Shown here one piece after another: positions 1-64,000 of a stretch of DNA of 64,000 nt. The position numbers and the translations under genes are program-made. The notes below the pieces were generated by a model that was not told where the DNA came from, made no database searches, and worked only from the letters and a program-made list of their open reading frames with translations. The DNA lies in assembly GCA_001244265.2 (NCBI GenBank), contig CDLV01000005.1, forward strand, positions 1,736,001-1,800,000, in the 5' to 3' direction. The DNA comes from Microbotryum violaceum. Taxonomy: Eukaryota. The first letter of the stretch is position 1; each line of letters starts with the position of its first letter.

Positions 1-459
1 AACGCATCAAAAATATTCTTGGGCGCTGTACATGATCTCTTGCGTTATTTAATGGATCATGCGAACAAGTGCAGTGCGGTCACTCAGGGGGTCCGTCCGG
101 GCCAAGGCAGCTTTCGCCAAAATAGCTGAGTGCGGCACTAAATATTCAAGGGATCCCAAGTCGTACATTTCGGAGTAAAATACCCTGGTCTTGGGAGTAA
201 TTACATACCATTTTGCTGTAAGGCATCTCCGACGCTGTGATCGCTGTGATGGCTTCTACAGCTGTAGACCAGATCCGCACGATCGAGTGCGCCACGCCGC
301 CAGCGTTCGTTCGCGCCGCTCGCTCGGGCCTGGCCGGGGAGACCAAAATATCGCCGAGCAGCCACCACACGCGGTGGTGCTCTCTCGACAGTTCCGCTCC
401 AGCTGAGCTCGTTCTTGTTCCGTGCGCCCGCTTCTCCCCCCTTCCTCAGCTTTTCAAAA

Positions 460-2542
460 ATGACGCGGTTCAGTATCGGTGGGTTGGGTGTTCGACGACC
501 CTTCGGTCAGGCCACCACGAACGTCAACAACCATCTCTCCGGTGGCTCCGCACATGGCCAGGCCCACGCGCATCAGCACAAGCGACACGGCTCGACCTCG
601 TCCTCGTCGCCTCTCTACGGGTCCGGATCCTCGTCTGCACCGTCTTCCGGGAACGGCAATGGTCCTTCGGTGGTAGGCTCGACTACGGCTTCGAACGGTA
701 GTCGTCGTCGATGGCCCCTCCGCGCCGGGGCGGTGATGCTACGTGGTCCCGGTCTCCTCCTTCGTGCGCCGACGCGTCTGCTGCTCGCCACGCCCCGAGG
801 CGCCTACAAAGGTCTCCGTAGAGCAGGCATGGTCGCTGCTCCCGTCGTTGCCGCAGGTCCTCAGAGACTGTTTGGTACTTCGGCTAGGGCGAGAAGGTTG
901 CAGCAACGACAGCAGCAGCAGCAGGTCGAGAGGGACGGGGTGGTGGAGGGGGATAAGGTGGGGTCGACCGGTGCAGGGGTACAAGGACAGCCGCACGGGC
1001 CTCGGCAGAGCTTTACGAGTGAGCTTGTGTGTGAGCAATTCACATTCTTCTTTCGGTATGCTCACTCAACCACTACTTTTCTCCAGCCCGCCTCCGCCAA
1101 AGGTGGTCCTCGACCGAAACGCGCTGGTACCCGATCCCGATTTCGCTCGGCGCAGCCCTCCTCGTCGCTCTTAGCCTCTACAAGAAACGAGACGGGCTCT
1201 ACAATAACCTCGATTCCGACTCGACCGACTCGGACTCTCGCTCCGTTCGTCGCAAGCCCGTTTCGGAATCACAAATCAAAGTCCAAGGACCCTGGCAGGT
1301 GCACGTCATCGGGGCCTTACCCCTACGATCCATTTCGAGGATCTACGGCCTGTTGAACAGCTTCGAGTTGCCCGTCTGGTTCAGGACGCCGGGGTATCGG
1401 TTGTACGCTTGGTTCTTTGGGGTCAATTTGGATGAGTGCGAACCGAGCGACTTGAGGGAGTACAGGAGTATGAGCGAGTTCTTCATGAGGAGGCTCAAGG
1501 ACGGGGTTAGGCCGATCGCGGATACGGTGCTGGTGAGTGGGGGAGGAGCGTCTAGGATAGGACAGAATGGTAGGACTAATGTGCTTTGTTGCACCAGGTC
1601 TCACCTTCGGATGGCAAAGTCGTCAACTTTGGCGTCGTCGAAGGCGGTCGAGTCGAACAAGTCAAAGGCTCGACCTACTCCCTCGAAGCCCTCCTCAACG
1701 GCACCGGACCCGCATCCGACACGCCAACGTCCAAAAGTCGTCGCCCCTACGTCGCTCCTGAACACCCACACAAAGCCGAGCCCATCTCGGTCAACGAAGA
1801 AGAGTTTGCCAACATCAATGACATTTCCTATTCACTCGATGAACTGATGGGGAACCGACCCATCGGACCTCGGTCTTCACCCTCCTTCACGACAGAGGAT
1901 GCTTCCCTTTCCTCAAATGAACAACACCTCGCCTCAACCCAAGGCCCCAAGCGGTCCCTCTCGACGGACGCCAAAGTCGCCCTCGAAGTCAGCTCGTCCT
2001 CGTCGAACCCTACGAACCCGAAACAAGGCCACAAGCTTTTCTTTACCGTCGTTTACCTCGCCCCGGGTGACTACCATCGCTACCATTCCCCTACGAATTG
2101 GGTCGTGGAGAAGAGACGTCATTTCGCTGGCGAGTTGTTCTCCGTCTCACCTTGGATGGCGGCCAAGTTGCAAGATCTTTTCGTGCTTAATGAACGGGTC
2201 GCGTTGTTGGGGAGATGGAAGTATGGATTTTTTTCCATGACGCCCGTAGGGGCGACGAACGTCGGATCCATTCGCGTCAATTTCGATTCAACGTTGAGGA
2301 CCAACTCCCCCTTACGTCCCATCACTCCCGGAACCTTCTCCGAAGCGACCTACGCCAAAGCTTCGACTTTGTTGGGCGGTCAACCGTTGAGGAAGGGGGA
2401 TGAAGTCGGGGGTTTCTGGTTGGGTTCGACAATCGTTTTGGTGTTTGAGGCACCGGAGGATTTTGAGTTTATGATCGAGAGGGGGGAAAAGGTCAAGATG
2501 GGGCAGGCGTTGGGGGAGGTTAGGAGGAGGAAACAGGAGTGA
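460..2542 (+). CDS. PSD1: Phosphatidylserine decarboxylase proenzyme, mitochondrial type (introns ~1019-1086 and ~1533-1597)
   Basis: Spliced ORFs give ALPLRSISRIYG, EFFMRRLKDGVRPI, SPSDGKV, YLAPGDYHRYHSP, NERV, VGATNVGSI and the GFWLGSTIVLVFEAP self-cleavage (LGST) motif; long basic N-terminal extension. Confidence 0.93.
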
Positions 2543-3041
2543 GACATGGGAAGGGTCGGCGAGCACAGGAGGGGTGGGTTTAGCTTGGGTTAGTTCTGTG
2601 GCGTAGTTAATTCGGTTTTGGAGTAAAGTGAGGATTGAGCGTTAGCATCACTTTGAACATGGCTGGGGTGGGTAGCGGGTCGGTGTTACCGGGCGGCTTT
2701 CCCAAATTGAGCGCCGAGAACTTGCCGAGGAGGAACAGGAGTATGCGGGCCATTCTCCGAGCAGAACGCGAGTCAACGCTACAAAAGAGGTACGATCTAC
2801 GGTCGATGCCGTGCTGTTGTGCCGATGCGAAATCGAGATGCCGAAAAAGTTGATTCGACAAGCCGAAACTCTTCAGCCGTGAGCGATCGGCGTTGTCTTC
2901 AACGAGTCCGTCGGGTTGACTCACCGAGCCGGGCGGCAGAAAAACGGTCGCGCGGGAGATAAGACGATCGGCTCCAACTACTGGTCTGCCTTTGCTCTCT
3001 CCGTCCCGTCACTCACTCCAACGTTGCTCACCACCACCACG

Positions 3042-5414
3042 ATGACCCGATTAACGCCCTACCTCACGCGCGTACTCAAGACGCAGAGCAGTCGATCGTC
3101 CACCTCGCTGTTCCACACCCGTCAAACCGAAATTCCGCCCGTCGCTTCGTCGCTCAAGTCGTCGTCGTCGTCGTGTTTTAGCACTTCGGCCTTGCCCAAG
3201 GAGAAGCATGCCCAGACGACGAGTCCCCCTATCGTTGGCTCACCTGTGACGGGGCAGGATTTGATGACGGGGGAGATTTTAGCGGGCGCCGATATCGATG
3301 TAGGTTTTTTTCTCCCGTTCGGGGTTGGGGTTGGCGAGATATGGGGATCGATTCTGGGACGAAATGAGACGTCGAACCCCGAGTGGGTGACTCGTCGTAC
3401 TTGCGATCGGACCTTTCCTTCCTCCTACATGAACACTGACGCTCGACTGTTTCCGCCAGCCCTCGGCGCTCGAAGTGGAGCTCACGTCGTCGCCCAAGAC
3501 GATCCCTCCTTCCAACCAGTTGCAGTTCGGTCGCACGTTCACCGACCACATGTTGACCATCCCTTGGAACGTGCAATCCGGGTGAGACTACTTTTTTCTC
3601 CGGCCATTCTCGGCGATCGTTTACAAGGTGGCGGGATCGTTACCGGATCGACGAACACGTTTTGCTCTGCCGCCGCGTTCCTCGCTGGCGCGGGCCCCAC
3701 CTCTCGGCAAGCCGGCCGTTGCGCGCCAAGGTAGTCATTTCGAAGACGTCACTGAAAGGAGCACGATCTTGGCCAAGTTGTTGCCTGTTCTCGCTCAGCA
3801 CAGTCACCGTCGGTCCGGAATTTCCATCGCCCCCCCCCCCCCCCCCCCACGCTGTTACCCCAGCGCCCGTATCTTCGCCATCACGCCAAAAAAATCCACT
3901 AAACTCCGTTCGTCCTCGCACAGCTGGGGCACACCCAAGATCGTTCCTTACGCTCCCTTGCAATTGGACCCGTCCTCGACCGTGCTGCACTATGCTCCTA
4001 CATTGTTCGAAGGCATGAAGGCGTACAAGGATGAGAAAGGCCAGGTTAGGTTGTTTAGGCCTGATAAGGTACGTTTTGTAGCGTGGCGATCAAGAGGGAA
4101 TGGGATGCACGATGAGGTGTGGGCGTACTGATGCGGAATGTTTCCTCGTGTGGGGTGCAGAACATGGAACGTATGACGAGGAGTGCGGCGAGGTTGGCGT
4201 TCCCCGTACGTTATTGGGTCCTCAGCGGAATCCTCTCTCGATCTAATGGGGTTTGTATTGAATCCGCAATCTCTTCCGACCCCAGGACTTCACGGGCGAC
4301 CACCTCACGACCCTGATCAAGAAGCTCGTCGACGTGGACTCGAAATGGGTCCCTTCCGAACAAGGCACCTCACTCTGTACGTTGGTCGCGCCGGATTGCG
4401 ATTTCAGTAACGAGTTCAAGAACTGATCATCTACACCTCGTCGCGGCATGGTCCAAAGACATTCGCCCTACGATGATTGGCACACAAGCTGGGTTGGGCG
4501 TTGGCGCTTCGACTGATGTTTTGCTTTTCGTCATGTGAGCCCTCGCACAATACAATTCCAATAGCAAGTTCGACCAAAACTGACTTTTCATGTGTCTCCT
4601 GCCTGGCTGAAAAGTGCGTGCCCCGTCGGTCCTTACTACTCGACCGGGTTCAAGCCCGTCAAGTTGCTCGCGACCGCCAAGGATGTCCGTGCTTGGCCCG
4701 GAGGGACGGGTGGTTACAAGTTGGGATCCAACTGTACGCATGCATATTGCCCGAATTTCTTAAAATCTCAAGACTCCGCACTGACTTTGGCATGTAAATG
4801 CTTTCCCTTTCAGACGCCGCCGGTGTGGTCCCCCAACAAGCCGCCGCTGCTTTAGGCTACCAACAAATCCTGTGGCTCTACGGGCCCGAACACCAATTGA
4901 CCGAAGTAGGCACCATGAATCTGTTCGTTGTCCTCTCCCAACCGGACGGGACGACCGAACTCGTCACCCCTCCCTTGGAGGACATGATCCTTCCCGGCGT
5001 GACACGAGATTCCGTCTTGGCGTTGGCTAGGGCACACGAGAAGGGTGAAGCCAAGTTGGAAGGCCTGCCGGACAAGTTCAAGGTATCGGAGAGGAATTTG
5101 ACGATGCCGCAGTTGAGGCAGGCGAGTAAGGATGAGAGTTTGAAGGAGGTCTTTGGTTCGGGAACGGTACGTCCTTCTCTCTCCATCACGCGAATTACAT
5201 CTTCCCTTCTGCTATAGTCATTAACTCTCTCGTATCCCCCCCCCCCGATCAGGCCGCCATTGTATCACCCGTATCCGGGATCGGATACGAATCCGAACTC
5301 ATCGACGTACCCCACGGCGAAGATGGTCTTGGTGACGTTGCGAGGGTCATGTTGAGGGAGATTGTCGGACGACAGACGGGCAGGATCGAGAGCGAGTGGA
5401 GTGTGGTCATTTAA
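3042..5414 (+). CDS. BAT1: Branched-chain amino acid aminotransferase (multi-intron)
   Basis: [40 protein letters not shown] (PLP lysine), [25 protein letters not shown]; Ser/Thr/Arg-rich presequence. Confidence 0.92.
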
Positions 5415-6073
5415 GAGGGGAGGGGACGCATACGAAGGTTTACTTAATTGGTAATTCGGTATTTGAGGTGGTATGAGATTCTTTAGAAGAGGACTGTGTG
5501 AGCGATTAAGAAGACGGAGGTATAAGCGGGGTGAGGATTCGGGGACCCAACAGCATCACTCGAAGAGACGACAGCGTGCAAGGACGACGGAAGCCCTCGT
5601 GCCAGTAGACGGGCCAAGGCGAGCAAACAGACTTCCTCCGCTGGCCGGGACACGTTCTTTCGTCCGGCCAGGAATCGGCCCGGCCTCGAGTGCGTTGGCG
5701 TTTGATCCCCCATCGTCCTTCCTCCGATTCTCGCGCTCCAACTACCGCCATCTCGTCGCCTAGTCTTTTTTCGTATATTTTCTGTCAACACCGATCGCTT
5801 CCAACGACTTCGGCTGTGTCCGTCGTGATTCTCATTCTGACTCGGCAAAAGCCGACGAAAAGATTAGCCAGGCTCACAACATGAGGCGAACACTTGCTCT
5901 CGTACCATGATCCGAAGGGTCGAACGACAATGAAAAGGGTGTACTGGTTGTATCGCACAAACGGTGCAGTTGTGAACAAAGAGCTAAGACGTGACAACGA
6001 TAGAAAAGCGACCGCAACGACTGGAACAACTCCACCCTCCCAAGGAAAGCGCCAACTCCCCTGTACTCCTTCC

Positions 6074-8547
6074 CTACTCCAAATACTTCTTCCAAAACCC
6101 TGTCGACCCATTCGTCCTCGCCCTGTTGTCCTCCTTGATATCCAACAATTCGCACAACAAATCATAAACCTCAACATTCTCAAACGCCGGGATCAACGTC
6201 ACTTCCTCCTTCTCCAGAACCCCCTCGGCACGTTCGCTGAGGACGGTCCGTTTGATGAGGTTGGGGTTCTGTTCAAGGGTTTGGGATTGGAGACGCGATG
6301 CGAAGGGGCCGTGGGCGATGAAGATGGCTTGCATATCCGGGTCGGCGTTGTCGTAGCCGTGGTTCCTAAGCGAGGACAAAACCAAAGAAAACAAGTCGGC
6401 ATGGCGAATGAGTGGATGAGTGGTCGACTCGAGAGCAGTTTCAAAGTCCTCCAGAACTTGACTTACCCAGCAGGCGTAAATTGGCCCTTCATCTCGACCT
6501 CAAACTCATGATGATTCGTGATGGCCCACCCAGGATGGGGAACGACATAAATCGGCGCGATACGCTGCAGAATCATGCGAGTAAAGTCCTACCTCAGTTT
6601 CGAGATTCATCCTCAACCTGGGTAAGATTGACCACGTGACCTACCTCGTTGCCTGTGAAATGCCATCTTTCGGGCATGTCCTCTTGGGTGTAGACGTTGA
6701 AGCCTCCCTTGGATTCGGTCGCGGCTTGACGGAGTTTGGAAAGCATCAGAGCCGCGTCGATGTCGGGTTTGAAGCGCAGACCAACGGATGGCCATCCTTG
6801 GTGCAGAAAACCCCCTGTCAGCTCATCCCCTCCACCCTGAAAGCTCTGCCACCATCCACCACTCACCTTCCGCCGTCAGGATCCCTTCGAACCCTTCCTT
6901 TCCCAGAATATCATCCAAAAACACCAATCGCTCGTTATGGGTGCTCGTCATCCCATGATCGCTCACGAACACCACGTCCACCACCTGCGTCAAATTCCTC
7001 TCCTCCAAAAGTCCCGTCACCCCTTTCGCAAAATCGTCCATCTCCAACAACTCGTCTGCCAGCGCTTTGGAATCAGGTCCGGTACGATGGCCTTCTTGGT
7101 CGACTTCGGGGGCGTAGGCGAGGATGAGATTGGGGCGGGAGGTATGAGGGAGGTCGAGCCAAGAGGCGATTTGCAAAAGTTTACGCGAGTAGTGGTAGTG
7201 GTCATGAAACGCGTACCACCGAGTCGGTTTGGTGCCATCCGCCATCATCGGAGGGCCTGTGATGGTGAAGAACGACTTGTCAACCTCACGACCCAAGGAT
7301 TTGATCGAAAGAAACCACCCACTTGGCCACATGAGAACGTTCGCCTTTAACCCATTCTTAACCGCCGTAGACCAGATCTAACCCGCCCACGCAACAAATC
7401 ATCAGTCTCCACTCTCGACAGTGCCAACCTCTAAACCCCCAAAACGTACCGGTTCCCCGCCCCACCATTCCGGACCCCAACTCTGTTCAGGTTTGGTATA
7501 CACAAACTCCTTGCTCAAATTGGGGTCCCAGAAATCATTCGCGATGATCCCATGGCTCGAAGGGTACAGGCCCGTGATCAACGAGTAGTGGTTTGGGAAC
7601 GTCAACGTCGGAAATGAGGGCTGTAGCGATTCGGCGCGAAGTCCCTTTTTGGAGACGGAGAGGAGATGGGGCGTGAGGTTGCGTGTGAGGTAGTCGGATC
7701 GAACGCCGTCGAGTGAGACGAGGATGACCGTTCGATCTGAATCATGCACCAAGTCGAGCGGGGTTAGCTCGTCCCCGTCGTGCGTACGCGCTCCTTCGCT
7801 TGCCCCACTCACCGAACCAATGCGTGCCATTCGATCTCCACCCACTAGTCTTCTCCTTTTCCTCCTTGGCCGCTCCGCCATCCCCACCCGCCCAATGGGG
7901 TGTTTGCTTATCATGCGCCAAGCGATTATCGCCGACCTGCGCGAACGGCACATCGTTGAAATGCGCGTCCTCGGGTAATGGGTTCTTGGCCAGCGCAGGA
8001 CTGGACGAAAAGGTTCCCGGTTTGAGTTCGGGATGTCCTTTGTAGTAGTCCGAGGAAGGGTAGTTGAAGTGGTAGGCGTAGGGTGAGGCGGGGTGGAAGA
8101 GGAGGATCATGAGCAGCAGCACGACGATCGACAGGGTCGAGAGCAGCACCGTGCGCAAGGAGACCTGTAGACAAAGGGTACTGTCAGTATTATAGTCAAT
8201 GCAAGACGGAGCCGACCCGAAAACGGGTGTGCGGGCCAACTGACTGCAGCGAGCCAAGACCGGTCCAGCGTCGGCGAGACTTGAGCCGCCGTAGGATCGA
8301 CATAGGCGTGTCCGACCTCCTTGTCATCCATATCCTGTTCGTACACGACCAAACCATCCCCTTCCCCAGCCCTAAGCGAGGTACGCTCATCCTCATCGCC
8401 GTCGTTTGAGCTGGGACGCGACGTCCTTCGCTGACGCTGGCGCGGCGAAGTCGGGAGCGATGCAGGTGATCGAGGTACGTCCAGGTACAGAGACGACTCG
8501 TTCCCATCCGACGAGGGGATCACGGCAGAGTATTCGCCTCGTGACAT
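6074..8547 (-). CDS. Nucleotide pyrophosphatase/phosphodiesterase (NPP/type I phosphodiesterase), type II membrane protein
   Basis: ILVSLDGVRSDY, PSFPTLTFPNHYSLITGLYPSSHGIIAN, WWGGEP, VDQEGH, FVSDHGM, NHGYDN, FENVEVYDLLC; N-terminal hydrophobic helix. Confidence 0.9.
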
Positions 8548-8901
8548 GCTGGCGGCCAGCGCGTGGCGTTATGCTGCGTAGGTGTAAGAGTGTGCGGCAA
8601 CTCGGAGAAAGGCACAAGGCCAAGGCGCGCGCGGGAGCGAGAAAGGGGCAAGTCGGGAGACATTTGTCGTCCGATAGACCAGGCGCGCGATCGATTTCGA
8701 AAGAGTCACCGAGATACTGCAGTGATGTCAATCATGGCATTTCGCGGGCCATGCAACTAGCTCCACCTGAATCGATAATTCACTTACCGTCTCAAGGTCT
8801 TAGCCAAAGTCTCGATATAGGAGACGACCGAGATAAGGATATTGCGTCGAGTCGTCCGACTCGGAGTCGGAGCTTCACGAAGCAGGATCTCGGCGTCGAC
8901 C

Positions 8902-10965
8902 TAAGCTCAACTAAGCCCTCCCTCGGGAAGGGGCTTAGGACTTATCGGCGCGCCTGGCCCAGTTGCCCTCCGAAATTTCAGGGCCATTTTGGGGTGGTTC
9001 TCTGTAGCGTGGCAAGTACTTACAATGATCCAAAACGCAGAGATGCTATTGATCTTCTACTAGAAAAAATGCCTGTGCGGAACAACAAGAGGATAACCTT
9101 TCTGTAGGCGAAGCTATAATGATCTGAAGTGTGCAGATTTGGTCAATTTGCTCCCGAGTGGTCCGAGCGGCAGCACGCTGCTGCAGCCGCCGGCTTCCGC
9201 ACTTCGGCGTGTGCGCATCGGTTTCTCTCCCGTCCCATTCCGCATCACTCGTCTTCTCGGTACTATGCTCTTCGCTTGTTCTCGGTGGAACACCGCGCTT
9301 ATCTCAGAATGACGCGCAACCGCAGACGCTATGACTCGACGACTCGCCAGGATCGCCGCCGTCAGGCGGATCTATTCGCTCGGTTTCGGTTTCATAAGCT
9401 CTCACTATGTCAACACCTCTCGTGGTATTTCAGCCCATCAACACAACACGGTGGTGTTCACAAGCATAAGCCAAAGCTCTTCAACAGTAATTGGACAGAC
9501 ATAGCTCAAGCATGTACTTGATCTCATCATACAACTCGCCCGCGAAGATGGCCCAGACGCACGAGGCCGAATCAATAATTGGATTGCCAACCAGGTGGGT
9601 AACCCTCCAGCATATCAGATCAGGATACAAGACCGCGGCAAGGCCTCTTAAACACTTGCGTCATACCTGTACAATCTGACTCAATCATTGTGAAAGAGAT
9701 GAAACGAACCAAATCCGCCTTCGTCTTCAGCCACGACATTGCTCCCGAAGTCTTTGCATCTGATCAGATTGACGCACGCCTTGACGCAATAGTCGAAAGC
9801 AACTCTTTCATCACTGGACGCATCCGCAACCTCTTGTCTCACTGCGGAGACCCACCACCAGTCGAAGAATCAAACTGCGACAAACTCAGCTCGGATTCTA
9901 CGGACGTTGACATGGAGGACGCTCAAGAGGATAGCTCTGGGTCGGATGCAGAACGGGGGTGTTTCAAGAAGCGACATATATCATTTGTGCGTAATTATTG
10001 CCTGAGCTCAGCCCCTTGGTCAAAGTCAAATTGATGATGGCGTTTATTGACTTGCCGCAGCTTTGTCGCTCGATAATGGGTCAGATCGCCTTCGCGTGTA
10101 ACCGAAGAAATAATGCTATGCAGCATCGTAACGGTCTCATGGCTCTCTCGCATGTGGAGCGAACGATCGGTTGACGACGTTGGCTTGAAATATCAAGCTC
10201 CTCCCTGAACCCGTTGGAGCAATCACGAACACAGCGTCTTACTGATTTCGAGTCTTGAACCGCTCGAGCTGAAAAAGTCCGGCGAGAGCTTCGATTTGCA
10301 CCGGCCGCGGGACGAAGTCCTCGCCAAATTTGTCGACCAAGAGTAGTCTGAGCTTCTTGCGTAACTCAATCGGGTCAACTCGATCTTCCTGAGTCAATTG
10401 TGATTTCCAGTGAGCAGCCCGAGAACGAGGGATAGGCAGTTCGGGGGTTGTGTTGGTTGATTGATGGTCCCTCGATGTCGTTGGCTTTGCCCTCGAAGCT
10501 GATCGTAAGGGCGACTCTCTGAACTCAATCGATGGAAACCGACGAGGTGCGCCCTTGACAGATGTGGCGTTTGTACGGGCATGGTGGATCATCAGGGCGG
10601 TAGCGACGTCGTGCACTGGCGTTGTGGACCGAAGGTGAGACCGGTGAGGCCCGGCTGGCTGATTCACGTCGGCGCGAAGAACCGTCCCTCTGGGTCCGTG
10701 CGCGAGCCAGCTCCAAGTCGAAAATAACGACTTCTCACCGCTGTAGCTCAATGAATAGGATTCCCAAGAGTCTTCCCTTAGGGTATATGCTCGAAAAAAT
10801 AGCATAAGAGTAACCCTTTTGCAACGATTGTATAGGTTATTTTTATTTGCCATGCTACAGCAAGGTGGTACTTTTCTGGGCCAAATTTCGATAGGCAACT
10901 TAGCAAAACGCGCGGATAAGGTACAAGCGCACAAGCCCCCCACAGAGTGGAGGGTTTCGAGCTTA
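8902..10965. mobile_element. Internally deleted AcademH-like DNA transposon (~2.06 kb)
   Basis: Perfect 9-bp direct flank GCGTCGACC at 8893-8901 and 10966-10974; termini TAAGCTC...GAGCTTA; diverged inverted repeats ~8902-9050 vs ~10800-10965; RecQ-like helicase start on the minus strand inside. Confidence 0.72.
10262..10400 (-). pseudogene. Truncated SF2/RecQ-like helicase N-terminus (Q-motif region)
   Basis: LRKKLRLLLVDKFGEDFVPRPVQIEALAGLFQ resembles the F.PRp.Q.eA segment preceding Walker A; no Walker A follows. Confidence 0.5.
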
Positions 10966-12147
10966 GCGTCGACCGGTCGACCGCTACGGCGGCGCGTTGC
11001 CAAGCGAGGCCGAATCGACTTGCCACGAGTCGCGAGCTCGGACGCTCACCACTCCTAACTTCAAGCTCACAAGGTTCACGACCTAATCAAAATCAAAGCC
11101 GTACCTTCTTCTATTTCTTATCCCTTCCTGACAACTCTCTCTGTGCTCTACGGCTCCGTCTTCCTTCCCTACGATCGTCGATCGAGGCCCTGCACCTGGA
11201 TATACGCACGCCCGCTGGCTCTCTCTCTCTCTTTGCGACCTCGACCCGCGATGCGCCAACCCCTCGTCACATACCTGGCTATATACATAAGCGCGCTAAA
11301 AAGTGGCGCGCGCGGCGCGCCTTCGACCCTCGCTTCCGCGCGGCGTAGCCATACATGTTGCCCGCCTGCAACCCGGGTTGCTGGGCGGCCCCAGGACTAA
11401 GGCAACTTGCTAATAAGATTGACCTATTATTAGGGAGTACTTGTGCAATCGCCCACAGTGCTGTCTCTTCTAGCCTCCCCCCGCTCAGCGCAAAATCAGA
11501 CCCGCGTCAGTTCTAACACGAGCATCAACTATTGTAACACACAGTAACACATTCTCGAATCAATCTACGACATTTGTATCAGACAATGGGCAGGCATAAA
11601 TGGAATCGCTTCAAGTTCTGACCTGACAGGCTACTTCGAGGGACATCCTGACTATAAGCCCCGAGGCCTTCGTTCGGACGCTCGAATCCGCACCAACATC
11701 CCCGGAACCCGGCACATGGTTACGTACACTGCGCGCCAAATTCAGCAAAAAACCTTTGATGAACATGCTCGTGGCGAAGCTAGCTCTCCGTCTCCTCGGC
11801 CTCCAATGGCCCCTCCGATACAGGCCGATTTCGACGAAGCCGCCAACCCGAGTGGGATGGATTGGGATGATGAACGTCACAGCGAGTACGGTGGTGGCCA
11901 TGAAAGCGACTTTAGTCCGGCCCCATATTTTTCGGATCGAACATCCCGTATGCCAATCGCGCCTGACTATCTTGCAACCGCCGAGCGATTATCATTGGCT
12001 GATCTGCGCCAAGTCGAAAGTTTCGAACCAGCCACACGTGGTCAGTCGAAGAAAGAAACGTACAAGCAGTTTGTGTTCAACGACGCTCGTCTAAGGAGCT
12101 TGGAACGGCCAGCGCTTCTGCGTCAGTATATTGCGTTTTGCGCTGGG

Positions 12148-13030
<883 letters not shown>

Positions 13031-13315
13031 TCAATTCACCAGTTAGGCAATGACCGTCTCGAGTTTTCCGTGAGCGTGTGTAGCCATCTAGCTTGTATGT
13101 TATGTCAATGGAGATCCTGCATTGCAACCATGATTCACCCCGAGGGTACAACGCACTCCGAAGGCGGAAATTCTTGTTCAATTTTTAACCTTAGGGCAGG
13201 GCGTAGATACACTACAACAGAGTCCCGCGCCTCCAGAAATGAGGAAGAGGTATGCGACGACATGCTTCATCAATTCTAGGACACTTTTAACAAGCACTGT
13301 ACAACCGGCGTGGCG

Positions 13316-13995
13316 ATGTGTACCCGCCGGAGGTACACACGACCGGTGCCCTCTCCAGCTGTGTACCCCTGGGGTTCCACGGCTCAGGCGCGGTCCGTCG
13401 CCGCCGACGGCCTTGCTGACTGCACTACAACAAACTTCCACGCCCCCGTTCAAAGCTCAGGATGTGTCTGGGGTTACGGAATGAAATAACCTCTTGCGAC
13501 GAGACCGACGAAAAATTTGTTTGCTACATCCGACTTGCACTCTGAAAAGCCCGCAAGGCCAACGCACTTCCCTAGCTGAATTCTTCGTTCGAATCAGCCT
13601 CCGAGCAGAGCAGAGCGAAACTGCACTACAACGAACTTCCACGCACCCGCTCAAAGCCCAGGATGTGTCTGAAATTACCGAAAGGATTCACTTCCCGCCG
13701 TTGGAGACTCGTATATGTTATTATACAGTGATCTGCCACCGGTGACCGACTTTGCACCCCCGGGGGTACACAAGGCGCAAGCGGGAAAGCGCCTGTGTAC
13801 TCCCGGGGGCACGCAGGACTGGTCCACTCTTCCGCTGTGTACTCCCGGTAATGATCACACCCCGCGCGCCGAATGACTGTGTACCCCCGGGAGTACACAG
13901 CTTTGTCGGCGGCACAGGCCGGGTCCCTCGGGGTTACACTCTTGTACTCTTGTCGCGCGCCGACTCTGTGTATGTGTACCCCCGGGAGTACACAG
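13316..13995. repeat. Array of ~24-bp palindromes (consensus CTGTGTACYCCCGGGRGTACACAG) with ~42-bp period
   Basis: Copies at 13316, 13359, 13750, 13793, 13835, 13877, 13919 (degenerate) and 13972; mostly 18-19 bp spacers within each run. Confidence 0.85.
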
Positions 13996-14525
13996 CCCCT
14001 ACAAGGTCCTTGGCCGATGGACCGATATCCCTGCTCACTCGACTACATAAACTATCACGTCAACGGAGTAGGTATGCGGTGACGTATTTCATTGATTTTT
14101 GCTGACATGTTATCGCAAGCACTGTACAACGGAGCGCCGTTGCACGCGTCTGGACCCATGCTTTGGGGTGCTGTTGGAACCGAACAACTACAGCAACACC
14201 AATCCTCACCGCCCCCCGCCTCCCTCTGGCAACGTTCCCAAACCTGAACCTGCAGATGTCAGCACCGATGCGCACCAAATTTTAGTCTTTAACTTAGCAG
14301 AACCTTCAAGCTTGTCACGTACTGCAGTTCGGTGAGTGTGGCGGTGGCGACCGGCTCGTGGGATCGTGGTCGTCAACGCGTCAACGCCTGATTAAGGCTG
14401 ACATTCATTTTACTTTTGTGCACTGGCGTACATTTCCACCATGTGCGATATGGGCCGCATACAAAAAGCAAAGTCCTTCAATAACAAATAATCTACAGTC
14501 AACAAATGCGCCAAACCATCACTAG

Positions 14526-15170
14526 CTAGCCCATGGGCTCGTCGAGAATCTCGAGGTCGTCCGAGTCTTCAACGCTTGTCAGCCCGACTCTCCGTCGCCC
14601 TCCCCGAGCTCAGCATCATCTTCTTCCTCGACCTCGTGCTCCGATCGTGAACCCAAAACTTCTTCCACTCGTCTTTCATACACATCATCGCGGTCTCGCT
14701 GGGCATGCTCCGCGGCTGGATCGGGGGTCAGGCCAAGTTCCCTTCGGAATGCGTCGAGGTCGATGGTTGTGGCGCACGTCCACGGCAGAAGGACCTGATG
14801 AGCGGCGGCTCGACTCAGTGACGAGGCTCTGTATTTGAGTATTATTCAGCGTCGAAAGGCGGCGACCGAAATGACGTGGACTACCGCGCGACCGGCGCAA
14901 CACCTGTTTCGCCCGTCCGGCGAAAACTCCTCCGATCAAACCGAATGCCGTGGGCCGCGATTCATGAACTGCGGGTAAACGGGTAAACGCATTCTGAACC
15001 AGACAACCGAGAGATCATCGCATTCGGCGAGCCGATCCAGACGCTCTTTGACCAAAATCTGCCGGCGTTGAAGCACATACCACACCGCAGTGCCAACCTC
15101 GCCCGCGGGTGGAAGCGGCAAACGCTGACGCGTTGCTGGGAGCAGACAGGAGAGGCAACACATCGTATGG
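14526..15170 (-). pseudogene. Unknown accessory gene with acidic C-terminus inside the KDZ element (convergent orientation)
   Basis: VLQRRQILVKERLDRLAECDDLSVVWFRMRLP..., VLLPWTCATTIDLDAFRRELGL...EEEDDAELGEG, acidic tail VEDSDDLEILDEPMG* after an apparent frameshift. Confidence 0.4.
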
Positions 15171-16500
15171 TCGGTGGGCTTCGATTCAAGATATACGACA
15201 GAAAGCGTGAGGGAACAGAAAGTAGTAAGACCAGGACCGTGATCGATAGCGGCGCGTCAAGCGGCAATGCTGTTGCTCGCTCGCGCTCAGGCTCGCTACG
15301 GCTGGTCTACCAGCGTGGTGAGACGGCACGTGACTTAACCACGTCCATCAATGCTACCTTATCCCCACCGCTAATGAGGTAATGATGTAATGATGTTCTA
15401 ATCGAGCTTCTTCTCGCTACTAATCTAAAGAAGATTTTGACGGTGAGTTTTCCGAATATGCTTTATACAGAATGGCAGCATTTATAAGATTGGATTACCC
15501 CGATACGAGCTCGCACGTACATGAGATGAACGTGTTGAAGGCCACACCAGCCTCCGTGTTGCGCTAGTCCTCGCGCCATCCAGCAACCCGGGTTACAGGC
15601 GGGCAACATGTATGGCTACGCCGCGCGGAAGCGAGGGTCGGAGGCGCGCTGCGCGCGCCACTTTTTAGCGTGCTTATATATATATAGCCAGAGGTGCGTC
15701 ATTTACGCCATCGCGAGAGCAGGCGCCTTTGCGACCTCCTCCGCAGCCTCAAGACAACACGGCTGGTCGTAAGTCGATCCTATTCAAGCCTGTCAAGTTA
15801 ACACCAACAGAACCCACTGACAGCGGCCTCCTCAACTCATAGATGGATCCGCCCCGTTCTCCTCAACGAGTGCATGTGCGTTGCAGCAACACGCGCGCGC
15901 GCCACCGACAGGCTCGCAGGACGGCTCCTGAGCGCGACGCGCCTACCTGCGGGTGGTGCTCTCCCGACCTCAGCGGCTTGACTCGGCGCAAAAAAACTGA
16001 TCCTCCCAAAACGCTGCGTTGTTGAATTCCAGGAAATGTCGATGGCCGTGTCAACACCGACCCGAAGGGTTTGCCCACAGTCGCAACAGCGCGTACGTAA
16101 TCATATTCAACGACCAGAGAAAGGAGACTCGAAACTGACCTACTTTCTCCTCCTTTATGTCCGATAGTGAAATCAAGCGCTGTCTCGCAAATAACTGCGC
16201 CATCGATGATACAGGGCTGAACGCTTGTTCTAGGTTGGACCAAGCCACGTTGTGTGTCAGGCAAGGGTGCCCATCAGGACATCACTTGGACTATCTTAAC
16301 GTCACGTGAGTTCCTTCGACGACAGGCGACAAAGGCGGTTGGGTTGGACTGCGTTGGGTTGAAACTCCTCGCTGATGCGAAGATGTATGGGTTCCCATAG
16401 ATGCAACTATCAAAAATGACATTGCGCCTGAGCAAACGCTTCTAGACCTCCTTGCATGACTCTCGTCGACGCGTCTAACTCTAGGGGTCAGACTAAGGGG

Positions 16501-16971
16501 TGTCAGGGTCGTGTCTTACAGAGAGTCGCGAGGACGGTCGTAGATCGAAGTCGTGACAGTGAGAGAGTAGAGGATACTTTGTTAAACGTCGTTACTGGGT
16601 TTCAGTTCGAAGTAAAGCTACCAAGAGAGAGAGATGGGGAAGGGCTTCCCAATCGAGCCAGGCCGAGGCCTGTGCGTCGGCGTCAGTCTTGACATCGGCC
16701 ACGGGGTCGAAGGCCGCGTGCAAAAGGGGGCGGCCTTACAAGGGGAGCCTCTGCGGTCCAATTTCGATCGATTATTCCGACCGTAGACACCACACGGACT
16801 CGATTCACAGGATTCTACCTCATCAATACGTCTGGCTGTACCTCAGAATCATCTATCTTGACTTACCAAAGTCTGTTGTAACATATAGTATACACTGCCC
16901 ATGCCCTCGTGCGCCGGCTCAGACATCCTTGCAGAGTGGCTGCCATCAAGATGTAATATCTGAGCGTGACA
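16501..16971 (-). mobile_element. Probable LTR (~470 bp)
   Basis: TGTCA...TGACA termini; purine tract (plus-strand CT-rich 16972-17001) immediately 5' on the minus strand, as expected for a PPT; no TSD or second LTR seen. Confidence 0.4.
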
Positions 16972-17926
16972 ATCCCCGGTCTCTCTCTCTCCCTCTCTCT
17001 CTGAAATCTATCAACAAATAAACGCATTCGGCTCGATGGTTTCGCTCGGAAATGATTCATTCCCACGTAGATCCGAACAGCTTGCACAAGCTTGAACACA
17101 TCCTCACAGACGAATGCGCTCGAATTTTGCTTCATCCCTCCTGCACAAGCGCAGAGCCGCCAAAGGGGCGGGTAGTCGACGCTTGTATCTATGTCCGTCT
17201 GGCTTCGGATTGTTGCCAAGTGGGAACACATTTAGTCCGAATAGGTTCTTCATCGCGTCAGCCCGTGTTTGGATTAGGAGAGTATCATGAACATTCGAAC
17301 GATCATCGAGAAACCCGGAAAATTCGTACCAAACTTCTCGGCACTGGTCTCCACTAAGCTGGAGTCGAACGAGGAAACTCGCGGCGTCGATATCTTGTGT
17401 AAAGGCTGTAGTGCCACACCTCACTCGTTGGTAGCTGTCTTCTCCAACGAGTGGTGAAGCAAAGATGAGAGCGATGTTTGTGACCCCTGCGCCGTGGAAG
17501 TCGGTCAAGCGCCTTGGCCCGTCCGCTTCGTCAGCGCTTCAGCGGGTGCGCGAAGCCAGCCAAGGTATAAGGAGCGCCTCTGCTCGGCCTCCCATGCCCG
17601 AGTCGAAGCGCCGGGTCTGACTCTGTATCGGTCTTACACCCACCTCATCCCGACTCCGCGAGTATTATACCACTCGATCAGGTGAACTCGACCTCGCGTA
17701 CCTTTTCACGCCCATCGCAGCTCGGCTTGTGCTCGAGCGACTGAACTCGGATCACTCTTGGCTCGGCCTTCCGAAACGCGCGCGACGTGACCACCCGACG
17801 CCAGCCGCAGTCTACGCGACGCAGCAGACCCCCGACCGACTACGGAGTACGCACCACGCACCACGTACGACGGGTCACTCACGCTTTCGATTCGACTCCT
17901 CCTACCCATTAATATCAACGGCCGCA

Positions 17927-19584
17927 ATGGGTTTGTTCAAACGCAAGTCGCCGACGGGGACCGACTCGCCCAAGCCGGACAAGGAAAAGGTCAAGTGGAG
18001 CCACAGGCCAGCGAGTGCGTTTTGTGCGAGTCATGGACACCAGAAGACCGTGGTACTGTTACGTATCCTTGCAGCAGAGTCCGATATTGAACCCTGTTTG
18101 GCCCCTTGCGCGCACCAGACACTGCTTTCAAGCAGCAGCGACTCAAGGCTTGGCAACCGATTCTCACACCGGCGACCGTGCTGCCGACCTTCTTCCTCAT
18201 CGGCGTCATCTTTGTTCCCCTCGGTGGGGTATTGCTGTGGGGGTCCAACAAGGTCAGTTTGCGTGGGGCATGGGTCTTGTGGTCTTCATCGTAGCCCCGT
18301 AGCGTTGGGTCGACCGGCTCGGCCTTCACTTCACCTTCACGGACTGACGCTCTCTCGCTCTGCCCTCCATACTTGTACAGGTCAGGGAGTTCACAATCGA
18401 CTACACCCAATGCGAGTTCAAAGCCCCCAACACGACCTTTGAGGCCTTGCCCTCGTCGGCGTACAGCTACCACCTCGGCTCGTCGGTCGACACAGCCCAA
18501 GCGGTCGTGCCGACTTGGCAGTTCACTCACGACGAGACGCGACCGGTTGGCCAGAGGAGTCTGTGTCGGTTGCAGTTCAGTTTGCCCGTCGAGTTGACTA
18601 GACCGGTCTTTATGTATTACAAGAGTGAGACTGCACGAATGAAATGCTGCTAATGCTGATTCCGCGATTATAGCACTGACTCGACTCGGGTAACCCCCCC
18701 CCCCCCCCTCTGGCGCGCAGTGACCAACTATTATCAAAACCATCGACGCTACGTCAAGTCGATCGTATCAGGCCAACTCAAAGGCGATGCCACGTCCGCC
18801 TCGTCGCTCTCCGGAGGGGATTGTAAACCCGTCGATGTGCGCGACGGTCTGCCGATCTACCCGTGCGGATTGATCGCCAACTCGTTCTTCAACGACACCT
18901 TCCTCCCGCCCGTGTTGACGAACCCTTCAGGTGCCGAGGGCAACGTCACCTACAACATGACCGATAAGGGGATCGCATGGCCGAACGAAGCCAATAAGTA
19001 CGGTGTGACCAAGTACCAGATCGGGGATGCCGTCCCCCCTCCGAATTGGGCCGAGAGCTACCCCGACGGATACACCGCATCGACGGGCTTCCCGGATCTG
19101 CACGACGATGAGCACTTCCAGATCTGGATGAGGACCGCGGGTTTGCCGACGTTCAGGAAGTTGTACTTTAGAAACGATGAGGAGAACATGGCTGCGGGGA
19201 TCTACGAGCTGGACATTCGCATGAGTGCGTCTCAAGCTCGCTTATCCCTCGTTCGAAGACTGAACTGACACTCGCTTTCGTGAATAGATTACCCTGTCGC
19301 CCCCTTCAGCGGGACCAAGTCAATTGTCTTCTCGACCGTGTCCTTTATCGGCGGACGCAACCCTTTCCTCGGGTACGCCTACATCGTCGTCGGTGGCTTG
19401 TGCATCATCTTGGGCTTGGCTTTGACGTTGAGACATTTGATCAAGCCGAGGAAATTGGTATGTTGTCGCTTTCGACGTGAAAAGGCTCGGAATGAGGTGC
19501 TGATTGGCTTTTCTCGTGATACAGGGTGACCCTCAATACCTCAGCTGGAACCGAGCTGAACCCAACTCGGCCTCGACAAAGTAA
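17927..19584 (+). CDS. CDC50: CDC50/LEM3-family P4-ATPase (flippase) beta subunit
   Basis: [84 protein letters not shown]. Confidence 0.93.
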
Positions 19585-19842
19585 TCTCACGCCCTCCAAC
19601 CGACTCGAATCGTCGTCATCCTTCAACCCCAATGTTGGCGATCCACTTCCCTTCACGACAGTCCCTTCCGCCCTTGCCCCTCTGTCCGCGTCTCAGTCTG
19701 TCTGTGTGTGCTTCCCTGTTTGTTATCCTCTGCTGTTCCCGAACGATCCAGGACCCTTTCCCCCTTGCTCTTTTCTTGCTCGTTCCGACCTGTAATACCA
19801 TGTCCCAATTTCATTTACCTATCCCCAATCCCAATACAAACC

Positions 19843-20951
19843 TCATTCGTTGACACTAAAAACCAAAACCCAATTCCCCATCGCGACCCCAATCTCCCTC
19901 TCCAAAGTCCACCCGTTCTCTTCCGCCAATCGACCGAGATGAGGAATACTTCGAAGACCGATCCCGGACGATCCGGGGCGGGAACGGATCATGATGTCGA
20001 ACTTGGTTAGAGAGAGGTTAGGGGAATAAGTACTGTCTTTCTCAGGCAAGGTAGAGAGACTGAGCGAACGTACTTTTTCGTCGTTTTCGGAAAAGTAGCC
20101 TTGATCTGACTTCATAGGTCCGTATATGAGAAGCTTACCGTAAGGTCTCATCTGGGGCTTGAGGCGTTGGAAGAGGGCCGTAGGACCTTGTGGACTGAGA
20201 ACCAACAAAGACGTCCGGTCCGTCAGTTCCAGTGCAGTCACCTCGCTGCAATCAGCTTGTAAGTTCGACCCAACTAACCAAGGCACCATATGAATGAAAT
20301 TGTGACCAAACACCAAATCCCACCCCTCCCCACTCTTCCCACCCACCTCTGTACCGTCCCTAGTACGATCAGCTAATAATCCCTCCCAATCCTCCTCCAC
20401 GAGCAAATCCAACCTCCTACACCTTTCAATCCTCTTCCCCCTCCCCAAATCCACCCCTTGCGTTTTTTGATCGACCAACCGACAATTAAAACTATCGCAT
20501 TCCGTAGGTTGGTAAATGATACTTCTTCCATCAAGTTTCGTCCCCTCCTTCAAGTTCTCCTTCGATGAATGGGGAGGGAAGTTCTGAGCGTAAAGAAGAA
20601 GGTGGGTCCCGTTACCGGAGGCGAGTTCGAGGATCCTTGCGGGCTTTTTCGTAGGGTGAGGTGGAGCTTGGAGGGTAGAGAAGAAGGGTTCGAAGATGGG
20701 GACGAGGTTCGTCAGGATGCGGGACTCGAGGCCTGATCAAGGAAGAAGAAAGGGATTGACATAGTGAGACGTAGTGGGAGAGGTGTGCTCTGGGATTGGG
20801 TTAGATATATGAAAAGCGTACCTTGTTGATAGGTCGGAGGAGCTAGTGTCCACGGGTATTTGGGACCTTCTTCCTTGTTTTCGTGGTTCGGGTGATCGTG
20901 CACAGCTTGCGACGCTGGATCTTGTGGGGGCGAGGTGGTGGAGAAGCTCAT
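19843..20951 (-). CDS. DUF938/METTL26-like SAM-dependent methyltransferase
   Basis: ILELASGNGTH (motif I-like), YQPTE, NFIHMVPW, LLIYGP, FDIMIRSR...GLR, MGNWVLVF. Confidence 0.8.
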
Positions 20952-21968
20952 TGCCGTCGAGGCCGCGGCAAAGGCGAAGCCGAAGAGGAAGGTAAGGTTT
21001 CGAGGAACTAGAAGTTGATCCAAGATGGTCCTTGACGGCGGGCTTCCCTTGGGCCACAGGAGACGAGAGAGCTCTTGATGAGTGATGTAGCACCAGGAGA
21101 GAATCGTACTGAAGTCGGCGCCCGCCCCGCCGACCGGGTTCGCAAGGCCAATGACGGCGCCCGGTTCGATCACTATTGTCCTACCCCACCGTCGACGGCC
21201 CATGCAGGTGGGTGGGGAAAAAGAAAATCCGCATCTTAGATTCTCGAGGTATGGCAGACCTTAGAGAGGGACCTGAGTCATCAGTTATTAAGAAAGGCAT
21301 CAAGAGAACCTCATGCATAAGGTAGTAGGTCACGTAACAGCCGCCGGCGCCGGGATGATGATCGCTGAAAGCAGAGACGGCTTTCTCTCGGCGATCAAAG
21401 CAATCAGCCGTGGCGAGATACCGGCCGGAGTTGGGCCCATCTCCGGCGCATGGAAATGGCTGTCAACAGGCACTTGGTAAGCTTCCCGAAATTCTGGAAA
21501 TATCGAACATGAACGAGATCGGGGGACCCGGGTCGAAAAGAGTGCAAGCTCGACCCTTGAAAGAAAGGAGTGATCGTTCGCTCCTGGTAGTGGCTCCGGC
21601 GTCGCGGCAGCTGGGTGGGACCCCGGACTGCCGCAAATGAATTGCGATGCGCATGAGCTCGAGATTCCCGACAAAGCTCTAGCCTTCCTCCTTCGCTACC
21701 CCTCGGCAATTATTTCCTTTACTTCTTGCTTATCTTACCACAAGACCTCTTGGAACAGTCCTACTTGTCCTTGTGAGGCTTCTCTCTCTCTCACTCCCCG
21801 AGGCCCACCTTGCGCCTCGAACCGGAGACCGGCGGCTTCGTAAAGCCACCCTCCGAGAGCTGGAATTGACTGACGTCGTCGAGACCCGCTCGTTGTCCCC
21901 ACAGAAACCTTGCCTTCCCGCTCGTCGACCTCCGCCTTTCATCTTGCTCTCTCACACAAAATCGCACG

Positions 21969-24900
21969 ATGAGCTCGATCAAGAACCGACTGAGGTCGAG
22001 TAGCGAGTCTGCTTACGAATACGAATCCAACTTTGGTGATGACGAGACCCAGGTCAGTTCACACTTCATCGTCGACGTCCTGTCGAGGGGCTGGCTGGCT
22101 GGCTGTTGCTGGCTGGGGTGGCGCCGGTGTGTGGGGGGGCGGTCGCTGCTGCCTCTGCCTGCGCCGCCGGGCTCGGGCTCGGGGAACTCGGCCGCTATCG
22201 AGTCTGCGGCAGTGCGCTGGCGAGCGGCGCGCCCGGGTGCGACTGCCAGCGGAAACTTTCATCAAGTAGTGGTGGTAGTGGTGGTGACACACCGCCAGGG
22301 GCTCGTGTACCTAGTACCCTAGTCTTGACCGGTACTGCCTACGGACCAGTCACTGACATCCGCTTGACCTCTCCCTCTCCATGTCCCATCCCTTCTCTCG
22401 CATCCCACCTCTCAACTCCCACCTCCGTCATTGCCGTTTCACTTCTCCCACGCCCTCCTATGCCTCTGCTACATGTTGGCCGCCTCCCCTCGCTCCCTCG
22501 CCCGTTCCTCTGCCCGTTCCCCCTACGTCTCGGTGCTGTCGTGCTCATCGTCGTGATCGCGGTCACTGACGCCGCTGCAGTACGCTGCCTCGTCCGGCGA
22601 AGACTCCGATTACGATGAGGGTGACAACGACCGCCTCTCGCGTCGCGCGTCGACCTACTCAACTTCGGACGACGCCGACGCCCACCTCTCGCGCGTCGAC
22701 GAAGCGATGGACACTTTAAACGACCTCCACTCGTCCTCGGACGGCAAGTGGAAGAAAGCGCTCAAGCACCGCTCGGGTACGGTCGTCTACGTGACGAAAG
22801 AAAAATCGCCAGCGGGAAAGCAGAAGAACGGCAAGCCTTTCCTCGCGCCCGTCTTCAAGGGCGTGTTGGACATCAACGGCTTCAACCCTTCCGAGGTCTT
22901 TGCCGTCGTCGGCTCGCGCAAGCTCTGGGACGAGTGGTACAAGGAGGTGAGTACCACGGTACATTGCGAAAAGAGGCGGGGGGGACTGATTTTGCTGCTC
23001 CGTTCCCTCACGTCATCAGGGCAACCTCGTGGAAAACTTGTCCGACTCGTCGTCGTTGACCTACATGTGAGCATCGCTCGTCTCGTTCCGAGCGTACCCT
23101 ACCCGGACTGATCTGGGTGGGTCAAACTCGTCCCAGGTGCATGCAAGGTATCGCCGGGTCATCGTGAGTCGTCCTCGCAACGCAGCGACCTATTTCGCCC
23201 GCACAGACTCTAACCTCTCCCACTTCGTTTGTTCTCAGCACGCGTGATCTTGGCCTCGTCGAAAAGGTTGCCGGGAGCCCCACGGGGACCATCTCGTTCG
23301 TCTCGACTTCGGTCGTCACCCCCAAGATCCCGCGTGTATCGGGTCGAGTGCGCGCTTCGATCGCCCTCAACGGTTGGGTTCTCGAGCCCATCGACGGAGG
23401 AACGCGTCTCAGTTACTAGTGAGTACCCTGGCACCGTCTAGTTGCAGTGCGTTCTCACTGACTTCCGGCATCCTCGACGTCTCACAGCCTGCACGTCAAC
23501 GTCCGCACGTTTGTGCCCGCCTTTGCGGCTCGCAAGTACCTCGCCCGTCGCCCGACGTGCATCGCCGCGATCGCCGCCTACCTCGAAAAGAACGGCGCCC
23601 CCGCGATGGTCGAAAGCGGATCTGGTGGCGCCGTCGCGGGTGAGACCCCTCGTCGTCGTCGCGATTCGACCGCGTCCAAGCGCTCGTCGCGTTCGAGCCG
23701 CACGACGGGCTCCAACACCTTTGCCGGTCTTCCGGCGCACGTCGCGCTCGATACCGAAGCGGCAAATCATGGCGACATCCAAAAGGCAATCAAGTTGGTC
23801 AAATCCGTGGCGGGTTCGCGCGACTTCTCGCAGGCCGTCGACGAGAAGGGCACCAAGATCTTCATGAAGAAGCGCGACGACGACGGGTTGCCGACCGTCA
23901 AGGGTGAATGGAACGTCGAGGGCGTCACGACCGAGCAAGTCGCCGGGACGATCCTGTCCGAGGCCGCTCGTCGGGAATGGGACGTGCGCTTCAGCTCGTA
24001 CACGCCCGTCGCCCTAATCAACGGCTTTGACCAGTGCGAGCTGCTGGAACTCCACAAGGGGGTCCACCCCGTCGTGCCGGCGCGCCACTACAATGTCATC
24101 CGCGCCGTCGAGCGCGAGGACGTCTCGGGCGAGAACGGAGACATCATCGTCGTCTCGCGTTCGGTCAAGAGCCCCATCGAAGAGTTCAAGGGTCCCAAGG
24201 GGTCGAAAAAGTCGCAAATGGACGTCATCGGCTTCCAGCTCGAGTCCGCCGGCGACCGCGGCGTCAAGATCACCTCGGTCGTCCAACTCGATTGGCAAGA
24301 CGAGGCCGCCCAGGAGTTGACCCCGGCGTTGCGTCGCTTGCTCCTCGGTGAGATGGCCCGTATCCCCCGTGCTATCACGACCTTCATCGACGACTACGGT
24401 TATGCGCCTTACTTTATCCGCTGGGGCGAAGGACCCGCCGCGCTCGTCGCGGACGGCGAGGACGGAGCCAATCTCAAGTTGGGCAAGACGAGCTTCCGCG
24501 TCTCAGGCGACGGCAAGGGCACAATGAAGAATGGTCAACAAAAATGCTGGTTGCAATGGAGCGACAAGATGTACGAACGTGGGCTCGAGCTTAAGCTTGA
24601 ACCCGCGGGCGCAGCCGAGATCGCCAAGGTTGATGGCATCGATCGGACGCTCGAGTTCGTTTGGTCGGACAAGGTCAAGGACGGGGTCACGATCAGTTTG
24701 ACCCGCTCCAAGAAGGGAGATGGTGCCGATGACGTCTTTGTCGGTGGGAAGCGCCTCGACGCGACCGTGCAGATGGAGAAGGGCAAGGCGAGCAAAAAGT
24801 CCGCACCGGCTCCTGTCGCCGCCGGCAAGTCGGGGGGCAAGTCGTCGCGCGAGGCCAGCAACGACGATGACGAGGAAGAGGAGGACGAGAAGTCCTCGCG

Positions 24901-25289
24901 ACGTGGGAACGACAAGGTAAGTGAAAGAGACTACTCAGGCACATTGTACCAAACGGCTGGTTGACCCGTTTGTAACTTATGACTTGCTTTATTAGGTCGC
25001 TGCGGCCGGAGTCGGAGGAGCTCTCGCCGGTGCCGGTGCCGCCGTCGCCGCCGTCGGTCGCAAGGCCGCCACCCCCATCACCCCTGCCTCGCGCTCGGCG
25101 AATAATTACGGTCCCCAAGCTGGCGACTTGAACGGCCAAGCCGGGGGTGACACTCAAGTCAAGCAGCGCGGTGCCCTCCCGCCCGACGCGATGATCATCC
25201 TCACCGACGACCTCTACTTCACCAAGTCACAAGTCATGTTCATTGGCGGTGTCGGCTTGATCGCTTTCCTCTGGGGCAAGTTTGCTTGA
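21969..25289 (+). CDS. Tandem START/SRPBCC lipid-binding domain protein with C-terminal TM helix
   Basis: Two START-like repeats (WKKALKH..VY..VFKG..RKLWDEWY; GTKIFMK..TVKGEW..RREWDVRF..DIIVVSRSV); ends VMFIGGVGLIAFLWGKFA*. Confidence 0.75.
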
Positions 25290-26369
25290 TTGCCTTTCGC
25301 TCGTGTAACGTATATTCCCACAACGACTCCGAGACCCGACCATGGAATCCCTTCGGCTCGCTTCCCCCATCTTGTGTGTGCTTTTATTTCATGCTTATCG
25401 GTAAAACTTCATTTGTTGGGATCCTCTTGATTCTCTTTTCAGTCTCTCTTTACCATATCTCGCTCTCGCTCTGTTTTCATTATATCTGCGTCTTGATATC
25501 CAATTGCTCTCCCACTCTCTTCCGGCCGCTATCGCCCTTCGGTGACCGGCGTCTGCTTCCCCGCGCACAGAGAGCCCTACGGCAAGTAGCTGCAAACTAC
25601 TTTGTCTCTACCACGAAATCAGGTCAATCTGATGTCCGTGACTCTAAGACAACAAAGACTCGAACGCTTGGGCAACGCGAGCGGTTGGGACCGCCCCTAA
25701 CCAGCGCCAGCAGGGTCGCACTTGGGCCTTGGTAAGCTGCAGTCGTGTCCGACCGTCGCACTAAGTTGGTAAGCCCTTTGAGATGGTCGAGAAGAGTTCG
25801 AGTTTGATTCTCCCGTTGATATCGCCACCGGCAAATTGCGCCATTCCAGTCCCCCGCGTGCGTAGAGAGGGACCAAGACCGGCGACCGCCCCGTGCCGCG
25901 ATCGTCAGGTCTCCACCACCTTGACGGCTAAATTCAATCTGTATTTGAACCGGGGCTGCCTCTCCGGGGCTAACGAAGTGATGTCCAGAAGCGATGTGAG
26001 GGCTTTAATACAATACAAAAGCAAGCCTTAGGTGAGGTGATGCTACACCAGGGGAGGCATTTCAAGAGCTAAATACAGTGGGCCGCATAAAGCATCGTCA
26101 GCCACTGCACCACCGTCACAGGCATTGCTGCCAGGTGTCGACTGGTCCGCAAATGCTTTACTAGGCTGTGGTGGAAGAAGGTGGAAGCAAGGAAACTCAC
26201 TTGATGTAGGGAAGCTCACAGCTCGATGCCTGTACAGAACTGCCCCCGCCTAACCAGGGCAAAAGGTGGGATCATCATCACGTCTTCGTTGACGAACAAG
26301 GTGCCAGTAGGGTCCACGGGGGCCAAACGCAAAAGTGACGATGTTCCGAAGCCTCGAGTTTCTTCGTAC

Positions 26370-26910
26370 CAAGGTATCATATTCGTCCAGTCAAAGTATA
26401 TTCGAGGCTTACTGGAGCACTACACCTTCGAAAGCAAGTCGAAGAAGCCGGTCGCGACTCCCATGGAGGATCGCTTCATTTCGTCTTCTACTGCTCCGTT
26501 CTCCGGAATTCTCGTCTACCAATCGGTTGTGGGAGAATTTGAATATGCTGCGTGACGTTTTTTCCCGATATCGCGACTGCTGTTCGTGCGGTGGCGAAGT
26601 GCGTAGCTGCTCCAACCGAAGGAGACTGGATCTGCGTCAAGCGAAGCTTTCGCTATCTTTCTCACACCGTCGACTATGAGCTACTCTACCGCGTAGGCGG
26701 TTCTACCAAGTTCGAGGTGTACAGTGACGGGTCGTTCGGATGCGATCACAACAACGGCGGATCTGTGGGAGCGTATGCCGTTATCATGGCTGGCGCCGCC
26801 ATCTCCTGGAAGTCGAAACAACAAACGATGGTCGCTTTTTCTACAGCAGTCTGAGACTCTGGCTGCCTCAACCGCAGCAAAGGAAGCTATTGGTCTTCGC
26901 AACCTCAGGG
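26370..26910 (+). mobile_element. Degenerate Ty1/Copia RT C-terminus and RNase H fragment
   Basis: [62 protein letters not shown]; stops and frameshifts. Confidence 0.85.
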
Positions 26911-28359
26911 CGGCCGAAACTCGCATCGACGCAAGGTTGATGGTCCTCATGCAGAACAGTAGGTCGACCTTGACAGACCCACTTGATCCAATGCATCATC
27001 CGGAAGGCGCAGCGCGACCTCGCGCAAACCAACTTGGAGCGAAGAGCCTCCGGACTTGATCCCTGCCCCGCGACATCAACGAGATCTGGCTGAGGAGTGA
27101 GTCCTCGTCGGCCCCACCTAAAGATTTTTGCACCTCCAGCACCCAATCCGCTTCCACTCTCACGCGCCACTCCAGAGTCTTGAATCGAGCTGATCCCGTA
27201 ATGATGTCCTTGTTCGCCCAGACGCTCACAACAAGGCGAGTCAGATCCTACACCGCGACGAACGATTACGCGGTATGGTCCCACTTGAGGAGCACCTCGA
27301 AACGCACGCCGACGTGACCGACCCAACCCATTTCCTTCCCCACCGCTCGATACTCTTACCCTCGCATTTCTTGAAACGGTACCACTTCTACGCCCGAAGA
27401 TTCTCCTCCGAGGACGACCTGACACAAATTCTTCGTCCCGCTTCGGAAGAGAGGTCAAAGAAGAAGAGAAAGAGCGGTTCGCTCGGGACGCTACTGAATT
27501 GGAGTAGTGCCCACGCAGGTGCACAGCGGTGAGAATGCGGTGAGGGAGGGGAGAGGCGGTGGTCGAGCATCGATTTGCTTCATGTTGTAACCTGAGCAAA
27601 CTGATGAGTGTGAACCCGCATGATGTAGCCTCCTGACTTTGATCCTTCTGGGCGATTTCTACCTGAGGCGTTCGCGGAGCAGACTTCATAGAAATTCCAC
27701 TTCTTTTTAAAGGTGATCTGAACCCCAAGTCCCAATGAATCACACACCAGAGAAATTGCAGCGTACCGGAACCTGCGCAGAAACAAGGGCACGGCATCGC
27801 TGCGCATTTTGTCGATTGATGACCACGCAAGAGGGGGAACATAGGCTGCGACTCAAGGGCATCGAACAGCAAAAAGAAAGAAAGAGCAAAATCTCTAACC
27901 CGATGACGAGGTGTTGAAGTACAAAGTCTGTATGAGAAGTCCGACGATGAGAGACACAAGCGATAAGGCCCGAATTCGAGAGGACCTCATATTACCTCAA
28001 TCGTCTCGGTACCTCTCGTTTTGGATGTGTCTCCAGGCAGCACAGCTCATTGGTGACGAGAATGAGAGCGTCGATGCTAACGAACCTTTGCCCTTTCGGC
28101 ACGATTCCGGAATTGAAGCGCGGATGACTCGGTCGATTCCCGGCAAATCTTCTTCGGACTTCGGTCCCGCACCACGGTCTTGGGTGTTTTCATACAAAGC
28201 CAGGAATCTTGACCGAAGCGTAGTATAGCGTGAACCAAACATCGTGATACATTACATCTGTCCCTCGGACCGTCAGGGACGAGCGCTCCCAACAAATCCA
28301 AACAACGAGGCCCTGGTGAGCCCGCCAGGGCCTAAAACGTCAACACTCTTCGCTCCCTT

Positions 28360-29543
28360 TCAGAACCTCTCCCTCGATCGACTGGCGACGATCCTCAACC
28401 CGGCATAGATCTTGCCCGGTGGTGAACCAAGGATCAAGGCGCAGATGGCGTCGCGCGCGATCTTGATGTTGGAGTAGGTGCCGAGGATGTGGATCTTACT
28501 ATGGGGACAGCGCACGCGGTGAGGAATGGAGTTAGGTCAGAAGGCTGTTCTGGTCCATTTCTTCGCGTAGCAAAACTCCAAACTCACGTATCGGCCAAGA
28601 CGACCCTGGTCCTCGACGCATTCTCAATCACGAACCTCGTCTTGCCCTCGTGTCCGGCAATACGCCCAATCGCACGACTCAGATGATCGCCATGGAGGGT
28701 CTTGACGTCCTTGATCTCGAATGACTCGACGTACAACTCTTCGAGACGGAGAAGGGCGATCGCATCTTCGACTGCGAAACCTAGGGCGTAGGCGGAGAGG
28801 AAGTCGGAGGCTCTGGTGAGGGAGGAAGCGGAGGGTGTGTGTTTCGAGGTCTGCGCACGGACGGGGGTTCGGAAAGCTGATCAGCCGTAACTCTGATTTT
28901 TTCTTCATCCCGTTGCCTTTGAACTGACCTTCATCTCGACACATTTCTTGCCGACGTTCATCCTAACCTGCAGCCCACACTCCTCGACCAAAGGCGTATA
29001 AATCTTGATCCAATCTCTTTTGAGCGGCGTCATGCGATGCGGCGGGATCCCGATCTTCCTCCTCTGGGTCAAACCCGCTTTGGTCTGATGGGAAACGGCG
29101 GGGAAGGACAGGGCGTCCGATCCGGGAATTTGGGATATGGGAGTTCGAGTGACGGGGGTAGGCAGGGAGAGGGACGAAGGGTCGATCAGAACGGAGGAAT
29201 CATCTTCTTCCGCATCCGCTTCGGGATCAGAGTCGACGGCCATAGCCGCATCGGCTTCTTGCGCTCGTGTGTTTTTTGATCGAGCGTTGACTTTGACGGG
29301 GGCGACCTTGGTGTCGTATAGAGGTAGTCGCTCGGAGAATTCGGCCAAGATGGAATCGGACGCGATCGCCGACGCCGAAGGAACGGCGTTCAGATCCGAG
29401 GACAGATTCGGTTGGGTGGGGAGGAACGTGGAGACGTTCTTGTTTGATTTGTTGGAGGCGGAGGATGATGACGAGGCCTTGAGGGCTTGTTTCCTCGATT
29501 TGGAGGACGATGCCGACGCGGGCAGGAAGTCCGTGTTGGACAT
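28360..29543 (-). CDS. PNO1: Pre-rRNA processing KH-domain protein Pno1/Dim2
   Basis: RKIGIPPHRMTPLKRDWIKIYTPLVE, FEIKDVKTLHGDHLSRAIGRIAG, LILGSPPGKIY; two introns. Confidence 0.93.
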
Positions 29544-30239
29544 GGCTGGAGAGCTTGCAGAGGTAGAGAGAGCCTTTGGTGTGTTTCTATAAGAGAGATT
29601 CCTGTGTGTTGTTGCTTCCGGTCTGTTTAGGTCGAGTGCGTTGCGTTGTATTGATCGCGGGTGAGTGCGAGTCTGCAAGTGGAGTGAGCAAGTCGAGACG
29701 AGTCGCGAGCTGCGCCTGCGAAGTTTCGCAACCCCGGCCCGGCGGGATGACCTCAATTGCGCGCTTATCCCAGCGGCGATCGCTAATGGCCCATTGTTGA
29801 GCTAGTGCAGGAAACTTGACCCAGCCGTCGTGCGCGCGCGCGTCCGGGGTGCGCTCTCCTCGGCCTGTCGCTCACCTGACCCGGCCTGACCTCAGCCAGC
29901 CTCAGTCAGTCATTAGGGCATTAGTCATTACCCAACAGCGCCTCAGCTCGCCAGCTCGGCCCACCGCCCGCAAGATCGTCCTCAATCAATTCGGCGTGTC
30001 TCGTCTGCCTTCCGCGTATCCTCCAACACGTCCTTTGGTGCGCATCCCCACACCCAGACCCACACCGTCTACATCCATCAGCCTCCTACATCTCCGGCTC
30101 CCCAGTCTGAGCTTCTCCCTCAGGAAAACTCTACACCTCTCCGACCTCGTCCCCGATCCGGCTTGCTCGAATCGTCATCGTCAATCACGAGCATCACCCC
30201 GTCCATCACCCCGTGCATCCCTAACCAAAGCCTTCAACC

Positions 30240-31452
<1,213 letters not shown>

Positions 31453-32150
31453 GTCGCACTTTCTTTGGTCATCTCGGGGTTCTTTTTCCTTCCTATGTCC
31501 ATTCCCTATTGCTATTCGTTCTGGTTTCTAATCTCCTCGGACCATCGCATAATACTGTTTTTACTGGGCCTGCACCTCGGTGGAACCCTTTGCGCCGATT
31601 CCTCCGAGGTGCATCCTCTCCTTTCCCCTTGCTCTGCTTCCTCCCTACCTGGCGCTGTGTTCGTCTTCTTCTTTTCCCCCATGTCGTTTCCTCCCTTTTT
31701 CTTTCTTTTACTAGTCGTTTCGATGTAAAGTACAGATACTTTTACTCCCTCCTTAATCTACACGCGACCGAATTCGAACGAGAGCAAGAAGCCCGATCGA
31801 TCCGTCCGAGAGAGAGAGCGCGCGGATTCGGCCCAGCGAATGGCGGTGGCGCGTCCGCTGGCTCGGGCTCGCACCGTCGTCGCCACACCTGCCCAGTGCC
31901 GAGGCCGGACACGCGCAGAGACGGGGCGAGAAGAAGGGCCCAGTCGGGTTCGGGTCGATGACATCGTACGGGTTCCGCTTACTCCTCTACCCCCTCCCTT
32001 GAAAGTGCTCCAACGCACGCTCACCACCTCCAACCCTTCCATAGCGTCTGATTCTATCGCGTCGCGTCTCTTTCGGGAAAACCTCCACAGCACCACCTCG
32101 GACCACACGGCCTCACCCACACCCAACGTCCCGGACACGAACAAGACGTC

Positions 32151-33922
<1,772 letters not shown>

Positions 33923-35170
33923 ATCGACGAAGGGGAGGTAGAGCTGTGTGCTGAGGTATCGGTGGGAGGCGGAGTTTTGAAGGCGATTCCTTTTTCTTTT
34001 TTTTCTTTTTTTTTCGCGTTCGCGTTCATTTTTCCTACCACTTTTGATTTCTTCTTCTTTCTGTTCCTTATTTTTCTCCTTTTTTCTTTGTGTGTTTTCG
34101 TGTTTTGTTCTCGATCCATGATGGTATGCCATTCCCGAATTCGTTTCTATTCGCATCTAAAATGTCGAAAGCACTTGCAGGCCGAGTCTTCTTTGCCGTC
34201 TTGAGGTATCTTTGTCTCGTGGTGTAGACGACCCTCCTTCCCACAAGAATTTCTGGCACTGGTTGGGACGAACTACTGCTGATGAATATATCGTATCCCC
34301 CGTGCGAGCGGCCAAGAGAAGCGGGCGTGTACACGCGGGCATTTTCACACCCAGTGCATGCGTGGAGCGAACGATGACGTTGCGCCTTCTTCCCGGCCGA
34401 ATGCGCGCTGACGAGTGGGGCCGGAGGTCGTGTGCGCGGTACGTTTCCTTACCACCACACTTAAGACTACGCAAACACAAAGTTTTTCCCAACACCCTGT
34501 GAGTGCACACACCGGTCCTCAGCGGAAATTTCCTGAATCGACTAGGGGTCAGCTATAGTGTTTTTCTCGAGTCGGTTTGAACTGCGCCACGATGACTCTT
34601 TCGTGGTCGGTCGCGGTCGGGTCGTCTTTCACGCCGCACAGGCTGGTGGTGGTGGTGATGACGATGACGTCCGGCCACGTTTGGCGTGCGGGGCGCAGTC
34701 AGCCTTGCGGACGGGGGTAGCCTGGTCATGAGGTGGCTTGATGATGATCCACCTAGGGTGTACTTTCAAAGTAGTCCCTCTGAGGCGGTGGTGGATGTAG
34801 GAGGTGAAGCCTGCGGGCTTGAGCTTATCAGTTGGGCGCGTCGCCGGGATCCCGTCTTTTGAGCGAGTGTACATGCAGTGGCGTAGCGTACCACATGGAC
34901 AGCCATATCTGTGGACCAAAGACAAGCAACTGACGCGGTGTACCTCCGCTCACTGTTTCCCATCGTCGCTTCGGGCTCTTGCTCCGTGTGGGCTTCCCCT
35001 CCCCCTCGCCCTCCCTCGCCCGTTCTTCCGCCTTGTATCGCCTTGTCGACGCCCTCGCCTGCCCGCCGCGACTACGGTCGATCCCGCTCTTCCTTCCTCC
35101 TCTCGCTTGCTCACTCAACTCTTCCCCAGCCCCTGCCTCACCTCCCACACCACCCCCCACAGCAACAACG

Positions 35171-36560
35171 ATGGCCTCCGCTCAAGCCAAGTTCGAATAC
35201 TACATCTCCCAAGTCGACGTGAGTTTTTTTTCTTTCTTTCCCCTCCCTGCTGACGAACGAGAGCGATCGCAATCGTCGTCATTTCACCTCCTCCCACTCG
35301 AAAGACTCGAAAAGGCGCGCGATTGCGTCGTCGAACGCTCACCACGCCCACGCCCACGCCCACGCCCACGCCCACGCCGGCCGAGCTCCTTGGTTCGAAC
35401 TGTGTGCTGATGCCTCGTGGGGCCTACTTGTCACCGTTCACAGAAGGAGGTAGGTAGTCTAGCCAATCGTCGGATTACTTTAGAGTGTGGTAGCTGACCT
35501 GGTTCCTCGTACACTTCTTCCCTACCGTCCGCTTCGGCTCCGACTCGGGCTCTCCCTGCGCCTTTTCCCATCGCCTCGTCTCGCTCGCCCTGCGTCACAT
35601 CCGGACCCGAACCCTCGCACGGCCTCCCCATCCCGGATCGCACGCTGTGAACGTCGTCACCGCTCGCACAGTTGTCCAAGTACCCCAGTTAGTTGTACCC
35701 CGCTCGTCCGAGTCGGGAAGGCCCAGAAGACTGACCCCCCCACCGGCCCCGCCTCCCTCCCTTTCGCCCAGCCCTCAACAAGCTTGAGCAGCAGTTGAAC
35801 GTGCCCAAGGCCTACGCCGTGCTCGGCCTCGGTGCCTTTTTCTCCTCGTTCATCTTCTTCAACATCTTTGCCGGCTTCTTGTCCAACTTGCTCGGATGGG
35901 CACTCCCTGCGTACCTGTCCCTCAAAGCGTTGGAGACTCCCGGTCACGATGAGTGAGTGGTCGCTTGGGGTCCATGGCCGGTTGTGGCTGGGGTGGAATC
36001 GCCACCGGGGAGCTCTCGGAGCTCAGTCGGCGATCGAGTCATGGCGGACCAACAACGGAAAACTGACCCCGCGGCATTTCCTTCTCGAATCAGTGACACC
36101 CAATGGCTCACGTACTGGGTCATCTTTGGCGGCTTCAACTTTATCGAATCCATGTCGAGCGTCATTGTCGCCTGGTCAGTTTGCCGAGCCATTTGACTCG
36201 GGGAAACGTCATGGGTGCGGAGCGGAGAGCTGATGCGCCTGGGCGAGCTTGGTTTAGGTTCCCTTACTACTACACGTTCAAGACAATCTTTATCCTTTGT
36301 GAGTTGGCCTGCGCTGGTTGGTGTAAAGAATGAGGCACTGATCCGGTTCCCGACTCCGTGCAGACTTGATCCTCCCGTACGCTACTCGAATCTCACCTGG
36401 AGACCGCGGAGAAAGACGTGTGAACTGACTTTTGCCCGATGCAACTCGCTTCCATAGCTCGACCCGCGGCGCGACCGTCGTCTTCAACAAGGTGCTCCGA
36501 CCCGTCATCGCCAACAATAAGCCCGCGACGTCGACCACGCCCGTGGCGAACCCCCAATAA
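35171..36560 (+). CDS. YOP1: ER-shaping protein Yop1 (TB2/DP1/HVA22 family) with micro-exons
   Basis: Spliced [65 protein letters not shown]. Confidence 0.9.
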
Positions 36561-38109
36561 GCCTCCAAGCCCCCCGCACCTGTTGTGAACCCAGTGCTTT
36601 GATGATCGACCGACCACCCCTACGACGACGAGAATTCGGGGGACCGGACTCAAGGATGGATCGAACCAACATACGCCTCGCTCCCTTTGTGGATCGTTCT
36701 CTCCCTCCAGGCCTCCCTCTTCCCCACCTTTTTTGATATCTCTGACGAAACCTCCCCCGAAACCCCTTTTTCCCCTTTCTTAGGCGTTGCCCTTACCTTA
36801 CCCCCTCATCGCGGCTTTCTCCCCTCTTCTTTCTGCCGTCTCTCTGTGTCGTCCCCTCTTCCCTGTGTGTGACGTGTGCCAGTGATTGTGTGCTATTTGA
36901 TGAACTTTCCTCTCTCCCTCTTCTCTACTTCCTCGTCAGAGGCGTAGGTACTAGGCTGCAGTAAAGAGATCGAGTCATGGACAATGAATGGACCCGGAGG
37001 TTATTGCCCCTGGATTGCCCCTTACTGAGGGGTTCGGGTGAATATTTGTTGATAAGAAGAAAGTGTGAAATCGCGTGTTCATTCTCAGGCGAATAGGCAT
37101 TTTTTGCAATCAGTCCCTTTATACCGAAGCACATTCAGACGATGAGTGACACGGTAAGGTTGGGCGAAAATTAAGTGGGCCGGAGGGGTCACCGGTTGGT
37201 GACGCGTGACATTCGAGAAAGCTCTCGTGCCTCTCAATCGAGAGATTGATACACTACCGAACATTTTTTTGGGGGTGGAGAACTAAGGGTTTTTTGTGTT
37301 TTTTTTTTGAAAAAGAAAGGAGAGGAAAAAAAAGGAGAGAAGAAAAAAAGAAAACAAAAGTTACCGCATTACGAGGTTCATTTCAAAAAAAAAAAAAAAA
37401 ACCCCGGAGGAGACGATTCATTGATTGGGGGGGTACATCAGAAGGAAGGGGGGGGGGGCGCGTCGCTGACCATCCGAAGATGCTCCGCTACCAGGGGGTT
37501 GATCGTAGTCTAATATGGGATGGAGGATCCAAGTACGACGTCGTTGCGGTGGTGGATTTGGCCATCGAGGGGTCGGAACCGGGCGGCGATGCAAGGCAGG
37601 GGCCTGCACGCAGGCCTGTACCTTCGATTCCAGCGCCACATGCTGGTTACCGTAGGGACTCGGACAGGTGCGACTTTTTGTCGTAGGACATCAAGCACAT
37701 CGGAGGGGTCGGCTTTGCCTTTGGCGTCAGCGTTGAGGTTCAGGCCTGTCGTCGGTCAAGCGGCCACCGGCCCCCCAAGGGAGAAGAAACAAAGGAGAAG
37801 GGGTCAGCGCGCGCTTTTCGCTCCGGGCAGGCGATTGAAGATCGCGACCGCCGGACCCGCGGGCAGCCTAGCCGAGTGCACTAGGTCCGGGATGCCTACC
37901 CACAGTTCAGCAGGAACTGATTACATGGTCCCCCATGGCTACGCGCAACCCATGTACTACCGCAGTGACGCGTGCTGTAGCAGTGGGGAGCGAGCGGCCG
38001 GCGACGCGGCAGGGCAGGCGTCAATACGTCAGTGTCGTCGGTGGCTCCCTCGTCGCGTGAGCAGGGGCCCGCGTGCGATGCGACATGGTCGACGCGACGA
38101 TGTAGGCAA

Positions 38110-38304
38110 CTTACCGTTTTCTGGCGCGGCACCGGCCTCGGTAATGAGCTGGTCGTATCGGCGGATATCCCCGACAAAGTCGCTGTCACACAGCAGTAGC
38201 TCGAAGAGAGCGGTTGCCCAGTATGAGTTGCCGAGATTAGGGAGGCCGATCAGTAACCGCAGGTCGACTTCACGGGGCGCACGAGTACGTTCGTTGCGTG
38301 CCAT
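38110..38304 (-). pseudogene. USP (peptidase C19) Cys-box-like relic
   Basis: LLIGLPNLGNSYWATALFELL resembles the GLxNxGNxCY/W box, with Tyr at the catalytic Cys position; ends at a GTAAGT donor. Confidence 0.45.
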
Positions 38305-38376
38305 AGGGTGGTGAGCTCACAGCTTGACGATTGGAGAGAGCTTGATCCGAGTGGATACAAGTGGCGTTGGACCGTA

Positions 38377-38967
38377 GAGTGGGGTTAACCAGTCGAGGGC
38401 AAGGTGCGGAGCGAGAGAGGGTGCGGCACTAGAAAATGGCGAGGCCAGGGAGCGGTCTCCTGAGTGGAGATCTCCCAATTAGAGTCCCCAACCTCTGGCC
38501 GCCGTGCATATCGTTCGGGCTTGCCAAACTTTAGCTCATCACGAGATCTTAAGTCGATATAATTCTCGCTGTTCGCAGTCATATAAGGGTCGTTTTCGGT
38601 TCAATACAGCCGCGAAAAGAGGGAGATATGAACTTCATGGAAAAAAGAAAACAATGCAATACAATACGTGGCTTCAGTTTCAGGCGTCTGAAGCCACGGA
38701 CTGTAACACACTTTTTCTTTTGCTGTTTTTCTTTGAAAAGCAACGAAGTAAATCGACGTCATTCGAGAATCTCAGGGGAACTAAAATTTTGCAGGGCCGA
38801 ACGATGCGCACGGCCGCCCGAGCGCCAGAGGGCTGAGGCTCTAATTGGGAGATCTCCACTCAGATCTCCACTCAGGAGACCGCTCTCTGGCCTCGCCGTT
38901 TTCGAGTGCCGCACCCTCTCTCGCTCCACACCTTGCCCTCGACTAGCTCGACTGCTTAACCCCACTC
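38377..38967. mobile_element. MITE/fold-back element (~590 bp) with long TIRs
   Basis: GAGTGGGGTTAA...TTAACCCCACTC termini; outer ~110 bp strongly complementary, weaker complementarity to ~190 bp; AT-rich non-coding core. Confidence 0.75.
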
Positions 38968-39383
38968 CTTTAAGCTCACTGTCCAGCGTGGGGAAGGGGG
39001 CAGGGGGAAAAGCTTGGGCCTGACCAAGACTGGTTTAGAGTTGCCATTTATCTTCGTTCTAAGCGTGATACACGAGACCTGAAAGGAATAGAAATATAAA
39101 CATTCCTCAAATATAAGCGTGCATACCCTGAGAACCACGCACAAGCCACGATTGATCAATCCGCCTCCGGTTCGACTGCGCAGCAACACTCTGTACGTCG
39201 AAAGGGTGCGGTGGTTTGTTACCCTGGGCCGCCTTGGCTCCCAGAAGCCTCCGCCCCCTAATTTTCGCCCACCCTCACCGTGCCGTGTCGCTCATGGTCT
39301 AAAGGTGCTTCGGTATGTAAAAAGATGACTGAGTGATCGTACGAATGGCCTACTCGCCAGGCAGTAAAAAGTCACCTTCAATT

Positions 39384-39466
39384 TGGACGAACGGGGAATC
39401 GAACCCCGGACCTTTCGCAGCCACGAAAATGCGAAGCGAACATTATACCAACTAAACCATCCGCCC
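39384..39466 (-). tRNA. tRNA-Ala(CGC) with 10-nt intron
   Basis: GGGCGGA/TTCGTCC acceptor stem with G3:U70, TTCGC/GCGAA anticodon stem, CGC anticodon, GGTTCGATTCC B-box, downstream T5 terminator. Confidence 0.93.
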
Positions 39467-39540
39467 GTGATGCAGGATGATGCTGGTAAAGTTTATATAT
39501 CTTAATTCACACATCACGTGACCATTTTAAAAAAAAAAAA

Positions 39541-40087
39541 TGCCGCTATCAAGATGAACAGATTTGGTTGTGTATTGACCTTAACTCATGTGTAAGGATA
39601 TATCCTTACATGTGTCGTGGCCGAAGCTGGCGTACCACTTCACGCCAACGCGGAAGCGCCAGTTTGTGCAGCGGCATGGCGACTCAGCCTGCTGCCTTGT
39701 GCAGGCATGCAGCCTGGCAGGGGTGGAGGATGACTTTACTCACTTTTGGCATGATTGCCCTGACTCTTCTCAATTTTGGCAAGCAGCTAGGTCCATTCTC
39801 TGCGACGCGCTGGGGGTCGTGTCGATCCTCGACCTCGACTACACGGCACTTCAGATCGAGCACGGCCTCCCTCGACTGCGCGCTCGCCTTCCGGCTTCGA
39901 AAAAGCGCCCAACCCGCGCCTTCATTGCGCTGGCGCTTGACACTCTCAGCAACCGACGCTGGGATCTCCATCGCCACGCCAGAGCGATGTCGAGCATGGA
40001 CAAGGAGATGGCCGGACTGAAGGAGAGGTTGGAGCTCAGACTGGCACGATGAAGTAGACGGCGCTCCCTCCCTACCCAAACCAAAAC

Positions 40088-40126
<39 letters not shown>
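39541..40126 (+). mobile_element. 5'-truncated non-LTR retrotransposon (LINE) 3' end with poly(A)
   Basis: zf-RVT-like C..C..EDDFTHFWHDCP..FW ORF ending at 40052, followed by A38 (40089-40126). Confidence 0.8.
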
Positions 40127-40129
<3 letters not shown>

Positions 40130-41888
40130 CAAGTCCCCTTTCCCTCTTTCTCAATCTCTCCACTGTCTCCCAAAAACGCCAGCATACTGAACCTGTCTTC
40201 TCTCGCTCTTTTTGCCATTCCTCATCATAGGCTTCCGTACTCCCCAGGAGCCTCGGGTTCTTTGCGCCGGCGAGCATCGTCGCCCTTGGTTCGAGCTTCT
40301 GCCACATCACGATGACACACAGCGAAAGCGGATCCCCTCGGCCCTCTCCTGGACTACGCCGTGAGTTTTCCACTCCTCTCAAGGGCCGGGTCTGTTTTCT
40401 CTTTCGGTCGAGCGACTCCGTGATCTCCTGTTCAAGGCCGGCACAAACTGCCTGCGTGGCTCGCCTCTCCTTGCTTTGCTGCTCGCTCGGAGTCGCGGCC
40501 GCGCGGCGGGTGACTCGGGTACCGAACCGCCATACACATCCACACTCGAGCGAGGTCCCACCCAATGACATCACCGTCGTGGGCCTCATGCTCCTTCTTT
40601 CCCCAGTATCTGCGGTGATTGGGAACCACCTGCACGTACAACGGGACTCGAGTGTGCGTTCCGAGATTGGGAGTACGCCGCAGGGAAGCGAGGCCCTTGC
40701 GGAAGGTATACCCCGCCTCTTGTCTCCAGCTGCGCGACGGTGTTGACGGCCACCCGCCCGCGCTGCAGACCGAGGCGTGTCCAATGGACTGTCACATGCT
40801 CCATGACTTTCCCCGGAAATCTCTGGATTGTGTGTTTTTGTGCGAAGTAGGCCTGTTTCGCAGTTGCAGTCATTGAAATGGGGGTGATCTGGGGTCGTGC
40901 GGTCGCGAGGGGGGCAGACTTTGGTAACCGAAAAGGGGGTTGGACTCCGCGGTGGAGATCCAGCGCAGACGGGTACAAGGGGTATGTGATTGCTGCGGTC
41001 GCAGGGGTTACATTCCCCCTTTTGGACCACGTGAATCATTCGGATTGAGCGGGATGTTTGTGCCATCGGAGGCCTTGTTCGACGCGTCTCAAAGAATTAA
41101 GGGCCTCAAGGAGTATGGCAGTCTCAGGGGGGTCTGAAGTCAAAAGATCGAAGAAGGTTCAACTGTACAACTATGATCGGATTCACCTGTACAACACATG
41201 TACCACCACCAACATTTCTTCCATCTTTTCCCGATTCCTTGTGTATAATCTTCAATCTTCCTTTCATTCGTCTCTGGGAGGGAGCAACCGTGGGTGGGGG
41301 GGACTTGAACTCGGATGTATCGGGTTGGTCTGTTCTGCTAGTTACCACGCATCGAGCGGCGGTTGTGGTCATCAACGTGCATACTGGGCAACATCACCTT
41401 TAGTTCCGTAGGGGGTTTCTCGTCTTGCAAATTAGCGATGAGTTTCATACAAAAAAAAAAAAATGCCGCCACCCCCATGCCGATGGGGGAGGTTTTGAGG
41501 GACCTTCACCGCGTCTTGTTGTGACTGAGCAGAGACTTGGAGCGTCGAGGGTCGTGGTGGTTGCGCAGTCGTGCTCTTGTCTGCGTCTCGACCGAGTGGG
41601 AAGTGGCTGTGGGGTGGGCCTTCTGTCGTTAGTACTTTTCTTTTCTTTCTCTTTTTTTTTTCTCTTCACCTCTCTTTCTCTCTCTCATTAGTCTCCTGGG
41701 GGGAGCAACCGCTTGGCTAGGGCATTTGAATCCGAATCTCGGATTGGTGGACTTGGCTCGTTTCTCGCACTTTTGCGGGCGGTTTGTGTTATCATCGTAG
41801 TCTTCCATCTAGTTTTCCCGTAGGCCAAAACAGGGGGAACAGGAACTGGGGGCAATAGGATGAACGTTTTCTACAAAAAAAAAAAAAA
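40127..41888 (+). mobile_element. Two further LINE 3'-end fragments with related 3' tails
   Basis: Poly(A) at 41451-41463 and 41875-41888, each preceded by a related ~180-bp tail (GGGAGCAACCG...GGCGGTT...CCGTAGG...GATGA...TAC-An). Confidence 0.55.
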
Positions 41889-43262
41889 GTCTGTTCTGCG
41901 GCAACGATGCAGCGGTCATCGAGACGGTCTCGCACTACTTTTTCGAGTGCGCGTACTCGACCAGCTTCTGGGGTGGGGTGCTTCGCATTCTGTTCGACAA
42001 GCTGGGCATCGAGGATACCGACGTCGATCCGTCGACGTTCACTCCGGAGCAGCTGACTATGGGGCTCCCCTTTTGCGGGGTCGTGGGAGAACGACCTCGA
42101 GATGGATGTGGGTTCGGCTGGCCTGCGCGATCGGCTTCCAGCGGCTGCACCTGCGCCGCGTTCATCAGCGGTTCGAGCTGGACAAGGTCGTGGCCCCTCC
42201 CTCGCTCCCCAGTGCACTCAGAGCGTTCGAGCGAGATTTTCTCTCTCGAGCGGGTTTTGTGCCTGGGGCTCGAGATTGGGAAGTGTGATGACCGAGTTAA
42301 GTCCTTCCTTCCCATTTTCCTCCCCTCCTTTCCTCCCTTCTTTTTCGGAGGTCGACTTCTCTTTCAGAAGCTGACTGTTTCGAAACTTGTTGCGCAGTGG
42401 AAGGCTGCGCACCTCTCTGTCTCTCTCTCTCTCTACTTTGCGCAGTAGCGGTTTTTTGTTCTTGGATGGATCGGCAAGCCAGGTCGATTGTCTTTGCGTT
42501 GGAGGCTTTGTGAAGTTTTTCCCTCTCCTTTCCCCCCCTTTTTCCCTTCCCTTCCTCTTCTCGTTCCTGTTGCTCGATTGTTGACTACGCTTCAGCCACT
42601 TCTCCTTTTACTCCTAAGCCGTGTGTTGGATTCCGTCGAATGGTTCGTTCGTTCGCGTTGGTCAAGATCTACGGCATGGCTCGGGAAGAAAGGTCGCTCG
42701 TCTTTTGGTCAATATCCTCGCGTCAAGGCGAGGCTCGTTTCGTTGTATTGGATCGCTTTTCGCTCGGCCCCGACGGCTCAACAGGCAGCACTCGAGATTC
42801 AGCAAGGGAGGACATCAGACGATGTCGGGGTGACGAGTAGCTGGGGCTTGGCTGCGGCCTGTTAGTCCCTGGGGACCTCTATCTCTGGCTTCGACCCCCT
42901 CCCTTGGCCCCTCGGGTGTGTTCCCCTCCTCTCTGTCTTAGTATTCCTGGTTCTCCGTATCCCCGTCGCGAATTTCTGTATATTTTCCCCTTTTCTTTCT
43001 CTAGGCGCTCTTGCCAGGTTTTCGAGTATCTTCGCTCCCGCTCTTGGGACGTGAAGTGGCAGCAGTACTCACCGCCCGTTGGAGTCCGCGTTAGGTGCTC
43101 GGCGGGTTTTGATTTGCGCAGCGCTCTTTGCGCGCAGGGGTTTGACTTTCACCCAACTGCTTGCCGTCGTTGCTTTATAACCTCCTTTAGCTCTTTCTGT
43201 AGCGGTCCCAGCCAACCCGAAGGATTGAAATTTATGAGCCCCAGTCAAAATCAAAACAAAAG
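41889..43262 (+). mobile_element. LINE C-terminal fragment(s)
   Basis: FCGNDAAVIETVSHYFFECAYSTSFW zf-RVT-like motif right after the poly(A); pyrimidine-rich UTR-like tracts; A-rich end ~43246-43262. Confidence 0.65.
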
Positions 43263-44504
43263 AACATGTTTTACTCTTCAATCTAACCAGTTACTCTGAC
43301 TAGTCGGAAAAAATGCAGCCCTGCGGGCGGCCTGTTGTGGATGCACCAGCACACTGTTGTGGATGCCGCACCTGCCTGTGGTGTCCATGTTCCGATCAGA
43401 AGTCACGTACAAGCTCTGTGGCAAGTTTGTATTTTTCGCGCCAGTCGAACAAAGCTACAGCGTTCCCAGTATTTTCCGTCACTTTTTCGTTGACGTAGAG
43501 CTGTGCGAACACTTATATTGTATTTAATGGACGGCAAGCGCGTGGCTTTGTATGTCATTGCTTCTACAGCAGAGCTCCTCCTGACGGGCGGTGTGAGGGC
43601 GTGAAAGGCACGAGATCGCTCTCGAGCCTCACTGATTCCGAGTCCAAACAGAAAGGATCAAACGGTGTAATTCGCAGGCGAAGAAAGACTGCTAAAAGGA
43701 CTAAGGTCAAGAGACTCGGCGGCGCCGCGCGCGAGGGCAAGCGTGAGGCCGCAGAGCGCAGAGGTTGGCTCGAGGTCGTGGTGAGGCGTAAGCGGAGCGG
43801 CGCCTTACACTGGCGTCTGTCACGTGATGCGGCCAGGGAGGGCCATCGCAACCTCGCCAAGTCTTGGCCGCGACGAGTGAGTAATAGTCTCTCTGCTGTC
43901 TTTCGTCACTATACCGTTCGATTCTCCTGCTGTTTGGAATCCCATTAATTTTAACGGTCTTAATCCCGTAAATTAACGGGATCCCACTGGTCTAGGATAG
44001 CACGAATGATGCGTTCGTGCACTAGACTCAGGATATGCTCAAGATTGATGGTGGTATAGCCTTGTGAATGGATACCTACGAATCACGTCTCGAGTCGCAG
44101 AGCAAAACTAGAGTTATAAAGACCAGTCCACAGCAGAGGCCGAGGAGCCAGCCTACACGATATTCTTTCTCCTGTGGGGTACTCGTCATTCATTTGCACT
44201 ATACATGCCCCTCTACGAAGCACACAGGCACATACGCACACAATGCACACATGCACACATGCACACACACACGCACCTAGACCCCTTTCGATCCCACTGC
44301 ACCGAGCGAAAGCCCGTGATCGTGTCCCTTCCTCGGGTCCGGGACCGACTGACGTCTCCTCGCCTCCTTCCTATCCAGGATCTCGGTCTTGCTCTACGGC
44401 TTGGTGTACGAAGGATATTCTGCATATAACACTTTTGCTTGCATCAGTTCTCGAGTGGATGCCGTTGCGCACTTCACGAGGAAGGAGAATCAAGGATGAC
44501 TGAC

Positions 44505-44730
44505 CGTCGCGCCCGGGCACATGCCCGTAGCGACGATGCCATTCCATCAAAGATGCTCCCACTGTCACACGGATTGCGACATGAGCTTGATCCTCGACAA
44601 TGCGCGTAAAGCCGAGCGTATAACCGGTACCGCTGAGCGTCTTCGCCACGATGCCTCCTTGATAGGTGATCGTCATGACATCCTTGTCATCTTCCCATCC
44701 GCACTTGGCTCCCGATTTGAATAGAGGCGA
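44505..44730 (-). mobile_element. Copia pol fragment (pre-integrase region), near-identical to ~47190-47385
   Basis: [24 protein letters not shown]...[10 protein letters not shown]. Confidence 0.85.
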
Positions 44731-46218
44731 ACAAAAACCCGTAGGGGACACCTTCAAGCAAGGTTTGCATGTCAACTGCATCCGAGACGCACGAGAGATT
44801 GTGAGCCAACCGCTCCGAGCCCATCAAAGTGTCAAGGTCGCGTGTGGTGGGAAGTCGGGTACCAAGCACAGCGAGTCAGCGAAGGTGGGCGAGACTCACA
44901 GGTTGGCTTCGGATATGTGCAACAATACAAGCGAGAACATCAGCGGACTGCAATGCAAGTGTGCTCGATCGCCGACCGGGCCTTCGCGTGACTAGAAGTC
45001 CTGCAGGCGCTCATCGGGTCATCGGGCGCCGGTGGGCATGTGACGTCGATAGCAGGTAGAACGGTCGATTCAAACGACTGCACTTCTCGAACGACTACAC
45101 TTCCGACACAAAGAGAAGCGGATGGAGATGGAGATACAAAGACTTACGGTAGCGGTAAAAGGGACGGCAGAGAAGGTTCAATCTGATCAAGCGACTGAAG
45201 GTAGCAGGAGTTAGGAGAGACACAGCGAGGATCCGTGGTTCAGCTCGTCGTGGCCTATCGCGCCGGCCGAAAGCCTCTGGCGTCCACAAACTGCCGAAGG
45301 GACGCGTCAGTCGGCGTCAGCCTTACTTAAAGCTTGTGCGCGTGGGCGCGTCAGCTCGCGGCAGGTCGTGTCTGCGTGCCTGCCCGGGTCATTTCTGGGC
45401 CAAAATTACAGCTATTTGCGAAATGGCGGCGCGCTCAGTAACAAAAACGCGCGCGCTGTATACACGGTAAAGGGTTTGATCCCTCCAACTTGGTCGCGAG
45501 AAGTTGAGAACCAAGATCGAGCATTGCGACTACAGATAACCGATTGCGCGCCAGCTGGACACTAGCTGGACTGAATCCTACTCCCACCTCGCGGGCCTCC
45601 CGCGTCGCGTATCGAGCCCTCTGTCCGCACCCTCACTCCGCGACACCTCACACCCATACACCCAACGCAGTGACGCACGACCACGACCACCACCCCTCAC
45701 CTCAACCATGTCGCGCCTCTTGACTCGTGCTTTGACAGAGTCCATGTTGCACTCCGCATCAACTGGCAGGATGGGTGCTCGAGCCGCTTCGGGGGGCCAA
45801 CACTGCCACCCGCCGACTGGTTACCTCGTTGGCGAAAAGGTGTGTATGAGCAAGCTTGCACTAGGAGTGATGATGATGATCAACTCTTGAGCCTGCATTG
45901 TATCTCTACAGCCACCCGCCAAAGGCAGGAGAGCGATACCCCCTCGCACGTACGCTGTACTAAGCCCAACGTCACCCTCTTTCGCTGAACAGGTCAAGAA
46001 CACGTACGAGAGGCTGAGCCATCGCTCTTTTACTACGGGTTCGTAGTTGGAATAATAGCCTTTGCGGCCGTGCTCAAGTTTTACCAACCTGCTACGAGGT
46101 AAGCACGGAGAGCCCGGTTTGGAGTAGTCTCGCGAGGGTTGAGGGGCTGATTTTGATTGGCCCTGTTGACCCTTGTAGTCTGTCACGCAAGGAAGAAGGC
46201 TAAATGGCCGCAGCGTGA

Positions 46219-48838
<2,620 letters not shown>

Positions 48839-48989
48839 TGTAAACAACCAGCCGCCTCTGCCGCCTCTACCGGTCCCCGCACAACACCCGCGTGCCCCGC
48901 GCCACTGCTGACACCATAAGTAGTCCCTCTGGACCGCCGACCCGACTAACTTCGCACAACAAATCGCGCGCGCGCGACAGGTTGTGCAC

Positions 48990-50115
48990 CTCGATTCCGT
49001 CGCCGCGGCGCTGGTCAATGCGACTGCCTCGAATGTCACCTGCAAGGCACCTGCTGTTCTAGCTCAAGATCGTGACTTCGGGTTATCGCCAGTCACAAGA
49101 GTATGCTAGGAGGATCGATTTAATGACCCTGCACCTACCGCGACCGGATTCATGTGCAGGAAAAAGCTGCTGCGCCGATCCTCACGCGACGTCATGTTCG
49201 AACCGTCCAACTCTACCTCGTGTGCCGAGCAATACGTAGTCGTCAATCAGAGATGTGAAATTCGATGCGCACCTCTGCGCGTTGCTGCCGACAATAGTAG
49301 GTCAAGTCAGCTTGATACATTAGGAGTGGTTAGGGAAGCTGTAAAACTCATCTGCTCGATGAGATGGCGATTGCTGCATGGATTCTCACGCGACATCTTG
49401 CTGGAACCCCTGGCACTGGCTACCTGTGAGCCTGGTTGGGGGTTTCAAGGTGGGACCTCATGCGTGCGCATAACTTGTCGCACCCATTACTCCCTGTTGG
49501 CAAACAATGGTAAGCTCAGCTCTCCGTTCAAACGGAACTCCAAGGCCCTCCGACTTTATCGCTCACCTCTTTCGTGTTCCAAACCCTGATGGGATCGTTA
49601 CACAGGCCGTACAGTGGCTGCTGCTCGGACGCCTTCGCGCTGTCCTGCTCAGATCCCGCCACCGCGACCAATTGTCGTTTGGGCTACAAACTCGTCAACG
49701 GTGCTTGTTCCACTATCCCCTTCGGCTTTGTACCCAATCCAGGCGTATCAAACGACGGTGAGTCTTCTGGTTTTGGGCCCACCATGTTGGCAGGTTCGTT
49801 ACAATAATCAGTGTTCTCGGTATCATTACAGGCGAGGGCTGTTGCTCCGACCCTATGGCTACTACGGCGTGCTCTGCGCCCAATAACGCCACCGACTGCG
49901 CAAAGGGATACTTGCGTCAAAGGGGTGGCAGTTGCTGGGAGATTCCTCGATGTCTAAACCCGATCATTTTGGCAGATGGTGAGCAGTTCTGGTTCTTGGC
50001 GTTCAGACCCAAGCTTCTTCGACTACGGACTCACCTGCCAATCATTCCCATCCATCCACAAAGGTGTCGGTTGCTGTCAGGACCCACACGCTACAGCCTG
50101 CGCATATGGAAGGTG
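48990..50115 (+). CDS. Cysteine-rich repeat protein, one module per exon (possibly a pseudogene)
   Basis: Modules SCCADPHATSC, DCCMDSHATSC, GCCSDAFALSC, GCCSDPMATTAC, GCCQDPHATAC separated by GT-AG introns; two 1-nt frameshifts in C-runs; start codon not found. Confidence 0.6.
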
Positions 50116-52125
50116 ACTGCGCGCGCACGAGGTTACAAAAAGGGCCAGAACCATGTATGCACTTGGACGCCTTGGTGGGGGAAGCTTGTGCCATTTTGGT
50201 CCACTGCATTGGGGCTTAGAACGGCTTGAACAAACGAGTAGAGGTATTGTCGTTTTACCCAGGCTCCGCTGTCGTGTCTGACTTTTGGAAGGATATTACA
50301 CAGCGCTTCTGTGGTCCTTCATCCGGCGCAGTAGAACATAAGTTGCCCTCGGTGCCAAGGTCAAAATGAGAATCATGGCCCAAAACAGATTGTGACATTA
50401 ATACTCCTGGGGCCTACTGCAAGGGCGTAGAGCTTTCTTCATATGGCGGAAATGATATAAATCTATGTCTGATCAAAAAGATTCGGTGCATAGTAATCAA
50501 GGCCACGGGGTGTCACCTGATGTAGTAGCTGTGCTCCGCGGGAGGTACGGCCCCCTCGGCGCGCCATCACTGCCGCCTGAACTTCTGGCACCGGCCACGG
50601 TACAATAGCATCATACTTTTCCGAAGACCTTCGAGTCCGCAGGGGAGGCACCATACGTTGAACTGACTACCCACATCAGTGCCTACAACCTGCTTGGAAT
50701 TATTGTGATTAAAGACGCAGACAGGGCTGCAACAGTAGTTAGCCTCTCTAGATCTGCGTGTGGGATGATCGGAGGGCGCGGCGCTCACACCTAACTTCAT
50801 GATGCCACATTGCCTGCAGTTAGTCAGAATCGAACTATGCCCAGATCTGACTGTCTGGAAAAACTTCCTCCTGGGTTAAAGATGTGTTTAGCGTCCTACA
50901 TGGGCCCCCCGAGACTGCCAACTTGAAGCTGGGGCCGCCATCAAATTCGGCGCCGGTTTCAGCCCGGCTCGCCGAACGCCAACCGATTCGAAGCCTTGGC
51001 ACATCGCCAAGTTACATACTCCTTGCATGCTGAGCTCGACAAGGATGGAAATTCACGCCGTATTGGTCGAGCTTTACCAGCCGAGTTGTTCGTCGTTTGT
51101 CGCCCATGGTGTTTGTCATCATATGGTTGCATCGTCCTTCAGTTTACGTATAGTACCTGTTATAGTACTTCGTCTTGAGCCTCTAGCGACTTCATGAATC
51201 CCTTCAGCACCTCATTTGTCTTTACCCTTTTAGTCCCTATTAGCTCTTTATTATATCCGCTTATCATCCCTTTCTAGTCCTTCTGGAGTTCGTCCCTTAG
51301 CCTTTGGCCACTCTGTTCTTGTCCCGTTCCATTGGACTGAGTCGTGGTCTTCATCAGTTACCACATGAGAACATTCTGCGACAGTGTTTTGCCACAAACC
51401 GTCGGCTCCTTTGCCGAATCGGCGGTGCATCGGCGATAACAGGTAGCTCTCGCGGCGTTGAACTCTGACTTGGGTAGGTCTGAAAATTGACTTAAATGTG
51501 AGATTACATGGCTCTAGATGCCACGTTCATACCGGCGTCTAATCGAGTCCGGAGAGTATCGGATTTTACAGAAGATTTGCAACATCGGGTTGGGAGCGTG
51601 ACAAACTCCGAGGGGACGACGCGCCCAAGGCGTCGGCGGCAGACCGGCTCGGCGGAGCGCTCGTCGACAACGGACGAACTAGAATAGGTGCATGTGCACT
51701 TTAATTCATAGAGCTTGGTCTCGGTCTTTTCACAGGTTCCGGAAAACGACGCGATGAAAAATGATTTCTTGGGGAAATTTGTAGCATAGCAGGAGATGCA
51801 ACCTAGCTCGGTTTCGAGGGCTTTCGCGTAGCAGGTTCGGGCCCGGCTTTGAGGTTGCCGAGGCTGATTAGGTCAGCGGCTCGAGTCGCGAGTTTGTCAG
51901 CCAGAGTGGGAGCATTGTCAGCATAAACCGAGCGATTGTCGTCATCGTCATTCACCTTCGCACCGAACGTGTCTCTCTCCTACTTTTCCCCTCCTTCACA
52001 ACCCATTCCAGCTTCACTGCAACAACGCACCTTCAGCTTAGGCTCTTCTACTTGACTTCGCACGTCGTACCCACACACACGTAAATATCCCCCGCCCCTC
52101 TATTTCTGCCGATTTCCAATTCGCC

Positions 52126-53780
52126 ATGTCGTCCTCCGCCGATTTGCTCAGCCAGCCGGTGACGTTCCACCAGTCGGGCAAGCAGTCGCCCAATGTGTTT
52201 CTCAAATCGGCCATGACCGAGCGCTTGTGCACCTACGACCAGGAAGATCTTGATTCTCGAGGAAAGTAAGTCTCCGGATCCTCTCAAGCTCCTTCACGCT
52301 CGTTCGGATTCCGCCGAGCGATCTCGGACGACAGCCCAGCGACAAGAGCCTGGCCTGCGAGTTTTGTCGGGGAGCTGTCTTTCCGCGCGAGTCCCGGATG
52401 TATCACCTAGTGCAGCTTTAGAGTACTAATTTTTTTTCCGCTCTCTACAGGCCCACTCCCGAGTACATCAAGTTGTACGAGGAATGGGGCAAGGGCAAGA
52501 CGGGTGTGATCGTGCTCGGCAACATTCCCGTTGATCGAGAGGGTCTTGAGGCTCAAAAGAATGCCATCATTGACAAGCGCTCGGTGAGCTCAGTCTCGCC
52601 GAATACGAGACCACAGCAGTGTGCTTATCCCCCTCGCTGCTTCACCAGCCATGGGATCCGGTCGAAGCTTTCAAGCCCGTCATTGCCGCTGCCAAGGCCC
52701 ACGGCTCGCTCGTCATCGGCCAATTGACCCACGGTGGTCGACAAGTCTCAACGGCAGTCACCTCGCACCCCATTTCGTCGTCCGACGTCCAGCAGCCCCC
52801 TGCGATGGGTATGGAGTTCGCCAAGCCCCGACCGGCGACAATCGAAGAGATCGACGCCCTCGTCGAGGCGTGGGCTTACGCCGCCGAGGTTTTGTACAAG
52901 GCCGGCGCTGATGGTGCCCAGTTGCACGGTGCTCATGGGTGAGTGCGGGTCTGCGGTTCGTGAAAGATCATGAGAGCCGAGTGCTCAAGCCTTCTGCCTT
53001 CCTTTTCTTGGCGTAGTTACCTTTTGAGTCAGTTCCTCTCGGCCCGAGTCAACAAGCGAACGGACGACTACGGTGGATCGCTCGAGAACCGTTACCGTAT
53101 CGTGTCGCGCATCCTTGCGGCGATGCGTGAGCGCGTCCCCCTCGACAAGTTCATCCTCTCGGCCAAGCTCAACTCGGCCGACTTCCAAGAGGGAGGTTTC
53201 ACCGAGGGCGAATCCAAGCAGGTCTGCCAATGGTTGGAGAGGGACGGCGTTGATTTGATCGAGTTGAGTGGTGGAACGTACGAAGGTTCGGGCTTCCAGC
53301 ACCGAAAGGAGTCGACCAAGAAGAGGGAGAGCTACTTCCTCGAGTTTGCCGACGAGATCCGTGAGTCTTGCCTCTGCGCGTTACATGGCACTGTGGCAGA
53401 AAAAGCTGACACTACACCGATCCTTTGCATAACCAGGCCCCGTTTTGAAGACGGCCAAACTCGCCGTGACGGGAGGTTTCCGATCCCGTTCCGCGATGGA
53501 GCAAGCCCTCTCGGACAAGTCGTGTGACCTCATCGGTCTCGCACGCCCCTTGACCGCCGAACCCAGCTTCTCCGGCGATCTCATCTCGGGCAAGACGACG
53601 GCAGCGAAGGAGAACAAGGTCGACCCTTCGGTCCAAACGGTCACCTCCATCTACCAGATCCACCAGATCGCGAACGGCGCCGACATCGCTGATTTGAGCG
53701 ATGCCAACACGGCGGAGAAGACGCTCAATAAGGCTTTGGGCAAGGATGAGAGTCAGGATGCTAAGCACCCTGAGAACTAG
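52126..53780 (+). CDS. NADH:flavin oxidoreductase / Old Yellow Enzyme family
   Basis: FLKSAMTE, QLTHGGRQ, QLHGAHGYLLSQFLS, NKRTDDYGGSLENR, KLNSADFQ, IELSGGTYE, TGGFRS, IGLARP. Confidence 0.92.
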
Positions 53781-54057
53781 AGTTGTCCATCTTTCCTATT
53801 TATAGAGTCGTTTCGAAGAGGAAACGCTTGTGCAGATTTATATATACGATCCGAGAGGAGCAGACGTAAATGTGATGCTTCAGTCCTTCATGTGCAGTGA
53901 TGAAAATGAGAGGAGAGCTGATAATACAGGAACGGGAGGTCTACTGATTGCAAGATGACTAGACGGGTTGCGGTATGGAGTACAAGTGCGGCGAGTTCGT
54001 AAGTTGGTCATATGTCGGACTGGGAAGGCCTGGTAGTTGAGGAAGAGGGAGCGTGGA

Positions 54058-54910
54058 TTATGCCTGGAGCAAAAAAAACGTACATTGGTTTCAGTTCGGG
54101 TTTACATCGCATGTCCTGAAGAAGCGAGACTCACATCTTCATCGACGACCTCCTTTCGAATGTACAGATCGATGATGCCCGAGAAGGCGGCGAAGCCCAG
54201 ACCTGATCGTATTCGCAAGAAAGATGTTATTAGTAGACGAGGTCGGCAGCGATCTGCAAAATGCCGTAGGCACTCACCGCCCAAAACCATAGCCCTCGGC
54301 CCCGAATTCCGGCCCAAGACGGCACCCGAGATGGCTCCGGCGTACAAGGCGTTGTAAATATCGTTCTTTGCTCGGTACTGGAAGAATCACATCCGATGTC
54401 AGCTCGAATGCTTGCCCTAATTGGTATTCATTCGCGAGACTCAAAGCACGGACTCACTCCTTCAACGACACACTCCGTCCCTGCGTACAGAGCACCGACC
54501 ATACCGAACCCTTTCCCTTGCCTCCACATCCCCTTTCCCATGTCTTTGAATATGATCTTGGCCTTTTCGGAGGTCTTCATGCCGTCGTATTGCGCGGCTC
54601 GGAACGGGTCTTCGAGCGTGAACGACGAGCCCATCAGCGAAAAGAAGGCGCCGATACCGAATCCTGGGAAGCAGTGTAGATGCAGGAGTCAGTACATATT
54701 CACTTTCCATTATACAATCAAATGAGGGTCCTCCCACGCACCCATTGCACCACTAATGCCCGCCTTGGCGATCGGGGACTCGATCCCAGCCTGGACCCAT
54801 CGCATCTGCTTCATCTGGAACAGGATCTGTTGCCTCTCCTCCGGCGTCTTGGGTTCGCCCGTTGGTGAAGGCTCGTAGCCTGGTACGACAAAGGGGGCGG
54901 TGTATTCCAT
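54058..54910 (-). CDS. TIM22: Mitochondrial inner-membrane translocase Tim22
   Basis: [66 protein letters not shown]; last coding exon appears to be Ala-stop. Confidence 0.9.
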
Positions 54911-55320
54911 CACCGGTGGACGGTGTGTGGTGTGGTGATGTGGTGCGGAGCTAGCCGGAGTCGAAGCCGGAGTCCCGCGCGCGTGTCGCTTGCGAAGCTC
55001 TCGGAAACGACGGCGAGCCGATCGATCTTGTTGCGGAACGGCATTGGAACAAGCGCGGGTGGCGATTCCGGCTCTCCCTCTTGGCACCCGCCTCTCCCAG
55101 TACCAGACACGGATAGCCCCCGCACTCTCACGGTCACCTAAGGTCAGTCTAGATGCTCCAGCACAGCGGGGTTGACGGTCTCGCTCTTCGCAGCCGGGAG
55201 TGCCGCAGTTCCAAGCTTAGAGCTCACCAGCACGGCTTCTACCTTTACAGGGATTCCCAAAGCAACCACACAAAGCGTACATCGCTTTCAAGCGAGTCCA
55301 AACCAAACGTAATCAAAACC

Positions 55321-56019
55321 ATGTCCCAAGCCCAAGCTTCGACCTCGAGCTCCGCTTCGACCCCTATCCCGGACCTAATCCTCCCGCTCTTCGCTCGATC
55401 GATCCTCGACCTCCTGCACGTCTGGCCCGCGGTACGCATCGCCATCACCCAAGGCTGGGCCCCATCGACAGCGATAACCGTCCTAGCCGAGGACGTCGTC
55501 GACCTCTTCTACACCACCGCTTCGACGGACGATAATCCGAATGGAGAAGCCCTTCCCGACCCTACCGACGTCGAGGATGTCCTATTGCATGTCCTCGCCA
55601 ACGCTTTCAATTTGACCTTGGAGGATGATTCCGAAACTCAAGTTGCCAAGGACGCGATCAAGATTTGGCAAGAGTGTTTGAGGAGGGTCGTGGGTGAGCT
55701 CTCGGGGAAGGTGATCCCGCCACCGAGCGGGGAGGAAGGCATCTTGGAAGCGTTCGAAAAGGCCGCGGTCAAGGCTAAAGCGGAGGATGGGACGGGGGTA
55801 TATCGTGGTGCGATGCGGCAGGGGGATGAGAGTAGTGATGACGAGGATGGGGAGGGGAGTGGGGACGATGACGACGAGGATGGGATGCAGGTCGATGGGG
55901 ATACAGAGATGGGCGAATTGATTGATACGACACCAGCGGCAGCTCCGAGGAGGCAGGAGCCGGAGATTGATGAGGATGGGTTCCAAATGGTCACGGGGAA
56001 ACGGGGAGGGAGGAGGTGA
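55321..56019 (+). CDS. TSR2: Pre-rRNA processing protein Tsr2
   Basis: LHVWPAVRIAITQGW, VEDVL..FNLTLEDDSETQVA, acidic tract, EIDEDGFQMV; single exon, divergent from TIM22. Confidence 0.82.
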   Translation: MSQAQASTSSSASTPIPDLILPLFARSILDLLHVWPAVRIAITQGWAPSTAITVLAEDVVDLFYTTASTDDNPNGEALPDPTDVEDVLLHVLANAFNLTLEDDSETQVAKDAIKIWQECLRRVVGELSGKVIPPPSGEEGILEAFEKAAVKAKAEDGTGVYRGAMRQGDESSDDEDGEGSGDDDDEDGMQVDGDTEMGELIDTTPAAAPRRQEPEIDEDGFQMVTGKRGGRR

Positions 56020-56552
56020 GACGGAAGCATTGTAGCTTGATCTTGCGCGGGATGAAGAGTATGCAAGAAATTCCGAAGTTGCCAAGTGAAATAGATGCCA
56101 TGGCTGTACTCGGATCCACGAGGTCGAAAGCATAAGATTGACGGAGATGTGATACAATTGTTGTCAGCAAAAGGCCGTGCTCGAGTGGGCGCGGGGCACG
56201 CGCCGCATCGAGCTCGGAGTGCGTGGGAAACGAAACGAGACACTCGGATTAAACTCTATAGACTCTAGGTATCTCAGTACTGTCTTCAGCCAGGACACCC
56301 GTTCATCTCTCCTTCCACTTGAGCTTGCGCAAGAAGTTCGCCCAGCTCACACAGAGACCGGCGAAACGCGTGGCTTGGTCCCCTAGCTCGTAATTTGGGT
56401 GGTACAGCGGGCTCGCAGCATTAGTCAAGATATAACGATAACTTTTGAAGACCCGCAGTGAGACACTCGGGTCGCTAAGTGCTCCGCAACCTCAATTTCC
56501 TCCCACTTGCCATCGACTCGCCGGATCCGGGCGTCGAAGCTTTTATCTCCAA

Positions 56553-57081
56553 TCAATAGTACGCCACGCTCTTGCAGCCGCAGGCGTCGGAACAGTATCG
56601 CCAGCTGCGCATAAAAACGTTCTCGATATGTTAATGGTAGGCGCCCCATTCAAACCTGTGACTGGCTGTCCCAGTCGAGCACAAAAACCTACGTTCTCGA
56701 GACGTTCCGAGCATCGTTCCAGCATAATCTTGCGCACTCACTGTGAGAAGGGCGACAGCGGCATGAAAATATTCAGCGACTGTAGGCTCTCACTCTGGAC
56801 ATACTTAGGTCTCAATAGTGCCCAACTCACTCGCACGGGGCTTTCTTCTTCTTGATCCGTAGAGGTGTCTGGGGCGCTTGCCGCTTCTCAGACTGGACAT
56901 GTGGTTGAAGCTTGCCTTTGAAAGCCTTGTTTTGCGGACTGTGAATCAGACTCTTAAGTAAAGTACTTTCTTACGGTTTGTCTGAATTGGCCAGAACAGC
57001 GACTCACCTGGGCTCACCCGAGACAACGCTGATGAGCGCGAGGAGCATCACGACGAGTGAGCAAAGTCGAGGCGCGCTCAT
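56553..57081 (-). CDS. Small secreted Cys-rich prepropeptide (93 aa, 4 exons)
   Basis: Three GT-AG introns give MSAPRLCSLVVMLLALISVVSGEPSPQNKAFKGKLQPHVQSEKRQAPQTPLRIKKKKAPCDECARLCWNDARNVSRTWRYCSDACGCKSVAYY*. Confidence 0.7.
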
Positions 57082-57704
57082 CACTGTTCGGGCTGAAAAA
57101 CGTCTAAAATGGTTCAGGCTATCGATGAGTATGATTCGTGTCACAACCTGATACTAGATGGGTTAGAAGTCCACTTCGCTCAGCATACGGTCGATGCGAA
57201 TCCGCACTACGCGCGGCGAATAGCAAGATGAAGGGAAAGAGGAGGTGAGGACTCACGTGACATACCCGAGCACTTGCCCGATAGCATCGTGGCATGACCT
57301 AGATCCCTGAGGAGCCATGTGATGGGCTCGGGCTTTACTCGAACTGGAGTCGCGAAGAGGTCCGTAAGTCGAAGCGGACAGCAGCGTTGAGATCGTTGAG
57401 ACGCAAGCGGGGTCTCCTGAAAAAAACACCTCCTATCCGTCAATCTGCGACGCTCTTGGTTCCCTACTTCCGGCTACTGGGGTACTGGGGCTGTTTCTAA
57501 CAATTTGAATTCTTTCTAGAGGCTAGGCAGTATCGGCCATCAATCAGCAAGTCAACAATTGCTTATTTCAGTACGTTTAAATATGCAATTTTGAGGTTAA
57601 TTCGCTTTTGTCAGTTGTGCGCTTCTCCTCCGCTCCCCACACACGTCATCACGTCTCCGACGACCCTATTTTGGTCTCATCTGGACGTTGCTCTCTTTGC
57701 CGAC

Positions 57705-59274
57705 ATGTCTGATTCTGCAGGATGGTCGTTGACCGAGTCAGGTCAGTCTCATTACGTACTTTGATGTAGTACCTTGATGCACTCGCTGACGCGTCGCCGC
57801 TCTGCTCGCCCACCTCACTCTTCCCCCGTCAACTCGCCCCTGTTCATCCCCATTGCACGGACACAACTCGATCCAGATCCCGGAATCATGACCGGTATCC
57901 TGCACGAACTCGGGCTGAAGTCGCTCGACGTCGAAGAACTCTACGCACTCGACCCGTCCCTGCTCTCCAGCTTCGAGCCCCTCCATGCGCTCATCTTCCT
58001 CTTCAAATGGATAGGCAACAAAGACCCTTCCACATCCGGAGGATCGTACGTCGAAATCCCGGATGAGAAGGGGTACTTTGCTCATCAGGTCATCAATAAT
58101 GCGTGCGCTTCAATCGCATTGATCAATGCGGTTATGAATTTGGGGGAAGACTGGGATTTGGGGGACGAGTTGAGCAATCTGAAGATGTTTAGTACCGGGC
58201 TGGGGGCGGAGGATAAAGGCTGGACGATCTCGAACTCGGAGAAGATTAGGCAGGGTGAGTACTGTGGGATAAGGGCATGGGGAGCGAACGGATGGGAAGC
58301 TGACTGGATCGGTTCTTTTCGACGGCGCTTCAAGTGCACAACTCGTTCGCAAGAGCGGACCCATTCCATCTCGAAGAGAGTCGACCACCGACCGATGATG
58401 ACGACGCCTACCACTTTATCTGTCAGTCTTTCGGATACTCACCGGGGGAACACCCTTGCGTACGCCTTGACACTGACACCGCCTTCGATTACCACATGAC
58501 GCTTTCAACGTTGCACCGGCTATTCCGACATGATCGCATCAGGCTACGTCCCGATAGGTGATACACTGTATGTGACTAGCCATATTTGATGTCATTCGAA
58601 TAGTCAACTGAGTATGCTCCCATGCCCTTTGACCGGAACAGGTACGAACTCGACGGCCTCAAACCGTCGCCCGTTTCCCACGGCGTCATTCCTGGCGGGA
58701 GAGAGAAGTGGACGATGCATGCCAAAGAGTACGTCCTCAAACTGTGGGAGAAACCGACTATTCTACAAACTTATACGGGCTTTCTTTTCCTTTGTCTCTC
58801 CTAGCGTCCTCGGACGGCGCATCTCGACCCACCCTCCAGGCGAAGTCATGTTCAACCTCCTCTGCATCACCTCGCGGCGCCATCAACTTGAGCAAAAACT
58901 GGCCAGATTGCAAGGTTCCACTTCCGACGGAACGGTTGGGAGTGGTTCGGAGTGGGAGATGAAGGAGCATTTGAGGGAGATTGAGGAGAGGCTGAAAGGG
59001 TGGGAAGTGGAGAATGAGTTGAGGCGACATAATTACGTTGGGTTGGTGAGTCGTCACGCTTCCTTATCGAGGTTTCCAATTCGTGTTGGGCATGCTGCTG
59101 ATCAAATACCGCACATCTTGTTCTTTTGTGACTTCTCAACAGATCCACGCCCTCTTACTCGAACTTGCTAAGAAGGGGGAGCTGACCCCGGCGATTGAAG
59201 AGGCCAAGAAGACGATGCAGAAGAAGGTCGAGGAGAGGAGGAGTAAAGGGCAGGAGATGGAGCCGGACGAGTAG
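57705..59274 (+). CDS. UCH37: Ubiquitin C-terminal hydrolase, UCH37/UCHL5 type (peptidase C12)
   Basis: WSLTES-DPG, ALIFLFKW, QVINNACAS, HNSFAR, AYHFI, YELDGL, ENELRRHNY. Confidence 0.9.
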
Positions 59275-60473
59275 AGAGTCGAAAACGCAATGCGTTCTGC
59301 AAAAGACATCCTTTACAGTCTTCGAGCAACCTATACCACGAAAAGACTACTACACAAAGAGACACGTCCATGATTTACGGTGTTGTTGTGGTCGAAGTGC
59401 TCCAGCGCGTTACCACGCCTTCCATGCCCGAATCCGATCTTGGACCCCGCTCTCACCTAAATCGATGACCAACCTCGCGACTTACGACTCACGAGAGGGC
59501 GTGGCCTTACGGCCGCGCGTCACTGATCGGGCTCAAAGGGTGGGAGCAGACGCTGAGACCGAGCAGGCGTAGAATGATGTAGAGTTAAATGCGCCCAGGC
59601 TGAGCGAGAATGGACGGTGTGGTACCCGAGAGAGCTCAGGCCGAATACGAGCTGCCGGCAGCTTTGACCTCGACTCAGGAGGCAAACCTCGAGCGCACTA
59701 GCGCCAGTTGCAACCGCCCAGTCGATCCCGCCGTTGCTGAACATCGCAGCCGTGGACATCAATCTCCTTCGTCGGGAACCATGGCTGGACTCGGCGGTAG
59801 CCACTCAACAGTCTCAGACGGGGGAGGCCCCACGTCGCATCATCACGCCGCAGGCTGTCGCAAGTCTTTTCAAAACGATGAGACAGAATCGACGTTCCCG
59901 CCCGGAGACGCCAGCTGCTGCAACCGTTGCCAGCATCGTAGCGGAGTCTTTGTTCGACTGGGCCACCCACTTCCGCCGCCTGCTAGCCCTAGTAGGGTCG
60001 AACGAACTTATCTATCTCTCTGCGTCACGAACGCGTGATGTGAGCTAGCGGCCACGGGTGGTGATGTTCCCGCGCCGATCCGGAAATTGCCACCCGGGGC
60101 CGGTGGTGTCGTCAGTGATCTGCGCACTGGCGATGGTACCAGATTTGCAGTCGTTCTACAATATCCTTGCCTATGCCCTCCCTGCCGAGTGGGAGAGCCG
60201 AGTCAAAAATTTACCCGAGGGGCGATCACATGTGGGGCCCAAGATCGAGCTCGGGACCCCGGTGACAACGATCGCATCACGCAATATCGCGCCTTCCGTC
60301 TGGTGAAATAACAGCATTGGATCAGAGCTTTAATCGGAACATTGACCTAGCCACGTGCATTCTACCCCTTGCACCTCTCAAATTCGGCCTCGTTCAACGA
60401 TTCGTCGCGGCTGTTCAATTCGATCGATCGCCGAACAAGCGCCTGCAGTGAGCCTTGCCATGTGTGCATATGT

Positions 60474-63400
60474 CACCTCTGGCTATATATATAAGCACGC
60501 TAAACAGTGGCGCGCGCAGCGCGCCTCCGACCCTCGCTTCCGCACGACGTAGCCATACATGTTGCCCCCCCTGCAACCCGGGTTGCTGGATGGCCCGAGG
60601 ACTAGGGCAACCTGCTAATGAGATTGACCTATTATTAGGGAGTACTTGTGCAGTCGCCCGCAGAGCTGTCTCTTCCAGCCTCCTCCCGCTCAGCGCCAAA
60701 TCAGACCCGCCTCAGTTCTAAGACGAGCACCAACTATTGTAACACACAGTAATACATTCTCGAATTTGTATCAGACAATGGGCAGGCATAAATGGAATCG
60801 CTTCAAGTTCTGACCTGACAGGCTACTTCGAGGGACATCCTGACTATAAGCCCGAGGCCTTCGTTCGGACGCTCGAATCCGCACCAACATCCCCGGAACC
60901 CGGCACATGGTTACGTACACTGCGCGCCAAATTCAGCAAAAAACCTTTGATGAACATGCTCGTGGCGAAGCTAGCTCTCCGTCTCCTCGGCCTCCAATGG
61001 CCCCTCCGATACAGGCCGATTTCGACGAAGCCGCCAACCCGAGTGGGATGGATTGGGATGATGAACGTCACAGCGAGTACGGTGGTGGCCATGAAAGCGA
61101 CTTTAGTCCGGCCCCATACTTTTCGGATCGAACATCCCGTATGCCAATCGCGCCTGACTATATTGCAACCGCCGAGCGATTATCATTGGCTGATCTGCGC
61201 CAAGTCGAAAGTTTCGAACCAGCCACACGTGGTCAGTCGAAGAAAGAAACGTACAAGCAGTTTGTGTTCAACGACGCTCGTCTAAGGAGCTTGGAACGGC
61301 CAGCGCTTCTGCGCCAGTATATTGCGTTTTGCGCTGGGGTCAAAGGTCATCTACGGCCCTTGATTGACGTGGACGAGGAGCTGTGCCAGGGTTCGGTCGC
61401 TAGCGAAGTGCCGCCGCCTTGTTCATGCGAGAGCCCCCTCACATTACTGCTTGACGTGTACGACCTCATAAGCCGTATGTGAATAAGGCAAGTTGGGTCA
61501 CTGTGTCGAATAACGCGCTACAAGGTCGAATCGATGCAGTGGTCGAGGTACCGATCGCTTTTTGTCCGAGATCCAGCAGCGATAGCCCATGCCTTACGTA
61601 CGCCGAGCGCCTTGCTCAGATCGGAATGATCGGATCGACCGCAGCTGCTCCTCGCTCTGCCTTCACCTTTCGACTTGTACAATTTCTCGACTCCTGGTGG
61701 AGCACCGCGCCGTTTCCTGTTGATGGAGCAGCTCGCGGGCTCGACATTTTCTATGAGCAAACTGGATGGGGTCGGCCGGGCCTGAGTCAGCATAAATTCG
61801 TGAGCTCGACCCCTGTCATGGTTGCTATTGATCATTATCTGATATTTATCATCGTTCGCGCAGGACAAGGAGCTGCGAAAGCAACTCCAGCGCGCCCTTG
61901 ACGAATTTCGGGCTCTCACGACATCCGAGCGAGAATTGGGCGACCTCGTCCTCGGTGTCGCGGGTTCTCTCTCGGATAAGTGTCCAGCATGCTACGGATC
62001 GACGCGTCTAAATCAAGCCCACCATAGAGTCGAAGTGCAGCATCTTGTCGCTCTGGATGGCAACTTCCAACATTCTCGCGACACCTCAGCCAAATACGAT
62101 TTTCAGGAGTCGACGCCAGCCCTCTTCATCGGCGAAGGCGAGCTCGAATCGACGAAGGAGATCTGTGATGGTGGCGACAGCAAGAAGTCAGAAAAGGTCC
62201 GTTGATCCGAGCCGCCCCCTGCGATCCTTTCAACGCGCTGACGCCCTTCCTCTCGCGTCTTGAAGGCCTGTGCCGATTCGTGGAAAGCGGCCAACGGCGG
62301 TGCGACACAAATATCGCGGGGCAAGTCCGATACGGGCCTAGTTGCCTGTGTTTGCCGTCACGACATCGCGTTGAAGATGGTCAATTTGTATCAATCAGGC
62401 GAAAAGTTCGTCAGCTCAGCTCCTCTTTCAACCGCTTACAAGGCCTGACGCTCGATTTTGATGAGGCAGGCGCTACTACGGCTTATCGCTGCTGCAACAT
62501 ATTTCGAACCAACTCCCTTCCAACGATACACTCGGAGTGCTGTATGATGTTGCGTGTAATTTGGACGGCTACATGCAATCGGTCAGGAAGAGTGGCGGAT
62601 CCGTCGTTTCTTAGATTTCTGGCCCTGGGGCGCCGCTGACCTGTACTGTACTTCGATCGCCTGCAGAGAAGTATCCTTCCCGATCTGTTTCCGAGATTGA
62701 AGTTTGCCACGAGCGTGTTTCATGCTTTTGCTCATCAATGGCCCTGCCAGCTTGAGTACAACCCGCGCCTGATTCAGCACTTTGGGTTGACGGCTGGGGA
62801 GGGATGCGAACGCGTTTGGAGTCAGCTCCGATCGCTCATCCCGATCAATCGTCCTGCGAGCGCTTCTCACCGGCGCGTCAACATCTCGCGTCGCATCGAC
62901 CTGGTGTTGACAGCCTCGGTATGCTCTGCCATCCACACTTTCACGCCGTGTTCGTTACTTAATTGTGCGGTCCCTTCATTCATCGTCCATTCCAGGCCGT
63001 TGGTTCCGCAGACGACTGTCGAATGCTCATGATCAGCTTGGAAGGGCACAAACTGATCTGAGTAACGTTTCGGCAATATGGTCCGAGTCTGACCTTCTCG
63101 CGCAATGGGATTTACGACGAGCTGCTCAAGCGGCCACAACGGCGGGTCAACGTCGGGAGAACGAGGACAAGGAGCGATTAGAGCTTTTTAACATTGTACA
63201 GAGGCTACACCACGTGGAAGAAAGGCTGTACGTTCGGCGCGTCAAACCCCATTGGAGGACGAGGGCGTAAAATTGACACTGTGTCTTGGCATTGTGTGTT
63301 CAGATTCGATCCAACGGCTTCCGATGAAGCGAAGGCTCGCTTGCAGCAACAGCTAAGAGCTTACCAACAAGAATACGATCGCACGAAGGAGCTTGCAGCT

Positions 63401-64000
63401 TCAGGTGCGGCGCGCGTCCTATCTTTATGAGTATCGCCACCTGATGTTTGATGTCCCATGACATACCTAGATTTCCAGCATTTGTGCAACTGCGTAGTCA
63501 AACTTCGCACATTACACAAAGCGACGGTCCAATTGCAATGCTGTCAAGAACGAATTGACTCAATGGGTCGGGGACGAAGCGGCGCGACAATCGGTCAAGT
63601 CGAAGGCAGCAAGCTTGTCAGCGTCTCACAGACGCACAGCAAGAAAGTAAAAGTGGCAATCGATATGTACAATAAAGCGGTCGGGGATTACCGAAATGCT
63701 GCGACCGAGCAATCGGCCCAGATTCTGGACAACTTACCGCTCGCTACCACAATTAAGTCGCTTGCGACTCTGTCGCCAACGGACGCTTTCTGACAAGACG
63801 GTTTTTTCGTACACGACACTGCGCCTTGGGCGATTGATACCGATGTTCAGAAAGGGATCAAGGCGGTTTTACTCAAAGCCAGGGCGGAAGAAGAGATTCT
63901 CCGGATCGGAGCTGAGGTTCGACAACTACTTGCGTGGCTCGAAGATGAGGATACTCGCTTTGTTAGGGTATCTCAGGCATGGGCAGAGGACCGAGGTGAG
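60474..64000 (+). mobile_element. KDZ-family DNA transposon, left end and transposase (runs off the window)
   Basis: Left TIR 60474-~60611 matches the TIRs of the 11270-15696 element; KDZ transposase follows. Confidence 0.88.
60907..64000 (+). pseudogene. CxC1-KDZ transposase with nonsense mutation
   Basis: CxC-like PPPCSC..FCP..C..L..G..P..AFTFRL; CPAC; ALDGNFQH; CADSWKA; GLVACVCRHD; YDVACNL; VFHAFAHQWPCQLEYNPR; GEGCERVWS; in-frame TGA at 63791-63793. Confidence 0.85.

What the first reader, a model, noticed from the sequence alone, without database searches (positions are those of the whole stretch)
13316..13995. Repeat-spacer array of 24-bp palindromes with ~42-bp period inside a KDZ transposon
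Seen: at least 8 copies of CTGTGTACYCCCGGGRGTACACAG, a near-perfect palindrome. One run of five (13750, 13793, 13835, 13877, 13919) and one run of two (13316, 13359) are spaced 42-43 bp apart with different 18-19 bp spacers (GGCGCAAGCGGGAAAGCGC, GACTGGTCCACTCTTCCG, ACCCCGCGCGCCGAATGA, CTTTGTCGGCGGCACAGG). A further copy lies at 13972 and a weak one near 13134. The array is non-coding and lies between two convergent unknown ORFs, far from the TIRs. Inference: conserved hairpins with fixed-length variable spacers suggest either a phased binding array (42 bp is about 4 helical turns) for an element-encoded dimeric protein, as anti-silencing arrays do in some plant transposons, or an RNA processed into hairpin-plus-spacer units. 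Caveats: several copies are degenerate, and two spacers (13341-13358 and 13817-13834) are related, so part of the array arose by duplication. No Cas-like gene is present.
Basis: partly seen in the sequence, partly recalled or inferred. Interest (0 to 1): 0.8.

Follow-up and report, generated by a model that had tools for sequence, protein, structure and literature searches.

The report
Phased palindrome array in KDZ transposons
Behind the transposase gene of a fungal jumping gene sits a row of evenly spaced DNA palindromes that looks like a docking strip for one of the element's own proteins rather than a CRISPR-like memory, and distant relatives carry similar rows with other motifs.

Summary
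The array is real: seven credible copies of a loop-less 24-bp palindrome plus two weak ones, at 41-43-bp steps, far beyond chance. It lies between the 3' ends of a KDZ transposase and a companion gene (weak BED-finger and HMG-box leads) in a rearranged, multi-copy Microbotryum element; the two 'unknown ORFs' are remnants of these genes. A CRISPR-like or processed-RNA reading is not supported: spacers are unchanged across collapsed copies, two pairs are paralogous, no compensatory changes, no strand bias. It is not a plain minisatellite either (palindromes 74% alike, spacers 32-34%). New here: all 3 distant KDZ loci with sequence behind the transposase (2 families) carry their own palindrome-like motif arrays at about 21 and 31 bp, so the three families sit near 2, 3 and 4 helical turns. 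Phasing beyond simple duplication is only suggestive, and Kyakuja end arrays are not in phase. Best reading: a binding-site array for an element-encoded protein, akin to Spm/VANDAL motif clusters; binding is not shown. Earlier scan notes describe KDZ copies in this genome but no such array.

The parts
11265..11269 (.). candidate target-site duplication, left (CGTCA; 6 of 8 if read as 8 bp)
   Evidence: same 5 bases at 15697-15701; exact length uncertain because the left terminus is altered
11270..11406 (+). left terminal inverted repeat of the KDZ element
   Evidence: 90% over 134 nt to 15558-15691; 95% to the copy at 60479
11632..12148 (+). 5' remnant of the KDZ transposase (about residues 15-190)
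   Evidence: tblastn of full-length transposases; identity with the 60474 copy stops at 12148; loose end at 12148 continues into transposase
12149..13017 (+). 3' half of the companion gene (about 450 aa when intact, Microbotryum only); weak HMG-box lead near 12653-12832; its N-terminal BED-like finger is missing in this copy
13130..13153 (.). weak palindrome copy (16/24)
13316..13382 (.). left run: two palindromes (13316 with a 1-nt insertion, 13359) and an 18-nt spacer
13413..13695 (+). two copies of a module 201 bp apart; a further tandem copy exists in some genomic copies
   Evidence: 87% over 63 nt; joint 13581 back to 13419 in run X6 and loose end at 13682 in X15
13750..13995 (.). right run: palindromes at 13750, 13793, 13835, 13877, 13918 (weak), 13972
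   Evidence: one contig with 2 other letters and no gap spans 13646-14039 in run X1
14070..14130 (+). module paralogous to 13248-13305, shaped like a short GT..AG intron plus exon start
   Evidence: 74% over 61 nt; splice signals read from the sequence; splicing not shown
14332..14468 (+). GT..AG intron of a probable + strand RNA, antisense to the transposase 3' end
   Evidence: joint 14287 to 14468 with 14 letters between in run X19 (RNA is a guess), absent from X1, X6, X15; first AG after a GCTGAC branch-like site (sequence)
14526..15107 (-). 3' remnant of the KDZ transposase (last about 200 residues, frameshifted)
   Evidence: 6 hits of 6462 candidates, all PF18758 proteins; tblastn; loose end at 15107
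15114..15557 (.). segment that adjoins the right TIR; continues inward into other sequence in other copies
   Evidence: loose ends before 15114 in X1, X6, X15
15558..15696 (-). right terminal inverted repeat, terminus 5'-CACCTC on the - strand
   Evidence: reads diverge behind 15696-15697
60474..64000 (+). second copy of the family with CxC1 and KDZ domains; cut by the window end before the place where its array would lie
   Evidence: Pfam CxC1 E 7e-5, KDZ E 4e-21

Best explanation
The array is a cis-acting strip of DNA binding sites of a KDZ transposon. Each loop-less palindrome is a site for a dimeric, element-encoded protein (the transposase or the companion protein); sites multiplied by tandem and block duplication, the motif was kept while the DNA between drifted, and spacing near whole helical turns puts bound proteins on one face of the DNA, for cooperative loading in transposition or in self-activation and anti-silencing. 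Shown: the array, its place, differential conservation, presence in an intact copy, analogous arrays in two other KDZ families. Inferred: protein binding, the identity of the binder, selection on phase, and the function.
For: Loop-less dyad with the same position tolerated on either arm and no compensatory change; palindromes 0.74 alike against 0.32-0.34 for spacers, 15 pairs each; steps of 43, 42, 42 and 95 from 13877 to 13972 (9.05 turns of 10.5). Of 6 metagenome KDZ loci (6 of 301 candidate stretches), the 3 with sequence behind the transposase all carry motif arrays there: L006 and L009 (one family, 88% identical) CAGTNGWCNACTG at about 31 bp, L008 AWWTCCWGGAWWT at about 21 bp; best period 10.26-10.32 with automatically called sites; three base periods within 0.7 bp of 2, 3 and 4 turns (chance about 0.002, tolerance set after the fact). 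L006 and L009 drop from 88% to about 66-80% patchy identity in the array while keeping motif and period. Both CTGTGTAC hits in the supplement text of PMC12730594 fall in Dileera-2_MLP, which also begins CACCTC. Companion protein has weak BED-finger (0.86) and HMG-box leads. Array kept in a derivative that lost most of both genes.
Against: No binding or functional data. Off-lattice intervals are in phase in 9 of 11 hand-picked cases (P 0.0008) but only 4-5 of 8 automatically called ones (P 0.02-0.17); a 21- or 31-bp repeat gives a 10.3 peak by itself. Kyakuja end arrays in Table S1 show steps of about 29-38 bp counted by eye, not whole turns. One diverged copy lost a palindrome with a net 49 nt, which breaks phase. 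The array motif is no more like the TIR than background. In the one clear duplicated block the spacer diverged no more than the palindromes. BED and HMG leads are below significance and fold searches were inconclusive. Only two outside families, of unknown host.
Confidence: 0.55

Rival explanations
1. Functionless, old variable tandem repeat in the 3' intergenic DNA: palindromes seed slippage, fold-back and gene conversion, which keeps them alike; periods near whole turns are chance or a by-product of how repeats form.
For: Nested duplications at several scales, copy-number change of the 201-bp module and an out-of-phase unit loss, a recent perfect 41-bp tandem run in L008, equal divergence in one paralogous block, weak automated phase test.
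Against: Tandem Repeats Finder finds no 42-bp array; most spacers are unrelated while motifs stay alike; same place and same design in three families with different motifs.
Confidence: 0.22
2. The palindromes are upstream sites for a host transcription factor that drives a spliced non-coding RNA antisense to the transposase 3' end, a self-restraint or small-RNA source.
For: In run X19 (RNA guessed) a contig begins at 13876 and a GT..AG joint at 14332-14468 lies on the + strand; KDZ1 of Cryptococcus has an annotated antisense ncRNA over its transposase (PMC11343200, passages); the gene model there has no conserved frame.
Against: Contigs give no strand, start or level; one run only; family-specific motifs in other KDZ loci fit an element-encoded reader better than one host factor. 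Not exclusive of the best explanation.
Confidence: 0.13
3. The array is transcribed and cut into hairpin-plus-spacer guide RNAs of about 42 nt (CRISPR-like).
For: Repeat-spacer look; strong folding on both strands (z -4.7 and -5.8, 0 of 100 shuffles), as any palindrome array would give.
Against: No loop, no compensation, no strand bias; spacers unchanged in collapsed copies, partly paralogous, one is itself a short palindrome with the same outer arms (12 of 17); no spacer match in the window beyond chance (2 hits at 4 mismatches for 5 spacers, shuffled mean 0.5-0.8 each); no Rfam family above threshold; the neighbours are transposase and companion gene.
Confidence: 0.04
4. The phased motifs act on chromatin directly (nucleosome positioning or exclusion, DNA bending) without a sequence-specific reader.
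For: Best period in the outside arrays is 10.3 bp, close to the nucleosomal repeat (recalled).
Against: Long, family-specific palindromes are more information than positioning signals need; the Microbotryum step is 42 bp with unrelated spacers.
Confidence: 0.06

Closest known systems
Spm/CACTA subterminal motif clusters bound by TnpA (bioRxiv 10.64898/2026.08.24.746577, abstract and passages; tail-to-tail 12-bp dimers of maize En/Spm recalled)
   Different: Other superfamily; here the cluster is internal, behind the transposase stop, with near-constant spacing; binding not shown.
VANDAL/VANC anti-silencing target arrays (PMC5735166, passages)
   Same: Short motifs amplified by tandem duplication in non-coding and intergenic parts, differing between families, beside an accessory gene.
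   Different: VANC motifs are 8-9 bp, same orientation, not palindromic; 'periodic' does not occur in that text; no VANC homology found for the companion; no demethylation data.
Cryptococcus KDZ1-3 (Dileera clade; PMC11343200 and 10.1101/2025.05.19.654958, passages)
   Same: KDZ plus CxC1 transposase, TIRs of 139-241 bp, 4-8-bp TSDs, extra ORFs, an antisense ncRNA over the transposase.
   Different: No internal array is mentioned in the passages seen; their DNA could not be examined.
Dileera and Kyakuja consensus ends (PMC12730594, Table S1, first 400 nt of each only)
   Same: Clusters of short, partly palindromic motifs with variable spacers near the 5' ends; Dileera-2_MLP shares the CACCTC start and CTGTGTAC.
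   Different: Terminal, not internal; Kyakuja steps of about 29-38 bp by eye; the paper does not discuss them ('subterminal' 0, 'tandem repeat' 0).
CRISPR array
   Same: Similar repeat length, fixed-length dissimilar spacers.
   Different: Repeats 58-96% alike, loop-less, spacers 18 nt, static and partly paralogous, no cas gene, eukaryotic transposon.

Membership tests
KDZ superfamily (host element) | KDZ transposase domain | tested here: met
   PF18758 in the 60474 copy and in full-length relatives of the remnants; deleted from the 11270-15696 copy itself
KDZ superfamily (host element) | CxC zinc cluster before the core | tested here: met
   CxC1 E 7e-5, below the curated cut-off
KDZ superfamily (host element) | Defined ends with TSD of 4-8 bp | tested here: inconclusive
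   TIR of about 130 bp clear; 5 bp exact flank repeat, 6 of 8 if 8 bp
Dileera clade | Placement in the transposase tree | not tested
   no reference sequences held; CxC1, long TIRs and CACC start agree with Dileera in PMC11343200 and PMC12730594
CRISPR array | Near-identical direct repeats | tested here: not met
   pairwise 0.58-0.96, mean 0.74
CRISPR array | Unique acquired spacers that vary between copies with polarity | tested here: not met
   one gap-free contig over the right run in X1; paralogous spacers; contigs drop rare variants
CRISPR array | Spacers match foreign DNA | tested here: inconclusive
   only the 64-kb window searched, no excess; no whole genome held
CRISPR array | cas genes nearby | tested here: not met
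   both neighbours identified as KDZ genes; no Cas family among 20 element fragments scanned with Pfam; rest of window not scanned
Simple minisatellite | Head-to-tail units alike over their whole length | tested here: not met
   no 42-bp array by TRF; spacers near random identity
Spm-type subterminal binding repeats | Subterminal position | tested here: not met
   about 2 kb from the left and 1.6 kb from the right TIR; in L008 the array runs to within about 200 bp of the contig end, element end not proven
Spm-type subterminal binding repeats | Bound by an element-encoded protein | not testable with these tools
   needs EMSA, DAP-seq or ChIP
VANC-type anti-silencing array | Dense family-specific motif in non-coding DNA made by tandem duplication | tested here: met
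VANC-type anti-silencing array | Accessory protein binds the motif and removes methylation | not testable with these tools
   no methylome or binding data
HMG-box protein (companion C-terminus) | HMG profile or fold match | tested here: inconclusive
   paralog P0070: Pfam HMG_box_2 E 0.059; of its 2 PDB hits one is UBF HMG box 3 (E 0.6), the other 2cto (HMG-like, recalled; E 0.37); fold searches on a pLDDT-50 model unclear
BED zinc finger (companion N-terminus) | Profile match to Cx2C..Hx3-4H finger | tested here: inconclusive
   pattern visible; Atlas 0.86, lead only; no Pfam hit

The most novel reading that the evidence does not exclude
KDZ transposons in general carry a family-specific, helically phased palindrome array behind the transposase, read by a protein of the same element (here a BED-finger/HMG-like companion; in the L004-L006 family possibly linked to a TET/JBP-like gene), forming a wrapped nucleoprotein platform that lets each family recognise and unsilence its own copies: a fungal counterpart of VANC with a geometric code of 2, 3 or 4 turns.
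Probability: 0.2. Interest if true: 0.8.

Novelty: new variant of a known kind. Interest (0 to 1): 0.55.

Why it matters
KDZ elements are large, active fungal transposons whose cis-requirements and accessory genes are unexplained. A defined motif, repeated in phase and different in each family, gives a direct probe for which protein recognises the element and how it escapes silencing, including how TET/JBP cargo might be aimed. It would also be a simple marker for finding and classifying KDZ families. It is not a eukaryotic CRISPR.

Tried and rejected
No whole genome held, so other copies were seen only through contigs of 4 of 24 listed runs (tables were cut: 362 substitutions, 82 indels, 58 loose ends and 512 pieces not shown) and through gene models. 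No listed holder is on record as RNA; in X19 the bin 13171-13337 had no cover and 13338-13838 little, which shows nothing by itself. X15 behaves like DNA. Rfam: one sub-threshold mir-187 match. Nested CACTA element: the CACTACAAC motif occurs 3 times, all on one strand, no inverted partner: rejected. TIR palindrome as the source of the motif: alignment scores 13-15 against background mean 14.3: rejected. Third gene over the array: 1 hit of 3 candidates, frames differ between copies: rejected as a spurious model. Palindrome in viral contigs: 3 single hits with the same flanks, no array. Two-repeat pattern in prokaryote genomes: 46 hits, about the number expected by my arithmetic (about 39); 1 of 46 reaches 18/24. 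KDZ loci in viral and prokaryote collections: none. Companion structure: pLDDT 40, not searched; paralog model pLDDT 50, no clear fold; alignment profile against PDB sequences: none. Bacterial promoter and terminator scan: none, not apt. Literature: no paper on internal or phased arrays in KDZ elements surfaced in searches (listings only); Iyer et al. 2014 and a second paper asked for by id are not held, and consensus sequences in PMC12730594 are cut at 400 nt, so a prior description is not excluded.

Full report
Observation. The palindromes are there and are not chance. Five sites reach 18/24 against the symmetric form; 100 Markov simulations of the window gave a mean of 0.01. Steps in the right run are 43, 42, 42, 41 and 54 bp. 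The palindromes lie within a 1-kb zone of nested duplications: 13317-13372 with 13794-13848, 13863-13901 with 13954-13996, 13360-13442 with 13973-14059, 13248-13305 with 14070-14130, and a module repeated at 201 bp.

The element. It spans about 11270-15696 with TIRs of about 130 bp and a 5-bp flank repeat. Its first 875 bp match a second copy at 60474 that carries CxC1 and KDZ domains. The right ORF is the last 200 or so residues of the same transposase on the minus strand (6 hits of 6462 candidates, all KDZ proteins of Microbotryum). The left ORF is the 3' half of a companion gene of about 450 aa: 15 hits of 43 candidates, 7 with their own N-terminus and 8 fused to the transposase N-terminus as here. 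All 12 listed M. saponariae companion genes have a transposase within two locus tags. I infer that the intact element is TIR, transposase, array, convergent companion, TIR, and that this copy belongs to a derivative family in which the middle was inverted with deletions at 12148 and 15107-15114; loose ends at these places in three DNA-like runs agree. A gene model between companion and transposase in an intact M. silenes-dioicae copy begins with the translation of the 13972 palindrome, 35 of 36 residues identical, then changes frame: no real gene, but proof that this palindrome is in an intact copy. A profile search of 1.84 billion proteins found 9 relatives of the companion, all named Microbotryum. 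It has a Cx2C..H..H pattern with a BED-finger lead (0.86) and, in paralog P0070, a weak HMG-box signal (Pfam E 0.059; PDB hits UBF box 3 and 2cto at E 0.4-0.6). Fold searches were inconclusive. That KDZ elements often travel with HMG genes is recalled from Iyer et al. 2014, which is not held.

Variation between copies. In run X1 one contig spans 13646-14039 with 2 other letters, no gap, at depth 86 against 9-11 in the flanks; X6 gives 284 against 21 for 13864-14190 (depth is not a strict copy number and contigs drop rare variants). So the spacers are static in the bulk of copies. Variants seen: an extra 201-bp module (X6, X15), a diverged copy lacking the 13793 palindrome and its spacer (net 49 nt, out of phase; X19), and a different sequence after the 13972 palindrome (one contig each in X1 and X6). 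The indel table was cut, so 13 gaps in a 910-nt contig of X15 could not be placed.

DNA site or RNA hairpin. The region folds strongly on both strands, as any palindrome array must, but copies pair with each other. The dyad has no loop; the variable position is T opposite G in one copy and C opposite A in two, never T opposite A; mismatches are 5 G-U and 6 A-C in the six clear ungapped copies (the two weak copies left out). That is the pattern of a double-stranded site with tolerant half-sites, not of a selected stem. Spacers match nothing in the window beyond chance, two pairs are paralogous, and one is a short palindrome with the same outer arms. Against a plain minisatellite: no TRF array and 0.74 against 0.32-0.34 identity. 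In X19, guessed to be RNA, a joint fits a GT..AG intron at 14332-14468 on the + strand, absent from the other three runs, and a contig starts at 13876; an antisense RNA starting near the array is possible, as for KDZ1 (PMC11343200, passages), but contigs cannot show starts or strand.

Relatives. A metagenome scan gave 6 KDZ loci of 301 candidates, 35-55% identical in the core. L004, L005 and L007 end in the transposase and overlap L006 at 99%; they show no array upstream. The 3 loci with downstream DNA all have arrays right behind the transposase: L006 and L009 a 13-bp palindrome at about 31-bp steps, L008 a palindrome-like motif at about 21 bp plus a recent 41-bp tandem run. Between L006 and L009 the array is reshuffled while motif and step persist. 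The three base periods lie within 0.7 bp of 2, 3 and 4 turns (about 0.002 by chance, tolerance chosen afterwards). Intervals that are not multiples of the unit are in phase in 9 of 11 hand-picked cases (which used 13919 and dropped sub-motifs 10 bp upstream) but in 4-5 of 8 automatically called ones (P 0.02-0.17). L005 has a TET/JBP-like HxD stretch upstream, seen by eye, without a Pfam hit. In Table S1 of PMC12730594 (first 400 nt only), many of the 14 Kyakuja rows shown have motif-and-spacer arrays at the 5' end, with steps of about 29-38 bp in the two I counted by eye, not whole turns; both CTGTGTAC hits in that file are in Dileera-2_MLP, which starts CACCTC like this element, a lead picked after the fact. 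The array motif does not resemble the TIR above background.

Mechanism and verdict. Most likely (0.55) the array is a docking strip for a dimeric protein of the element, amplified by duplication and kept by selection. The transposase is the more economical reader, since such arrays occur where this companion is not found; the companion, with two possible DNA-binding parts, is the alternative. It works like Spm TnpA and VANC motif clusters (10.64898/2026.08.24.746577, abstract and passages; PMC5735166, passages) but is not a member: internal position, long palindromes, fixed step, binding untested. Neutral repeat 0.22, host-factor promoter of an antisense RNA 0.13, chromatin positioning 0.06, processed guide RNA 0.04.

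Prior record. Papers seen: PMC12730594 (parts 1-2 of 7, passages, supplement rows cut at 400 nt), PMC11343200, 10.1101/2025.05.19.654958, PMC5735166, PMC5751038 (passages), 10.64898/2026.08.24.746577 (abstract, passages). Searches listed no description of internal or phased arrays in KDZ elements; the founding KDZ and Zisupton papers and full Repbase sequences could not be seen. Earlier scan notes list 7 KDZ-related findings in this genome, none mentioning an array; sequence and word look-ups for the array found none. Interest 0.55: not a eukaryotic CRISPR, but an apparently undescribed, testable design shared by three KDZ families.

Noticed in passing
window 46219-47384 and 44529-44726: Long inverted repeat (393-nt arms, 93%, about 200 nt apart) adjoining a 198-nt direct repeat 2.7 kb upstream; fold-back or LTR-like structure.
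   Followed up: no
window 37121-39466: Nested inverted repeats (38377-38537 with 38778-38967; 37121-37186 with 39248-39316), probably small DNA transposons, next to a tRNA-Ser gene at 39384-39466.
   Followed up: no
window 43603-43665: Matches a 21-residue insert in gene model P0014 of another copy of the element, suggesting a small mobile piece that inserted near the 12148 junction there.
   Followed up: no
window 11365-11384, about 15578-15597, 60570-60589: A CCCGGG-centred palindrome inside each TIR; not more like the array motif than background.
   Followed up: yes
window 11631 and 15640 (run X19): Opposite-strand joint from TIR sequence to 11631, at an AG; may be a transposase transcript that starts inside the TIR and is spliced.
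   Followed up: no
window 13587-13596: A B-box-like GTTCGAATC in the spacer of the 201-bp module, seen by eye; no tRNA called there.
   Followed up: partly
L005:2183-2847: TET/JBP-like fragments (HxD motif) upstream of the CxC1-KDZ gene in the family whose downstream array has a 31-bp step; no Pfam hit.
   Followed up: partly
L008:1853-2248: A young, near-perfect 41-bp tandem run built from two of the 21-bp motif units, in the opposite orientation to the older array behind it.
   Followed up: partly
window 9603-11045: Fragmentary ORFs left of the element, one with a helicase-like stretch by eye; possibly another decayed element that the KDZ copy inserted into.
   Followed up: no
proteins P0060, P0061, P0062, P0070: Diverged paralogs of the companion (32-57% identity) point to further Microbotryum KDZ families whose arrays could test motif and protein co-evolution.
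   Followed up: partly
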